A stretch of 42,135 bases of DNA from Candidatus Hodarchaeota archaeon (lineage in GTDB: Archaea > Asgardarchaeota > Lokiarchaeia > Sigyniarchaeales > SOKP01), in assembly GCA_048887225.1 (NCBI GenBank), contig JBHLJY010000023.1:1-42135 (forward strand). Reading direction: 5' to 3'. Made by a program: the position numbers and the translations under genes. This document shows positions 1 to 42,135 of the stretch, piece by piece (the first letter of the stretch is position 1; every line of letters starts with the position of its first letter). The notes beneath the pieces are model-generated. The model ran no database searches and was not told where the DNA came from. It saw nothing but the letters and a program-made list of their open reading frames with translations.

Positions 1-87
1 TTTTTCAGCAACAATTCTATAACCTTTTGTAGCCCTCTTAAACTATAAATTTGATACTAATTTAGTATCATTTTCAAAAAAAGATCT

Positions 88-315
88 TTAAGATACAGAT
101 GCCTGACTCTTGGTTTTATTGATATAATAATCTATTTTTTTACATCTCGGCATAGTCCACTCATCCCCATATAAATTATATAAAGCTTCCTCTTCTGAAC
201 ATAAAGCTCTATAAGGACACATTCCATCTGAATGGCTATGAACCTTTTCAGGATAATGTGGACAAATCATTTTTCCAAATATATTAGATATATTTATTGC
301 CTCCCATCTTAACAT
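88..315 (-). CDS. Small Cys/His-rich hypothetical protein (75 aa)
   Basis: ATG-started ORF with CPH..H.H...CPY...C...C spacing, possibly metal-binding. No family recognised. Confidence 0.4.
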   Translation of the reverse strand: MLRWEAINISNIFGKMICPHYPEKVHSHSDGMCPYRALCSEEEALYNLYGDEWTMPRCKKIDYYINKTKSQASVS

Positions 316-459
316 ATAATTTCACATATATATTTCTTATTCTAATTCTAATTGTTCGGGATATAGCATCTAACATCAACCATTACCTTCAATAAACCAT
401 AAAACCAGAGGTCTATTGACTTTAAAATAATTAAAAGAGAATATTTTTTCTGGCAACCT

Positions 460-3342
460 TTAAATGAAAGCGTCCATTCTCTTAATTCCTTTAATTTCCT
501 CGAAGGAAATTCCTAACGCATCCAATACTTGTTCTAAGGCAGATTGTAGAAGCTCTCGATATTTTTTAATATCGATATCTTGAAGTTTAGCCAGCTCTAA
601 TGCCTTTGCGCCTATTGGCCCTTTACTTTTTATAAAGGAAATCACTTCCCCTTTTTGGAACTCTTTTTTTGTGGCAGCTTTCAATTCTAAAGCAGCTCTA
701 ACGTGCTGCGGTACCACTTTAGTATAACTGTCAAGTTTCTTTTGCAGGGCAATGTTTATCGCATATTCTTCTAACGCAAACGTGTCAGGCTTTCCGATTT
801 TGTTTAAGCTATTTTTGACTATGTCAATAATTTCATTCTTGGCTTTCGCAAACTCGTCATCCTTCGTTATGTTTTTGAGAATTTCAATCAGCTCGCTGAA
901 AATTTTCTTCACGAATTCGGGGGTGTTCCGTTTTTTAGCGAGCAGACCTTTGATATCGGCGTATCCCGTGTCCTTATATATGCCGATGTAATTCTTCTTT
1001 CTCTGGGAGAGGGCTAAGAACTGATAAGTTTTCTCCTCTTCCAAATCGAGATCGAGCTCTTTTTTGCTCCAATTTGATATTTCATTCATTTGTGTTTTTG
1101 ATGGATTCTGTAAGAAAATGCTGTCTGTATCCCCGTATAAGACATTCACACCAATATTTTCTGCCTTTTTAATTGTGGATTTGATAGAATATTGACCTAT
1201 TCCCGTTGTGCTCTCTGCTACGGGTAAACAAAATAGTGGGAAATTCTGAGACCCAAACACCCCATACGAACTATTTATAAACACCTTCAGCGCCTGCTGA
1301 ATCGTATTATAATAATTTCTTTTTTCCTCAGAGAGCCTTTTATCGCCAGATTTCGGCTTAAAATACTTGACCCTGATATCCCGAAAAAATCCGACCACAT
1401 ACGCAAATATCCCCATTTTATGTGTACAAACGTGGTACGGTATTCCCTTTATTAGATTATCCGAGCAATCTTGGTGAGGACATTGAACGGTTTCATATGA
1501 TAAATTATATTCTTTAATAATCGAAGGATATAGGCTTGCGAAATCCATCACAACGACATCATAATGAATTCCCGGCACAGGGGATACAACATAAGCGCCC
1601 TTGAAACCTTTTCCTTCGATTGTCGCTTTTGAATAGCCCCCTTTTTTTAATTCTGATACTTCTGAACGACGGGGTATCAAAAATCTATTTTGTCTATGTT
1701 CAAAATAAAAGATATTCTGTATCCATGAAGAAATTTGGTGGCGAATCATGTCATGGAGTGGCATTTTCGTCATTCTACACAATAATACAATCAAATTCCA
1801 GGTGGTAGAATTATTGAATTTTGTTAATTCCATCGTTAATAAGGAGTCTTTTAAATTATACCACGCTAACACATCATACCCCATTTCGTGAATTTCTTCC
1901 TCGTGCTTATATTTTCCTTCACCCAATAATGCTGAACTCACATCCTCTAGCGAGCTTGTTTCGTAGACACCTCCAAATGCATAACCAGAAATACTTCGAT
2001 TGAAAAATAAATTAAACATATCAATATGGATTCCCTTTCTTAAATCACATTCTGCCCTAGATAAAAATCCAAAACCTCTTTTAACGATTATCGGATTTAG
2101 GTCTCTATCTATTTTTAATTTATTCGCACGATGGAAAATATAATTTAAATCAAAATTATCTCCATTGAAAGTAATAATAATAGGGTATTCCCATATTAAT
2201 CTAAAAGTTTCAATTAGCAGGTCTTTTTCACTTTTGAAAAATATGATTTTAGCATCAGTTGGAAGATCTTTATGAGGTTTTCGATAAGAGAATCCTTCCC
2301 TTTCTAATACATAAACTAAATTAAGACCGTTAGTATCTACAAAAGAAACGCTTAAAATTTCTTGATTAGCAAGACGCGGATCGGGAACTTTATAATCGCT
2401 TGAACCTAAGTTAACTTCAATATCCATCGCCATACGTTTGATATCAGGTATAGGTGTAAGAAAGATGTCTAAGTATTTTTCTGAAAAATCTTGAATTTCA
2501 GGGTTCTCATCTTTAAATAGATTACGGAGTTCATTAGCAATTATCTCAGATTCTTTTTTATCTTCTCTATATTCTATTTTTTCAATTTTTCCATTTTTAA
2601 TACGATAGATCAGTCCGGGAATTAATCCAGTATCATATATATAATTTAAATGATATCTAATATCTGCTTCCCATGCCTCTCCTAATATATTACGGATATT
2701 TTTTCTCCCAGAACCACCAATATCGAGTGGAGTTTTACCATATATTTTAGTCATTAAAATGTCTTTATCGAGTAATAGGTCAAATTTTTTAACTTTCTCT
2801 AATTCAACGAAGCCTTCATAATTGGTTAATTCTATATTTGATTCTAAATCAGTTAAAGAATCTTTACTGAAACAATATGGTCTATGACGTGTAGTATCAA
2901 TCCAAATTTTAATTTCATCAGTTTTTAAATCGTAGAATTTACAATAAGCTTTATTTTGACCACCATCATAATCAACATCAAGTAATAAACCTTCTTCTAG
3001 ATTCTGTACAATTTCTCCATTCTCAATTAAAAACCTAAGATATTTTTGAGCGTATGATTCTCCTTTAATAGGTTTTAATTTTATTTCACCCTCTTTTAAA
3101 CCAAAGGGAGTATCATTTCCTTTAAAAAATAGTTTTTCAGGGATTTGTTTTAATTGATCTGGTTCAATACTTTTTATTTTTAATTTTTCGGGTTTTACTT
3201 CCACCTTCTTCTTAATATCTTCTTTCTTAGGCTTTTCTTTTACCACTTTTTTTTTCGGTGTTGTCTCATCTACAAAGGAAAATAGGGTTTTCTGCTCTTT
3301 ATCTTCAACCTTTTTCTTCTTAGCCAATATAACACCCATCAA
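460..3342 (-). CDS. polB1: Family B DNA polymerase, PolB1 type (start possibly TTG at 3327)
   Basis: Intact ExoI DIE and ExoII FNGDNFD, motif A DFASLYPS, motif B KVFINSSYG and motif C YGDTDS. N-terminal LLDVDYDG...AYCKFYD is like crenarchaeal Dpo1. Confidence 0.93.
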   Translation of the reverse strand: MMGVILAKKKKVEDKEQKTLFSFVDETTPKKKVVKEKPKKEDIKKKVEVKPEKLKIKSIEPDQLKQIPEKLFFKGNDTPFGLKEGEIKLKPIKGESYAQKYLRFLIENGEIVQNLEEGLLLDVDYDGGQNKAYCKFYDLKTDEIKIWIDTTRHRPYCFSKDSLTDLESNIELTNYEGFVELEKVKKFDLLLDKDILMTKIYGKTPLDIGGSGRKNIRNILGEAWEADIRYHLNYIYDTGLIPGLIYRIKNGKIEKIEYREDKKESEIIANELRNLFKDENPEIQDFSEKYLDIFLTPIPDIKRMAMDIEVNLGSSDYKVPDPRLANQEILSVSFVDTNGLNLVYVLEREGFSYRKPHKDLPTDAKIIFFKSEKDLLIETFRLIWEYPIIITFNGDNFDLNYIFHRANKLKIDRDLNPIIVKRGFGFLSRAECDLRKGIHIDMFNLFFNRSISGYAFGGVYETSSLEDVSSALLGEGKYKHEEEIHEMGYDVLAWYNLKDSLLTMELTKFNNSTTWNLIVLLCRMTKMPLHDMIRHQISSWIQNIFYFEHRQNRFLIPRRSEVSELKKGGYSKATIEGKGFKGAYVVSPVPGIHYDVVVMDFASLYPSIIKEYNLSYETVQCPHQDCSDNLIKGIPYHVCTHKMGIFAYVVGFFRDIRVKYFKPKSGDKRLSEEKRNYYNTIQQALKVFINSSYGVFGSQNFPLFCLPVAESTTGIGQYSIKSTIKKAENIGVNVLYGDTDSIFLQNPSKTQMNEISNWSKKELDLDLEEEKTYQFLALSQRKKNYIGIYKDTGYADIKGLLAKKRNTPEFVKKIFSELIEILKNITKDDEFAKAKNEIIDIVKNSLNKIGKPDTFALEEYAINIALQKKLDSYTKVVPQHVRAALELKAATKKEFQKGEVISFIKSKGPIGAKALELAKLQDIDIKKYRELLQSALEQVLDALGISFEEIKGIKRMDAFI

Positions 3343-3442
3343 ATATTACAATTTTGTTTCTATATATTATTATTATAATATTTATTATAATTCCAACTAT
3401 TCCTAGTTTAATATTTAAAATACTTATGAGTTTAATTCATTT

Positions 3443-4822
3443 TTATTTTGTTCCCGTTGTCATTTTGATATCTTCGATAAGCATAAACGGAGCAAAAACA
3501 GGATTCCCCGTTGTGCTGAGCCAAGTTGAGACTTGTTTTAATTCATTTCCCAACGCAGTGGTATGTTCAAGCATGTGATAATGGTTAGAATTAATTCGTA
3601 ATTCTCTTACAGGTTCAAGTACTTTTCCATTGTTTTTTACTAAAAACATGCCATCTTTTGGAAGAGAAGATAATACTCCCGGTGGGGCAAAGCTCTGATA
3701 GCGAGTGTACCATGTTGATGTAATCAATAACGTGGGTTTTTCAGAAATTTCCATTAATTCCTCTAATGTATGATCTCCAGCAGCAAATACTGTATTTGAA
3801 GGTCTTGGCATTGTAATTCCAGCATTACCAGTTGATTCTTGATTTTTTCTTGCGAGGGAAGTATTCCTGAAAAATTGATGTAGAATTCCCTTATTTATTA
3901 ATAGTGTTTTTCTGGTGGGAGCACATTCGTCATCAAAAGGAGAACTAGCTAAACCATAATCGATAGTTCCATCGTCCCAAGCCGAGATAATATCGCTTGC
4001 AATCTTGTCACCAATTTTCTTACCTACTAACCAAGATAAGCCCATTTTTTTTACATATATATTCATAGCTAATGATGGAGTTGGAGCTTGCAATTCAGTA
4101 GAAACTTTTGGATATATGATAATATTATAGATCCCAGGTTCCCCTTTCTTACCACCAACAGCCATTTTACAAATTTTACCTGCCTCTTCTCCAGCTCTAA
4201 TCGCATCGAATCCTTTTTCTAAGTGAGTTGAACATGATAGAGCTTCTCCTGTTGCGTACATATCTTCAGCAAACGCTCTAATTCGAAAATTAAGGTTTGA
4301 ACGTTTAAAATTTTCTTCGATACCTGTACTTGTTTCTAAAAAACAATGCATATTTCCAAAAAAGAATGAACCAGCTACTCTCTTCGCTCCTTGAGTTAAA
4401 GACGCCTCTGTTGCTCTTTCAACTAATTCAATTGCTTTTTCACCTAAATTAACGACTTTATCGTCAAATATCCTTTTTTGAATGCTAGAATCATATTTGA
4501 ACGTTCCCTCCGGCAATCTTTTATAATATCTGTTTTTTTCAGCAACATCTAATAATTGTTCGCAATAATTCAAGGTATTTTCAATTATATTAGGGCGTAA
4601 ATCGTTAATTGTTATTTCAGTTGTTCTTCGATTTTTAGATAAAAATAAATTTAACTTGATATCATCCCAATTTTTATTAATATCTATTTTACTTTCAGAA
4701 AACCTGATTTGATTCTCAGAATTTATAACTCCTTTAATTACCCAATCAGTACAAAACTCTTTTATGAATTTTTTAGCTCGCTCCATCATATCCGTTAGAA
4801 TTTCAAACTTTATCTGACTCAT
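3443..4822 (-). CDS. pmbA: TldE/PmbA family protein (non-catalytic partner)
   Basis: PFDDEC.PT....LI..G motif and STGNAG, with no HExxxH. Lies directly downstream of tldD with a GGTGA RBS. Confidence 0.85.
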   Translation of the reverse strand: MSQIKFEILTDMMERAKKFIKEFCTDWVIKGVINSENQIRFSESKIDINKNWDDIKLNLFLSKNRRTTEITINDLRPNIIENTLNYCEQLLDVAEKNRYYKRLPEGTFKYDSSIQKRIFDDKVVNLGEKAIELVERATEASLTQGAKRVAGSFFFGNMHCFLETSTGIEENFKRSNLNFRIRAFAEDMYATGEALSCSTHLEKGFDAIRAGEEAGKICKMAVGGKKGEPGIYNIIIYPKVSTELQAPTPSLAMNIYVKKMGLSWLVGKKIGDKIASDIISAWDDGTIDYGLASSPFDDECAPTRKTLLINKGILHQFFRNTSLARKNQESTGNAGITMPRPSNTVFAAGDHTLEELMEISEKPTLLITSTWYTRYQSFAPPGVLSSLPKDGMFLVKNNGKVLEPVRELRINSNHYHMLEHTTALGNELKQVSTWLSTTGNPVFAPFMLIEDIKMTTGTK

Positions 4823-4831
4823 ACCATCACC

Positions 4832-6301
4832 TTATGCTAACCTTATATTCCTTAATCTAATATTCGGAGAGCCTATCCATACAGGACAACCCTGTCCTGG
4901 CTCTGATTTTCCACAGAAAGCTCCTTGCCATTCTAACGATTCTTTCTTTCCTTGCGCGTCTATGCTTCCAAATAAACCCGGAGATGAGATTTCCAGTCCT
5001 GGTTTCAATAATAAAATATCGCTAATTTCTCCATTCTCAATCAAGTAAGCTTCTTGTCCTACGTATTTTGCTTGTAATCTTTTATCATCGATATTCCACT
5101 CAGTAAATGATTTCATATATATCCCTAATTTAACATCTTCCACCATTTCTTCAATAGAATAATCACCTGGTGCGAAAAATGTATTTGCCATCCTTATTAT
5201 AGGTTCTCGATCGTATGCAACAGCTCGAGCAGCAGCATTGCTTTGAGAATTAAAGACGGATGCGGTCTCACGATTAAGCAACATCTCGTTAAAAATACCA
5301 TTTTTGATTAACTCTCGTCTCCTAGCTTTTACTCCTTCGTCATCGTATAAATAAAAACCAAAAGATCCCGGGATAGTAGGATCTTCATGGATCTTTACGC
5401 AGTCATTTCCTATTTTATATCCTATTTCGTGTTCCTTTAGATATGATTCCCCTGCTTGAGCACCCTCCCTTCCTAAAATTCGATCAGATTCGTGTGGATG
5501 ACCACAATTCTCGTGTGCAATTAATCCTGCTACTTCAGCTCCAAGAATTATGTCAATTTCTCCTTCAGGTGGCTTTTTTGCTTCGGATATAATTTTCCCT
5601 AATACATCAATTCGCTCTCTGACTTTTTCAATTAAATTCCAAGAGATTAATTCGTTCCACCCTGCAGTTGTAGCAAAAGTATTCATTGATTGTTCGTTTT
5701 TGCCACCTGATTGTATGCCTATAATAACGGGTATAAAAGCAACTCGGGGAACATGCCCAAAAATTTTAGTCGAATCGCTATTAATGAAATATGTATCTCT
5801 TTGCTCTGTAATTAGAACAAAAATATGAATAAAATCAACGGGATATTTTTTTTCTGAAAAGATTTTAATGAAATTTTGTATAAACTCAATTCTTTCTTCT
5901 AAAGGAACATCTAAAGGATTAATCTTATATTTACTTTGCCATTTGGTTTCATAGGTTTTTTCTTCGCTCATTTTAATTGGAATTTTTCGTTGTTTACTAC
6001 TTCTTTTAGCGGTTTTATAAGCATGTTCTACAGCATTTTGAATGGTTTCTTTACTTAGATTATTAGTTGTAGCCATACCCATTCCTCCATTTACCAGGAG
6101 CCGAATATTGATCCCTATTTTTCTACTAAATGCATCTGTGGTTAGCTCAATTGGTAGATTCCCAAGGTGCATTTTACCATTAAAAAAGGTGACAATGTCG
6201 CTCTTGTTAGACTCTAATCGTATTTCTGCATATTCACAATATCTTCCAAAGGATTGAGCGTAATCTAGCGCATATTCCGCTAAATCTTTAAATTCTTCCA
6301 T
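4832..6301 (-). CDS. tldD: TldD family metalloprotease
   Basis: HENCGHPHESD zinc motif, YDDEGV, PIIRMANT and C-terminal CGK. Confidence 0.9.
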   Translation of the reverse strand: MEEFKDLAEYALDYAQSFGRYCEYAEIRLESNKSDIVTFFNGKMHLGNLPIELTTDAFSRKIGINIRLLVNGGMGMATTNNLSKETIQNAVEHAYKTAKRSSKQRKIPIKMSEEKTYETKWQSKYKINPLDVPLEERIEFIQNFIKIFSEKKYPVDFIHIFVLITEQRDTYFINSDSTKIFGHVPRVAFIPVIIGIQSGGKNEQSMNTFATTAGWNELISWNLIEKVRERIDVLGKIISEAKKPPEGEIDIILGAEVAGLIAHENCGHPHESDRILGREGAQAGESYLKEHEIGYKIGNDCVKIHEDPTIPGSFGFYLYDDEGVKARRRELIKNGIFNEMLLNRETASVFNSQSNAAARAVAYDREPIIRMANTFFAPGDYSIEEMVEDVKLGIYMKSFTEWNIDDKRLQAKYVGQEAYLIENGEISDILLLKPGLEISSPGLFGSIDAQGKKESLEWQGAFCGKSEPGQGCPVWIGSPNIRLRNIRLA

Positions 6302-6443
6302 GATTAATCTAAATAAAAATTGTATTTATTAATAATTTACAAAAAAACAAAAAAGAATTAAAGCTTATTATGGGTTATTTTTTCTAACATTGAAAACAAA
6401 ATTAACGGACTTTTTAAAAAAAAGAGTATTTCAAAATTTGCCA

Positions 6444-6782
6444 TTATAATTGAGTAATTACTTTCTTAATTTCTTCTAACAGTAATGTTTTTTCAGCAAT
6501 AAACCAATGCAACTTGCTCTTTTCAGGATGCTCGCCAGAAATTTTTTCTGCTAATTCCTTTACTTCCTCCTCAGTAGGCTCAATAACTTTTCCATCAACA
6601 TTTTCTCTTATTAATAAAACTAAGTTATCTGTTTCGAGCGGTTTAATGTCATATCCATTTTTTATATTTTTATTTATTGTAACGCATAATTCAGCTAAAT
6701 ACCATACCGAATCATCATACGATTCTTTCGATTTATATCTTCGATATGCTAATTTGGTTACTTCTTCTTTTGTAAATGGCAT
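6444..6782 (-). CDS. Hypothetical protein with an internally duplicated helical motif (DUF2934-like)
   Basis: Two copies of EEV..LA...(x~13)W..AE.. Confidence 0.7.
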   Translation of the reverse strand: MPFTKEEVTKLAYRRYKSKESYDDSVWYLAELCVTINKNIKNGYDIKPLETDNLVLLIRENVDGKVIEPTEEEVKELAEKISGEHPEKSKLHWFIAEKTLLLEEIKKVITQL

Positions 6783-6948
6783 TTAAACACAACAAAACAT
6801 AAATAAAAATTTAATTGAATGTATGTTTAACAAAAAAGATAATCTAGTTTTTAATTATTTGTATTATTTATAAAAGCTAAATAAACCACAAAATTAATTA
6901 TTTATTCAATTTTACTTTTATATTATAATCTTATCAATATTTAAAAAT

Positions 6949-7049
6949 GCCTCTGTAGCTTAGCGGTATAGCAGCAGCTTTCTTTTAAAATCTAAAGATT
7001 TCTGAAACTTGTAATCTGCAGGTCGGGGGTTCAAATCCCTCCAGAGGCT
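6949..7049 (+). tRNA. tRNA-Thr(UGU) with a 29-nt intron (6978-7006) at position 30/31; CCA not encoded
   Basis: Acceptor stem GCCTCTG/CAGAGGC, D arm GCTTAGCGGTATAGC, T arm GGGGG-TTCAAAT-CCCTC. Removing 6978-7006 gives a perfect anticodon arm GCAGA-CTTGTAA-TCTGC. Confidence 0.92.
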
Positions 7050-7117
7050 TATTTTATATAACTTTCGTTATAATCACAAAAATAGTATTTATTAAGTAAA
7101 AGCGCAAAATATAATTC

Positions 7118-8461
7118 ATGGAGACTGAAAGTTCATACAAAAATCATTACAAATTTATTTTCGCCTTCTTTTATTTGATAGAAGGATTTGTTCAGGGAAT
7201 TCCCTTCTTAGTTTTTCCACCATATTTAGCAAAACTCTTAGGTAATCAATATGACATCGCAAAATGGTTAATTATTGTCGCAGTAAGTTATATCCCTTGG
7301 TCAATTAAGATTATTGTTGGTTTTTGTAATGATAAATGGGGTTCAAAAAAATATGGTAGAAGATTTCCTTGGATTGCAAGTTTTGGTATATATTGCGGAA
7401 TTTGGTGGATTATAATGTCAATTTACTTGCCCGTGGATGAATCTATCTATCTGATCCTCGGAATTTATTATTTCATGATAGGTGTGGGGATGGCATTTGC
7501 AGACACAGCATTAGATGGATTAATTTTAGATACAGTTCCAAAAGAAAAACTAGCAAAAATTCAAGGTTATACATGGACGTGTTTATTAATAGGAATGGGG
7601 GCGGGTGGCATGTTATTAGGTTTAATATTTCTTGCTTTAGATATAATACCTATTTTATTTGCTTTAACCGGTGTCCTGGTGATAATAGCTTGTCTCATAA
7701 CTCGTGTTATTAAAGAAGCACCATTAAAAGAAATCAAATTTAAAGATATAGGGCGCGATCTCAAATCCCTTATTGCTACAAAGAAAAACTGGAAAGTTTA
7801 TGGTAATTCATTTATTGGAGCTATGGCAGGCGTGATGATTCTTACTTTTTTTGGATATCTTATATTGATTAACATCGGTATAATTGAGGTAAATCAAACG
7901 ATTTTATCAATTAGAGAGGGAAATCCAGTTGAATTATTAGGTTGGACTTCTGTATTTTATTTCGTTAATGGAGTTGGAACTGTAATTGGTTCAATTACTG
8001 CTGGAAAACTTGCTGACAAAGGCCGAAAGAGAACACTTACAACAGTATATTGTATATATATGCCTTTTTGTATTATGACTGTATTGCCGTTTCTGATAAT
8101 TGGAGAATTTTTACTAGCATTGATTTATGGATTAGCTGCAATATTAATATTTGGGGCAATTCAGGGAGCGCTAGTAATAACAACCCAAACTATAAACGGA
8201 GATATTGCAAAAAAAGAATATCCCGATTTAAAAAGTAGTTTTTACGCATTATTAATATCATGTTGGAATGGTGGACAAGCTCTCGGTTCATTCTTGGGGG
8301 CATTGATTTTTATATATTTAACTTATTATCTAACAGATTTCAATATGTTATACTTTTTAATTTCTGTATTTGGAGCAACTACATTATTTATGAGCTATCT
8401 ATGTTTTAGAGCAATTGATCCAAAAGAATATGAATTTGCGCATCATTTAGATGAAGTTTAA
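7118..8461 (+). CDS. MFS transporter (AmpG/BT1-like)
   Basis: About 12 hydrophobic segments. Motifs PWSIK...G...D....YGRR.PW, D.ALDG and G.LADK.GRKR. Confidence 0.88.
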   Translation: METESSYKNHYKFIFAFFYLIEGFVQGIPFLVFPPYLAKLLGNQYDIAKWLIIVAVSYIPWSIKIIVGFCNDKWGSKKYGRRFPWIASFGIYCGIWWIIMSIYLPVDESIYLILGIYYFMIGVGMAFADTALDGLILDTVPKEKLAKIQGYTWTCLLIGMGAGGMLLGLIFLALDIIPILFALTGVLVIIACLITRVIKEAPLKEIKFKDIGRDLKSLIATKKNWKVYGNSFIGAMAGVMILTFFGYLILINIGIIEVNQTILSIREGNPVELLGWTSVFYFVNGVGTVIGSITAGKLADKGRKRTLTTVYCIYMPFCIMTVLPFLIIGEFLLALIYGLAAILIFGAIQGALVITTQTINGDIAKKEYPDLKSSFYALLISCWNGGQALGSFLGALIFIYLTYYLTDFNMLYFLISVFGATTLFMSYLCFRAIDPKEYEFAHHLDEV

Positions 8462-8478
8462 TAATTTGGTGAAATCTT

Positions 8479-10053
8479 ATTAATAAGATAAACAGAGTTA
8501 TTTTTTGCATAGTAGATAATGTTAGAGCAGAACATTTTTTTGATTTCATAAATAGAGGTCTACTCCCTAATTTTAAAAAATTAATGGGAAATGGAATTTT
8601 TTCTAAAAACTGCATTACAGATTTCCCAACGATTACATTTCCGACACAACAATCTTTGATTACGGGGACTTACACAGGAAATTATCGAAGAGAATTATGT
8701 CACGGAGTACCCCTTTCTGATTGGATGGGACGTGATACAGCACCCCCGTTTTTAAGGTGTTATGTTGCTAAAGATTTCCAAATTTACAAAATGAACAAAG
8801 ATTTGGGTTCTAATTGTCAGACTATACTTGAAATGATTGAAGAAGGAAATACTACAAGTATAGCTCAGTTTATAAATAGAGGTGCTGATTATTTTTTTCC
8901 AGAGAATAAAATCAAATTAGCATTTTATTACTTACTATTTACACGCAAACGAATTTTATTAAAATTAGCTGCTAGAGCTAATACTGCTATTGTTCAAAAA
9001 TTATTGGAGAACTTTAAAAAACCAAAAAAATATTTTGGAAATAATGAGCCTCCTATTGGATCACTTCTCTTATTCTTTACGTCAGATATTCTATGTCATA
9101 CGTATGGGTACGATAATAATAATTATAAGTTGAATCTGATCCATATAGATAAGCATATAGGAATCTTAATTCACGAATTAGAAAAGATGGGATATCTAGA
9201 TGATACTGCTATCGCAATAACATCAGACCACGGAAATTATCGAGTAGACCAATTTGGAAGCCTAATAACCTTTTTTGAGCGTAATGGATTAACTCATTAC
9301 CATCCTCGTAGAAATTTAAAAGGTAATTTAAATTTATCCGAATTTGCTGGAGTTGGATTTTTCAATTTTAAAGGTGTTAATAGAACCTCAAATAAATATA
9401 GATGGACACATCCTACTATAAATGAATTAAAAAATTATGGTCCAAAACGAATTAATTTATTAAAATCCCTGTTCGAAATAGAAGGAAGCAGTTTAATGTA
9501 TTATAGGGACTCCAATAACTCTATCGATAAGGGTATTATTCATTTGAAGCGTAAAGACAGAAACACGGGAAAAATATTTTTAGGAGCGATTGAATATAAG
9601 GGGCGCGGTCCTAATTATAAAACAAGATATATATGTTATGACGATATTAACGATATCTTTGGATATGCTAACGACGAAACAGCAAGTAAATTTATTAATA
9701 ATGGTTTTCACTCCATTGATGAATGGCTAAAAGGAACTCATCACCTCGATTATCCTATGTATCCGGACTTGATACCACGCCATTTTAAAAATCCTAGAAG
9801 TTCTGATATTATTGTTAGTACTAGGGGTGAAGTTATATATAGTTACCAACACGGAAAGAAAAAAACTGATTATATGTATTCTCATGATATTGGCCTTAGA
9901 AAATGTTCCATTGTGCCGTTAATTATTGGAGGATCCGAAGAAATCCCTCATAAAGAAATAGCTTATTGTAAAATAACTGATATAGTGCCAACATTATTGA
10001 AAATGATAGGAAAAAAACCACATAAAAGTGTTATTGGAGAAAACTTGATTTAA
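8479..10053 (+). CDS. Alkaline phosphatase superfamily, nucleotide pyrophosphatase/phosphodiesterase type; true start is upstream of the ATG at 8584 (possibly ATT 8479)
   Basis: FPTITFP (Thr nucleophile), D...H..G, TSDHG and a C-terminal H. The first metal-ligand strand RVIFCIVDNVR is in frame upstream of the first ATG. Confidence 0.8.
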   Translation: MNKINRVIFCIVDNVRAEHFFDFINRGLLPNFKKLMGNGIFSKNCITDFPTITFPTQQSLITGTYTGNYRRELCHGVPLSDWMGRDTAPPFLRCYVAKDFQIYKMNKDLGSNCQTILEMIEEGNTTSIAQFINRGADYFFPENKIKLAFYYLLFTRKRILLKLAARANTAIVQKLLENFKKPKKYFGNNEPPIGSLLLFFTSDILCHTYGYDNNNYKLNLIHIDKHIGILIHELEKMGYLDDTAIAITSDHGNYRVDQFGSLITFFERNGLTHYHPRRNLKGNLNLSEFAGVGFFNFKGVNRTSNKYRWTHPTINELKNYGPKRINLLKSLFEIEGSSLMYYRDSNNSIDKGIIHLKRKDRNTGKIFLGAIEYKGRGPNYKTRYICYDDINDIFGYANDETASKFINNGFHSIDEWLKGTHHLDYPMYPDLIPRHFKNPRSSDIIVSTRGEVIYSYQHGKKKTDYMYSHDIGLRKCSIVPLIIGGSEEIPHKEIAYCKITDIVPTLLKMIGKKPHKSVIGENLI

Positions 10054-10073
10054 AATGGTCATAGAGACCTAAT

Positions 10074-10319
10074 TTACTTTTTTGAATTATTATTATATTC
10101 TTTAGAATGCTTTATTTCGTCTAAAATTTTTTTAATGTTATAAAGCATATAAAGCGCAATAGCACCTATAAAGCTAAAAACTACCCAAGAAAAAGATGTA
10201 AAGAGCGAACGATTAAATACATACCCTACACCAGCAATTACAGCTAATATAGCTCCCGTTATGAGCAAACATATTGCAAACCAGTTATTTTTATAAAGTT
10301 CGGAAAGCTTCATAGCCAT
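10074..10319 (-). CDS. Small membrane protein with two transmembrane helices
   Basis: Two hydrophobic stretches, ATG start, fills the intergenic space. Confidence 0.6.
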   Translation of the reverse strand: MAMKLSELYKNNWFAICLLITGAILAVIAGVGYVFNRSLFTSFSWVVFSFIGAIALYMLYNIKKILDEIKHSKEYNNNSKK

Positions 10320-10780
10320 GCGAAGATTTTTCCTCAGTTAATTTATCATATAAAATAGAAATTATTACGAAATAAATATTTTCAAAAAATAAACTACCTT
10401 AGATTACATTATAATTTGTGTATTTAAATTTATTTATTATAACGGATTAATAAGATTAAAGATATATTTGATTATATAAAATCTGCCTTAAATAAATTAA
10501 TAAGTCTTTTAATTAAAAGCAACTATACTAGGTATAATAGTATATTTTTAAAGTTTTATTTTATTTAATGTTGAGATTAATCAAAAGGAATTTGGACGTA
10601 TTTTATCAAAAAATAAATCAAATTTAATATTTAATATATATATGACTACATAGAATCATAATAAAATATAGGAAATAGAGTAGTTTTATTTAATCAAAGA
10701 TAAATTAAAAAATAAAATCAATGTAGAAAATTTCTAAAATATAAAAATTAGGTTCAAATGATAAATTTTTCAACTATAAT

Positions 10781-11464
10781 GTGTTAAGAATTATGATTGA
10801 ATTGAATAATTTAACAGAAAAAGAAGTTAAAAAGTTAAAAATTGACGATTTAACCCATATGTTCATGGATGCTATTAATGAACAGACTTTAAAATTTATT
10901 GAAGGTGTAGAATTTCTAATAAAAGAAGATTTTGATAATTTTGAAAAAAACTTGAACTATGTAATTGAAACGAAGACTGAAATTCAAATTAAAAAGGCGT
11001 TTGAAGCAAAAATATTTAAATCCAAATTAATGTTTTCGAAAGCTGATAGACTAAAGCTTTTTTCAAAAATTAACGATATTAAAACCATTGGGGAATACTT
11101 AGCAAATAAAATGCTTTTATATAAGGTAGTTTTTCCCGATGATGAGTTTAAAGCAAAAATTGATTTGATCTTGAAATATCTTAAAGAAATTTCAATAAAT
11201 TTATCCGATGCTGTAAAATCTATAGGTTCTGATTTAACTAGAGCTCATGATATTTGCGAAAATATCAAAGAAGAGAGAAGAAAGATGCGATTAGAAGAAT
11301 GGAATTTATTAAAACGGCTTTATAATTATGATATGGATTATCTTTCTCGGACTTTTCTTTATTTGAAAGAATTGATTGAAGGAATTATGATGTTGGCAGA
11401 TCATATGAAAAAGTTCTCTGAATATATTCAATTCTTAGTGACTAAATATTTCTATTTTAAATAA
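10781..11464 (+). CDS. DUF47/PhoU-like phosphate transport regulator (divergent copy)
   Basis: Helical-bundle repeat (DRLKLF..I.DI; LKELIEGI..LAD). First gene of the pit operon. Confidence 0.7.
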   Translation: MLRIMIELNNLTEKEVKKLKIDDLTHMFMDAINEQTLKFIEGVEFLIKEDFDNFEKNLNYVIETKTEIQIKKAFEAKIFKSKLMFSKADRLKLFSKINDIKTIGEYLANKMLLYKVVFPDDEFKAKIDLILKYLKEISINLSDAVKSIGSDLTRAHDICENIKEERRKMRLEEWNLLKRLYNYDMDYLSRTFLYLKELIEGIMMLADHMKKFSEYIQFLVTKYFYFK

Positions 11465-11485
11465 AGGCGATTCAAGGTCAATTTC

Positions 11486-12517
11486 ATGGAATATGAATTA
11501 GCAGCAATAATCATTGTAGTTTTAATAATTCTTGCTATTGGGCTCTCTTTTTCAATAGGAGCTAATGACGAAACTTCTGCACCATTAGCAGCGGCGGGCA
11601 ATTTAAAATTAAAGATAGTGTTAATAGTCGGAGGTGCTGCGATTGCTTTTGGTACAATATTTTTATCTGAAGGTGTTGCTAGTTTAGTGGGCGAAAAAAT
11701 CTTAGGACCTGGTATCAGGTACACAATCTTTATGCTTTTAGCAGTATTAATAAGTGCTATAATTTGGTTAATAATTGGTTCATTTGTAGGTATCCCATTA
11801 TCTAGCACTCATAGTTTGGTTGGTAGTATTTTCGGAGTTGTTATTGTATATGCTATGTTTTATGGAGGAGTAAATCCCGAAACTGCATTTAATTGGGAAA
11901 AGGTAATGGGTGTTGTTATATCATGGTTTTTAAGTCCATTATTTGGCTTATTGATAACATTTGCGCTTTATAAAATAATTGAGAAATTATATTTATCAAA
12001 AAAGAGAGGGCTAAATGATATTGAAAAATCAGAGAAAAATTTTGCTTGGGCTCTTTTATTAGCAATTTTCTTTGCTGAGATTTGGGTCGGAGCGAATTCT
12101 GCTGAGGCATTAGGGATTTTATATGCACTCTATAGCAACGGAGATCTGACTCTTGTTGGATATTATTTTTTTGTAGTAATTTGCGCAATTATGGCATTTT
12201 TAGGGTTATATATTGCGGGTCGATATGTAATTCGTAATTTAGCTAGTCAATTGACAGATGCACGGCCATCTGATGGTTTTATAATTCAACTTAGCTCTGC
12301 AATTATCTTAATGTTTTGTACAGCTATATTTAGTGTTCCTATTAGTCACAGTCATGTTATCGTATTCTGTATTATTGGTTTAAATTTAGCTCAAAAAAAG
12401 GAAGTAGATTATGGAAAATTAAGTAAGATGTTTATATTCTGGGTTTTAACTTTCCCATTGGCGGCCATTATGGCTGGACTTATCTACTTCGGATTTCTTT
12501 CATTTGGATTATACTAA
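11486..12517 (+). CDS. pitA: PiT family inorganic phosphate transporter
   Basis: Signature motifs GANDE, PLSSTHSLVG, GANSA and PISHSH. Confidence 0.92.
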   Translation: MEYELAAIIIVVLIILAIGLSFSIGANDETSAPLAAAGNLKLKIVLIVGGAAIAFGTIFLSEGVASLVGEKILGPGIRYTIFMLLAVLISAIIWLIIGSFVGIPLSSTHSLVGSIFGVVIVYAMFYGGVNPETAFNWEKVMGVVISWFLSPLFGLLITFALYKIIEKLYLSKKRGLNDIEKSEKNFAWALLLAIFFAEIWVGANSAEALGILYALYSNGDLTLVGYYFFVVICAIMAFLGLYIAGRYVIRNLASQLTDARPSDGFIIQLSSAIILMFCTAIFSVPISHSHVIVFCIIGLNLAQKKEVDYGKLSKMFIFWVLTFPLAAIMAGLIYFGFLSFGLY

Positions 12518-12586
12518 ACTATATAAACCAAAATTAAAATATATATTTATAAATCGCGAAATGAAAAAAATATTTGAAATACATAG

Positions 12587-13276
12587 GTGTTGATTATGGG
12601 ATCTCTTATTGAATACTTCAAGAAAAAAACGGCTGAAACTGTGCTTGAAAAATCAATCAAACATGCTCAAAAAGTTCAAGAAAGCGTTAATGAATTAAAT
12701 AGCGGTGTTAAAATTCTTTTAAAAGAAAAAGATCTTGAAAAAGCTCATAATATTTTTCATAATGTAGATACCTTAGAAGGAGAAGCAGATGATTTAAGAC
12801 GTGAAATTTTACAGGATATATCCAAGGGAGAGTTAAACCCTAGCGTCCGAACAGATTTATCTCATTTAATAAAGCGACAAGATGATGTGGCCAATTGTGC
12901 TACTGGAGTTGCAAGACGAATCAATACTATCCCAGCTAAATTCTGGAATCAAAGTAGTGAAGAGACAATTAATCTTGTATTAGAAATAATGAGAAAAACA
13001 ACTGAATGTGCTGGTTATTTAGATAAGATTGTGATTAATTTGCTGGGCGACAGAAAAAAGGTTAAAGAATTTAATGATAAAATCAATTTACTGGAACATA
13101 GTGTTGATCTCTTAAATATAAAATTAAGAAGCAGCCTACAAGAAACTAATTACGATGTAAATAATTTCACTATATTTACTGTAGGAAATTTATTTGATAT
13201 CATGGAAGCAATTTCAGACGCCATTGAAACTGTCGCAGACTATACTATGCAGTTATTAAGAAGTGCTACTGTATAA
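12587..13276 (+). CDS. DUF47 (TIGR00153-like) phosphate transport regulator
   Basis: LEGEADDLRR...R.DL..L...QDDVA and LEHSVD...ISDAIE.VAD repeats, adjacent to pit. Confidence 0.88.
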   Translation: MLIMGSLIEYFKKKTAETVLEKSIKHAQKVQESVNELNSGVKILLKEKDLEKAHNIFHNVDTLEGEADDLRREILQDISKGELNPSVRTDLSHLIKRQDDVANCATGVARRINTIPAKFWNQSSEETINLVLEIMRKTTECAGYLDKIVINLLGDRKKVKEFNDKINLLEHSVDLLNIKLRSSLQETNYDVNNFTIFTVGNLFDIMEAISDAIETVADYTMQLLRSATV

Positions 13277-13287
13277 TAAGTTAAAAG

Positions 13288-13346
13288 TAGGGGGATAAAG
13301 GGCGAATACGCAGCAAATATATCCCCACGGGCCTCTTTCATCCCTA
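13288..13346. other. GC-rich intergenic structured element (candidate ncRNA or 3'-UTR structure)
   Basis: 30/59 G+C in an AT-rich spacer. Helices GGGGATA/TATCCCC and GGGAT-AAAG-GGC/GCC-CTTT-ATCCC. Confidence 0.4.
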
Positions 13347-13447
13347 ATTTAAAAAATTTGTTTTAATAAATTTATGAAAATAAGATGATTAAAACTACAG
13401 ATTTATTTTATTAATATTATATAATAATATATTATATCAGATAATTA

Positions 13448-13882
13448 ATGATGATTATGGAAGAGGGAATTAAAAAAAGAATTCTTAAGGCAAAAGACAC
13501 AATTAAAATAAAAGTTAGGTTTAATGATACCGATGCTATGGGAGTGGTTCACTTTAAAAACTATTTAGTTTATTTTGATGACGGATTCGTCGCATTCATG
13601 CGCGCTATTGAAAATCCTGTCGAAAGTGCTGTAAAAAGTGGTATCGTATTTCCTGTTAAGAAAGTTGAGATAACATACGAAGAATCTGCTACATTTGGCG
13701 ATTATATTATTGTAGAAACAAGTATAAAAGAATTTGGAGAAAAATCAATCATGTTTCTACATAAGATATTTAGAGAATCCGATAATGCATTATTAGCAAA
13801 TGTAGAATGCGTCCGTTTAGTTATGGACTTAAATACGAAAAAAATACTTAATGTCGCAAAATTTTTTGCTGAATTCCTTTAA
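13448..13882 (+). CDS. Acyl-CoA thioesterase (4HBT/YbgC hot-dog fold)
   Basis: VRFNDTDAMGVVHFKNYL motif. Confidence 0.9.
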   Translation: MMIMEEGIKKRILKAKDTIKIKVRFNDTDAMGVVHFKNYLVYFDDGFVAFMRAIENPVESAVKSGIVFPVKKVEITYEESATFGDYIIVETSIKEFGEKSIMFLHKIFRESDNALLANVECVRLVMDLNTKKILNVAKFFAEFL

Positions 13883-13929
13883 TTCATAGATGGTTATTAA
13901 AAATTTATAGAAATATATTTCTTAACAAT

Positions 13930-14763
13930 ATGCCACTTGTAAAATTAGAAAATGGCGTAAAAATTAATTACCAGCTTAATGGAAAAGAAAATAGTGAATT
14001 ACTGCTATTAATTCATGGTTATGGTTCTTGGTTGCAAGGCTACGACGAGATTTTTGCGCTACTAACTGAAAAATTTTTAGTTTTAAGGTCTGATTTAAGA
14101 GGCCATGGTGATTCTGATAAGCCATTAGTTGATAATAATTACGAGGAGACTAAAAAATTTTATACAATAGATCATTTTGCCGAAGATAACTTTTTATTGT
14201 TAAAGAAATTAGGCCTTCTTGATAAATTCGAAAGGATTTCTATATATGGTCATAGCATGGGTGGTATGATATCTCAAGTTTTTGCTTTAAAATACACAGA
14301 CATAGTAAAAAAGTTGATCTTAGGAAGTACTGCTCCTAGTATGTATTCAGAAGGAATGGATGGAGTTATAAAAGACTATAAATCTGGAAAATTAGGAGAA
14401 CTACGCGAAAGTTTCATGCTAATAGCCCAAACCGCCTATACATATAAATTTAAAAAAAGTCATCCCGAACTTCTAGAAAAAGAAGTTGAGGCTAAATTAA
14501 AATGCCCTCCTGAAGTAATATTCGGAGCGATGGAAAATTTTGTGTATAATTTTGATGTTAGAGAAGATTTAAAGAGTTTGAATATCCATGTATTGATTAT
14601 TACAGGAAATAAAGATAGTCTTATGCCTCTTAAACGAAGTTATGAATTAGACGAGCTAATTCCAAACTCAAAACTAATAATTTTTGAGAAACAAAACCAT
14701 GGAATAAATGTCGAAATTCCCGAAAAAGTTGTGAGGGAAATAATTAATTTCATCGAAGAATAA
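13930..14763 (+). CDS. Alpha/beta hydrolase
   Basis: LLIHG, DLRGHG.S, GHSMGG nucleophile elbow, G..D and H completing the triad. Confidence 0.92.
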   Translation: MPLVKLENGVKINYQLNGKENSELLLLIHGYGSWLQGYDEIFALLTEKFLVLRSDLRGHGDSDKPLVDNNYEETKKFYTIDHFAEDNFLLLKKLGLLDKFERISIYGHSMGGMISQVFALKYTDIVKKLILGSTAPSMYSEGMDGVIKDYKSGKLGELRESFMLIAQTAYTYKFKKSHPELLEKEVEAKLKCPPEVIFGAMENFVYNFDVREDLKSLNIHVLIITGNKDSLMPLKRSYELDELIPNSKLIIFEKQNHGINVEIPEKVVREIINFIEE

Positions 14764-14778
14764 TTTAAATTAGACCTT

Positions 14779-14849
14779 TTTCATTGCTTATACTTTCGGG
14801 ATATAGAGCTCTGAGCGGAGAACTCACCGAGATAAAGTTGAGTATGAAA
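14779..14849. repeat. About 70-nt imperfect inverted repeat (long hairpin) between the hydrolase gene and dapL
   Basis: Nested arms TTTCA/TGAAA, TGCTTA/TGAGTA, ACTTT/AAAGT, CGG/CCG and GAGCTCT/AGAACTC. Confidence 0.5.
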
Positions 14850-14937
14850 TTTAAAAAAAATTACTATTCGAAAGATTTTTAATTTTTTATTAATGATTAA
14901 ATTCACATTTTCCTAAACCTTTTTTAAAATCATAAGG

Positions 14938-16125
14938 GTGGTTCAAATAAAAATAGAATATGCTGAAAGAATTGGGAGATTACCTCCATATATTTTTGCT
15001 GAGATTGAAGAGTTAAAATTAAAAAAGAAAAAAGAAGGTGTTGATTTAATCTCGTTAGGAATTGGAGATCCAGATTTATCCACTCCAGATTTAATACTAA
15101 ATGAAATGTTTGAACAAGCAAAAAATCCTGTAAATCAAAATTACCCTACTAGTATGGGGGAAGAAGATTTTAGAGAAGCTGTGGCTAGATGGTATAAGGT
15201 TAGATTCGGAAGTGATTTAAATCCAGATAATGAGGTTACTAATACAATTGGAGGTAAAGAAGGTGTTGCAAATATAGCTCGAGCTTTTGTAAATCCTGGA
15301 GATATTGTTTTATGCCCCAATCCAGGTTATCCAGTTTATGAAAATGGAGCAACAAAGCTCTGCGATGGCAAGCCATATTTAATGCCGATTTTAAAAGATA
15401 ATAACTTCCTTCCTAATTTAGAGGCAATTGATACTAAAATTTTGAAAAAAGCAAAAATTATGTATTTAAATTATCCGAATAATCCAACTGGAGCAATTGC
15501 ACCAATAGAATTCTTAAAAATGGCTTCTGAATATGCAGATGATTATAACTTTTTTATAGTGTACGATAATCCTTATTCAGAATTTACATTTGGTGATTAT
15601 ATAACTCCTACAATTTTACAAATCGATGAAAATCAAATAGAAATTAATAGTGCTTCTAAAATGTTCTGTATGACAGGTTTTCGATGTGGATGGGCGGCAG
15701 GTAATGAAGATATTATAAAAGGTTTACGAAGTGTAAAATCCCAAATCGATTCAGGATGTCCTATCTTTATTCAAAAAGCTGTTATAAAAGGATTAAATGA
15801 ATATAAATCCGAGAAAAAGCCCGAGATTGTAGAAAAAAATATCAAAATTTATGAAAAAAGACGTGATGTATTAGTTAATGGATTAAACGAAATTGGTTGG
15901 AAAACGGATAAACCTCAAGCAACATTCTATGTATGGACAGAGGTTCCAGAAAAATATTGCGATACCACATGTATGGAATTTGTAATAAAACTAATTGATG
16001 TTGGTGTAGTTATCACACCCGGTGTTGGTTTTGGTCAATATGGAGAAGGATTTGTAAGATTTGCTTTAACTCAACCTATTGATAGGATAAAAGAAGCCTT
16101 GGAAAGAATTAAGACCATTTTATAA
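14938..16125 (+). CDS. dapL: LL-diaminopimelate aminotransferase (class I PLP enzyme)
   Basis: LPPYIFAEI, SLGIGDPD, GGKEG, LNYPNNPTG, DNPYSE and SASKMF.MTGFRCG (PLP lysine). The substrate is inferred. Confidence 0.8.
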   Translation: MVQIKIEYAERIGRLPPYIFAEIEELKLKKKKEGVDLISLGIGDPDLSTPDLILNEMFEQAKNPVNQNYPTSMGEEDFREAVARWYKVRFGSDLNPDNEVTNTIGGKEGVANIARAFVNPGDIVLCPNPGYPVYENGATKLCDGKPYLMPILKDNNFLPNLEAIDTKILKKAKIMYLNYPNNPTGAIAPIEFLKMASEYADDYNFFIVYDNPYSEFTFGDYITPTILQIDENQIEINSASKMFCMTGFRCGWAAGNEDIIKGLRSVKSQIDSGCPIFIQKAVIKGLNEYKSEKKPEIVEKNIKIYEKRRDVLVNGLNEIGWKTDKPQATFYVWTEVPEKYCDTTCMEFVIKLIDVGVVITPGVGFGQYGEGFVRFALTQPIDRIKEALERIKTIL

Positions 16126-16132
16126 TTTCAAA

Positions 16133-16330
16133 TTATTTACTCTTTTTACTATATCTTTTCCATAGATAACCCAATTTTATCTCATCTTCAATTTCTAGTT
16201 CGGCTGGCTTTACATCAGAAATGTCCATGATTAAAGAATATGGCGATTTTGCTTTAAATGTTTTATTTTCGTAAAAATCAGCACTTAAATATTCTTCAAT
16301 CGTTTCTTCAGCTTTTTTCTCCAATTTCAA
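16133..16330 (-). CDS. Short hypothetical ORF or gene remnant
   Basis: 65 aa with a TTG start and protein-like composition. The upstream region is broken by stops. Confidence 0.3.
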   Translation of the reverse strand: MKLEKKAEETIEEYLSADFYENKTFKAKSPYSLIMDISDVKPAELEIEDEIKLGYLWKRYSKKSK

Positions 16331-16671
16331 TCATCTCTGATTTTTTCTTAGATCTTCAAGCAGGAACAAACACTTACGATCTCTTCTCTTAAATTTTTAC
16401 TCGCCAGCGAACAAATCCGTGAAAAATGTAAAAGAAAGAGATAAAAGGATTTGTTTCGCTTTATAATACTAGGATTAATACTTTTAACAATGAAGCATTC
16501 AACGTAGTATTATTCGAGATCATTACTATAGGATTATATCTTTTTATGTTATATAAGTTTTTTCATTAAAAACGACGAAATTAATCGGTTTTAAAGCAAT
16601 TAATAATTTTTTAAATCGATAATATTTTTAATTAAATCAGATATTACATATTTTTTTGAAAATTAGGAAAT

Positions 16672-18003
16672 TTGAGGATTATGAATAAAAAAATAGTGTT
16701 AGTCGGAGCTGGTTCAACTATGTTTGGACCCTCAATGCTAATGGATATTTTTCACAGCGATATTTTAGAAGGTTCGACTATAATGCTCCATGATATAAAT
16801 AAAGAGAAATTGGAAATAATTTATGAATTAATGCTTGCTGAAACTGAGAAAAGAGACAATAAATTCATCATAGAACGTTCGACTAATAGAGCCACAGCTT
16901 TTAAAAATGCAGATTTCATAATTAGTTCTATAGAGGTTGGAGATAGATTTAAATTATGGTGGCAAGATTATAAAATTCCAAGGAAGCACGGCTCTACACA
17001 AATACTTGGAGAATGTGGAGGTCCAGGTGGCAGTTTTCATGCTTGGAGAATCATACCACCAATTATAGATATTGTTAAGGATGCTGAACGAATAAGTCCT
17101 AATGCCTTTTTCATTAATTTTTCCAATCCTATGTCAAGGGTTTGCCTTGCAATTAAAAGAGCAAATCCTAGCCTTAATTTTATTGGGCTTTGTCATCAAA
17201 TTAGTTTTTTTAACCGGTATATTCCACGGATGCTTAATAAAAATTTAAAGGATTTAAAAATGACAGTAGTTGGACTAAATCACTTCGGATTTCTTATTGA
17301 TTTAGAAGATTTAAAGACAGGACAAAAATTAATGTCAGAATTTAATTCGAAAGCTATGGATTATTTCACACAACACGAAAATAGATTTGAATTCTCAAAA
17401 CTTACATTTGAAGTTTACAAGAGATTTGGCTATTTCCCCCATTCAGGAGATAACCATTTAGGTGAATATTTACAATTTGGGGAAGAGTTTACTAAAACAC
17501 AAGACATGGTAGATTGGATCAATAGACACGATCAGGAGGGGAACGCAATCTATTATAAAGTTCTTAGAACATATAAACACCTTAAAAAAGGTAAATTCCC
17601 TAAAAGGGGAATGTTACCTAAAGTTCCTTCTGGAGAACGCGCTATACCTATAATTGAAGCTATTTTAACAGATAAAAATTCTTATGAAAGCTCGGTGAAT
17701 ATTCCAAACGATGGCCTTATTGATAATTTACCTCAAGATTTAGTAATTGAAGGTCCAATTGTTGTAAACAAAAACGGAATTAAAGGAGTAAAAATAGGAA
17801 ATATACCTAAGCAAATAGCTGCATTATTACGCATTGAAGCAACGATTCAAGATTTATGTGTTGATGCTATTTTAAATAAATCAAGGGAACTTGCCTTAGC
17901 GTGTTTAGCAATTGATACCACAGTAAAAGGCTTTAATATGGCAGAAGATATATTTAACGAGATGATAGAGGTTCAAAAAGAATATCTGCCAAAATTTAAA
18001 TGA
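16672..18003 (+). CDS. Glycoside hydrolase family 4 (NAD+/Mn-dependent alpha-glucosidase/galactosidase); probable start ATG 16681
   Basis: KIVLVGAGS, GECGGPGG, INFSNPM, GLCHQ and GLNHF. Confidence 0.92.
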   Translation: MRIMNKKIVLVGAGSTMFGPSMLMDIFHSDILEGSTIMLHDINKEKLEIIYELMLAETEKRDNKFIIERSTNRATAFKNADFIISSIEVGDRFKLWWQDYKIPRKHGSTQILGECGGPGGSFHAWRIIPPIIDIVKDAERISPNAFFINFSNPMSRVCLAIKRANPSLNFIGLCHQISFFNRYIPRMLNKNLKDLKMTVVGLNHFGFLIDLEDLKTGQKLMSEFNSKAMDYFTQHENRFEFSKLTFEVYKRFGYFPHSGDNHLGEYLQFGEEFTKTQDMVDWINRHDQEGNAIYYKVLRTYKHLKKGKFPKRGMLPKVPSGERAIPIIEAILTDKNSYESSVNIPNDGLIDNLPQDLVIEGPIVVNKNGIKGVKIGNIPKQIAALLRIEATIQDLCVDAILNKSRELALACLAIDTTVKGFNMAEDIFNEMIEVQKEYLPKFK

Positions 18004-18033
18004 GATAAAAACTTAATTTCATCTTTCAAAACG

Positions 18034-18888
18034 CTATTTGTGTTTAATGAATGTGCCTCTTCGATATTCCTCAAAAGCAATCCTTAACTCTTCTTGAGTA
18101 TTCATTACAATTGGTCCATACCAAGCGACCGGTTCACCAATAGGTTTACCTGAGATTAAAAGAAAGTGAACATCCTTATCATCTGTGCTAATGTTAATTT
18201 CATCTCCATCATCAAAAATTATAAGTTGTTCGACTTTTTTTATTGGATCCCGATTCTCATCAAAGAAGCCTTCTCCCTCATATATATAAGCAAAAACTGT
18301 ATGTCCAATCTTGGTTTGATGAGTAAATTCCGAATGAGGCTTAATTCTAACATCCAAATACTCTGGATCTGTTACAATATCTTGTACGGGTCCCATAGTA
18401 CCATTAAGTTCTCCACAGATGATTTTAACTTCCACACTATTGTCCAAATGAACAATTGGTATTTGATTTTTTTTCACATCTCGATATCGAGGATCCATCA
18501 TTTTATGTGAGGCAGGAAGGTTTGCCCATAATTGAAATCCTATCATAAAGCCATCTGTACGTTTTGGCATTTCTTGGTGAATTATTCCACTTCCCGCTGT
18601 CATCCATTGAACATCACCAGATTCAATAACACCACCATTCCCTAAGCTATCTCCGTGTTCTACCTTTCCTTTGAGCATATAAGTAATTGTTTCAATCCCA
18701 CGATGAGGATGCCATGGAAAACCAGCTAAATAATCGTCAGGATTATCTGATCCGAAATGATCTAAGAGTAAAAAGGGATCCAATAAAGGTACTTCATTAT
18801 TACCAAACGCACGTTTTAACCTAACTCCTGCACCCTCAAGTGTTGGTATACTTTTAAAAGTCATCTTAATCTTTCGTATTTTAACCAA
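18034..18888 (-). CDS. Pirin family protein
   Basis: DPFLLLDHF, HPHRGIETITY, WMTAGSGIIHQE and GPIVMNT. Confidence 0.95.
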   Translation of the reverse strand: MVKIRKIKMTFKSIPTLEGAGVRLKRAFGNNEVPLLDPFLLLDHFGSDNPDDYLAGFPWHPHRGIETITYMLKGKVEHGDSLGNGGVIESGDVQWMTAGSGIIHQEMPKRTDGFMIGFQLWANLPASHKMMDPRYRDVKKNQIPIVHLDNSVEVKIICGELNGTMGPVQDIVTDPEYLDVRIKPHSEFTHQTKIGHTVFAYIYEGEGFFDENRDPIKKVEQLIIFDDGDEINISTDDKDVHFLLISGKPIGEPVAWYGPIVMNTQEELRIAFEEYRRGTFIKHK

Positions 18889-19047
18889 GGAAAAAACCTC
18901 TTAAAAGAATTCAAGAATTAGTATAAAATTTTAAGTATTAAATTTTTACTTTATTAAAATTAGCATTTCTTCATAAAATATAAATAAGTCATAAATTATA
19001 ACCACTTAATAATAGCACTTATTTTATGATGAATACTAATCTTTGCT

Positions 19048-20235
19048 ATGTTAAATCATCGATTGATAAATCCACCTCGAGAGCCAGAAAAATTTGTTGA
19101 AAGTGCAATGCAATTTTTACAAAAACACGCGAAAGAATTAAAAGTGTTTTGTGCGCTTTCTGGAGGTATTGACAGTTCTACTACTTATCTTTTACTTAAA
19201 AGAGCCAATATTAATACGGTTCCAGTCTTCATTGACCATGGTCTTATGAGAATAATTAGAGGTGTAGAGGAGCGAGAATATGTCAAAAAATTACATCCAG
19301 ATGTCTTGATTATCGATATTAGAAATGAATTCTTGCCTAAAATTTTTGGCGAAGGTGATGCGGAAGTTAAAAGGCATCTATTTAAGGATGCTTATTCAGA
19401 AACCATTAGTAAAGTAATTAAAGAAGAAAATTGCGATCTTCTCGCAGATGGAACAATCCTACCAGATATTGAAGAGAGTTTTGGTGTTAAGATAACAGAT
19501 TTAAAAGAAACAATGTCTATTGAAGAGGAACTTGCCTTAAAAGAAAAATACATAAGAGGTTTTGTAAAAAGCCAACATAATGTAGAAATCGAATACGACG
19601 TGGAGGCAACTATCCAACCAGTTGCGAGTCTTACTAAGAATGAGGTGCGTCAAGTACTTGAGTACTTTAATATGCCCCAAGAATTAGTTTATAGAAAAGC
19701 GTTCCCAGGACCTGCTTTAGCTGCTAGAATTATCGGTCCTGTTACTCCCAAAAATCTAAAATTCGAGAAAAAAGTTCACGATTTAGTTGAGTCTAAGGTG
19801 GAAGATTATTACAATGATAAATTTGGAAAAACAATGATTATTAACAATGCAGGAGACCAAGAACCTTTCCAAGTATTTGCTGCCATTAGTGAGAATATTC
19901 TTACTAAAAAAGTTACGGGATTAGTTAATGGGAAAAGAACGTATGAGATTCCCTTATGTGAATCAGGTGAATACGATTTTGAAAAGCTTACAAAAAAGGC
20001 TTCACAAATTAAAGGATATGCTAGAGTTTTTTATGAGATGGGAAATAATCCAACTGGGAAATTCGATGTTGTTATTAGATCTATTAACAGTAAAGACGCA
20101 AGAACCGCAACCGTAACGGAATTATCGATAGAATTACTAAATGAATTAAAACAAAATTTACTTGAAATCTCAGAAACTAAAAATGTTTTTTTTGATGTAA
20201 CTCCAAAACCACCAGCTACTATAGAATATGTGTAA
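19048..20235 (+). CDS. guaA: GMP synthase, ATP pyrophosphatase (B) subunit
   Basis: PP-loop ALSGGIDSS, IDHGLMR, GTILPD.EES, KSQHNV, FPGPALA.RI and DVTPKPPATIE. No glutaminase domain. Confidence 0.9.
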   Translation: MLNHRLINPPREPEKFVESAMQFLQKHAKELKVFCALSGGIDSSTTYLLLKRANINTVPVFIDHGLMRIIRGVEEREYVKKLHPDVLIIDIRNEFLPKIFGEGDAEVKRHLFKDAYSETISKVIKEENCDLLADGTILPDIEESFGVKITDLKETMSIEEELALKEKYIRGFVKSQHNVEIEYDVEATIQPVASLTKNEVRQVLEYFNMPQELVYRKAFPGPALAARIIGPVTPKNLKFEKKVHDLVESKVEDYYNDKFGKTMIINNAGDQEPFQVFAAISENILTKKVTGLVNGKRTYEIPLCESGEYDFEKLTKKASQIKGYARVFYEMGNNPTGKFDVVIRSINSKDARTATVTELSIELLNELKQNLLEISETKNVFFDVTPKPPATIEYV

Positions 20236-20244
20236 TAAAAGCAA

Positions 20245-20475
20245 TTAAGAAAGATTTTTCTCTTTCCATTTTTTCATAAAATTTTTAAAACTCTTATTAG
20301 AGATTCCAAGGGAATTGAAATTATATTCACTCAAATTATTAATAGAATTAGGTTTATGTTTTAAATTTGAGGTTTTTCTAAATTTTAATTCCCAATCGAA
20401 ATATGAAGATACTTTAGTTAATGCTTTTGACATGCTAATTTTGTAACTCTTTTTATTAAAAATAAATTTAAACAC
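20245..20475 (-). CDS. Possible small basic protein (ATG-started 62-aa form more likely)
   Basis: Short K/N-rich ORF convergent with guaA. No family recognised. Confidence 0.3.
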   Translation of the reverse strand: MFKFIFNKKSYKISMSKALTKVSSYFDWELKFRKTSNLKHKPNSINNLSEYNFNSLGISNKSFKNFMKKWKEKNLS

Positions 20476-20663
20476 CGTGTAAATTTTCTAAATTCTGAAA
20501 AAATAATAAAAATTTATGTTTAACTGATTTATTCTTATCTCCATTTTCCGTTACAATATAACGAAATTAAACGATATAACACATTATTTTTCTTAAAAAA
20601 TCTAAGAGATTATAGCATAATCAACACGACAAAAATTTGCTCTTATTTATTTTAACAAAATAA

Positions 20664-23081
20664 TCATCTTAAAGAGGAATCACTTTTGAAGCATAACAAA
20701 TCTTTTTGAATATACCTTCTGTTAAAATCAGGCTTCAACAATTCTTCAAGTTCGGGGAATTCGAACGGAAAGATGTTTTCAAACGCTCGTTTTAACAACT
20801 CTACATATTTTTTTTTATCATACTGATGCTTCCTTTCGTTGTAAAGATCTGAAAGAATTACTTTTTTTTGTGGAAAGTCAGGATCGGCTTCTGCGTTGAG
20901 GATGATGTATTGTACATTTTTTCCCGCTGAGACTACAACTCCAGATCGCTCCAGTTGCCTTGCTGCAACAGCTTGATATGAATTTACCTTGTAGGCAGAA
21001 GGCTTATGAGAGATCCTTTGTTTTATTGTCAGCTCTTCTCTCGATACTTTACCTAAGAGTATTCGATCTACATATTCAAAGAGTCTTTTCTTTGCGTCGG
21101 GAATTCTATGCATAAATTCTTTGACAGAAGTCGCATCTTGAAACTCATCAATAAGCGCATATTGGGCTTCTTTTACAATTTTTGGCATGTCGCGTCGTCG
21201 GACTTCAATGCCTCTCACCTTAAGTTCTCCATCACTTTTGATACCCCAGTAATGATTGAGTGCAGGTACATCAGGTTCTGCTCGGGATGGAAGGAATACG
21301 ATTACATTATATCTTCCTTCCCAATTCATGGGAATTTGTGTCTCTTCTGAAATTTCTTCAGCAATTTTCTTGGTTATCCTGTCGAATTCCTCAGCAGTCC
21401 TTCCCTCTGTGTCTTTAAGCCATAATGAATCCACGATTCCGTGAATGATTCTGCACCCATAATTTTCGGCAATCTCCGTAGCACGTAAAAGGAATTCACG
21501 AGCGAAAGCACATACCGTCTGGTGGGCTTCTATCTTCCCAAAGCGGGCATTTTTGAATCCCAAATATCCAAAACTCACAACGAGCACCCATTTCAGTGCT
21601 ATGTCAGTAAATTTATAGCGAATTTCATCATGAGTTTTGTTATATTCTTTGTACTGCAACCGCTTTCCCAAGGGTAGGCTGATAGACTTTGCGATGATAC
21701 CTCTTCGCTTGGTACAGATATGAAAATTCAGTCCAGGTACCTTAATGCCAGTTCCATCATCCTTACAACACTTGCAGTTAATTGTTTCCGAAGAAACATT
21801 GTATTTCGCCATCACCGAAGGATACATCGAAGAGAAATCAAGCTCTACCACTTGATCAAACACTCCTATAATTGGTTCGAAGATATGACCCCCCCGGTCT
21901 CCACTTATCAAATCCATACCAGAACGAAATCCCTCAGGACTTTTTTTAAATGGTGGGATTAAATGATCGAGCTTATAGGCATTATAGAATTGAATAGACT
22001 GCAATGCCCCTCCGATTGTAACTCTTGATAACCTTTGGAGAGGGACTCGCGAGATACGTGCTACTTCAATCACGCCAGGAATGTTTCCTTCGGTGAAGTG
22101 AAGGCTGGCGTAACTGTTCGTATCCAGATGAAATCTTCCCGTGAAATAAACTTGAGTCTTTGAGCGGCGTCTAATAATTCCATAAGACATGTAATGATCT
22201 GAACCCCCTGAAAGTTCAAAGAGACAGTTTTTGAGAGGTGTTTTGTCTCGAGAGAAGTAAAGATCGTTTGATACATGATTTTCTGACGCACGTGCTACCA
22301 AATATGGAAACACAAACTCGTCTCCGTTCTGCGTGAGAATTATATCGGGATCGATCTTCTCAATCACTCTACTTATTGTTTTCAAATTATCGGCCTCGTC
22401 AGCCAAATCGATCAGAATTCTGCGCCTTTTGTAGCCATCTGCTCTTGGAACATTGTTTTCATCATTTTCCACGATGCTTACTTCAGTGTAAGCAAGAGGG
22501 TCGTTGTAGTACGCTCTAATTCCGCGTTTCTGAACCTTGATATCTAACCACACAGCCTTTAACGGGGGCAATTCATAAAATAGTTCTTCATTATCGTCTT
22601 TCAACTCTAAAGAGATTAAACGCATAACTTTTTCTCTCTTCTTTTTATCTTTTTCGATTTTCACCGCAAATTTACAGCGAGACATTGGGAATAAATCATT
22701 TACATAAAAATACATCTGAGCGATCGGTAGATCTGTATTATAGAGCGTAAAAATCCCTAAATCGTCAATTTCGCTGATCACTTTTTTTAATACCGAAGGT
22801 TTTGCCACCGAAACACCAAAAATTTTCGTTTTCGTATGATCCTCTAACTTAACATATTTTTCACAGATCCGCACATCTTTCACATTGGGATGAGCCTTTA
22901 GAATGGTTCTTAACCCCTTTAAATCGTTTCCAGCACTTTTCTTTGGGACAGCAAAAAATTCAGGGCAAAATTCCTGAAGTATTTTTAAAACTCTCTTTCG
23001 TCTTTTAACCCAAAGAATAATCCCATCGTTATACGTTGAAACATCCAAAAGCCAGGCATCAAAATGCACTTGAGAAACCAA
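20664..23081 (-). CDS. polB2: Family B DNA polymerase PolB2 (exonuclease-dead, error-prone/damage-associated type)
   Basis: Motif A LDFSSMYPS, PolB2-type motif B KWVLVVSFGYLG and motif C HGIVDS. Exonuclease motifs are degenerate (WLDIK; NGDEFVFPYL). Confidence 0.92.
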   Translation of the reverse strand: MVSQVHFDAWLLDVSTYNDGIILWVKRRKRVLKILQEFCPEFFAVPKKSAGNDLKGLRTILKAHPNVKDVRICEKYVKLEDHTKTKIFGVSVAKPSVLKKVISEIDDLGIFTLYNTDLPIAQMYFYVNDLFPMSRCKFAVKIEKDKKKREKVMRLISLELKDDNEELFYELPPLKAVWLDIKVQKRGIRAYYNDPLAYTEVSIVENDENNVPRADGYKRRRILIDLADEADNLKTISRVIEKIDPDIILTQNGDEFVFPYLVARASENHVSNDLYFSRDKTPLKNCLFELSGGSDHYMSYGIIRRRSKTQVYFTGRFHLDTNSYASLHFTEGNIPGVIEVARISRVPLQRLSRVTIGGALQSIQFYNAYKLDHLIPPFKKSPEGFRSGMDLISGDRGGHIFEPIIGVFDQVVELDFSSMYPSVMAKYNVSSETINCKCCKDDGTGIKVPGLNFHICTKRRGIIAKSISLPLGKRLQYKEYNKTHDEIRYKFTDIALKWVLVVSFGYLGFKNARFGKIEAHQTVCAFAREFLLRATEIAENYGCRIIHGIVDSLWLKDTEGRTAEEFDRITKKIAEEISEETQIPMNWEGRYNVIVFLPSRAEPDVPALNHYWGIKSDGELKVRGIEVRRRDMPKIVKEAQYALIDEFQDATSVKEFMHRIPDAKKRLFEYVDRILLGKVSREELTIKQRISHKPSAYKVNSYQAVAARQLERSGVVVSAGKNVQYIILNAEADPDFPQKKVILSDLYNERKHQYDKKKYVELLKRAFENIFPFEFPELEELLKPDFNRRYIQKDLLCFKSDSSLR

Positions 23082-23082
23082 T

Positions 23083-23352
23083 TTATTTATCCTTCAGCTT
23101 TCCTTCCAATTCTTTAATCTTTTTTCCTAATTTCTCGATTTTCTTCTCTTGCTCGAGTGCGCAGGACATGAATAGGATTTCCGAAAGCATTGGACGTGCG
23201 CTTAAGCTTCCAGCATCAGCGTGAATTCGAGCAAAATTCATTAACTTATGAAAAGTTTCTTGATCTTCAGGTCTAAGCGCTCTTTTAAAATCCTTCCAGC
23301 TTTTAATTTCGTGTTCTAACGCAGGTCTGAAAGGAGGTACTGTGCGACCCAT
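23083..23352 (-). CDS. Small PolB2-associated protein (arCOG07300/PPB2-like)
   Basis: MGRTVPPFR...E...W..F.RALR.ED...F pattern. Its stop lies 1 nt before the polB2 start. Confidence 0.85.
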   Translation of the reverse strand: MGRTVPPFRPALEHEIKSWKDFKRALRPEDQETFHKLMNFARIHADAGSLSARPMLSEILFMSCALEQEKKIEKLGKKIKELEGKLKDK

Positions 23353-23361
23353 ACTGATTAC

Positions 23362-23420
23362 CAAAAAGAGTAATTCGCTGTAGAATTTAAAAAAAAATAC
23401 ATCGAAAATTTTCTGATTTT
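23362..23420 (-). promoter_or_regulatory. Promoter of the PPB2-polB2 operon: TATA (23386-23391) plus operator-like box (23403-23420)
   Basis: Aligns without gaps to the iRadA promoter at 33677-33735. Confidence 0.7.
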
Positions 23421-23493
23421 TGCAACTAACTAAATTTTAACAAAAATGTAAAGTCTGAAGTCTTATATTAGATAGATCATTTTTGAGCTTCCT

Positions 23494-24027
23494 TCAGTCA
23501 CATGAAGAGAAATTACTTACAACTTTCTTTGCCAATAGTTCAAAAGTTTCATTTACGTTTTTTCCCGTAAAAGAAGAAGTCTTTAAATAACTAAAACAAT
23601 TATCACTTTTTTCCAAAATCTTTGATACGGAATCGTCAATTTCCCTTGTGTTCCCATTAATCATATCGTATTTAGATCCAATAATTAATGTAGGGAAATC
23701 TCCGTATTGAGATAACAAACTCAACCAAAAATCTATCTGGGTTAAAGTGCTAAAACGCGTTAAATCAAATAAAACTAAAGCCCCTATAGTTCCTTCTAGC
23801 CAATTAACCTTAGAGAAAAGAGCTTTGAATTGTTCTTGGCCTCCTAAATCCCATAATAAAAGCTGATAATTTTCTCTTTCAATTACAATTTTCTTAGAAA
23901 AGAATTCTAATCCCTTGGTTATTTGTGTGTCGATTTCAAATTGTTCGTTCACATATCTATTTAATAGCGTTGTTTTCCCTACGCCACCATCTCCAGAAAT
24001 AACTATTTTAATAATGCGATCTAACAT
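23494..24027 (-). CDS. Rab/Ras-like small GTPase (eukaryotic signature protein)
   Basis: G1 GDGGVGKT, G2 T, G3 WDLGGQ, variant G4 GSKYD and G5 TSS. Confidence 0.9.
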   Translation of the reverse strand: MLDRIIKIVISGDGGVGKTTLLNRYVNEQFEIDTQITKGLEFFSKKIVIERENYQLLLWDLGGQEQFKALFSKVNWLEGTIGALVLFDLTRFSTLTQIDFWLSLLSQYGDFPTLIIGSKYDMINGNTREIDDSVSKILEKSDNCFSYLKTSSFTGKNVNETFELLAKKVVSNFSSCD

Positions 24028-24254
24028 AAATTAAACCATACTCATAAAAGTCTTATACCCTTTACGTAGATCATAATCCATTATATATTTAAATAATATG
24101 TTAGTAATATTTGTTGTTTACACAAGAACATAAAAATTTTAGATACTTCAAGCGATATATTTTTATTCGTTGATAAGATTCATTTAAATTATTATACATA
24201 AAATATTTATCTGATTAATTTGAATGTTAATAAAATTAGTTATAAGATAATAAA

Positions 24255-24668
24255 ATGAGTAAAAAGTTAAAAAAATGGCACGCTCCTTGCGGGATTTATT
24301 GTAAAAGATGTCCTGGCGTGAAGGCTTACGGTTGTAAAGGATGCCGAGAACAAGAGGGTCAAATATATAAGTTACCGATATGTAAAACATATCAATGTGT
24401 CACAAATAAGGGATACGATTTTTGTTATGAATGTGAAGATTTTCCTTGCGAAATGCTACAGCCTATCGTTAATTTTGAGATTTTTGCTCCTCACAACTCA
24501 AAAGTATATAATTTAGTCATGATAAAAAAGCTTGGATTAGAAGAATGGGATAAAATTTGTGATATGAAAACAACTTTTTATTATCAAGGCAGAAAAGTTC
24601 AATATGGAGGAGATCCATTAACCTTAGAAAAAAAGGATCCAAAAATGTATAAAAAGAAAACAAAATAA
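24255..24668 (+). CDS. DUF3795 family Cys-rich protein
   Basis: APCGIYCKRC..CKGCR...C...C...KG.DFCYECEDFPC. Confidence 0.85.
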   Translation: MSKKLKKWHAPCGIYCKRCPGVKAYGCKGCREQEGQIYKLPICKTYQCVTNKGYDFCYECEDFPCEMLQPIVNFEIFAPHNSKVYNLVMIKKLGLEEWDKICDMKTTFYYQGRKVQYGGDPLTLEKKDPKMYKKKTK

Positions 24669-24693
24669 ACATATAAAAAATAGTGATTTTACT

Positions 24694-25575
24694 ATGCTGT
24701 TAAAAGGCAAAAATATAATAATTACAGGTTCTGGTCGAGGTATCGGAAAAACTGTTGCGATTGCGTGTGCTAAAGAAGGAGCAAATGTTGGATTAACTTC
24801 AAGAACTTTGGATGAATTAAAGAATACCAAAAAAGAGGTTGAAACCTTAGGAACTGGAGTTAAGGTTGTATTAAAAACTGCCGATATTACAAAATATGAG
24901 GAAGTTGAAGAAGCTTTCAAGTATTTCCATAACGAATTAGGTTTATTAAATGGAATTATTGCAAACGCAGGTGCTTCATGGATGGGAAATACTCATGATT
25001 TTGACCCAGAAAGATTCGATAATATTCTTAAAGTTAACATACTTGGAGTATTCAATACGTTTAAAGCGGCATATCCTTATTTGAAAAAAGACGATAAAAA
25101 AGCAAAAGCACGATTCTTAATAACGGGAAGCGAAGCTTATCCTCAGGGAATGCCTAAATTTACTGCTTATGCAGCAACCAAATATGCTACCGTAGGACTA
25201 CAAAGGAGTTTAGCTGCTGAATATAAAAGAGAAAACATAACCTTTAACCAGATATTGCCGACTATGGTCGATACAAGAATGCTCCGAGGAAAGAAAGCTG
25301 GTGATGGAAACAAGCCAAGTGGTGTATTGAATCCATGGGACTTAAACGATTATTATATCTTTATAATGTCAGATGAATCAAATAAAGTGAATGATCAATT
25401 AATAATGTCGAGCGAAATTGAAAGGGTTAAAAAGATAATTAATGGCGCGCCATTAGATAAAAAGGAAAATTGGGAGATTTTCAAGTATTATCTTGAAGAG
25501 AAATCGCCAAAAACTTTTAACAACGTTAAAAAACTTAAACAATTTATTGAATTTCTTTTAACTCGTTCAAAGTAA
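24694..25575 (+). CDS. Short-chain dehydrogenase/reductase
   Basis: TGSGRGIG, NAG and YAATK. Confidence 0.92.
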   Translation: MLLKGKNIIITGSGRGIGKTVAIACAKEGANVGLTSRTLDELKNTKKEVETLGTGVKVVLKTADITKYEEVEEAFKYFHNELGLLNGIIANAGASWMGNTHDFDPERFDNILKVNILGVFNTFKAAYPYLKKDDKKAKARFLITGSEAYPQGMPKFTAYAATKYATVGLQRSLAAEYKRENITFNQILPTMVDTRMLRGKKAGDGNKPSGVLNPWDLNDYYIFIMSDESNKVNDQLIMSSEIERVKKIINGAPLDKKENWEIFKYYLEEKSPKTFNNVKKLKQFIEFLLTRSK

Positions 25576-27390
25576 TTTAGAATAAGTCCCAAATTTTGGA
25601 AATTTTTTCAATTGGTCTGATTTAAATATTGGTCCATCTTTACAAACTGAAACATTATTATCTTCTCCTAAACAACAAGAACCACACAGTCCAACACCGC
25701 ATTTCATTTTTCTTTCAAGAGATGCTTGAACTTCAATGTTTTTAGACTCTGCAATTTTAAGAACTTCTTTCATCATAATTTCAGGACCACATGTCATAAT
25801 TAAATCAATATTTTCACTTTTAATAATATCTTCAATAGTCTCAGTGACAAAGCACTTTTTTCCAATGGAACCATCATCAGTGGTACACAATGTATTAGGG
25901 ATAAGTTCAATAAGTCTATCTGAAAAAATTAAAGAGGACTCATCTTTCGCTCCTATGGCAACGAAAACATTTTTCTTATTTTGCTTTAAAGGTTCAATTA
26001 AAGACGTGAGAGCAGCAATACCCATCCCTCCACCAACTATAAGAATATTTTGAGCATCCTCGTAATTCCAAGAGGTTCCGAAAGGGCCTCTTATTCCAAT
26101 ACTATCACCTTCTGTTAACTCAAATAATTTAGCAGTACCTTCACCTATTTTTTGAACTGTAATTTCAAGTAAATTTCCATCTATATTTGAAATTGACATT
26201 GGTAAGAAATCGATATCAGGAAGCCATAAGATAACGAATTCTCCCGGTCGATATGCTTTCGCGATTCTTGAATTTCTAATAATGAAACTCTTTATCTCAG
26301 GAGAGTGTTCAACGATTGATTCTATCTTTATAATATCTGTTTTACTTCTGGTAATGTCTAAAATTAATTCTTCATTATCTTTATCAAGGTTTTTTACTTC
26401 AAAAATTCCTTGGTTCACAGCTAATTCGAAGATTTCTTTTCCTCTTGGTGTTCTAATTATAAAAGTTCTCCAATCCTTCTCGCTACCAACATTTCCTACA
26501 GAGATATCAGCAAAAGAGGCGGTATAATCAGAACAAGAAAAACAGGCATTTCTGATCGAATTATCGTATAAATAATTTAGAGGAATTTCTTTTTCTCCCG
26601 ACTTTGTTTTAATTTTCATGTTAAAATCGTTTTTAATTGAATCAATAGAGTTTATTTCACTCGGACTTATATTATATACCTCAAAACATTTTATTAATTG
26701 TTGATTATGAAAGGTACCAAAACAAAATGTCCCGATTGCTAAAGAAACCAAATCATATGCCTCATAATCGAAGCCTGGGTGATTTTGTAATTTCCTTAAG
26801 CCTTGGATTTGGCATGGTGTTCCTACAATTGCTATATCAGTAAATTCTTTGTTAATAGCGTCTCCAACTAAAGAGAGTATAGGACTTTGGCTAGGTTTAT
26901 ATCCAATGCCTCTGAATAAATCGTTTTGGTTTTCTGCAACCATCGGAAAAGGTCTAAAATATTCATCTTTATCAGTTATAATTGACGCATCAATTAAACC
27001 AGCTTCCATGGTTGTATTTAGTAACGCAGTTATGGGTCCAGCGTGTAACGGATACTTTTTTGCTGCAGCATCCGTAAGCTTCACCGATACAATTTTTATA
27101 AAGTGCCCTAATATTTTATCATATTCCTTCCCGAATACCCATTTATCCAGCAAAGATAGTGGTATTTGATCTATTCCTGTTTTAGGACAAGTATTATAAC
27201 ATAAACCATATCCATCGCGACAAGTAGCTATATCTTTACAAGACCCATCCTCAATTGGTACTTCTTTTTCATCGTCGAATTTAATATTTGCACAAAATGC
27301 TCCACATGCCCCACAATAGACACATTTGTCTGTTTTGATTATTTCAGAGTCTAATTCTTGCCATCCTTTTTTTAATTTTTCAATGTACAT
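25567..27390 (-). CDS. Fusion of an FrhB/FpoF-like (F420-binding, 4Fe-4S) domain and a PyrK/NfnA-like FAD/NAD(P)/[2Fe-2S] domain
   Basis: N-terminal half: CVYCGACGAFC, CYNTCP, VGTPCQI, GTFC and CFSCSDYTASFADISVG. C-terminal half: PGEFV.LW, GGGMG.A, TDDGS, CGPE.MM and CGVGLCGSC..VC.DGP. ATG 27390 follows the upstream stop. Confidence 0.85.
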   Translation of the reverse strand: MYIEKLKKGWQELDSEIIKTDKCVYCGACGAFCANIKFDDEKEVPIEDGSCKDIATCRDGYGLCYNTCPKTGIDQIPLSLLDKWVFGKEYDKILGHFIKIVSVKLTDAAAKKYPLHAGPITALLNTTMEAGLIDASIITDKDEYFRPFPMVAENQNDLFRGIGYKPSQSPILSLVGDAINKEFTDIAIVGTPCQIQGLRKLQNHPGFDYEAYDLVSLAIGTFCFGTFHNQQLIKCFEVYNISPSEINSIDSIKNDFNMKIKTKSGEKEIPLNYLYDNSIRNACFSCSDYTASFADISVGNVGSEKDWRTFIIRTPRGKEIFELAVNQGIFEVKNLDKDNEELILDITRSKTDIIKIESIVEHSPEIKSFIIRNSRIAKAYRPGEFVILWLPDIDFLPMSISNIDGNLLEITVQKIGEGTAKLFELTEGDSIGIRGPFGTSWNYEDAQNILIVGGGMGIAALTSLIEPLKQNKKNVFVAIGAKDESSLIFSDRLIELIPNTLCTTDDGSIGKKCFVTETIEDIIKSENIDLIMTCGPEIMMKEVLKIAESKNIEVQASLERKMKCGVGLCGSCCLGEDNNVSVCKDGPIFKSDQLKKFPKFGTYSKLL

Positions 27391-27391
27391 A

Positions 27392-27988
27392 TTATTCTTT
27401 TTCACCCTCAAGTTGTTTAAGAAAATATTCTGCTTCAACTTTTCCAAGTTCAAAAGCTTCTAAATTCTTTTCTAAAGTGACTTTTGGTACAAAATCTTTA
27501 AGCGTCTCAATTGCGGCTTGCTCGGAGATAATTTTCGAAAGAGTAGTAAAAGCTCCAAAAAGAATTGAATTCCCATAAACTCTATCTCCAAATTTTTCTA
27601 AAGCCATTCGCTGAACTGGTATACCTAACGATTTAAATTTTTGTGCGATCCTGAATTTTTTAATTGTTGAAGGATCCCATACTAAATAACCAGTATTATC
27701 TCCTTTTTTCAAAGAATTTCGTTTAACATCTTTAGCAGATTCTTCAGAAAGAACGATTAAAAAATCATAGGGCATTAATGCTTTAGGATAATCAATTTGT
27801 TTTGTATCCCTATCTAAATCAACTACAACTTCAGCCCAACACCTTCCACCTCGAGCTGCAGCTGAATAAGCTTCAGTTTGAGTAGAAGCTAAATTTTCGT
27901 AGATTGCACTTGCCATTATTATCATTTTACTGAGAGTTATTACACCTTGCCCACCAAAACCTGAAATTCTTATTTCATATCGATTCAT
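27392..27988 (-). CDS. 2-oxoacid:ferredoxin oxidoreductase gamma subunit
   Basis: GFGGQGVI, YSAAARGG, NSILFGA and N.EAFELG. Confidence 0.92.
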   Translation of the reverse strand: MNRYEIRISGFGGQGVITLSKMIIMASAIYENLASTQTEAYSAAARGGRCWAEVVVDLDRDTKQIDYPKALMPYDFLIVLSEESAKDVKRNSLKKGDNTGYLVWDPSTIKKFRIAQKFKSLGIPVQRMALEKFGDRVYGNSILFGAFTTLSKIISEQAAIETLKDFVPKVTLEKNLEAFELGKVEAEYFLKQLEGEKE

Positions 27989-27992
27989 TTAA

Positions 27993-28910
27993 TTATTTTC
28001 CCTCCATGGCGACTCTCTGAATTTTTCTATATTCTTCCGAATATTCAGGTTTATCTGGCTGGTATCTAAATTCTCCTATTATATACCTATTAAATAATTC
28101 CTCTTCGCTCATGAATTTCGCCTGATTTATTCGCACCGAAACATTTTTTATCCAATCAAACATTTTTCCTCCTGAATCCATTTTTTCTCCTTTCTCCCCT
28201 ATTAATTCAGAACCTAGATTATCTAAATTTTTTCGTCCAAAATAAGTTACACAGGGAGTAATAATTTCAATGACGGAACAACCCTTATGCCTTAATGCTT
28301 TTTTAAAGTATTTCATATAAGTACGTGGATGAGCAACAGTCGTTCTTGCTACATAAGTAGCTCCTGCCGCTAGAGCAATTTTTATACCGTCGCTTCGATT
28401 TTCAAACATTTTATACGGGGTGGTTGAACTTTTTGCTCCATAGAGCGTAGTTGGTGCTCCTTGACCGCCTGTCATTCCATAAATACTATTATTAAAAATA
28501 AATATAATGCAATCAAGATTTCTTCGGCATAAGTGAATAAAATGATTACCTCCGATACCTAAGCAATCTCCATCACCAGAAAAGATTATTGGTTTCATCT
28601 TAGGATTTGCCATTTTCATTCCAGTTGCTATAGCAGGAGCTCTTCCATGAAGTGTTACAATTTTTTGGGAATCATAATGAACTAATAATAAAATTTGAGT
28701 ATAACATCCAATTCCAATAACTAAAGGGTATAAATGGGGATCTAATTTTTCATCTTCAAAAACTCGAGTATAAATTTGACCAATTATTCCATATCCGCAG
28801 CCTGCACAAAACCTAGAAGAATAATTACTCAACAAACGTCCTGCGTAGGATTGTGTGAGATAAGGGTGTTCTGGTTTCTCGCTTGGATACATTGGAAGTT
28901 CTCCTGACAT
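27993..28910 (-). CDS. 2-oxoacid:ferredoxin oxidoreductase beta subunit
   Basis: CAGCG, GIGC, HGRA, TPP-binding GDGD...NN.IYGMTGGQ and PCVT. Confidence 0.93.
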   Translation of the reverse strand: MSGELPMYPSEKPEHPYLTQSYAGRLLSNYSSRFCAGCGYGIIGQIYTRVFEDEKLDPHLYPLVIGIGCYTQILLLVHYDSQKIVTLHGRAPAIATGMKMANPKMKPIIFSGDGDCLGIGGNHFIHLCRRNLDCIIFIFNNSIYGMTGGQGAPTTLYGAKSSTTPYKMFENRSDGIKIALAAGATYVARTTVAHPRTYMKYFKKALRHKGCSVIEIITPCVTYFGRKNLDNLGSELIGEKGEKMDSGGKMFDWIKNVSVRINQAKFMSEEELFNRYIIGEFRYQPDKPEYSEEYRKIQRVAMEGK

Positions 28911-30082
28911 TATTTTGCCACCTCCCTAATAACTTTTAAGATATCATCTGGATGATGGAATTCTGCTACTTTAGGAATTTTAATAAGTGGGATATCGAGT
29001 TTAGTCACTCTTTCAACTTGTTCTGCAATTATTCCCGTATAATTCAACTCTGGAACTATAATTGCCTTAGCATCTTTTACGATTTCTTTTACTTTTTTTT
29101 CTGGAAAAGGCCAAACAGTTATTAATCTATACATCCCTACTTTTATACCTTCTTCACGTGCTATATCAATTGCTCTGTAACTCACCCTTACTGGTAATCC
29201 GTATGTTATAATAATTATTTCAGCATCATCTAATTTGTATTTCTCAGTCATACAAATTTTATCTTTATTTGTTTTTATTTTATCAATCATCATTTCGACA
29301 AATCGCTGTGGTTTAGGTGACAAAATTCCTTCAGGTCCATGAGGAGTATGTAAAAACATTCCTGGACAATAATCAGTACCAACAATAGGAGGTTTAGGAA
29401 TTATATATTCACCAGTTTTATCATCCATATATGAAAAGACTCTTGGCGTAATTTCATCTGGGACTTCTCGCTTTATAACTTTTTTTAAAATTTTTTCCTT
29501 AGGGGGTATATTTACCACTTCGTGTAGGTGTCCTAAATAAGCATCAGATATAATAAAAACGGGGCAGCGATAAATTTCCGCGTAATTAAAAGCTGTTATA
29601 GTTAAATCAAAAAGTTCTTGACAGCTCATCGGTGCTAATGCAATGACTTCAAATTCACCATTTCCAGAGAAGCGTAATAATCCTAAATCGTTGTGATGAG
29701 GATCTGTTACTGAACCCGTACCGGGGCCACAGCGTTGAACGTCGCATAAAACGAATGGAACTTCAAGATTTGCTGCCATCGAAATAGTTTCTACCATTAA
29801 AGAGAGCCCAGGACCAGATGTAGCTGTCATTGCTTTTGCACCTGCCAAAGAAGCGCCGATTACGGAATTTATTGAAGCTAATTCATCTTCCATTTGCATG
29901 CAACAACCTTCAATCTCAGGCATTCTTTTTGCGAGATGTTCAATAACTTCGGTACTTGGAGTAATAGGGTATCCACCAAAAAATTTTAAACCAGCCGCAA
30001 TAGCCCCTTCTGCTACTGCAACATTACCCATCATTAAATGCTTACCTTCTGGTAAGAACCTTTTATCATTATTACCACTCAT
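28910..30082 (-). CDS. 2-oxoacid:ferredoxin oxidoreductase alpha subunit
   Basis: GYPITPSTE, QMEDE, TATSGPG and QR.GP.TG. GGTGA RBS before ATG 30082. Confidence 0.93.
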   Translation of the reverse strand: MSGNNDKRFLPEGKHLMMGNVAVAEGAIAAGLKFFGGYPITPSTEVIEHLAKRMPEIEGCCMQMEDELASINSVIGASLAGAKAMTATSGPGLSLMVETISMAANLEVPFVLCDVQRCGPGTGSVTDPHHNDLGLLRFSGNGEFEVIALAPMSCQELFDLTITAFNYAEIYRCPVFIISDAYLGHLHEVVNIPPKEKILKKVIKREVPDEITPRVFSYMDDKTGEYIIPKPPIVGTDYCPGMFLHTPHGPEGILSPKPQRFVEMMIDKIKTNKDKICMTEKYKLDDAEIIIITYGLPVRVSYRAIDIAREEGIKVGMYRLITVWPFPEKKVKEIVKDAKAIIVPELNYTGIIAEQVERVTKLDIPLIKIPKVAEFHHPDDILKVIREVAK

Positions 30083-30095
30083 AATTTTCACCTTA

Positions 30096-30383
30096 TTAAG
30101 TTCTAGCCTTTTCGGCTAAATTTTCGTTTTTCTCTTCTTCTAAGACATATATAGCCCAATCTGGGCATCCATATTCACATCTACGGCATGCTACACAATA
30201 TTTCTCTTTTCCTTCCTTAACCTTCGGAATATAAGCAACTCGCATATTCAACATATCACTTATTTCTAATATACCTGTAGGACAAACAGAGACGCATATT
30301 TCGCATCCTCCGCACCTATCTTTGTTTAAGAATAAAGAAAATTTCTTTTCCTTGTTCTCTATTAATTTAGGAATTTTTCTCAA
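30096..30383 (-). CDS. 2[4Fe-4S] ferredoxin (oxidoreductase delta subunit)
   Basis: CGGCEICVSVCP and CVACRRCEYGCP. Confidence 0.92.
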   Translation of the reverse strand: MRKIPKLIENKEKKFSLFLNKDRCGGCEICVSVCPTGILEISDMLNMRVAYIPKVKEGKEKYCVACRRCEYGCPDWAIYVLEEEKNENLAEKART

Positions 30384-30472
30384 CTCATTATTCTTTTTTT
30401 AATATTTTCATATAATATTTAATTTAATATTAACTGTATTTTTTATTCTACAACGAATTTAATACTACTTCT

Positions 30473-31798
30473 TTATTTTTCTTCAAGAAAAAGATTTTTG
30501 TCCTTCAAAATTTTCTGCTTATATTGATTTAAAAGCGGTGGACAAAGACCTTTTTCAGTAGCTTCTTTTTTCATTGTTTTCATAATTTCTGCTAGATTGA
30601 CTCCAGCAGGACACCAATTAGTGCAATTTTCACATCCCGTACATAAAAACAATCCATCTTCTACCGCAGCTTCAATACCATTGTGAATATAGTCCCTGAG
30701 AATATTAACTGCCCCTATTCCATATTTCGATGCAAAAACATTCCCAAAGGCTCTAGAAGCGGTACATATAAGATCACAACTCTTGCAACTGATACATTTT
30801 AATATATCTTTATAAAATAGATTTTCTTTTGCTGCTTTCATCCGCCAATCGTCTACAAGAATAACAACAACTTCCTTAGCACCATACATTCCAAATACTC
30901 GGACGCCTTGAACGTCTGAAGTATTTGAAGGAGCAGAAATTAAACTGATATAAGCTCCATCGACATTCATAATTCTTTCTTGTATCTTTGAGCATAATAA
31001 TGCGTCAAATACTGTAGGGACTATTTTATGAATTCCAGCTACGATTATATGTTTCTCAGTTGCCCGTGTGATGATACTAATATTGCCCTCATTTTCTACT
31101 AACACAATAGAACCATCATCAGCAGAAATAGCATTTGCAGATGTAAGTGAAACCTTAACATTATTAAGTAGTTCTGGACGATAAGTTCTTCTGTAATAAT
31201 CAACTATAGCTTGTGCTGTTGGTTCAACCTCAACATTATATTTCTCTTCTATTTTGGCAACAATCTCATCCACTGTGAATTGGACACCTGGTCCCAAGGT
31301 AAAACTTGGAAATTTATAGTCCATTAGTTGACAAAAAACATCGCCAAGGTCAGTTTCTTTAATTGTAATTTTATTTTTCTTCAATACTTCAACAATTCCA
31401 GCATCCTTTGCTTCTAATGATTTTGATTTATAGAGTATTTTGTTATCCCCTAATTCTTCCTTAAAAACTTTTTGGGCTTCTTCGTTTGTTTTAGCATAGT
31501 ATACTTTAAAATGATTAGTTTTTTCCATTCTTTTCAAACATTTTTCTACATAATCTTCAATGTTTTCTACAAAATCCTCTCTCATCTGTATAATCTGATC
31601 TCTATATCTATCAACAAACTCCCTACTTGTATCCTCATACAAATATCTTAAATCGTAAGATTTGTATTTAGCAGTACAACCTAATTTCCAAATATCTCCA
31701 AATTTAGCATATGGGGATTCTTCATCCCTTAATTCTTCTAATCTATCTTTAACTTTATTATAAATTTTTTTTCCTTTCTCAGACACTAATAGGATCAA
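30473..31798 (-). CDS. LUD-domain iron-sulfur protein (LutB/LldF-like); start probably GTG 31786
   Basis: KSKS, ETDLG, SAN..A..G....ENEGN, GIHKIVP and two C-terminal CxxCxxCxxxC motifs. Confidence 0.88.
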   Translation of the reverse strand: MILLVSEKGKKIYNKVKDRLEELRDEESPYAKFGDIWKLGCTAKYKSYDLRYLYEDTSREFVDRYRDQIIQMREDFVENIEDYVEKCLKRMEKTNHFKVYYAKTNEEAQKVFKEELGDNKILYKSKSLEAKDAGIVEVLKKNKITIKETDLGDVFCQLMDYKFPSFTLGPGVQFTVDEIVAKIEEKYNVEVEPTAQAIVDYYRRTYRPELLNNVKVSLTSANAISADDGSIVLVENEGNISIITRATEKHIIVAGIHKIVPTVFDALLCSKIQERIMNVDGAYISLISAPSNTSDVQGVRVFGMYGAKEVVVILVDDWRMKAAKENLFYKDILKCISCKSCDLICTASRAFGNVFASKYGIGAVNILRDYIHNGIEAAVEDGLFLCTGCENCTNWCPAGVNLAEIMKTMKKEATEKGLCPPLLNQYKQKILKDKNLFLEEK

Positions 31799-32522
31799 CC
31801 CCTTCCATTAATCTAATGATAAAATCTTCGATTTTAATTACAGGTGTCTTTATTTTATTTTCTTCTCTAATTCGGGTTAATGATGTATAGCAAAATGGAC
31901 AAGCAGTTAGCAGGGCTTTAGCCATTCTCATCTGCTTAAAAATCAATAAAGAATTATAATCGCTATTTTCTTTAAAAATTGAATAAACTCCTCCTCCTGC
32001 TCCACAACATAATGAGTTTATTCTATTATTTTCCATTTCTCTAAGTTCAATAGGACCTTTAATTGAGTTGATAATATCTCGTGCTTCCTCGATAATTGGA
32101 ACGTCAGCATTCCTTAGATGACATGCATCATGATAATATATGTTGAGTTTTTTTCCAGCATATTTTAAATTTAATTTTTTTAAATTTTCGGGTCGGTTTA
32201 TAAACTGCAGTAAATGCTGCACTTTAACATTAAAATCTAAACCTACATATTCGGGATAATAATGAGTGAGATAATTGTAACATCCAGCACAAATAGTAAT
32301 AAGTTCACTCACATCATTTTCTTTAAACCATTCATTAACAAATTCTATGTGTTTTCGTAATTCCTCGTCGGATGAGATGTGATAAGCTAAACTTCCACAG
32401 CAAGGAGCATTTTCAAGAATTTCGTATTCATTGTCTAAGAATTTAATTAATTTTTCTGCATTTTTGCAGGTATCTAAATATTTAGACCTTGATAAGCAAC
32501 CTAAAAAAATTAGTTTAGACAT
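31779..32522 (-). CDS. CCG-domain Fe-S protein (LutA/GlpC/HdrB-like)
   Basis: FLGC, CCGS, CAGC, YHDACHL, CCGAGGG and CPFC. Confidence 0.88.
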   Translation of the reverse strand: MSKLIFLGCLSRSKYLDTCKNAEKLIKFLDNEYEILENAPCCGSLAYHISSDEELRKHIEFVNEWFKENDVSELITICAGCYNYLTHYYPEYVGLDFNVKVQHLLQFINRPENLKKLNLKYAGKKLNIYYHDACHLRNADVPIIEEARDIINSIKGPIELREMENNRINSLCCGAGGGVYSIFKENSDYNSLLIFKQMRMAKALLTACPFCYTSLTRIREENKIKTPVIKIEDFIIRLMEGVDPISV

Positions 32523-32668
32523 ATATTCTAAAAGAGGAAAAAAAAAATAATCTTTTTTGTTAAGAAACATAGGAATAATTTTTTTTATTCTAATAAAAAA
32601 AAGCTCTAAAGTTGTTATGGAGGAAAAAAAAGTTTATAAAAATTTTTTAGAGCATTCTTCGAAAACGA

Positions 32669-32803
32669 CTAATGATTTTTTTTCCATTCCCTATAAGCTT
32701 TTGTTATTTTCCCACAATGGATTGCTTTCTTTCCAGTTTCCTTCTGAAATTGTGCTTGTAATTCCTTTTCAGTTATACCAGAAGGATTTTTCCTTTTTGC
32801 CAT
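32669..32803 (-). CDS. 44-aa micro-protein not in the ORF track
   Basis: ATG at 32803 to TAG; translates as MAKRKNPSGITEKELQAQFQKETGKKAIHCGKITKAYREWKKNH. Confidence 0.55.
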   Translation of the reverse strand: MAKRKNPSGITEKELQAQFQKETGKKAIHCGKITKAYREWKKNH

Positions 32804-32921
32804 AATTTTTCAAATCTTCTAAAAAATATATCGTTTCATATATAGTTTGGATAAATTATTTTATTGAACATTTAAATATTTTGTTGTTAAAAAGACAGCC
32901 TCTAACCTTCACAATTTCAAG

Positions 32922-33674
32922 TTAAAACCAGCAATCCAATTTAGCATTTTTCAGAGGATTTGACAGCTTCCTTTTAGGGGTTCGGGATTTCCATTTTCGA
33001 AGACGATTTTCGGCTTTGAAGGGATGTTGCACAAGCACATACTCCACATAACGCTCGTTGTCGTTTATCAATACCAGTACGCTCCCGAAATGAGAAAGAA
33101 TCTTTCCGCCCTTAGGTCTAAGAAGGGAATACTCGTTCAAGGGGGCAGTTAAAACAATTAAAGGTTTGGTGTTTGAAAGAATTTTTTTGATTCCCCCTAT
33201 TGTCTTTAGCAAGTCTTCGAAAGTCTGTTTTTCGTAACTTTGAAACAAAGTCGTGATCCCAGAGATTAGCACAACCTTGATATGTTCAAGCGTAGAAAGT
33301 CTGTTCTCCAAAAGTTCAATCATCTGATCCCAAGTAAACGCCCGAGCAATAATAATGTTTTCTAAGACTGTTCGAGGTGAAAGATGTTGGGAAACTGCAA
33401 ATTTGCTTACATTGTAAGGATTGAATCGATTGTTTCCGTCAATAAACGCAACTTTAATCCCATCTCCGAGACCCCCATTAGTGAAAGCCTTTTGTGCAAT
33501 AACGGCAGTTGTTAGTAGAATTTCGGTCGTCTTTTTTTTATCTCCGTATAACAAATAGACTAAATCTTTATGAAATCCCCCCGATAAAAGCTCATCGAGG
33601 GGTGAATCACCACTTGAAACGAGCGGAATTTCATTATTTCTTTTGTATACCCTGAATCCTGAATCGAACGGCAT
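32922..33674 (-). CDS. Inactivated RecA/RadA-like protein (iRadA, PolB2-associated type)
   Basis: SSG...LDELL.GGF RecA-fold start, degenerate Walker A (LLYGDKKKT), IDGNNRFNPY and VLENIIIARAFT..Q. Confidence 0.85.
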   Translation of the reverse strand: MPFDSGFRVYKRNNEIPLVSSGDSPLDELLSGGFHKDLVYLLYGDKKKTTEILLTTAVIAQKAFTNGGLGDGIKVAFIDGNNRFNPYNVSKFAVSQHLSPRTVLENIIIARAFTWDQMIELLENRLSTLEHIKVVLISGITTLFQSYEKQTFEDLLKTIGGIKKILSNTKPLIVLTAPLNEYSLLRPKGGKILSHFGSVLVLINDNERYVEYVLVQHPFKAENRLRKWKSRTPKRKLSNPLKNAKLDCWF

Positions 33675-33676
33675 TA

Positions 33677-33735
33677 CAAAAAGTAAAGTAACTTTAAAAT
33701 TTTAAAGTTTTAATCGCCGACAGTTTTCTGAATTT
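33677..33735 (-). promoter_or_regulatory. iRadA promoter: TATA (33701-33706) plus operator-like box (33718-33735)
   Basis: Same three-block layout and spacing as the polB2-operon promoter. The ATG is about 27 nt from TATA, implying a near-leaderless mRNA. Confidence 0.7.
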
Positions 33736-33983
33736 CACCTTTTCATAAGGTGCGTCAAAAGATAGTTTTCGTTTAAGTGAAACAGTTGTCCTTTTAAAGG
33801 AAATGTAGTTTCATGGAGACAGAGTGAGGAGAGTAAAAGTAAAAGTGAGTATTACTTAAGATTTCGCAAATTTTTATATCCGACAAAAAGATTAAATTTA
33901 TAAATTTTAAGAATAAAATGAATATTAATTCTTATTTTAATTAAAACAAATGATTTAACAATTTTTGAGAGGAGTTGTAAAAA

Positions 33984-34382
33984 ATGTTATTACAAGCTGG
34001 TATAGCTCTCATAATTTTGTATATACTTCTTTTTATATTCTTTCTGATTTTTATAACATTATTTCTTAAAATCGGTTTAAGTTTTGTGGATGCTGATAAA
34101 ACAGAATTCGGTCAAGTGTTTGCAACAGCTTTTCTCTGTACAATAGTTATGTGGTTGGTGATAGTCCTTTTTCACTGGTTTTTACCAGGATTAATATGGT
34201 TTATTATTGCAATACTAATTGGATTGATTATATGTTGGGCTATAATTGCGAAACGACATGATATTGGATTCGGTTCTGCCATTTTTGTGACGATTATAGC
34301 GGTGATTGCTGCAGTTGTGATAATAATTATTCTGATAATTGTTATAGGATTTCTTATTGGAGTGGCTTTATGGATTTTTTAA
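33984..34382 (+). CDS. Small membrane protein with four transmembrane helices
   Basis: Four long hydrophobic segments and a GAGG RBS. Confidence 0.75.
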   Translation: MLLQAGIALIILYILLFIFFLIFITLFLKIGLSFVDADKTEFGQVFATAFLCTIVMWLVIVLFHWFLPGLIWFIIAILIGLIICWAIIAKRHDIGFGSAIFVTIIAVIAAVVIIIILIIVIGFLIGVALWIF

Positions 34383-34485
34383 TCCTAATTTTATCTTTTT
34401 TTTTAATTCTTTAAAAGCATTTTATTTTTTATACTCTTTGAATATACTATTAAAAAATGCATCTGAAATAGTTTAAGAATTAACT

Positions 34486-34953
34486 TTATTTGATTTCTTG
34501 AATGAAAGCGTTAATTTTATCTAAGTGGATCTCCTTCTTTATATCTTTTTTTTTAATTTCAAGCGTTGCAACAGGTTCTTTATCGCATAAAATCGCCATT
34601 TTCTTAAAACATTTCTCTCCTCCTCTGGAGCCCTCAGTGCAAAAGAATGCCACGTTCTTAAGTTTATCTTTATTATCAGTTATATATGTCCTTATCGGAG
34701 TAGACATATTACTGGACCATATGGGGGTTCCAATGATAATTAAATCGTATGACTCTGGATTTTTATTTATTTCTTTTAAAATGGTTAGCTTTTTCATCAT
34801 AGCGTCTTTGCCCGATCTTAACCATCCAAAAAATCCAAGTCTATTTTTCGTGTCAAAAATTTCTTCACAATCACAGGATAATTTTTCTGAAACTGTGTTG
34901 GCAACTCTCTTAGTTGTCCCCGTTCTTGAATAGAAAATTACTAAACTTGTCAT
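34486..34953 (-). CDS. Flavodoxin family protein
   Basis: FYSRTGTT FMN loop, IGTPIW and AFFCT.G. Confidence 0.9.
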   Translation of the reverse strand: MTSLVIFYSRTGTTKRVANTVSEKLSCDCEEIFDTKNRLGFFGWLRSGKDAMMKKLTILKEINKNPESYDLIIIGTPIWSSNMSTPIRTYITDNKDKLKNVAFFCTEGSRGGEKCFKKMAILCDKEPVATLEIKKKDIKKEIHLDKINAFIQEIK

Positions 34954-35075
34954 AATAAATCAAATTAAACAATAACAATTATTAAAATTTATTGAATCTG
35001 ATTTAAAACTTTATATCTAATTTTAACTTTAATAATTACTATACTCAAAAAATTAAAGAAATCGATGTTAAAATA

Positions 35076-36788
35076 ATGGTAAATAGTGAAAGAATTTGGA
35101 AGAGATCGTGGGATAAACACATTACAGAAATAGACCCTAAAGAATGGGACATATCTTACCCAGATTCAATTAAACAGACTTTTAAAGAATTACCAAATAA
35201 AGTAGCGCTTGCCTTTCTTGGAGTAGAGATCACTTTCGGAAAGTTGAATAAATATGCGAATCAATTTGCCAATATGCTAATTGATAAAGGCTTTCAAAAA
35301 GGTGATATTGTTGCTATTAATCTAGCAAACATACCTGAATATGTAATAGCTATGATCGGGGCACTAAGAGTAGGTTGCACTGTTTCTGGGGTTTCTCCAC
35401 TTCTTTCTCCAATTCAAATGCAATATCAACTTAACGATTTAGGAAGCGGTGGAAATAAAGTAGCACTTGTTACTTTAGATGCTATTTTTGAACATAAATT
35501 AATGGAAATCTCTACAAAAATACTAGAAGTAGAACTCGTGATAACTACTAACGTAGCTAGCTTTTTACCTAAAATCAAACAAGTTTTAGGAAAGTTAATA
35601 GGGAAGATTCCAAAAGGAAAAGTTACTCGTTTAAAGGATATAAAAGTTATCGATTTTCATAAAAATATCTTAGCTAAATATTCCTCTGACCCGGTAAATG
35701 TAGAAGTACACCCTGACGATATAGCATTTATCCAATATACGGGAGGCACAACTGGACCACCAAAAGGAGCAGTATTGACTCATAGAAATATTGTTTCTGA
35801 TTTAATAATCTTTCAAAGATGGCTCAATTGGGAGTTTGGAAAAGGTGTAGGATTATCAGGATTCCCTTTCTTCCACATAGCAGGAGTATTTACATGTTTA
35901 AATGTAGTTTATTTAGGTTGGTCACAGATTTTAATTCCAAATCCTCGAGACTCTAAGCATATATGTATGGAACTGGCAAAATATCAACCATCTGTATTAG
36001 CAAATGTGCCATCTCTATATCAAATAATGTTGAGAAATCCGAAATTTAGAAAGTTAGACCATTCAAAATTGGAATATTGTGTTTCTGCCGCTGCACCATT
36101 TCCTTTGGAATCACAGAAAGAATTTGAGAGTATTATCGGGAAGGGTAAAATAATAGAAGCATATGGTATGACAGAGACATCTCCGCTAACAGTAAGCAAT
36201 CCTTCTAGAGGAAAAAAGAAATTAGGGAGTATAGGATTACCATTAAATAATATGGATTTAAAATTGGTTGATCCTGAAACTGGGGAGGAAGTTCCATTAG
36301 GTGAAGCAGGAGAAATCTGTATTAAAGGACCTATGGTTATGAAAGGTTATTTAAATAAACCAGAAGAAACTAAAAAAACTATTGATTCGGATGGCTATAT
36401 CCATACGGGCGATGTAGCAATTATGGATGAGGAAGGTTATCTAAAGATTGTAGATAGAACAAAGGATATGATTATTGTTGGTGGTTATAAAGTTTTTTCA
36501 TCAAAATTAGAAGATGTCCTTTCTGAACATCCCTCAATTGGAATGATAGCCACTATAGGTCTCGCAAATCCTGAGAGGCCTGGTTCTGAAATTGTAAAAG
36601 CGTTCATTCAATTAGACCCCGATTACGAATATGACGGAAACGAGAAAGCTCTAAAGACAGACATTATTAATTTTGCTCAAGATCACTGTGCACCATATGA
36701 AGTTCCTAAAATAATTGAAATAGTTGAGGAACTACCTCTAACTGCCATCGGAAAAATTGATAAGAAAGTATTAAGAACACAAAAATAA
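35076..36788 (+). CDS. fadD: Long-chain fatty acid-CoA ligase (AMP-binding)
   Basis: YTGGTTGPPKG, YGMTE, TGD, DRTKD and GKIDKK. Confidence 0.92.
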   Translation: MVNSERIWKRSWDKHITEIDPKEWDISYPDSIKQTFKELPNKVALAFLGVEITFGKLNKYANQFANMLIDKGFQKGDIVAINLANIPEYVIAMIGALRVGCTVSGVSPLLSPIQMQYQLNDLGSGGNKVALVTLDAIFEHKLMEISTKILEVELVITTNVASFLPKIKQVLGKLIGKIPKGKVTRLKDIKVIDFHKNILAKYSSDPVNVEVHPDDIAFIQYTGGTTGPPKGAVLTHRNIVSDLIIFQRWLNWEFGKGVGLSGFPFFHIAGVFTCLNVVYLGWSQILIPNPRDSKHICMELAKYQPSVLANVPSLYQIMLRNPKFRKLDHSKLEYCVSAAAPFPLESQKEFESIIGKGKIIEAYGMTETSPLTVSNPSRGKKKLGSIGLPLNNMDLKLVDPETGEEVPLGEAGEICIKGPMVMKGYLNKPEETKKTIDSDGYIHTGDVAIMDEEGYLKIVDRTKDMIIVGGYKVFSSKLEDVLSEHPSIGMIATIGLANPERPGSEIVKAFIQLDPDYEYDGNEKALKTDIINFAQDHCAPYEVPKIIEIVEELPLTAIGKIDKKVLRTQK

Positions 36789-36817
36789 TTAATTTAAAAA
36801 TCAATTTTTTTAATTTA

Positions 36818-37357
36818 TTAAGACGTCCTAAAAGCAAATTTCATATGATGTTTTTTAAAACATTCATTAATTCGCTTAAAGCCAGGGCAGTTATTCCAAT
36901 TCATTGAATGTTCGCATTTTTTGCATACTTTATAAAAACCATAACTATGGTATATATTTAATAAAGTGAGCAATGTCCCGAAGATAAAACTAAAATATAA
37001 GAAATTAACGATAAAAGAATTTGGTAAAGACCATATATACCAAAAAAGAAACGCAGAGCCAAGCCCTATTAAAAATTTTTGAATAATCTTAATAGTTTTT
37101 ATTTTAGTTAAATTCAATGGACTAAGAAAAAAGGTAGCTAGTAAAATTAATGCGATTGCCAGAAGAAATAACGAGTCGAAAATTTTAACCAAATTTAGAA
37201 AGTAAAGTGCTAATATTCCAATTATAGCTGTTGGATAACCCACAAAACAGCCAATACAAAATCGATATTTTCCGACATTAATTGTGTGGTTTATCGCAAA
37301 CTTATCACAATCAGGGTGATGGCTCAGCAAAATGGATTTCATGCATCTAAGATGCAC
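36818..37357 (-). CDS. Membrane protein with Cys/His motifs (DUF2085-like)
   Basis: SHHPDC..H....FCIGC, four TM segments, and C-terminal CKKC...CPG. Confidence 0.7.
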   Translation of the reverse strand: MHLRCMKSILLSHHPDCDKFAINHTINVGKYRFCIGCFVGYPTAIIGILALYFLNLVKIFDSLFLLAIALILLATFFLSPLNLTKIKTIKIIQKFLIGLGSAFLFWYIWSLPNSFIVNFLYFSFIFGTLLTLLNIYHSYGFYKVCKKCEHSMNWNNCPGFKRINECFKKHHMKFAFRTS

Positions 37358-37470
37358 TTTAAAAGATTTTAATCTCCCTCCATTAATGTTTGAATTGGGA
37401 GCTTTTATACTTTTTTCTTGAGAAAAGTTATTATTCGAATCACTAATTTAAATTTATCACCGTTAAATAA

Positions 37471-38244
37471 TTAACTTGAAATTTTGTTAGCAACAATTTC
37501 AACGATTTTTGGCATAACTTCGCCGATTTTTTCGTGAATGACTACTTCTGAATATGGATCAATCTCAGTTTCTTGAATATTAATTATCGCAATTTTTGCT
37601 CCTCTAGATAACGCCTTATGTGGATAAAATGCTACTGGGTAGACAATTAAACTACTTCCAAGTATAATTAATAAATCACATTCAGCAATCATCTTATCTG
37701 CTGCAGCTAATACTTCTGATTCTAATGGTTCTCCAAAAAAGATTGCGTTCGGCTTTAACAAACCATTACAAGCTTCACAGTAAGGCGATGTTCTTTCTTT
37801 TAAGAATTGATTTATCATGGTTGTTATTGGATAAATTTTCTTGCATCTTAGACATTTCGCCTCGTTGACAGTTCCATGGAATTCCACTATGTTTTTTGTG
37901 TGGGCTTTTTGGTGGAGTCCATCTATATTTTGGGTAAGAACTCCTACTAATTTTCCAAGTTTTTGTAATTTTGTTAAAGATTTATGCCCTTTGTTTGGCT
38001 TCGCTCTAAATATATTTATTCCCATTTCAAGCATAAAATTTAGATTCTTACTAGTATTTGAAATATAAGAATGAATTGAAGCAAATTCATTTGGATCAAC
38101 TTTTGTCCATAATCCTGTACCTGGGCTTCGAAAATCAGCTATTCCAGATTCTGTGGACATCCCTGCACCAGTTAAAGCCACAACGTTATTTGATTCAATA
38201 ATAAGGTTTGCAAAATCAGAAATTTTTTTTTCAATGCCTTCCAT
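37471..38244 (-). CDS. cobB: Sir2/CobB NAD-dependent protein deacylase
   Basis: GAGMSTESGI.DFRS, TQNIDGLH, HG, CxxC..CxxC and GSSL.V.P. Confidence 0.95.
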   Translation of the reverse strand: MEGIEKKISDFANLIIESNNVVALTGAGMSTESGIADFRSPGTGLWTKVDPNEFASIHSYISNTSKNLNFMLEMGINIFRAKPNKGHKSLTKLQKLGKLVGVLTQNIDGLHQKAHTKNIVEFHGTVNEAKCLRCKKIYPITTMINQFLKERTSPYCEACNGLLKPNAIFFGEPLESEVLAAADKMIAECDLLIILGSSLIVYPVAFYPHKALSRGAKIAIINIQETEIDPYSEVVIHEKIGEVMPKIVEIVANKISS

Positions 38245-38371
38245 AATAAATTACACTTATAATATGATTTACACAGAAAAAATTAATTGCTATATTTTTT
38301 ATTTATTGGATATAATATAATATTATAATTAAAATATTAGAGAAATAAAAAAAAATTAGAAGGCTGCGTCT

Positions 38372-38920
38372 TTGTCCGCTACTAGAAGTTATATATTTAA
38401 AATTTGTGTCGTAGGAGACGGAGGCGTTGGGAAGACCAGTATGGTATTACGCTACACCGAGAACTTATTTAAAGAAAATTACTTAATGACAATAGGAAGT
38501 AACTTCTCTACTAAGTCAGAAAAACTTCCAGAATATCCGCATCTTGACATTAAATTACAAATATGGGATTTAGCAGGACAAAAACATTTCAGCTTTGTTC
38601 GTCCCCCCTTTTATCGAGGTGCTTCGGGCATAATTTATGTGTTTGATTTGACTAGAAGGAGGTCCTTCGCGAATCTACCAAATTGGAAAACTGAAGTGGA
38701 AAAAGTTGTAGGTGATAAAACAAGTATTTTAGTTGGGAACAAATTAGATTTAGCAAATCAAGAAGGATATAGAGAAATAGGACAGCAAGATGGGGAATCC
38801 TTAAAAAATGAATTAAACACAACATCTTATTACGAGACAAGCGCAAAAGACGGCACATTGATTAATGATGTTTTTAAGAATATTGTATTAGAAATCTTAA
38901 AAGCATCTAATAAAATCTAA
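38372..38920 (+). CDS. Rab-like small GTPase (eukaryotic signature protein)
   Basis: G1 GDGGVGKT, G2 TIG, G3 WDLAGQ, FYRGA, G4 NKLD and G5 ETSAK. No C-terminal Cys. Confidence 0.93.
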   Translation: MSATRSYIFKICVVGDGGVGKTSMVLRYTENLFKENYLMTIGSNFSTKSEKLPEYPHLDIKLQIWDLAGQKHFSFVRPPFYRGASGIIYVFDLTRRRSFANLPNWKTEVEKVVGDKTSILVGNKLDLANQEGYREIGQQDGESLKNELNTTSYYETSAKDGTLINDVFKNIVLEILKASNKI

Positions 38921-38993
38921 TTTATTAAAATCATTAAATTAAAATTCAGTACTATATTTCAGAATATAATATAATATAATCATTAAGTAAAGT

Positions 38994-39728
38994 TTGAATT
39001 CTATGTTTGGCGGAGGTCAAATAAAATACGATAGAGCTTTAACTGTTTTTAGTCCAGAAGGACGGTTATATCAAGTAGAATATGCTCTAGAAGCCGTGAG
39101 GCGTGGTACCCTTGCGGTTGCCATAAAATCTAATGAAGATATATGTTTAGCTGCTCTAATTAAAATTCCTTCTAATTTAATGGATGCAGATTCAATTGAT
39201 AAAATATTTCAAGTTGATGACCATATAGGCGTCGCAATCTCAGGTTTACATGCTGATAGTCGAGTGTTAATTAACTACGCTCGAGTTCAGGCTCAGAGCT
39301 TCAGATTGACATATGATGAGCCAGTTCACCTTAATATGCTTGTTAAGACAATAGCGGACTTAAAACAAATATATACTCAATATGGTGGTATTAGACCATT
39401 CGGATGTTCGTTATTCTTTATAGCGATAGACAGCACCGGGCCACAAATTTACACCACATCTCCTAGCGGTATATATCGAACCTATAAAGCCTTTGCGTTA
39501 GGGAGTGGAGAAGCTACAGCAAGAGAATACATAGAAAAGAATTATAAAGAGAATATGAATTTTAAAGAAGTAATAGATTTGGCTCTAAAAGCCATAAAAG
39601 AATCAATTGACGAAGAAATGACTAAGGAAAACATACGATTGGCATATATTAGAACGTCTGAGGGTAATAAGTTTAAAATTTGTTCAAAAGATGAAGTAAA
39701 CAAGTTTTTAACGGAATTAGAATCATAA
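38994..39728 (+). CDS. psmA: 20S proteasome alpha subunit (start probably ATG 39003)
   Basis: YDRALTVFSPEGRLYQVEYA, KIFQVDDHIG, SGL.AD and TQYGG.RPFG. Confidence 0.95.
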   Translation: MNSMFGGGQIKYDRALTVFSPEGRLYQVEYALEAVRRGTLAVAIKSNEDICLAALIKIPSNLMDADSIDKIFQVDDHIGVAISGLHADSRVLINYARVQAQSFRLTYDEPVHLNMLVKTIADLKQIYTQYGGIRPFGCSLFFIAIDSTGPQIYTTSPSGIYRTYKAFALGSGEATAREYIEKNYKENMNFKEVIDLALKAIKESIDEEMTKENIRLAYIRTSEGNKFKICSKDEVNKFLTELES

Positions 39729-39831
39729 TTATTTTTTAGAATTTTAAGGAAGCATATTTAGAAAGATTTATTTAACTCTAATAAGATTAATTTTTCAAAT
39801 AATTAATTTAAAATAACTTAACAAAGAAAAA

Positions 39832-40227
39832 ATGGGAAAAAAAAAGAAAATTCGAGAAGATTTTGAAGCAATTTTTAAAACCGGTAATGAACAAGCCATA
39901 AAAGAATATTTAGAAGAATATCCTTGGCTCCTTGACGAAGTTTCGAGTGAAATGAATGAGACAATGTTAGAGCAACACCAAATTATAGCAGCTATAGGTG
40001 TTATGGAAGATGAATTTGGCGGAGCTGTTTCTATTAATGAAATAATTCGGAGTCTTAAAGAAGATTTAAATATTCGTAAAATGGAAGGAGATATTCAAAG
40101 AATATTAAGGGATGCAGAAAATTTGCGATTAATAGAAAAAGAATCTAATGGGTGGGTTCTAACTAGCGAAGGTGGAAGAATTTGTGATGTGTATCTAAAT
40201 AAAAATCTTGAAGATTTGGAACTATAA
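39832..40227 (+). CDS. Hypothetical protein with a C-terminal winged-helix-like region
   Basis: L..AE.L.LIE...GW.LTSEG wing pattern. BRE/TATA-like GAAAGATTTATTTAA upstream. Confidence 0.7.
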   Translation: MGKKKKIREDFEAIFKTGNEQAIKEYLEEYPWLLDEVSSEMNETMLEQHQIIAAIGVMEDEFGGAVSINEIIRSLKEDLNIRKMEGDIQRILRDAENLRLIEKESNGWVLTSEGGRICDVYLNKNLEDLEL

Positions 40228-40377
40228 TTTTATTTTTCAACCTCTTTAATGAAATGATTTTATTTTTATTAATAATGTTTTTTATAGCATCAATGAATTG
40301 TTATACTTAAATTAGTGAGATATCATTATAATTTTAGAGTGCTTTTATTTATCTCAAAAAATATTTGATATTAGTGT

Positions 40378-42135
40378 ATGAACGAGAATAACAATAAAAA
40401 AGAAGAGAATGTTCTTGAAGATCTAATTAAAATGGAAGACGAAGTTATTAATGAAGCTCTCGATTTAGTCGAGGAAGCACTATCCCTAGTTGATTCAAGG
40501 CAATATAATGAGGGAATCCATTATTTGCGTCAGGCACTTGGATTATATCGGCAAATTGGTAGGACTAATGAAATAAGTGCTATTAGACATAAAATTTCAG
40601 AGATTTATATCTTAAAAGAACAACAAATTGAAGAGAATGAAATAGATATTGCTTTAGAGGTTAGCGAAGTCAAGGATATCGAAAAGCTCCAAATACAAAA
40701 AGAATTTGCTGAAATTTTAACTCGTTCACCAGAAGAATTGATTGAAGAAGCTGAGAAAATAATAGATATAAGGGAATTTGATAAAGCACTTGAATTGTAT
40801 GATGTGGCGATTAAAAAATATCGAGAAATGAACAATAAATCTGAAATTGAAAGAGTATACGATTTAATCGATCAATGTTACGACGCAAAAGCTAAATTCC
40901 TTATAAGACCTGAAAAAGAAGTGTCTAAAGAAGCAATAAAAACCGAAGCCATTAAAGGAACACAAGAGCCATTAAGCGCTGTGATTGAAAAAAAAGATAA
41001 ATTAAAATTATACGAAGAGATGAAGGAAAAAGAAACAAAAATTTCTAATCAAGCTTATGAAATATTGGAAAAAGCTTCAGAGTTGATGAAGATTTTAGAT
41101 TTTGATAAAGCTTCAGAATTATATAATGAAGCATTAGAATTATTCAAAGAGATTAATTGGAGGCATGAAATTCAGAAAATTCAAGAAACCCTTGCAGAAT
41201 TAAAAAAGGAAAAAGAAAATTTATTGAAAAAATTAGAATTAAAGAAAAGGGAGAAGAAAGAAATAGAATTAAAAGCTGCAAAGGCAATACAAATCGATGA
41301 GAAGGCTAAAAAAATAAAAGCACAAAAAGAGAGGGAAAGATTCGAAAGATTATCTGAATTAGAAAAGAAAAAAAAAGAAGAAGAGGAATTTCATAAGCAA
41401 ATTACCGAATTAGTGGATGAAGCTGAAGGTTTGAACCTCATTTACGAACAAGAGAAAAAGAAAGCAATAAAAGAGAAAACACTTCTTGAATTAGAGTCTC
41501 CATTTAATAAAATAATTGAAATTTATGAAAAAATAAGAAGTATGCTTCTTGAGAGAAAATGGACAGAACAAACTCGAATTTATTCTGATCAAATAAAATT
41601 GTATTATGAAAAATTAGAAAAAGATAAAAAATTACGAGAGGTCGAAGCTCGAAAAAGAGAAAGAGATATGGAATATATAGAATCTCTAAAAATTGAAAAA
41701 GAAGATGAAATTAAAGGTGAAAAATTAAAAGCAACCGAGGAGAAAATCAGAAAAGAAGTTGATGATGAGATTCTTAAAAAACAAATTTCTGATTTGGTTG
41801 ATAAAGCCGAAAAGATGGCGAGAGAATATGACATAGAAATTAAGAAGGCTGTTAAAAAAGGGCAATTAGGCATTGAATCTAGATATCCGGCTATAATTGC
41901 AATTTACGAAAATGTTCGTGATAGACTCTTAGAAAGGGGTTGGAACAACCAAGCTGAGATATATATAAGACAAATTAAAATATATCAAGATAAATTAGAA
42001 AAGGATAAAAAATTGCGAGAAATTGAGGACCAAAAAGTTCAGAAGCAGAAAGAATATGAGGAACATCTTAAGGTTAAGAAAAGAGAAGCAGCTCTAATTG
42101 CTAACTTGTATAAATCAAAATTAGATAAAGAGAAA
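40378..42135 (+). CDS. Large TPR-like/coiled-coil repeat protein, truncated by the window end (missing from the ORF track)
   Basis: Open frame from ATG 40378 to the window end. TPR-like units (A...L....Y.EA...Y....W) alternate with E/K-rich coils, and there is a 127-codon internal repeat. Confidence 0.85.
   Translation, partial: MNENNNKKEENVLEDLIKMEDEVINEALDLVEEALSLVDSRQYNEGIHYLRQALGLYRQIGRTNEISAIRHKISEIYILKEQQIEENEIDIALEVSEVKDIEKLQIQKEFAEILTRSPEELIEEAEKIIDIREFDKALELYDVAIKKYREMNNKSEIERVYDLIDQCYDAKAKFLIRPEKEVSKEAIKTEAIKGTQEPLSAVIEKKDKLKLYEEMKEKETKISNQAYEILEKASELMKILDFDKASELYNEALELFKEINWRHEIQKIQETLAELKKEKENLLKKLELKKREKKEIELKAAKAIQIDEKAKKIKAQKERERFERLSELEKKKKEEEEFHKQITELVDEAEGLNLIYEQEKKKAIKEKTLLELESPFNKIIEIYEKIRSMLLERKWTEQTRIYSDQIKLYYEKLEKDKKLREVEARKRERDMEYIESLKIEKEDEIKGEKLKATEEKIRKEVDDEILKKQISDLVDKAEKMAREYDIEIKKAVKKGQLGIESRYPAIIAIYENVRDRLLERGWNNQAEIYIRQIKIYQDKLEKDKKLREIEDQKVQKQKEYEEHLKVKKREAALIANLYKSKLDKEK

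Follow-up and report, generated by a model that had tools for sequence, protein, structure and literature searches.

A conserved promoter box joins the split PolB2 genes to RadA and HerA-like genes in an Asgard archaeon and marks a predicted DNA-repair regulon

To our knowledge, archaea lack LexA. In Sulfolobales, the DDRE with the sequence 5'-A(N)TTTC-3' is bound by Orc1-2 (PMC5817253, PMC6061795), and in Sulfolobus the activating hexanucleotide is located at -44 to -39, upstream of the BRE (PMC5817253). The PolB2 operons of Sulfolobales are induced by damage (PMC11791011, PMC6061795). PPB2, encoded beside PolB2, is small and helical and begins with a conserved MGRT motif; together with iRadA, a family defined in the same work, the two make up the putative operon of the "PolB2 mutasome" (Timinskas et al. 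2025, PMC11791011). Promoters are not discussed in that paper, in which the word occurs 0 times.

The window analyzed here, a 42,135-nt stretch from a Candidatus Hodarchaeota archaeon (contig JBHLJY010000023.1), encodes the same three proteins, including the MGRT start and the inactivated RadA, in the following arrangement.

20245 to 20433, minus strand: gene for a 62-aa protein (MSKALTKVSSYFDWEL...FKNFMKKWKEKNLS), just downstream of polB2 and behind a promoter box of its own
20664 to 23081, minus strand: PolB2, 805 aa, Pfam DNA_pol_B (2.6e-28) and exonuclease domain (1e-10)
23083 to 23352, minus strand: PPB2, 89 aa, N-terminal MGRT, small partner of PolB2
24255 to 24668, plus strand: DUF3795 gene, 137 aa, Cys-rich, Pfam DUF3795
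32922 to 33674, minus strand: iRadA, 250 aa, Rad51/RadA fold, Pfam Rad51 (6e-16, residues 15-145 only)

The NCBIfam match of PolB2 to a type B polymerase is below the equivalog cut-off; its domains assign it to family B, and it is tentatively taken as a PolB2, next to PPB2. The PPB2 stop lies 1 nt before the polB2 start. PPB2 matched no Pfam family, and orthologues are present in 172 of 301 genomes of the phylum. The iRadA protein scores far below the cut-off of NCBIfam RadA, and its Walker A motif is degenerate (YGDKKKTT versus GxxxxGK[ST]). In contrast to the published operon, the set is split here by the DUF3795 gene, with metabolic genes widening the gap to 10 kb in this genome, duplicate boxed promoters tie the split set together, and there is an additional conserved gene, that for the 62-aa protein, which is absent from that paper. 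By synteny, the DUF3795 gene is a conserved feature of the family, inserted on the opposite strand in the interval from iRadA to PPB2. Its protein gave no fold match and its own promoter in this genome has no box; the gene is counted as locus context.

Upstream of PPB2-polB2 and of iRadA, the initial annotation had described three gap-free blocks with boxes identical at 15 of 18 positions, and its coordinates were confirmed exactly. Both regions read CAAAAAG-N17-TTTAAA-N11-18-bp box on the plus strand, at 23362-23368, 23386-23391 and 23403-23420 for PPB2 and at 33677-33683, 33701-33706 and 33718-33735 for iRadA. The genes downstream of the boxes, PPB2 (ATG at 23350-23352, followed by PolB2) and iRadA (ATG at 33672-33674), are on the minus strand, and so are the promoter elements.

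33714 to 33735, minus strand: iRadA promoter box, coding strand AAATTCAGAAAACTGTCGGCGA, core TTCAGAAAAC at 33722-33731, family consensus TTYAGAAAATTGTCGG
33693 to 33706, minus strand: iRadA TATA region, TTTAAAATTTTAAA, starting about 11 nt downstream of the box
33677 to 33683, minus strand: CTTTTTG block of the iRadA promoter, adjoining the presumed transcription start and common to the PPB2 promoter
23399 to 23420, minus strand: PPB2-polB2 promoter box, coding strand AAAATCAGAAAATTTTCGATGT, core ATCAGAAAAT at 23407-23416
23386 to 23398, minus strand: PPB2-polB2 TATA region, coding strand TTTTTTTTTAAA
23362 to 23368, minus strand: CTTTTTG block of the PPB2 promoter, adjoining the presumed transcription start of PPB2

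Profile R1 matches both promoters, at 33696-33735 for iRadA and at 23382-23420 for PPB2-polB2 (E 2.4e-7 for the latter). On the coding strand the core of the box reads T-Y-A-G/A-A-A-A-A-T and is followed by a class-specific 3' half, namely TGTCGG at iRadA, TTTCGA-like at PPB2 (family consensus AATCAGAAAATT, in which the 3' half is variable), and nnCACnCT or TACTCT at the small 62-aa gene, a HerA-like gene and RadA. The 3' halves differ between promoter classes, so that the box may be a composite site or serve several factors. In all classes the 3' half ends about 10 nt before the TATA and the core starts about 25 nt upstream of it, and the distance from core start to ATG is 55-57 nt at iRadA and the 62-aa gene and longer where a leader is present. 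A TATA-like run is found at the same distance in iRadA orthologues. Because the iRadA TATA region ends about 20 nt before the ATG, the mRNA would be leaderless or near-leaderless, with the start placed from the TATA. The CTTTTTG block occurs near the start codon in 7 of 1994 upstream regions of the genome, and TTTAAA-N15-19-CTTTTTG in two of the 1994, the iRadA and PPB2 promoters only; in relatives the block is weakly conserved.

Within this genome alone, the iRadA/PPB2 match is suggestive. When 6000 pairs of 100-nt upstream regions were drawn at random, 0.4-1.2% attained this ungapped local score (P ~0.004-0.012), which is moderately unusual and not decisive in such A+T-rich DNA, the upstream regions of the genome being 82% A+T. 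No other 18-mer within one mismatch of the box was found in the 3.27-Mb genome. A pairwise similarity of this size, in a family in which the operon is indeed split, might reflect a non-functional relic of promoter duplication at the split or a chance match. The relatives contradict such a reading, which is highly improbable. Among non-redundant iRadA upstream regions, 14 of 19 contain 8-mers of the box, as do 9 of 18 PPB2 regions, compared with at most 5 in shuffles. At least 20 genomes, with proteins as little as 55% identical, retain the box upstream of iRadA at a constant spacing; these genomes are kin, so that the counts are not independent events, but the flanks have diverged to less than 70% identity and are otherwise unalignable. 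The distances from box to TATA and from box to start codon are fixed in relatives. The box precedes PPB2 wherever PPB2 has its own promoter and is absent where PPB2 lies inside a tight operon behind a Shine-Dalgarno site; in other Asgard classes no copy was detected ahead of PPB2. It also stands at the unlinked HerA-like and RadA genes, and it recurs in GC-rich genomes, whose base composition makes an A+T-rich word conspicuous. At the level of sequence, this conservation argues decisively for the box as a real promoter element upstream of the BRE/TATA, and both the proposed link between the split PolB2 genes and the proposed position of the site are borne out by the orthologues. The palindrome GAAAATTTTC noted in the polB2 copy is present there, but it is confined to this genome and those most closely related to it, and across orthologues the site is non-palindromic.

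Locus comparisons point to an ancestral iRadA-PPB2-PolB2 operon that would have had a single box and may have been broken by insertion of the opposite-strand DUF3795 gene, after which PPB2-PolB2 would have gained or retained a second boxed promoter, maintained by selection. One genus of the family keeps the tight iRadA-PPB2-PolB2 operon. The promoter was probably duplicated at the operon split, and both copies appear to have been kept under selection since, which argues that the match is not a mere relic.

According to the initial annotation, other promoters in the window lacked the box, and the regulon took in two loci. Neither statement holds, as there is a third copy beside polB2 and there are further boxes at a HerA-like ATPase and at RadA. 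The third promoter, which precedes the 62-aa gene, is composed as follows.

20474 to 20495, minus strand: third box, coding strand GAATTTAGAAAATTTACACGGT, core TTTAGAAAAT at 20482-20491, class consensus TTTAGAAAATnTnCACnCT
20456 to 20472, minus strand: TATA region of the 62-aa gene, TTTAAATTTATTTTTAA

The third box is matched by profiles R1 (E 2.4e-5) and R2 (E 1.3e-5). The 62-aa gene is present in 21 of 24 other genomes of the same family, where it is mostly located directly 3' of polB2 and often occurs in two tandem copies. Its product matched no Pfam or NCBIfam family and is a new family. The AlphaFold model (mean pLDDT 74) consists of two helices with a disordered linker between them.

The geometry of core, TATA and ORF gave five matches genome-wide, three of which are the PolB2-cluster promoters. 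In 25 genomes the best matches of R1 are again PolB2-cluster promoters, and the exact iRadA-type pattern gave 33 matches versus 14 for the control, with iRadA promoters making up about half of the 33. R1, whose training did not include the HerA-like gene, matched just upstream of that gene in at least 6 genomes, and a match is located 60-105 nt upstream of its start in 16 of 20 orthologous loci. In G000 and in four of the five further genera searched, the top match of R2, from whose training RadA was left out, falls 57-115 nt before the RadA paralogue; at G017 R2 gave no match. The HerA-like and RadA boxes are each conserved across genera. The boxed units of this genome are thus as follows.

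Within the window: iRadA, PPB2-PolB2 and the 62-aa gene beside polB2
Contig C5: HerA-superfamily ATPase
Contig C3: zinc-finger-bearing RadA paralogue

The genome-wide pattern and profile searches indicate that unrelated promoters do not carry the box as background. The second RadA and the RPA-like gene of this genome have no detectable site, so the regulon is small here, with about five units, and much smaller than SOS. In the GC-rich sister families the box TYCAGAAATTY occurs 171 times compared with 28 for the reversed control, a control that is blind to codon bias, and as many TCCAGAAATTC matches are inside coding sequence only promoter-like instances count. Such instances, upstream of a TATA and at the same distance to it as in this genome's family, precede RadA (four genes in three genomes), a HerA-like gene (3), the iRadA-PPB2-PolB2 operon (2), and an RPA-like gene, UvrD and glutaredoxin (2). 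The box recurs upstream of repair genes in both groups, in line with the check proposed in the initial annotation, and a repair and recombination regulon is well supported by the sequence comparisons.

We estimate a probability of roughly 0.7 that a single sequence-specific transcription factor binds at the box, which would mark a small DNA-repair/recombination regulon in this Asgard group. Assuming a transcription start about 25 nt downstream of the TATA, the site would span roughly -58 to -42, directly upstream of the BRE. A factor bound there would most likely aid TBP/TFB recruitment, that is, act as an activator, and could turn the units on together under DNA damage or replication stress, by analogy with the upstream element at UV-inducible Sulfolobales promoters. 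A repressor following LexA-like logic, sitting on the box in undamaged cells and removed after damage, would fit the content of recombinase, UvrD, translesion polymerase and ssDNA-binding protein, which mirrors bacterial LexA regulons, and the CTTTTTG block at the presumed start of both window promoters could be its second operator. However, that block is poorly conserved in relatives, and the conserved box is upstream of the BRE/TATA, whereas most archaeal repressors act from sites over the TATA or the transcription start (PMC5817253); a repressor operator is accordingly quite improbable.

The same site and regulon could also respond to another signal, either a cell-cycle or replication-linked programme comparable to eukaryote G1/S genes or some other stress. 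RadA, the RPA-like protein, the HerA-type ATPase, NrdH-type glutaredoxin and polymerases are also typical S-phase genes, and the sequence specifies no signal. A signal other than damage is nevertheless unlikely, as the replicative polymerases and Orc1/Cdc6 genes of the genome have no box and, in the only archaea tested so far, PolB2 operons belong to the genes that damage induces most strongly (PMC6061795, PMC11791011). Extending the activator reading, we tentatively propose, at somewhat less than even odds, a true SOS-like damage response in Lokiarchaeia-type Asgard archaea. One activator at TYAGAAAAT upstream of the BRE would turn on RadA, the HerA-type ATPase and the translesion complex of PolB2, PPB2 and iRadA; in some families its targets would extend to UvrD, RPA and an NrdH-like glutaredoxin. 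The 62-aa two-helix protein would be an effector induced by damage, acting as an accessory to the polymerase complex or as a checkpoint/division inhibitor like SulA or p21.

Like the Sulfolobales DDRE, the box is a short non-palindromic element directly upstream of the BRE/TATA, at about -40 to -55 when the start is inferred as here, and is common to repair-related promoters including the PolB2 (Dpo2) cluster. It might thus be a local version of the DDRE, bound by an Orc1-2-type paralogue. Two Orc1/Cdc6 genes are present in the genome; one is clearly initiator-type, and the second (contig C25, 16782-17972) scores best against Aeropyrum ORC2 and Pyrobaculum Cdc6, with an Orc1-2-like paralogue in 39 of 41 relatives. 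The PPB2 box of this genome has ATTTTC on the coding strand, as the initial annotation noted, and the box lies in the same position upstream of the BRE as A(N)TTTC. On the other hand, the iRadA consensus has ATTGTC, the 62-aa gene, HerA-like and RadA classes are without the hexanucleotide, and the conserved core is TYAGAAAAT, with AGAAAA and not ANTTTC. The box profiles are not significantly similar to the 20-bp Sulfolobus consensus (P 0.03-0.6, uncorrected column-shuffle tests). Moreover, the Orc1-2-like gene lies apart from the PolB2 locus in every case here and has no box in its own promoter, and no exact motif was found at the Orc1-2-like genes in the GC-rich family, whereas the Sulfolobus orc1-2 gene itself carries the element. 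Identity with the DDRE appears doubtful. The regulons differ as well, since ups pili, the Ced DNA importer and tfb3 are central to that of Sulfolobus, and the one predicted here contains RadA and the HerA-like ATPase, joined in sister families by UvrD and the RPA-like gene. Of the original interpretation as a whole, the conserved element linking PolB2 genes and repair genes is retained, and the palindrome as a feature of the site, a specific relation to ANTTTC and the limit to two loci find no support.

Compared with the bacterial SOS regulon, the one in this genome is far smaller. The LexA operator is palindromic and overlaps the core promoter, whereas the box described here is non-palindromic and upstream of the TATA; a site that does not overlap the core promoter suggests activation, unlike a LexA repressor site. 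In both systems one short DNA word links an ssDNA-binding protein and UvrD with a recombinase and a translesion polymerase complex, represented here by RadA and the PolB2 complex, along with the HerA-like ATPase, in the family of this genome and by UvrD and the RPA-like gene in its sister families.

The 42-kb window is one entire contig of the genome of Candidatus Hodarchaeota archaeon (G000; 3.27 Mb, 30% G+C), and the PolB2 mutasome set is split within it. The inactivated RadA, iRadA, is 10.3 kb distant from the genes of the small partner PPB2 and the polymerase PolB2, and the genes separating PPB2 and iRadA encode a Ras-like GTPase, a DUF3795 protein and metabolic functions. In public sources, the nearest protein homologues carry labels of Lokiarchaeia/Promethearchaeota-type Asgard archaea.

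PolB2 mutasome genes in the window
20664-23081, minus strand, PolB2, with Pfam DNA_pol_B and exonuclease domains
23083-23352, minus strand, PPB2, 89 aa, with an N-terminal MGRT (motif according to PMC11791011)
32922-33674, minus strand, iRadA, with a partial Rad51 domain and a degenerate Walker A, GDKKKTT

On the coding strand, the PPB2 promoter reads AAAATCAGAAAATTTTCG-N11-TTTAAA-N17-CTTTTTG and the iRadA promoter AAATTCAGAAAACTGTCG-N11-TTTAAA-N17-CTTTTTG; the layout claimed for both regions in the initial annotation was exact to the base on re-reading. Taken as 22-bp sites, the two boxes span 23399-23420 (PPB2) and 33714-33735 (iRadA). Because upstream regions in G000 are 82% A+T, the chance level was measured directly on random upstream pairs. 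An equal ungapped local score was reached by 0.4-1.2% of 6000 such pairs from G000, so that the match within this genome is notable for a pair named beforehand and is not proof. The combination TTTAAA-N15-19-CTTTTTG occurs in 2 of 1994 G000 upstream regions, only those of PPB2 and iRadA, and no further close copy of the 18-mer box was found anywhere in the genome.

The Ras-like small GTPase (23494-24027, minus strand) lies directly upstream of PPB2. Of 13 loci sampled in other Asgard families, seven (L149, L152-L155, L159, L160) have a homologue, 28-41% identical, on the opposite strand and no more than about 1.5 kb upstream of PPB2; Ras-like GTPases are numerous in Asgard genomes, and these homologues may or may not be orthologues. 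Divergent from iRadA, a very hydrophobic protein of 132 aa without a Pfam family (33984-34382, plus strand) keeps its place beside iRadA in at least nine related genomes, with 35-82% identity.

The conservation of the box was assessed at orthologous loci gathered from 40 related genomes. Upstream of iRadA, TTYAGAAAATTGTCGG is retained in more than 20 genomes, at protein identities down to 55%, and upstream of PPB2, AATCAGAAAATT is retained wherever PPB2 owns a promoter; the proposed conservation upstream of orthologues thus held for both genes. At the iRadA orthologues the box is in every case followed, about 10 nt further on, by a TATA-like run, with the ATG 41-43 nt past the box, and the sequence around the box is unalignable. 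A palindrome, GAAAATTTTC, had been described as part of the site; it is present in the G000 copy, but the 3' half of the PPB2 box varies among orthologues and the palindrome is therefore not a conserved feature. In non-redundant sets, box 8-mers are present in 14 of 19 iRadA and 9 of 18 PPB2 upstream regions, and no 8-mer exceeded five in shuffles. In other Asgard classes, the PPB2 upstream regions were searched as well and showed no box. In one genome (G021), PPB2 has a boxed promoter and then a roughly 300-nt leader (L040:730-1235, between DUF3795 and PPB2) with a G+C-rich, structured-looking stretch in an otherwise A+T-rich genome, which may be an inserted non-coding RNA.

The arrangement of the locus differs among relatives. 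One genus of the family has a tight iRadA-PPB2-PolB2 operon, with a lone box before iRadA and only a Shine-Dalgarno site before PPB2. The tight operon is also found in other Asgard lineages, whereas DUF3795 is inserted in the rest of the family, which indicates that an ancestral operon was probably split and that the genes in its downstream portion acquired another boxed promoter. A further 10 kb appears to have been inserted later in G000 and its closest relative, and both boxed promoter copies seem to have been kept by selection afterwards. Promoter duplication may be a way in which a split operon stays co-regulated, as is predicted here.

The initial annotation had reported no such box at other promoters of the window, yet a matrix scan located a third one, GAATTTAGAAAATTTACACGGT, on the minus strand at 20474-20495 in the gap downstream of polB2. 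A TATA run comes next, and the ATG of a 62-aa frame follows 40 nt after the box. The encoded small protein defines a family present in 21 of the 24 other genomes of the G000 taxonomic family, usually directly after polB2 and often as a tandem pair. Its promoter consensus is TTTAGAAAATnTnCACnCT followed by TATA; the core precedes the ATG by 55 nt, so that the geometry is the same as in the iRadA promoter. The protein matched no family in Pfam or NCBIfam, and its AlphaFold model consists of two helices with a disordered linker between them. A predicted complex with PolB2 scored 0.01, which speaks neither for nor against binding. The PolB2 mutasome locus thereby gains one more conserved small gene.

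The specificity of the element was assessed across G000 by requiring the core TYAGAAAAY to have a TATA-like run at the proper distance and to lie 48-70 nt from a reading frame that starts with ATG. Five matches were obtained, three of which are the PolB2-cluster promoters within 13 kb; the other two, inside uvrC on contig C7 and before a JAB-domain gene on C8, were taken as chance. An ungapped alignment of 47 boxed promoters (A5) was then converted into a sequence-only model (R1) and applied to 25 genomes. The PolB2-cluster promoters are the top matches in every family genome, partly by construction, since they had served to build R1. What is informative is that few other sites in the 25 genomes score as high.

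Some box-like sequences belong to repeats. Three strong matches (C4:110999, C4:113300 and C7:119961) fall in a 150-nt repeat and were set aside as members of a distinct repeat family whose relevance is uncertain. The initial 80 nt or so of that repeat (TATTTAAATGTTTTACATTTTTGTAATAGGCGATTTAGAAAG...) form an element present in about 30 copies in G000, 500-1500 nt apart in clusters (C2:90700-110000, C6:94700-105600, C7:117400-120050 and C4:110860-113380), and three copies run on to 150 nt and finish in an iRadA-type box, ACTCAGAAATTTGTCGG; the element matched no Rfam family. In another genome of the family (G012), at least 16 copies with an identical score of 18.9 bits resemble the box-TATA module and are spread over at least 16 contigs, presumably as a repeat family.

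Weaker R1 matches recur in different genomes just upstream of one gene, encoding a 508-aa HerA-superfamily ATPase. The annotation as HerA-like is based on the Pfam HerA central domain, with NCBIfam HerA and CedD matches well below cut-offs. An R1 match in the right orientation lies 60-105 nt before the start at 16 of 20 orthologous loci, and the promoters read AAGTCA[G/A]AAAATnnnTACTCTTATTTTCTTTAAAT across the family; the G000 site is a model match on contig C5 at 188853-188890. A second model (R2), made from the small-gene and HerA-like promoters, gave no additional strong sites in five genomes save a few in one of them. Its best match lies 57-115 nt upstream of a zinc-finger-bearing RadA paralogue in G000 (C3, 974-1008) and four further genera. 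The expectation that the box also precedes repair genes was thus borne out outside the window by this RadA and the HerA-like ATPase. The model search found no site upstream of the second RadA or the RPA-like gene of G000. Upstream translation of the boxed RadA paralogue (C3:1065-2279, L280) gives an N-terminal extension C-x2-C-x3-H-x8-H (CPECKRTHIKGKIYKEH).

In the GC-rich genomes of sister families, which share the order of G000, the HerA-like and iRadA upstream regions read GTTCAGAAATTC or GTCCAGAAATTC. Five of these genomes together contain 171 copies of the word TYCAGAAATTY, as against 28 of a reversed control. Many matches lie inside coding sequence and were left out, promoter-like instances alone being counted; in these, the box is followed after about 14 nt by TATA, with the same spacing as in the G000 family.

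Boxed promoters in the sister families
RadA, three genomes, four genes
HerA-like, three genomes
iRadA-PPB2-PolB2 operon, two genomes
86-aa glutaredoxin, two genomes
RPA-like protein
UvrD-family helicase
TnpB
several conserved proteins of unknown function

At three GC-rich loci (L299, L300 and L309 in G033, G029 and G027), a conserved sequence, ...ATCAATACACGCATCCAACAACGCATCC..., comes after a boxed promoter; it has no convincing reading frame and could encode either a small RNA or a short peptide rich in His, Pro and Thr.

The distance from TATA to start in archaea is usually 22-27 nt, and archaeal activators bind just beyond the BRE. About 10 nt separate the end of the box from the TATA box downstream, and a start placed 22-27 nt past TATA would locate the box at about -58 to -42, just beyond the BRE. 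In UV-inducible promoters of Sulfolobus, an essential hexanucleotide occupies -44 to -39 (PMC5817253). Because the box sits where archaeal activators and this hexanucleotide sit, an activator that would turn the units on jointly is favored. The gene set comprises a recombinase, a translesion polymerase complex and a HerA-type ATPase, to which the sister families add UvrD and a ssDNA-binding protein, and PolB2 operons are damage-induced in Sulfolobales (PMC11791011, PMC6061795); DNA damage or replication stress is therefore the most likely signal. Box-like sites of the HerA-like gene and PPB2 were seen in a sister-family genome that is complete in a single contig, so that a culture-based test of the prediction may be feasible.

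Three candidate regulators were considered. An Orc1-2-like paralogue is present in G000 (contig C25, 16782-17972) and nearly universal in the order, but neither orc1/cdc6 promoter is boxed and the genes never adjoin the PolB2 locus. The suggested likeness to the Sulfolobus Orc1-2 element was not supported, as the box profiles matched the 20-bp Sulfolobus consensus no better than chance. The DUF3795 gene is strikingly conserved on the opposite strand between iRadA and PPB2, with the PPB2 box midway along the shared intergenic region. DUF3795 was given up as a candidate, though it keeps some chance of being the regulator; no DNA-binding fold was seen in its AlphaFold model (pLDDT 72), which matched nothing in the PDB, and the sequence comparison gave no match either. 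The 62-aa protein is an unlikely regulator, as its modelled fold lacks a complete helix-turn-helix and it was not found in the box-bearing sister families.

To our knowledge, nothing is known about the regulation of DNA repair in Asgard archaea, the archaea most closely related to eukaryotes. A full-text literature search found no title or abstract on a promoter element or a damage regulon of this group. The PolB2/PPB2/iRadA set has already been published, with its promoters left undiscussed (PMC11791011). The present analysis contributes a conserved and precisely specified DNA word, a gene set defined as five transcription units in G000 with more in the sister families, and a probe sequence for finding the regulator by DNA pull-down or EMSA. 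Like Sulfolobales and the bacterial SOS system, the predicted repair regulon is marked by a promoter-proximal element, whereas its DNA word and its gene set are different from both.
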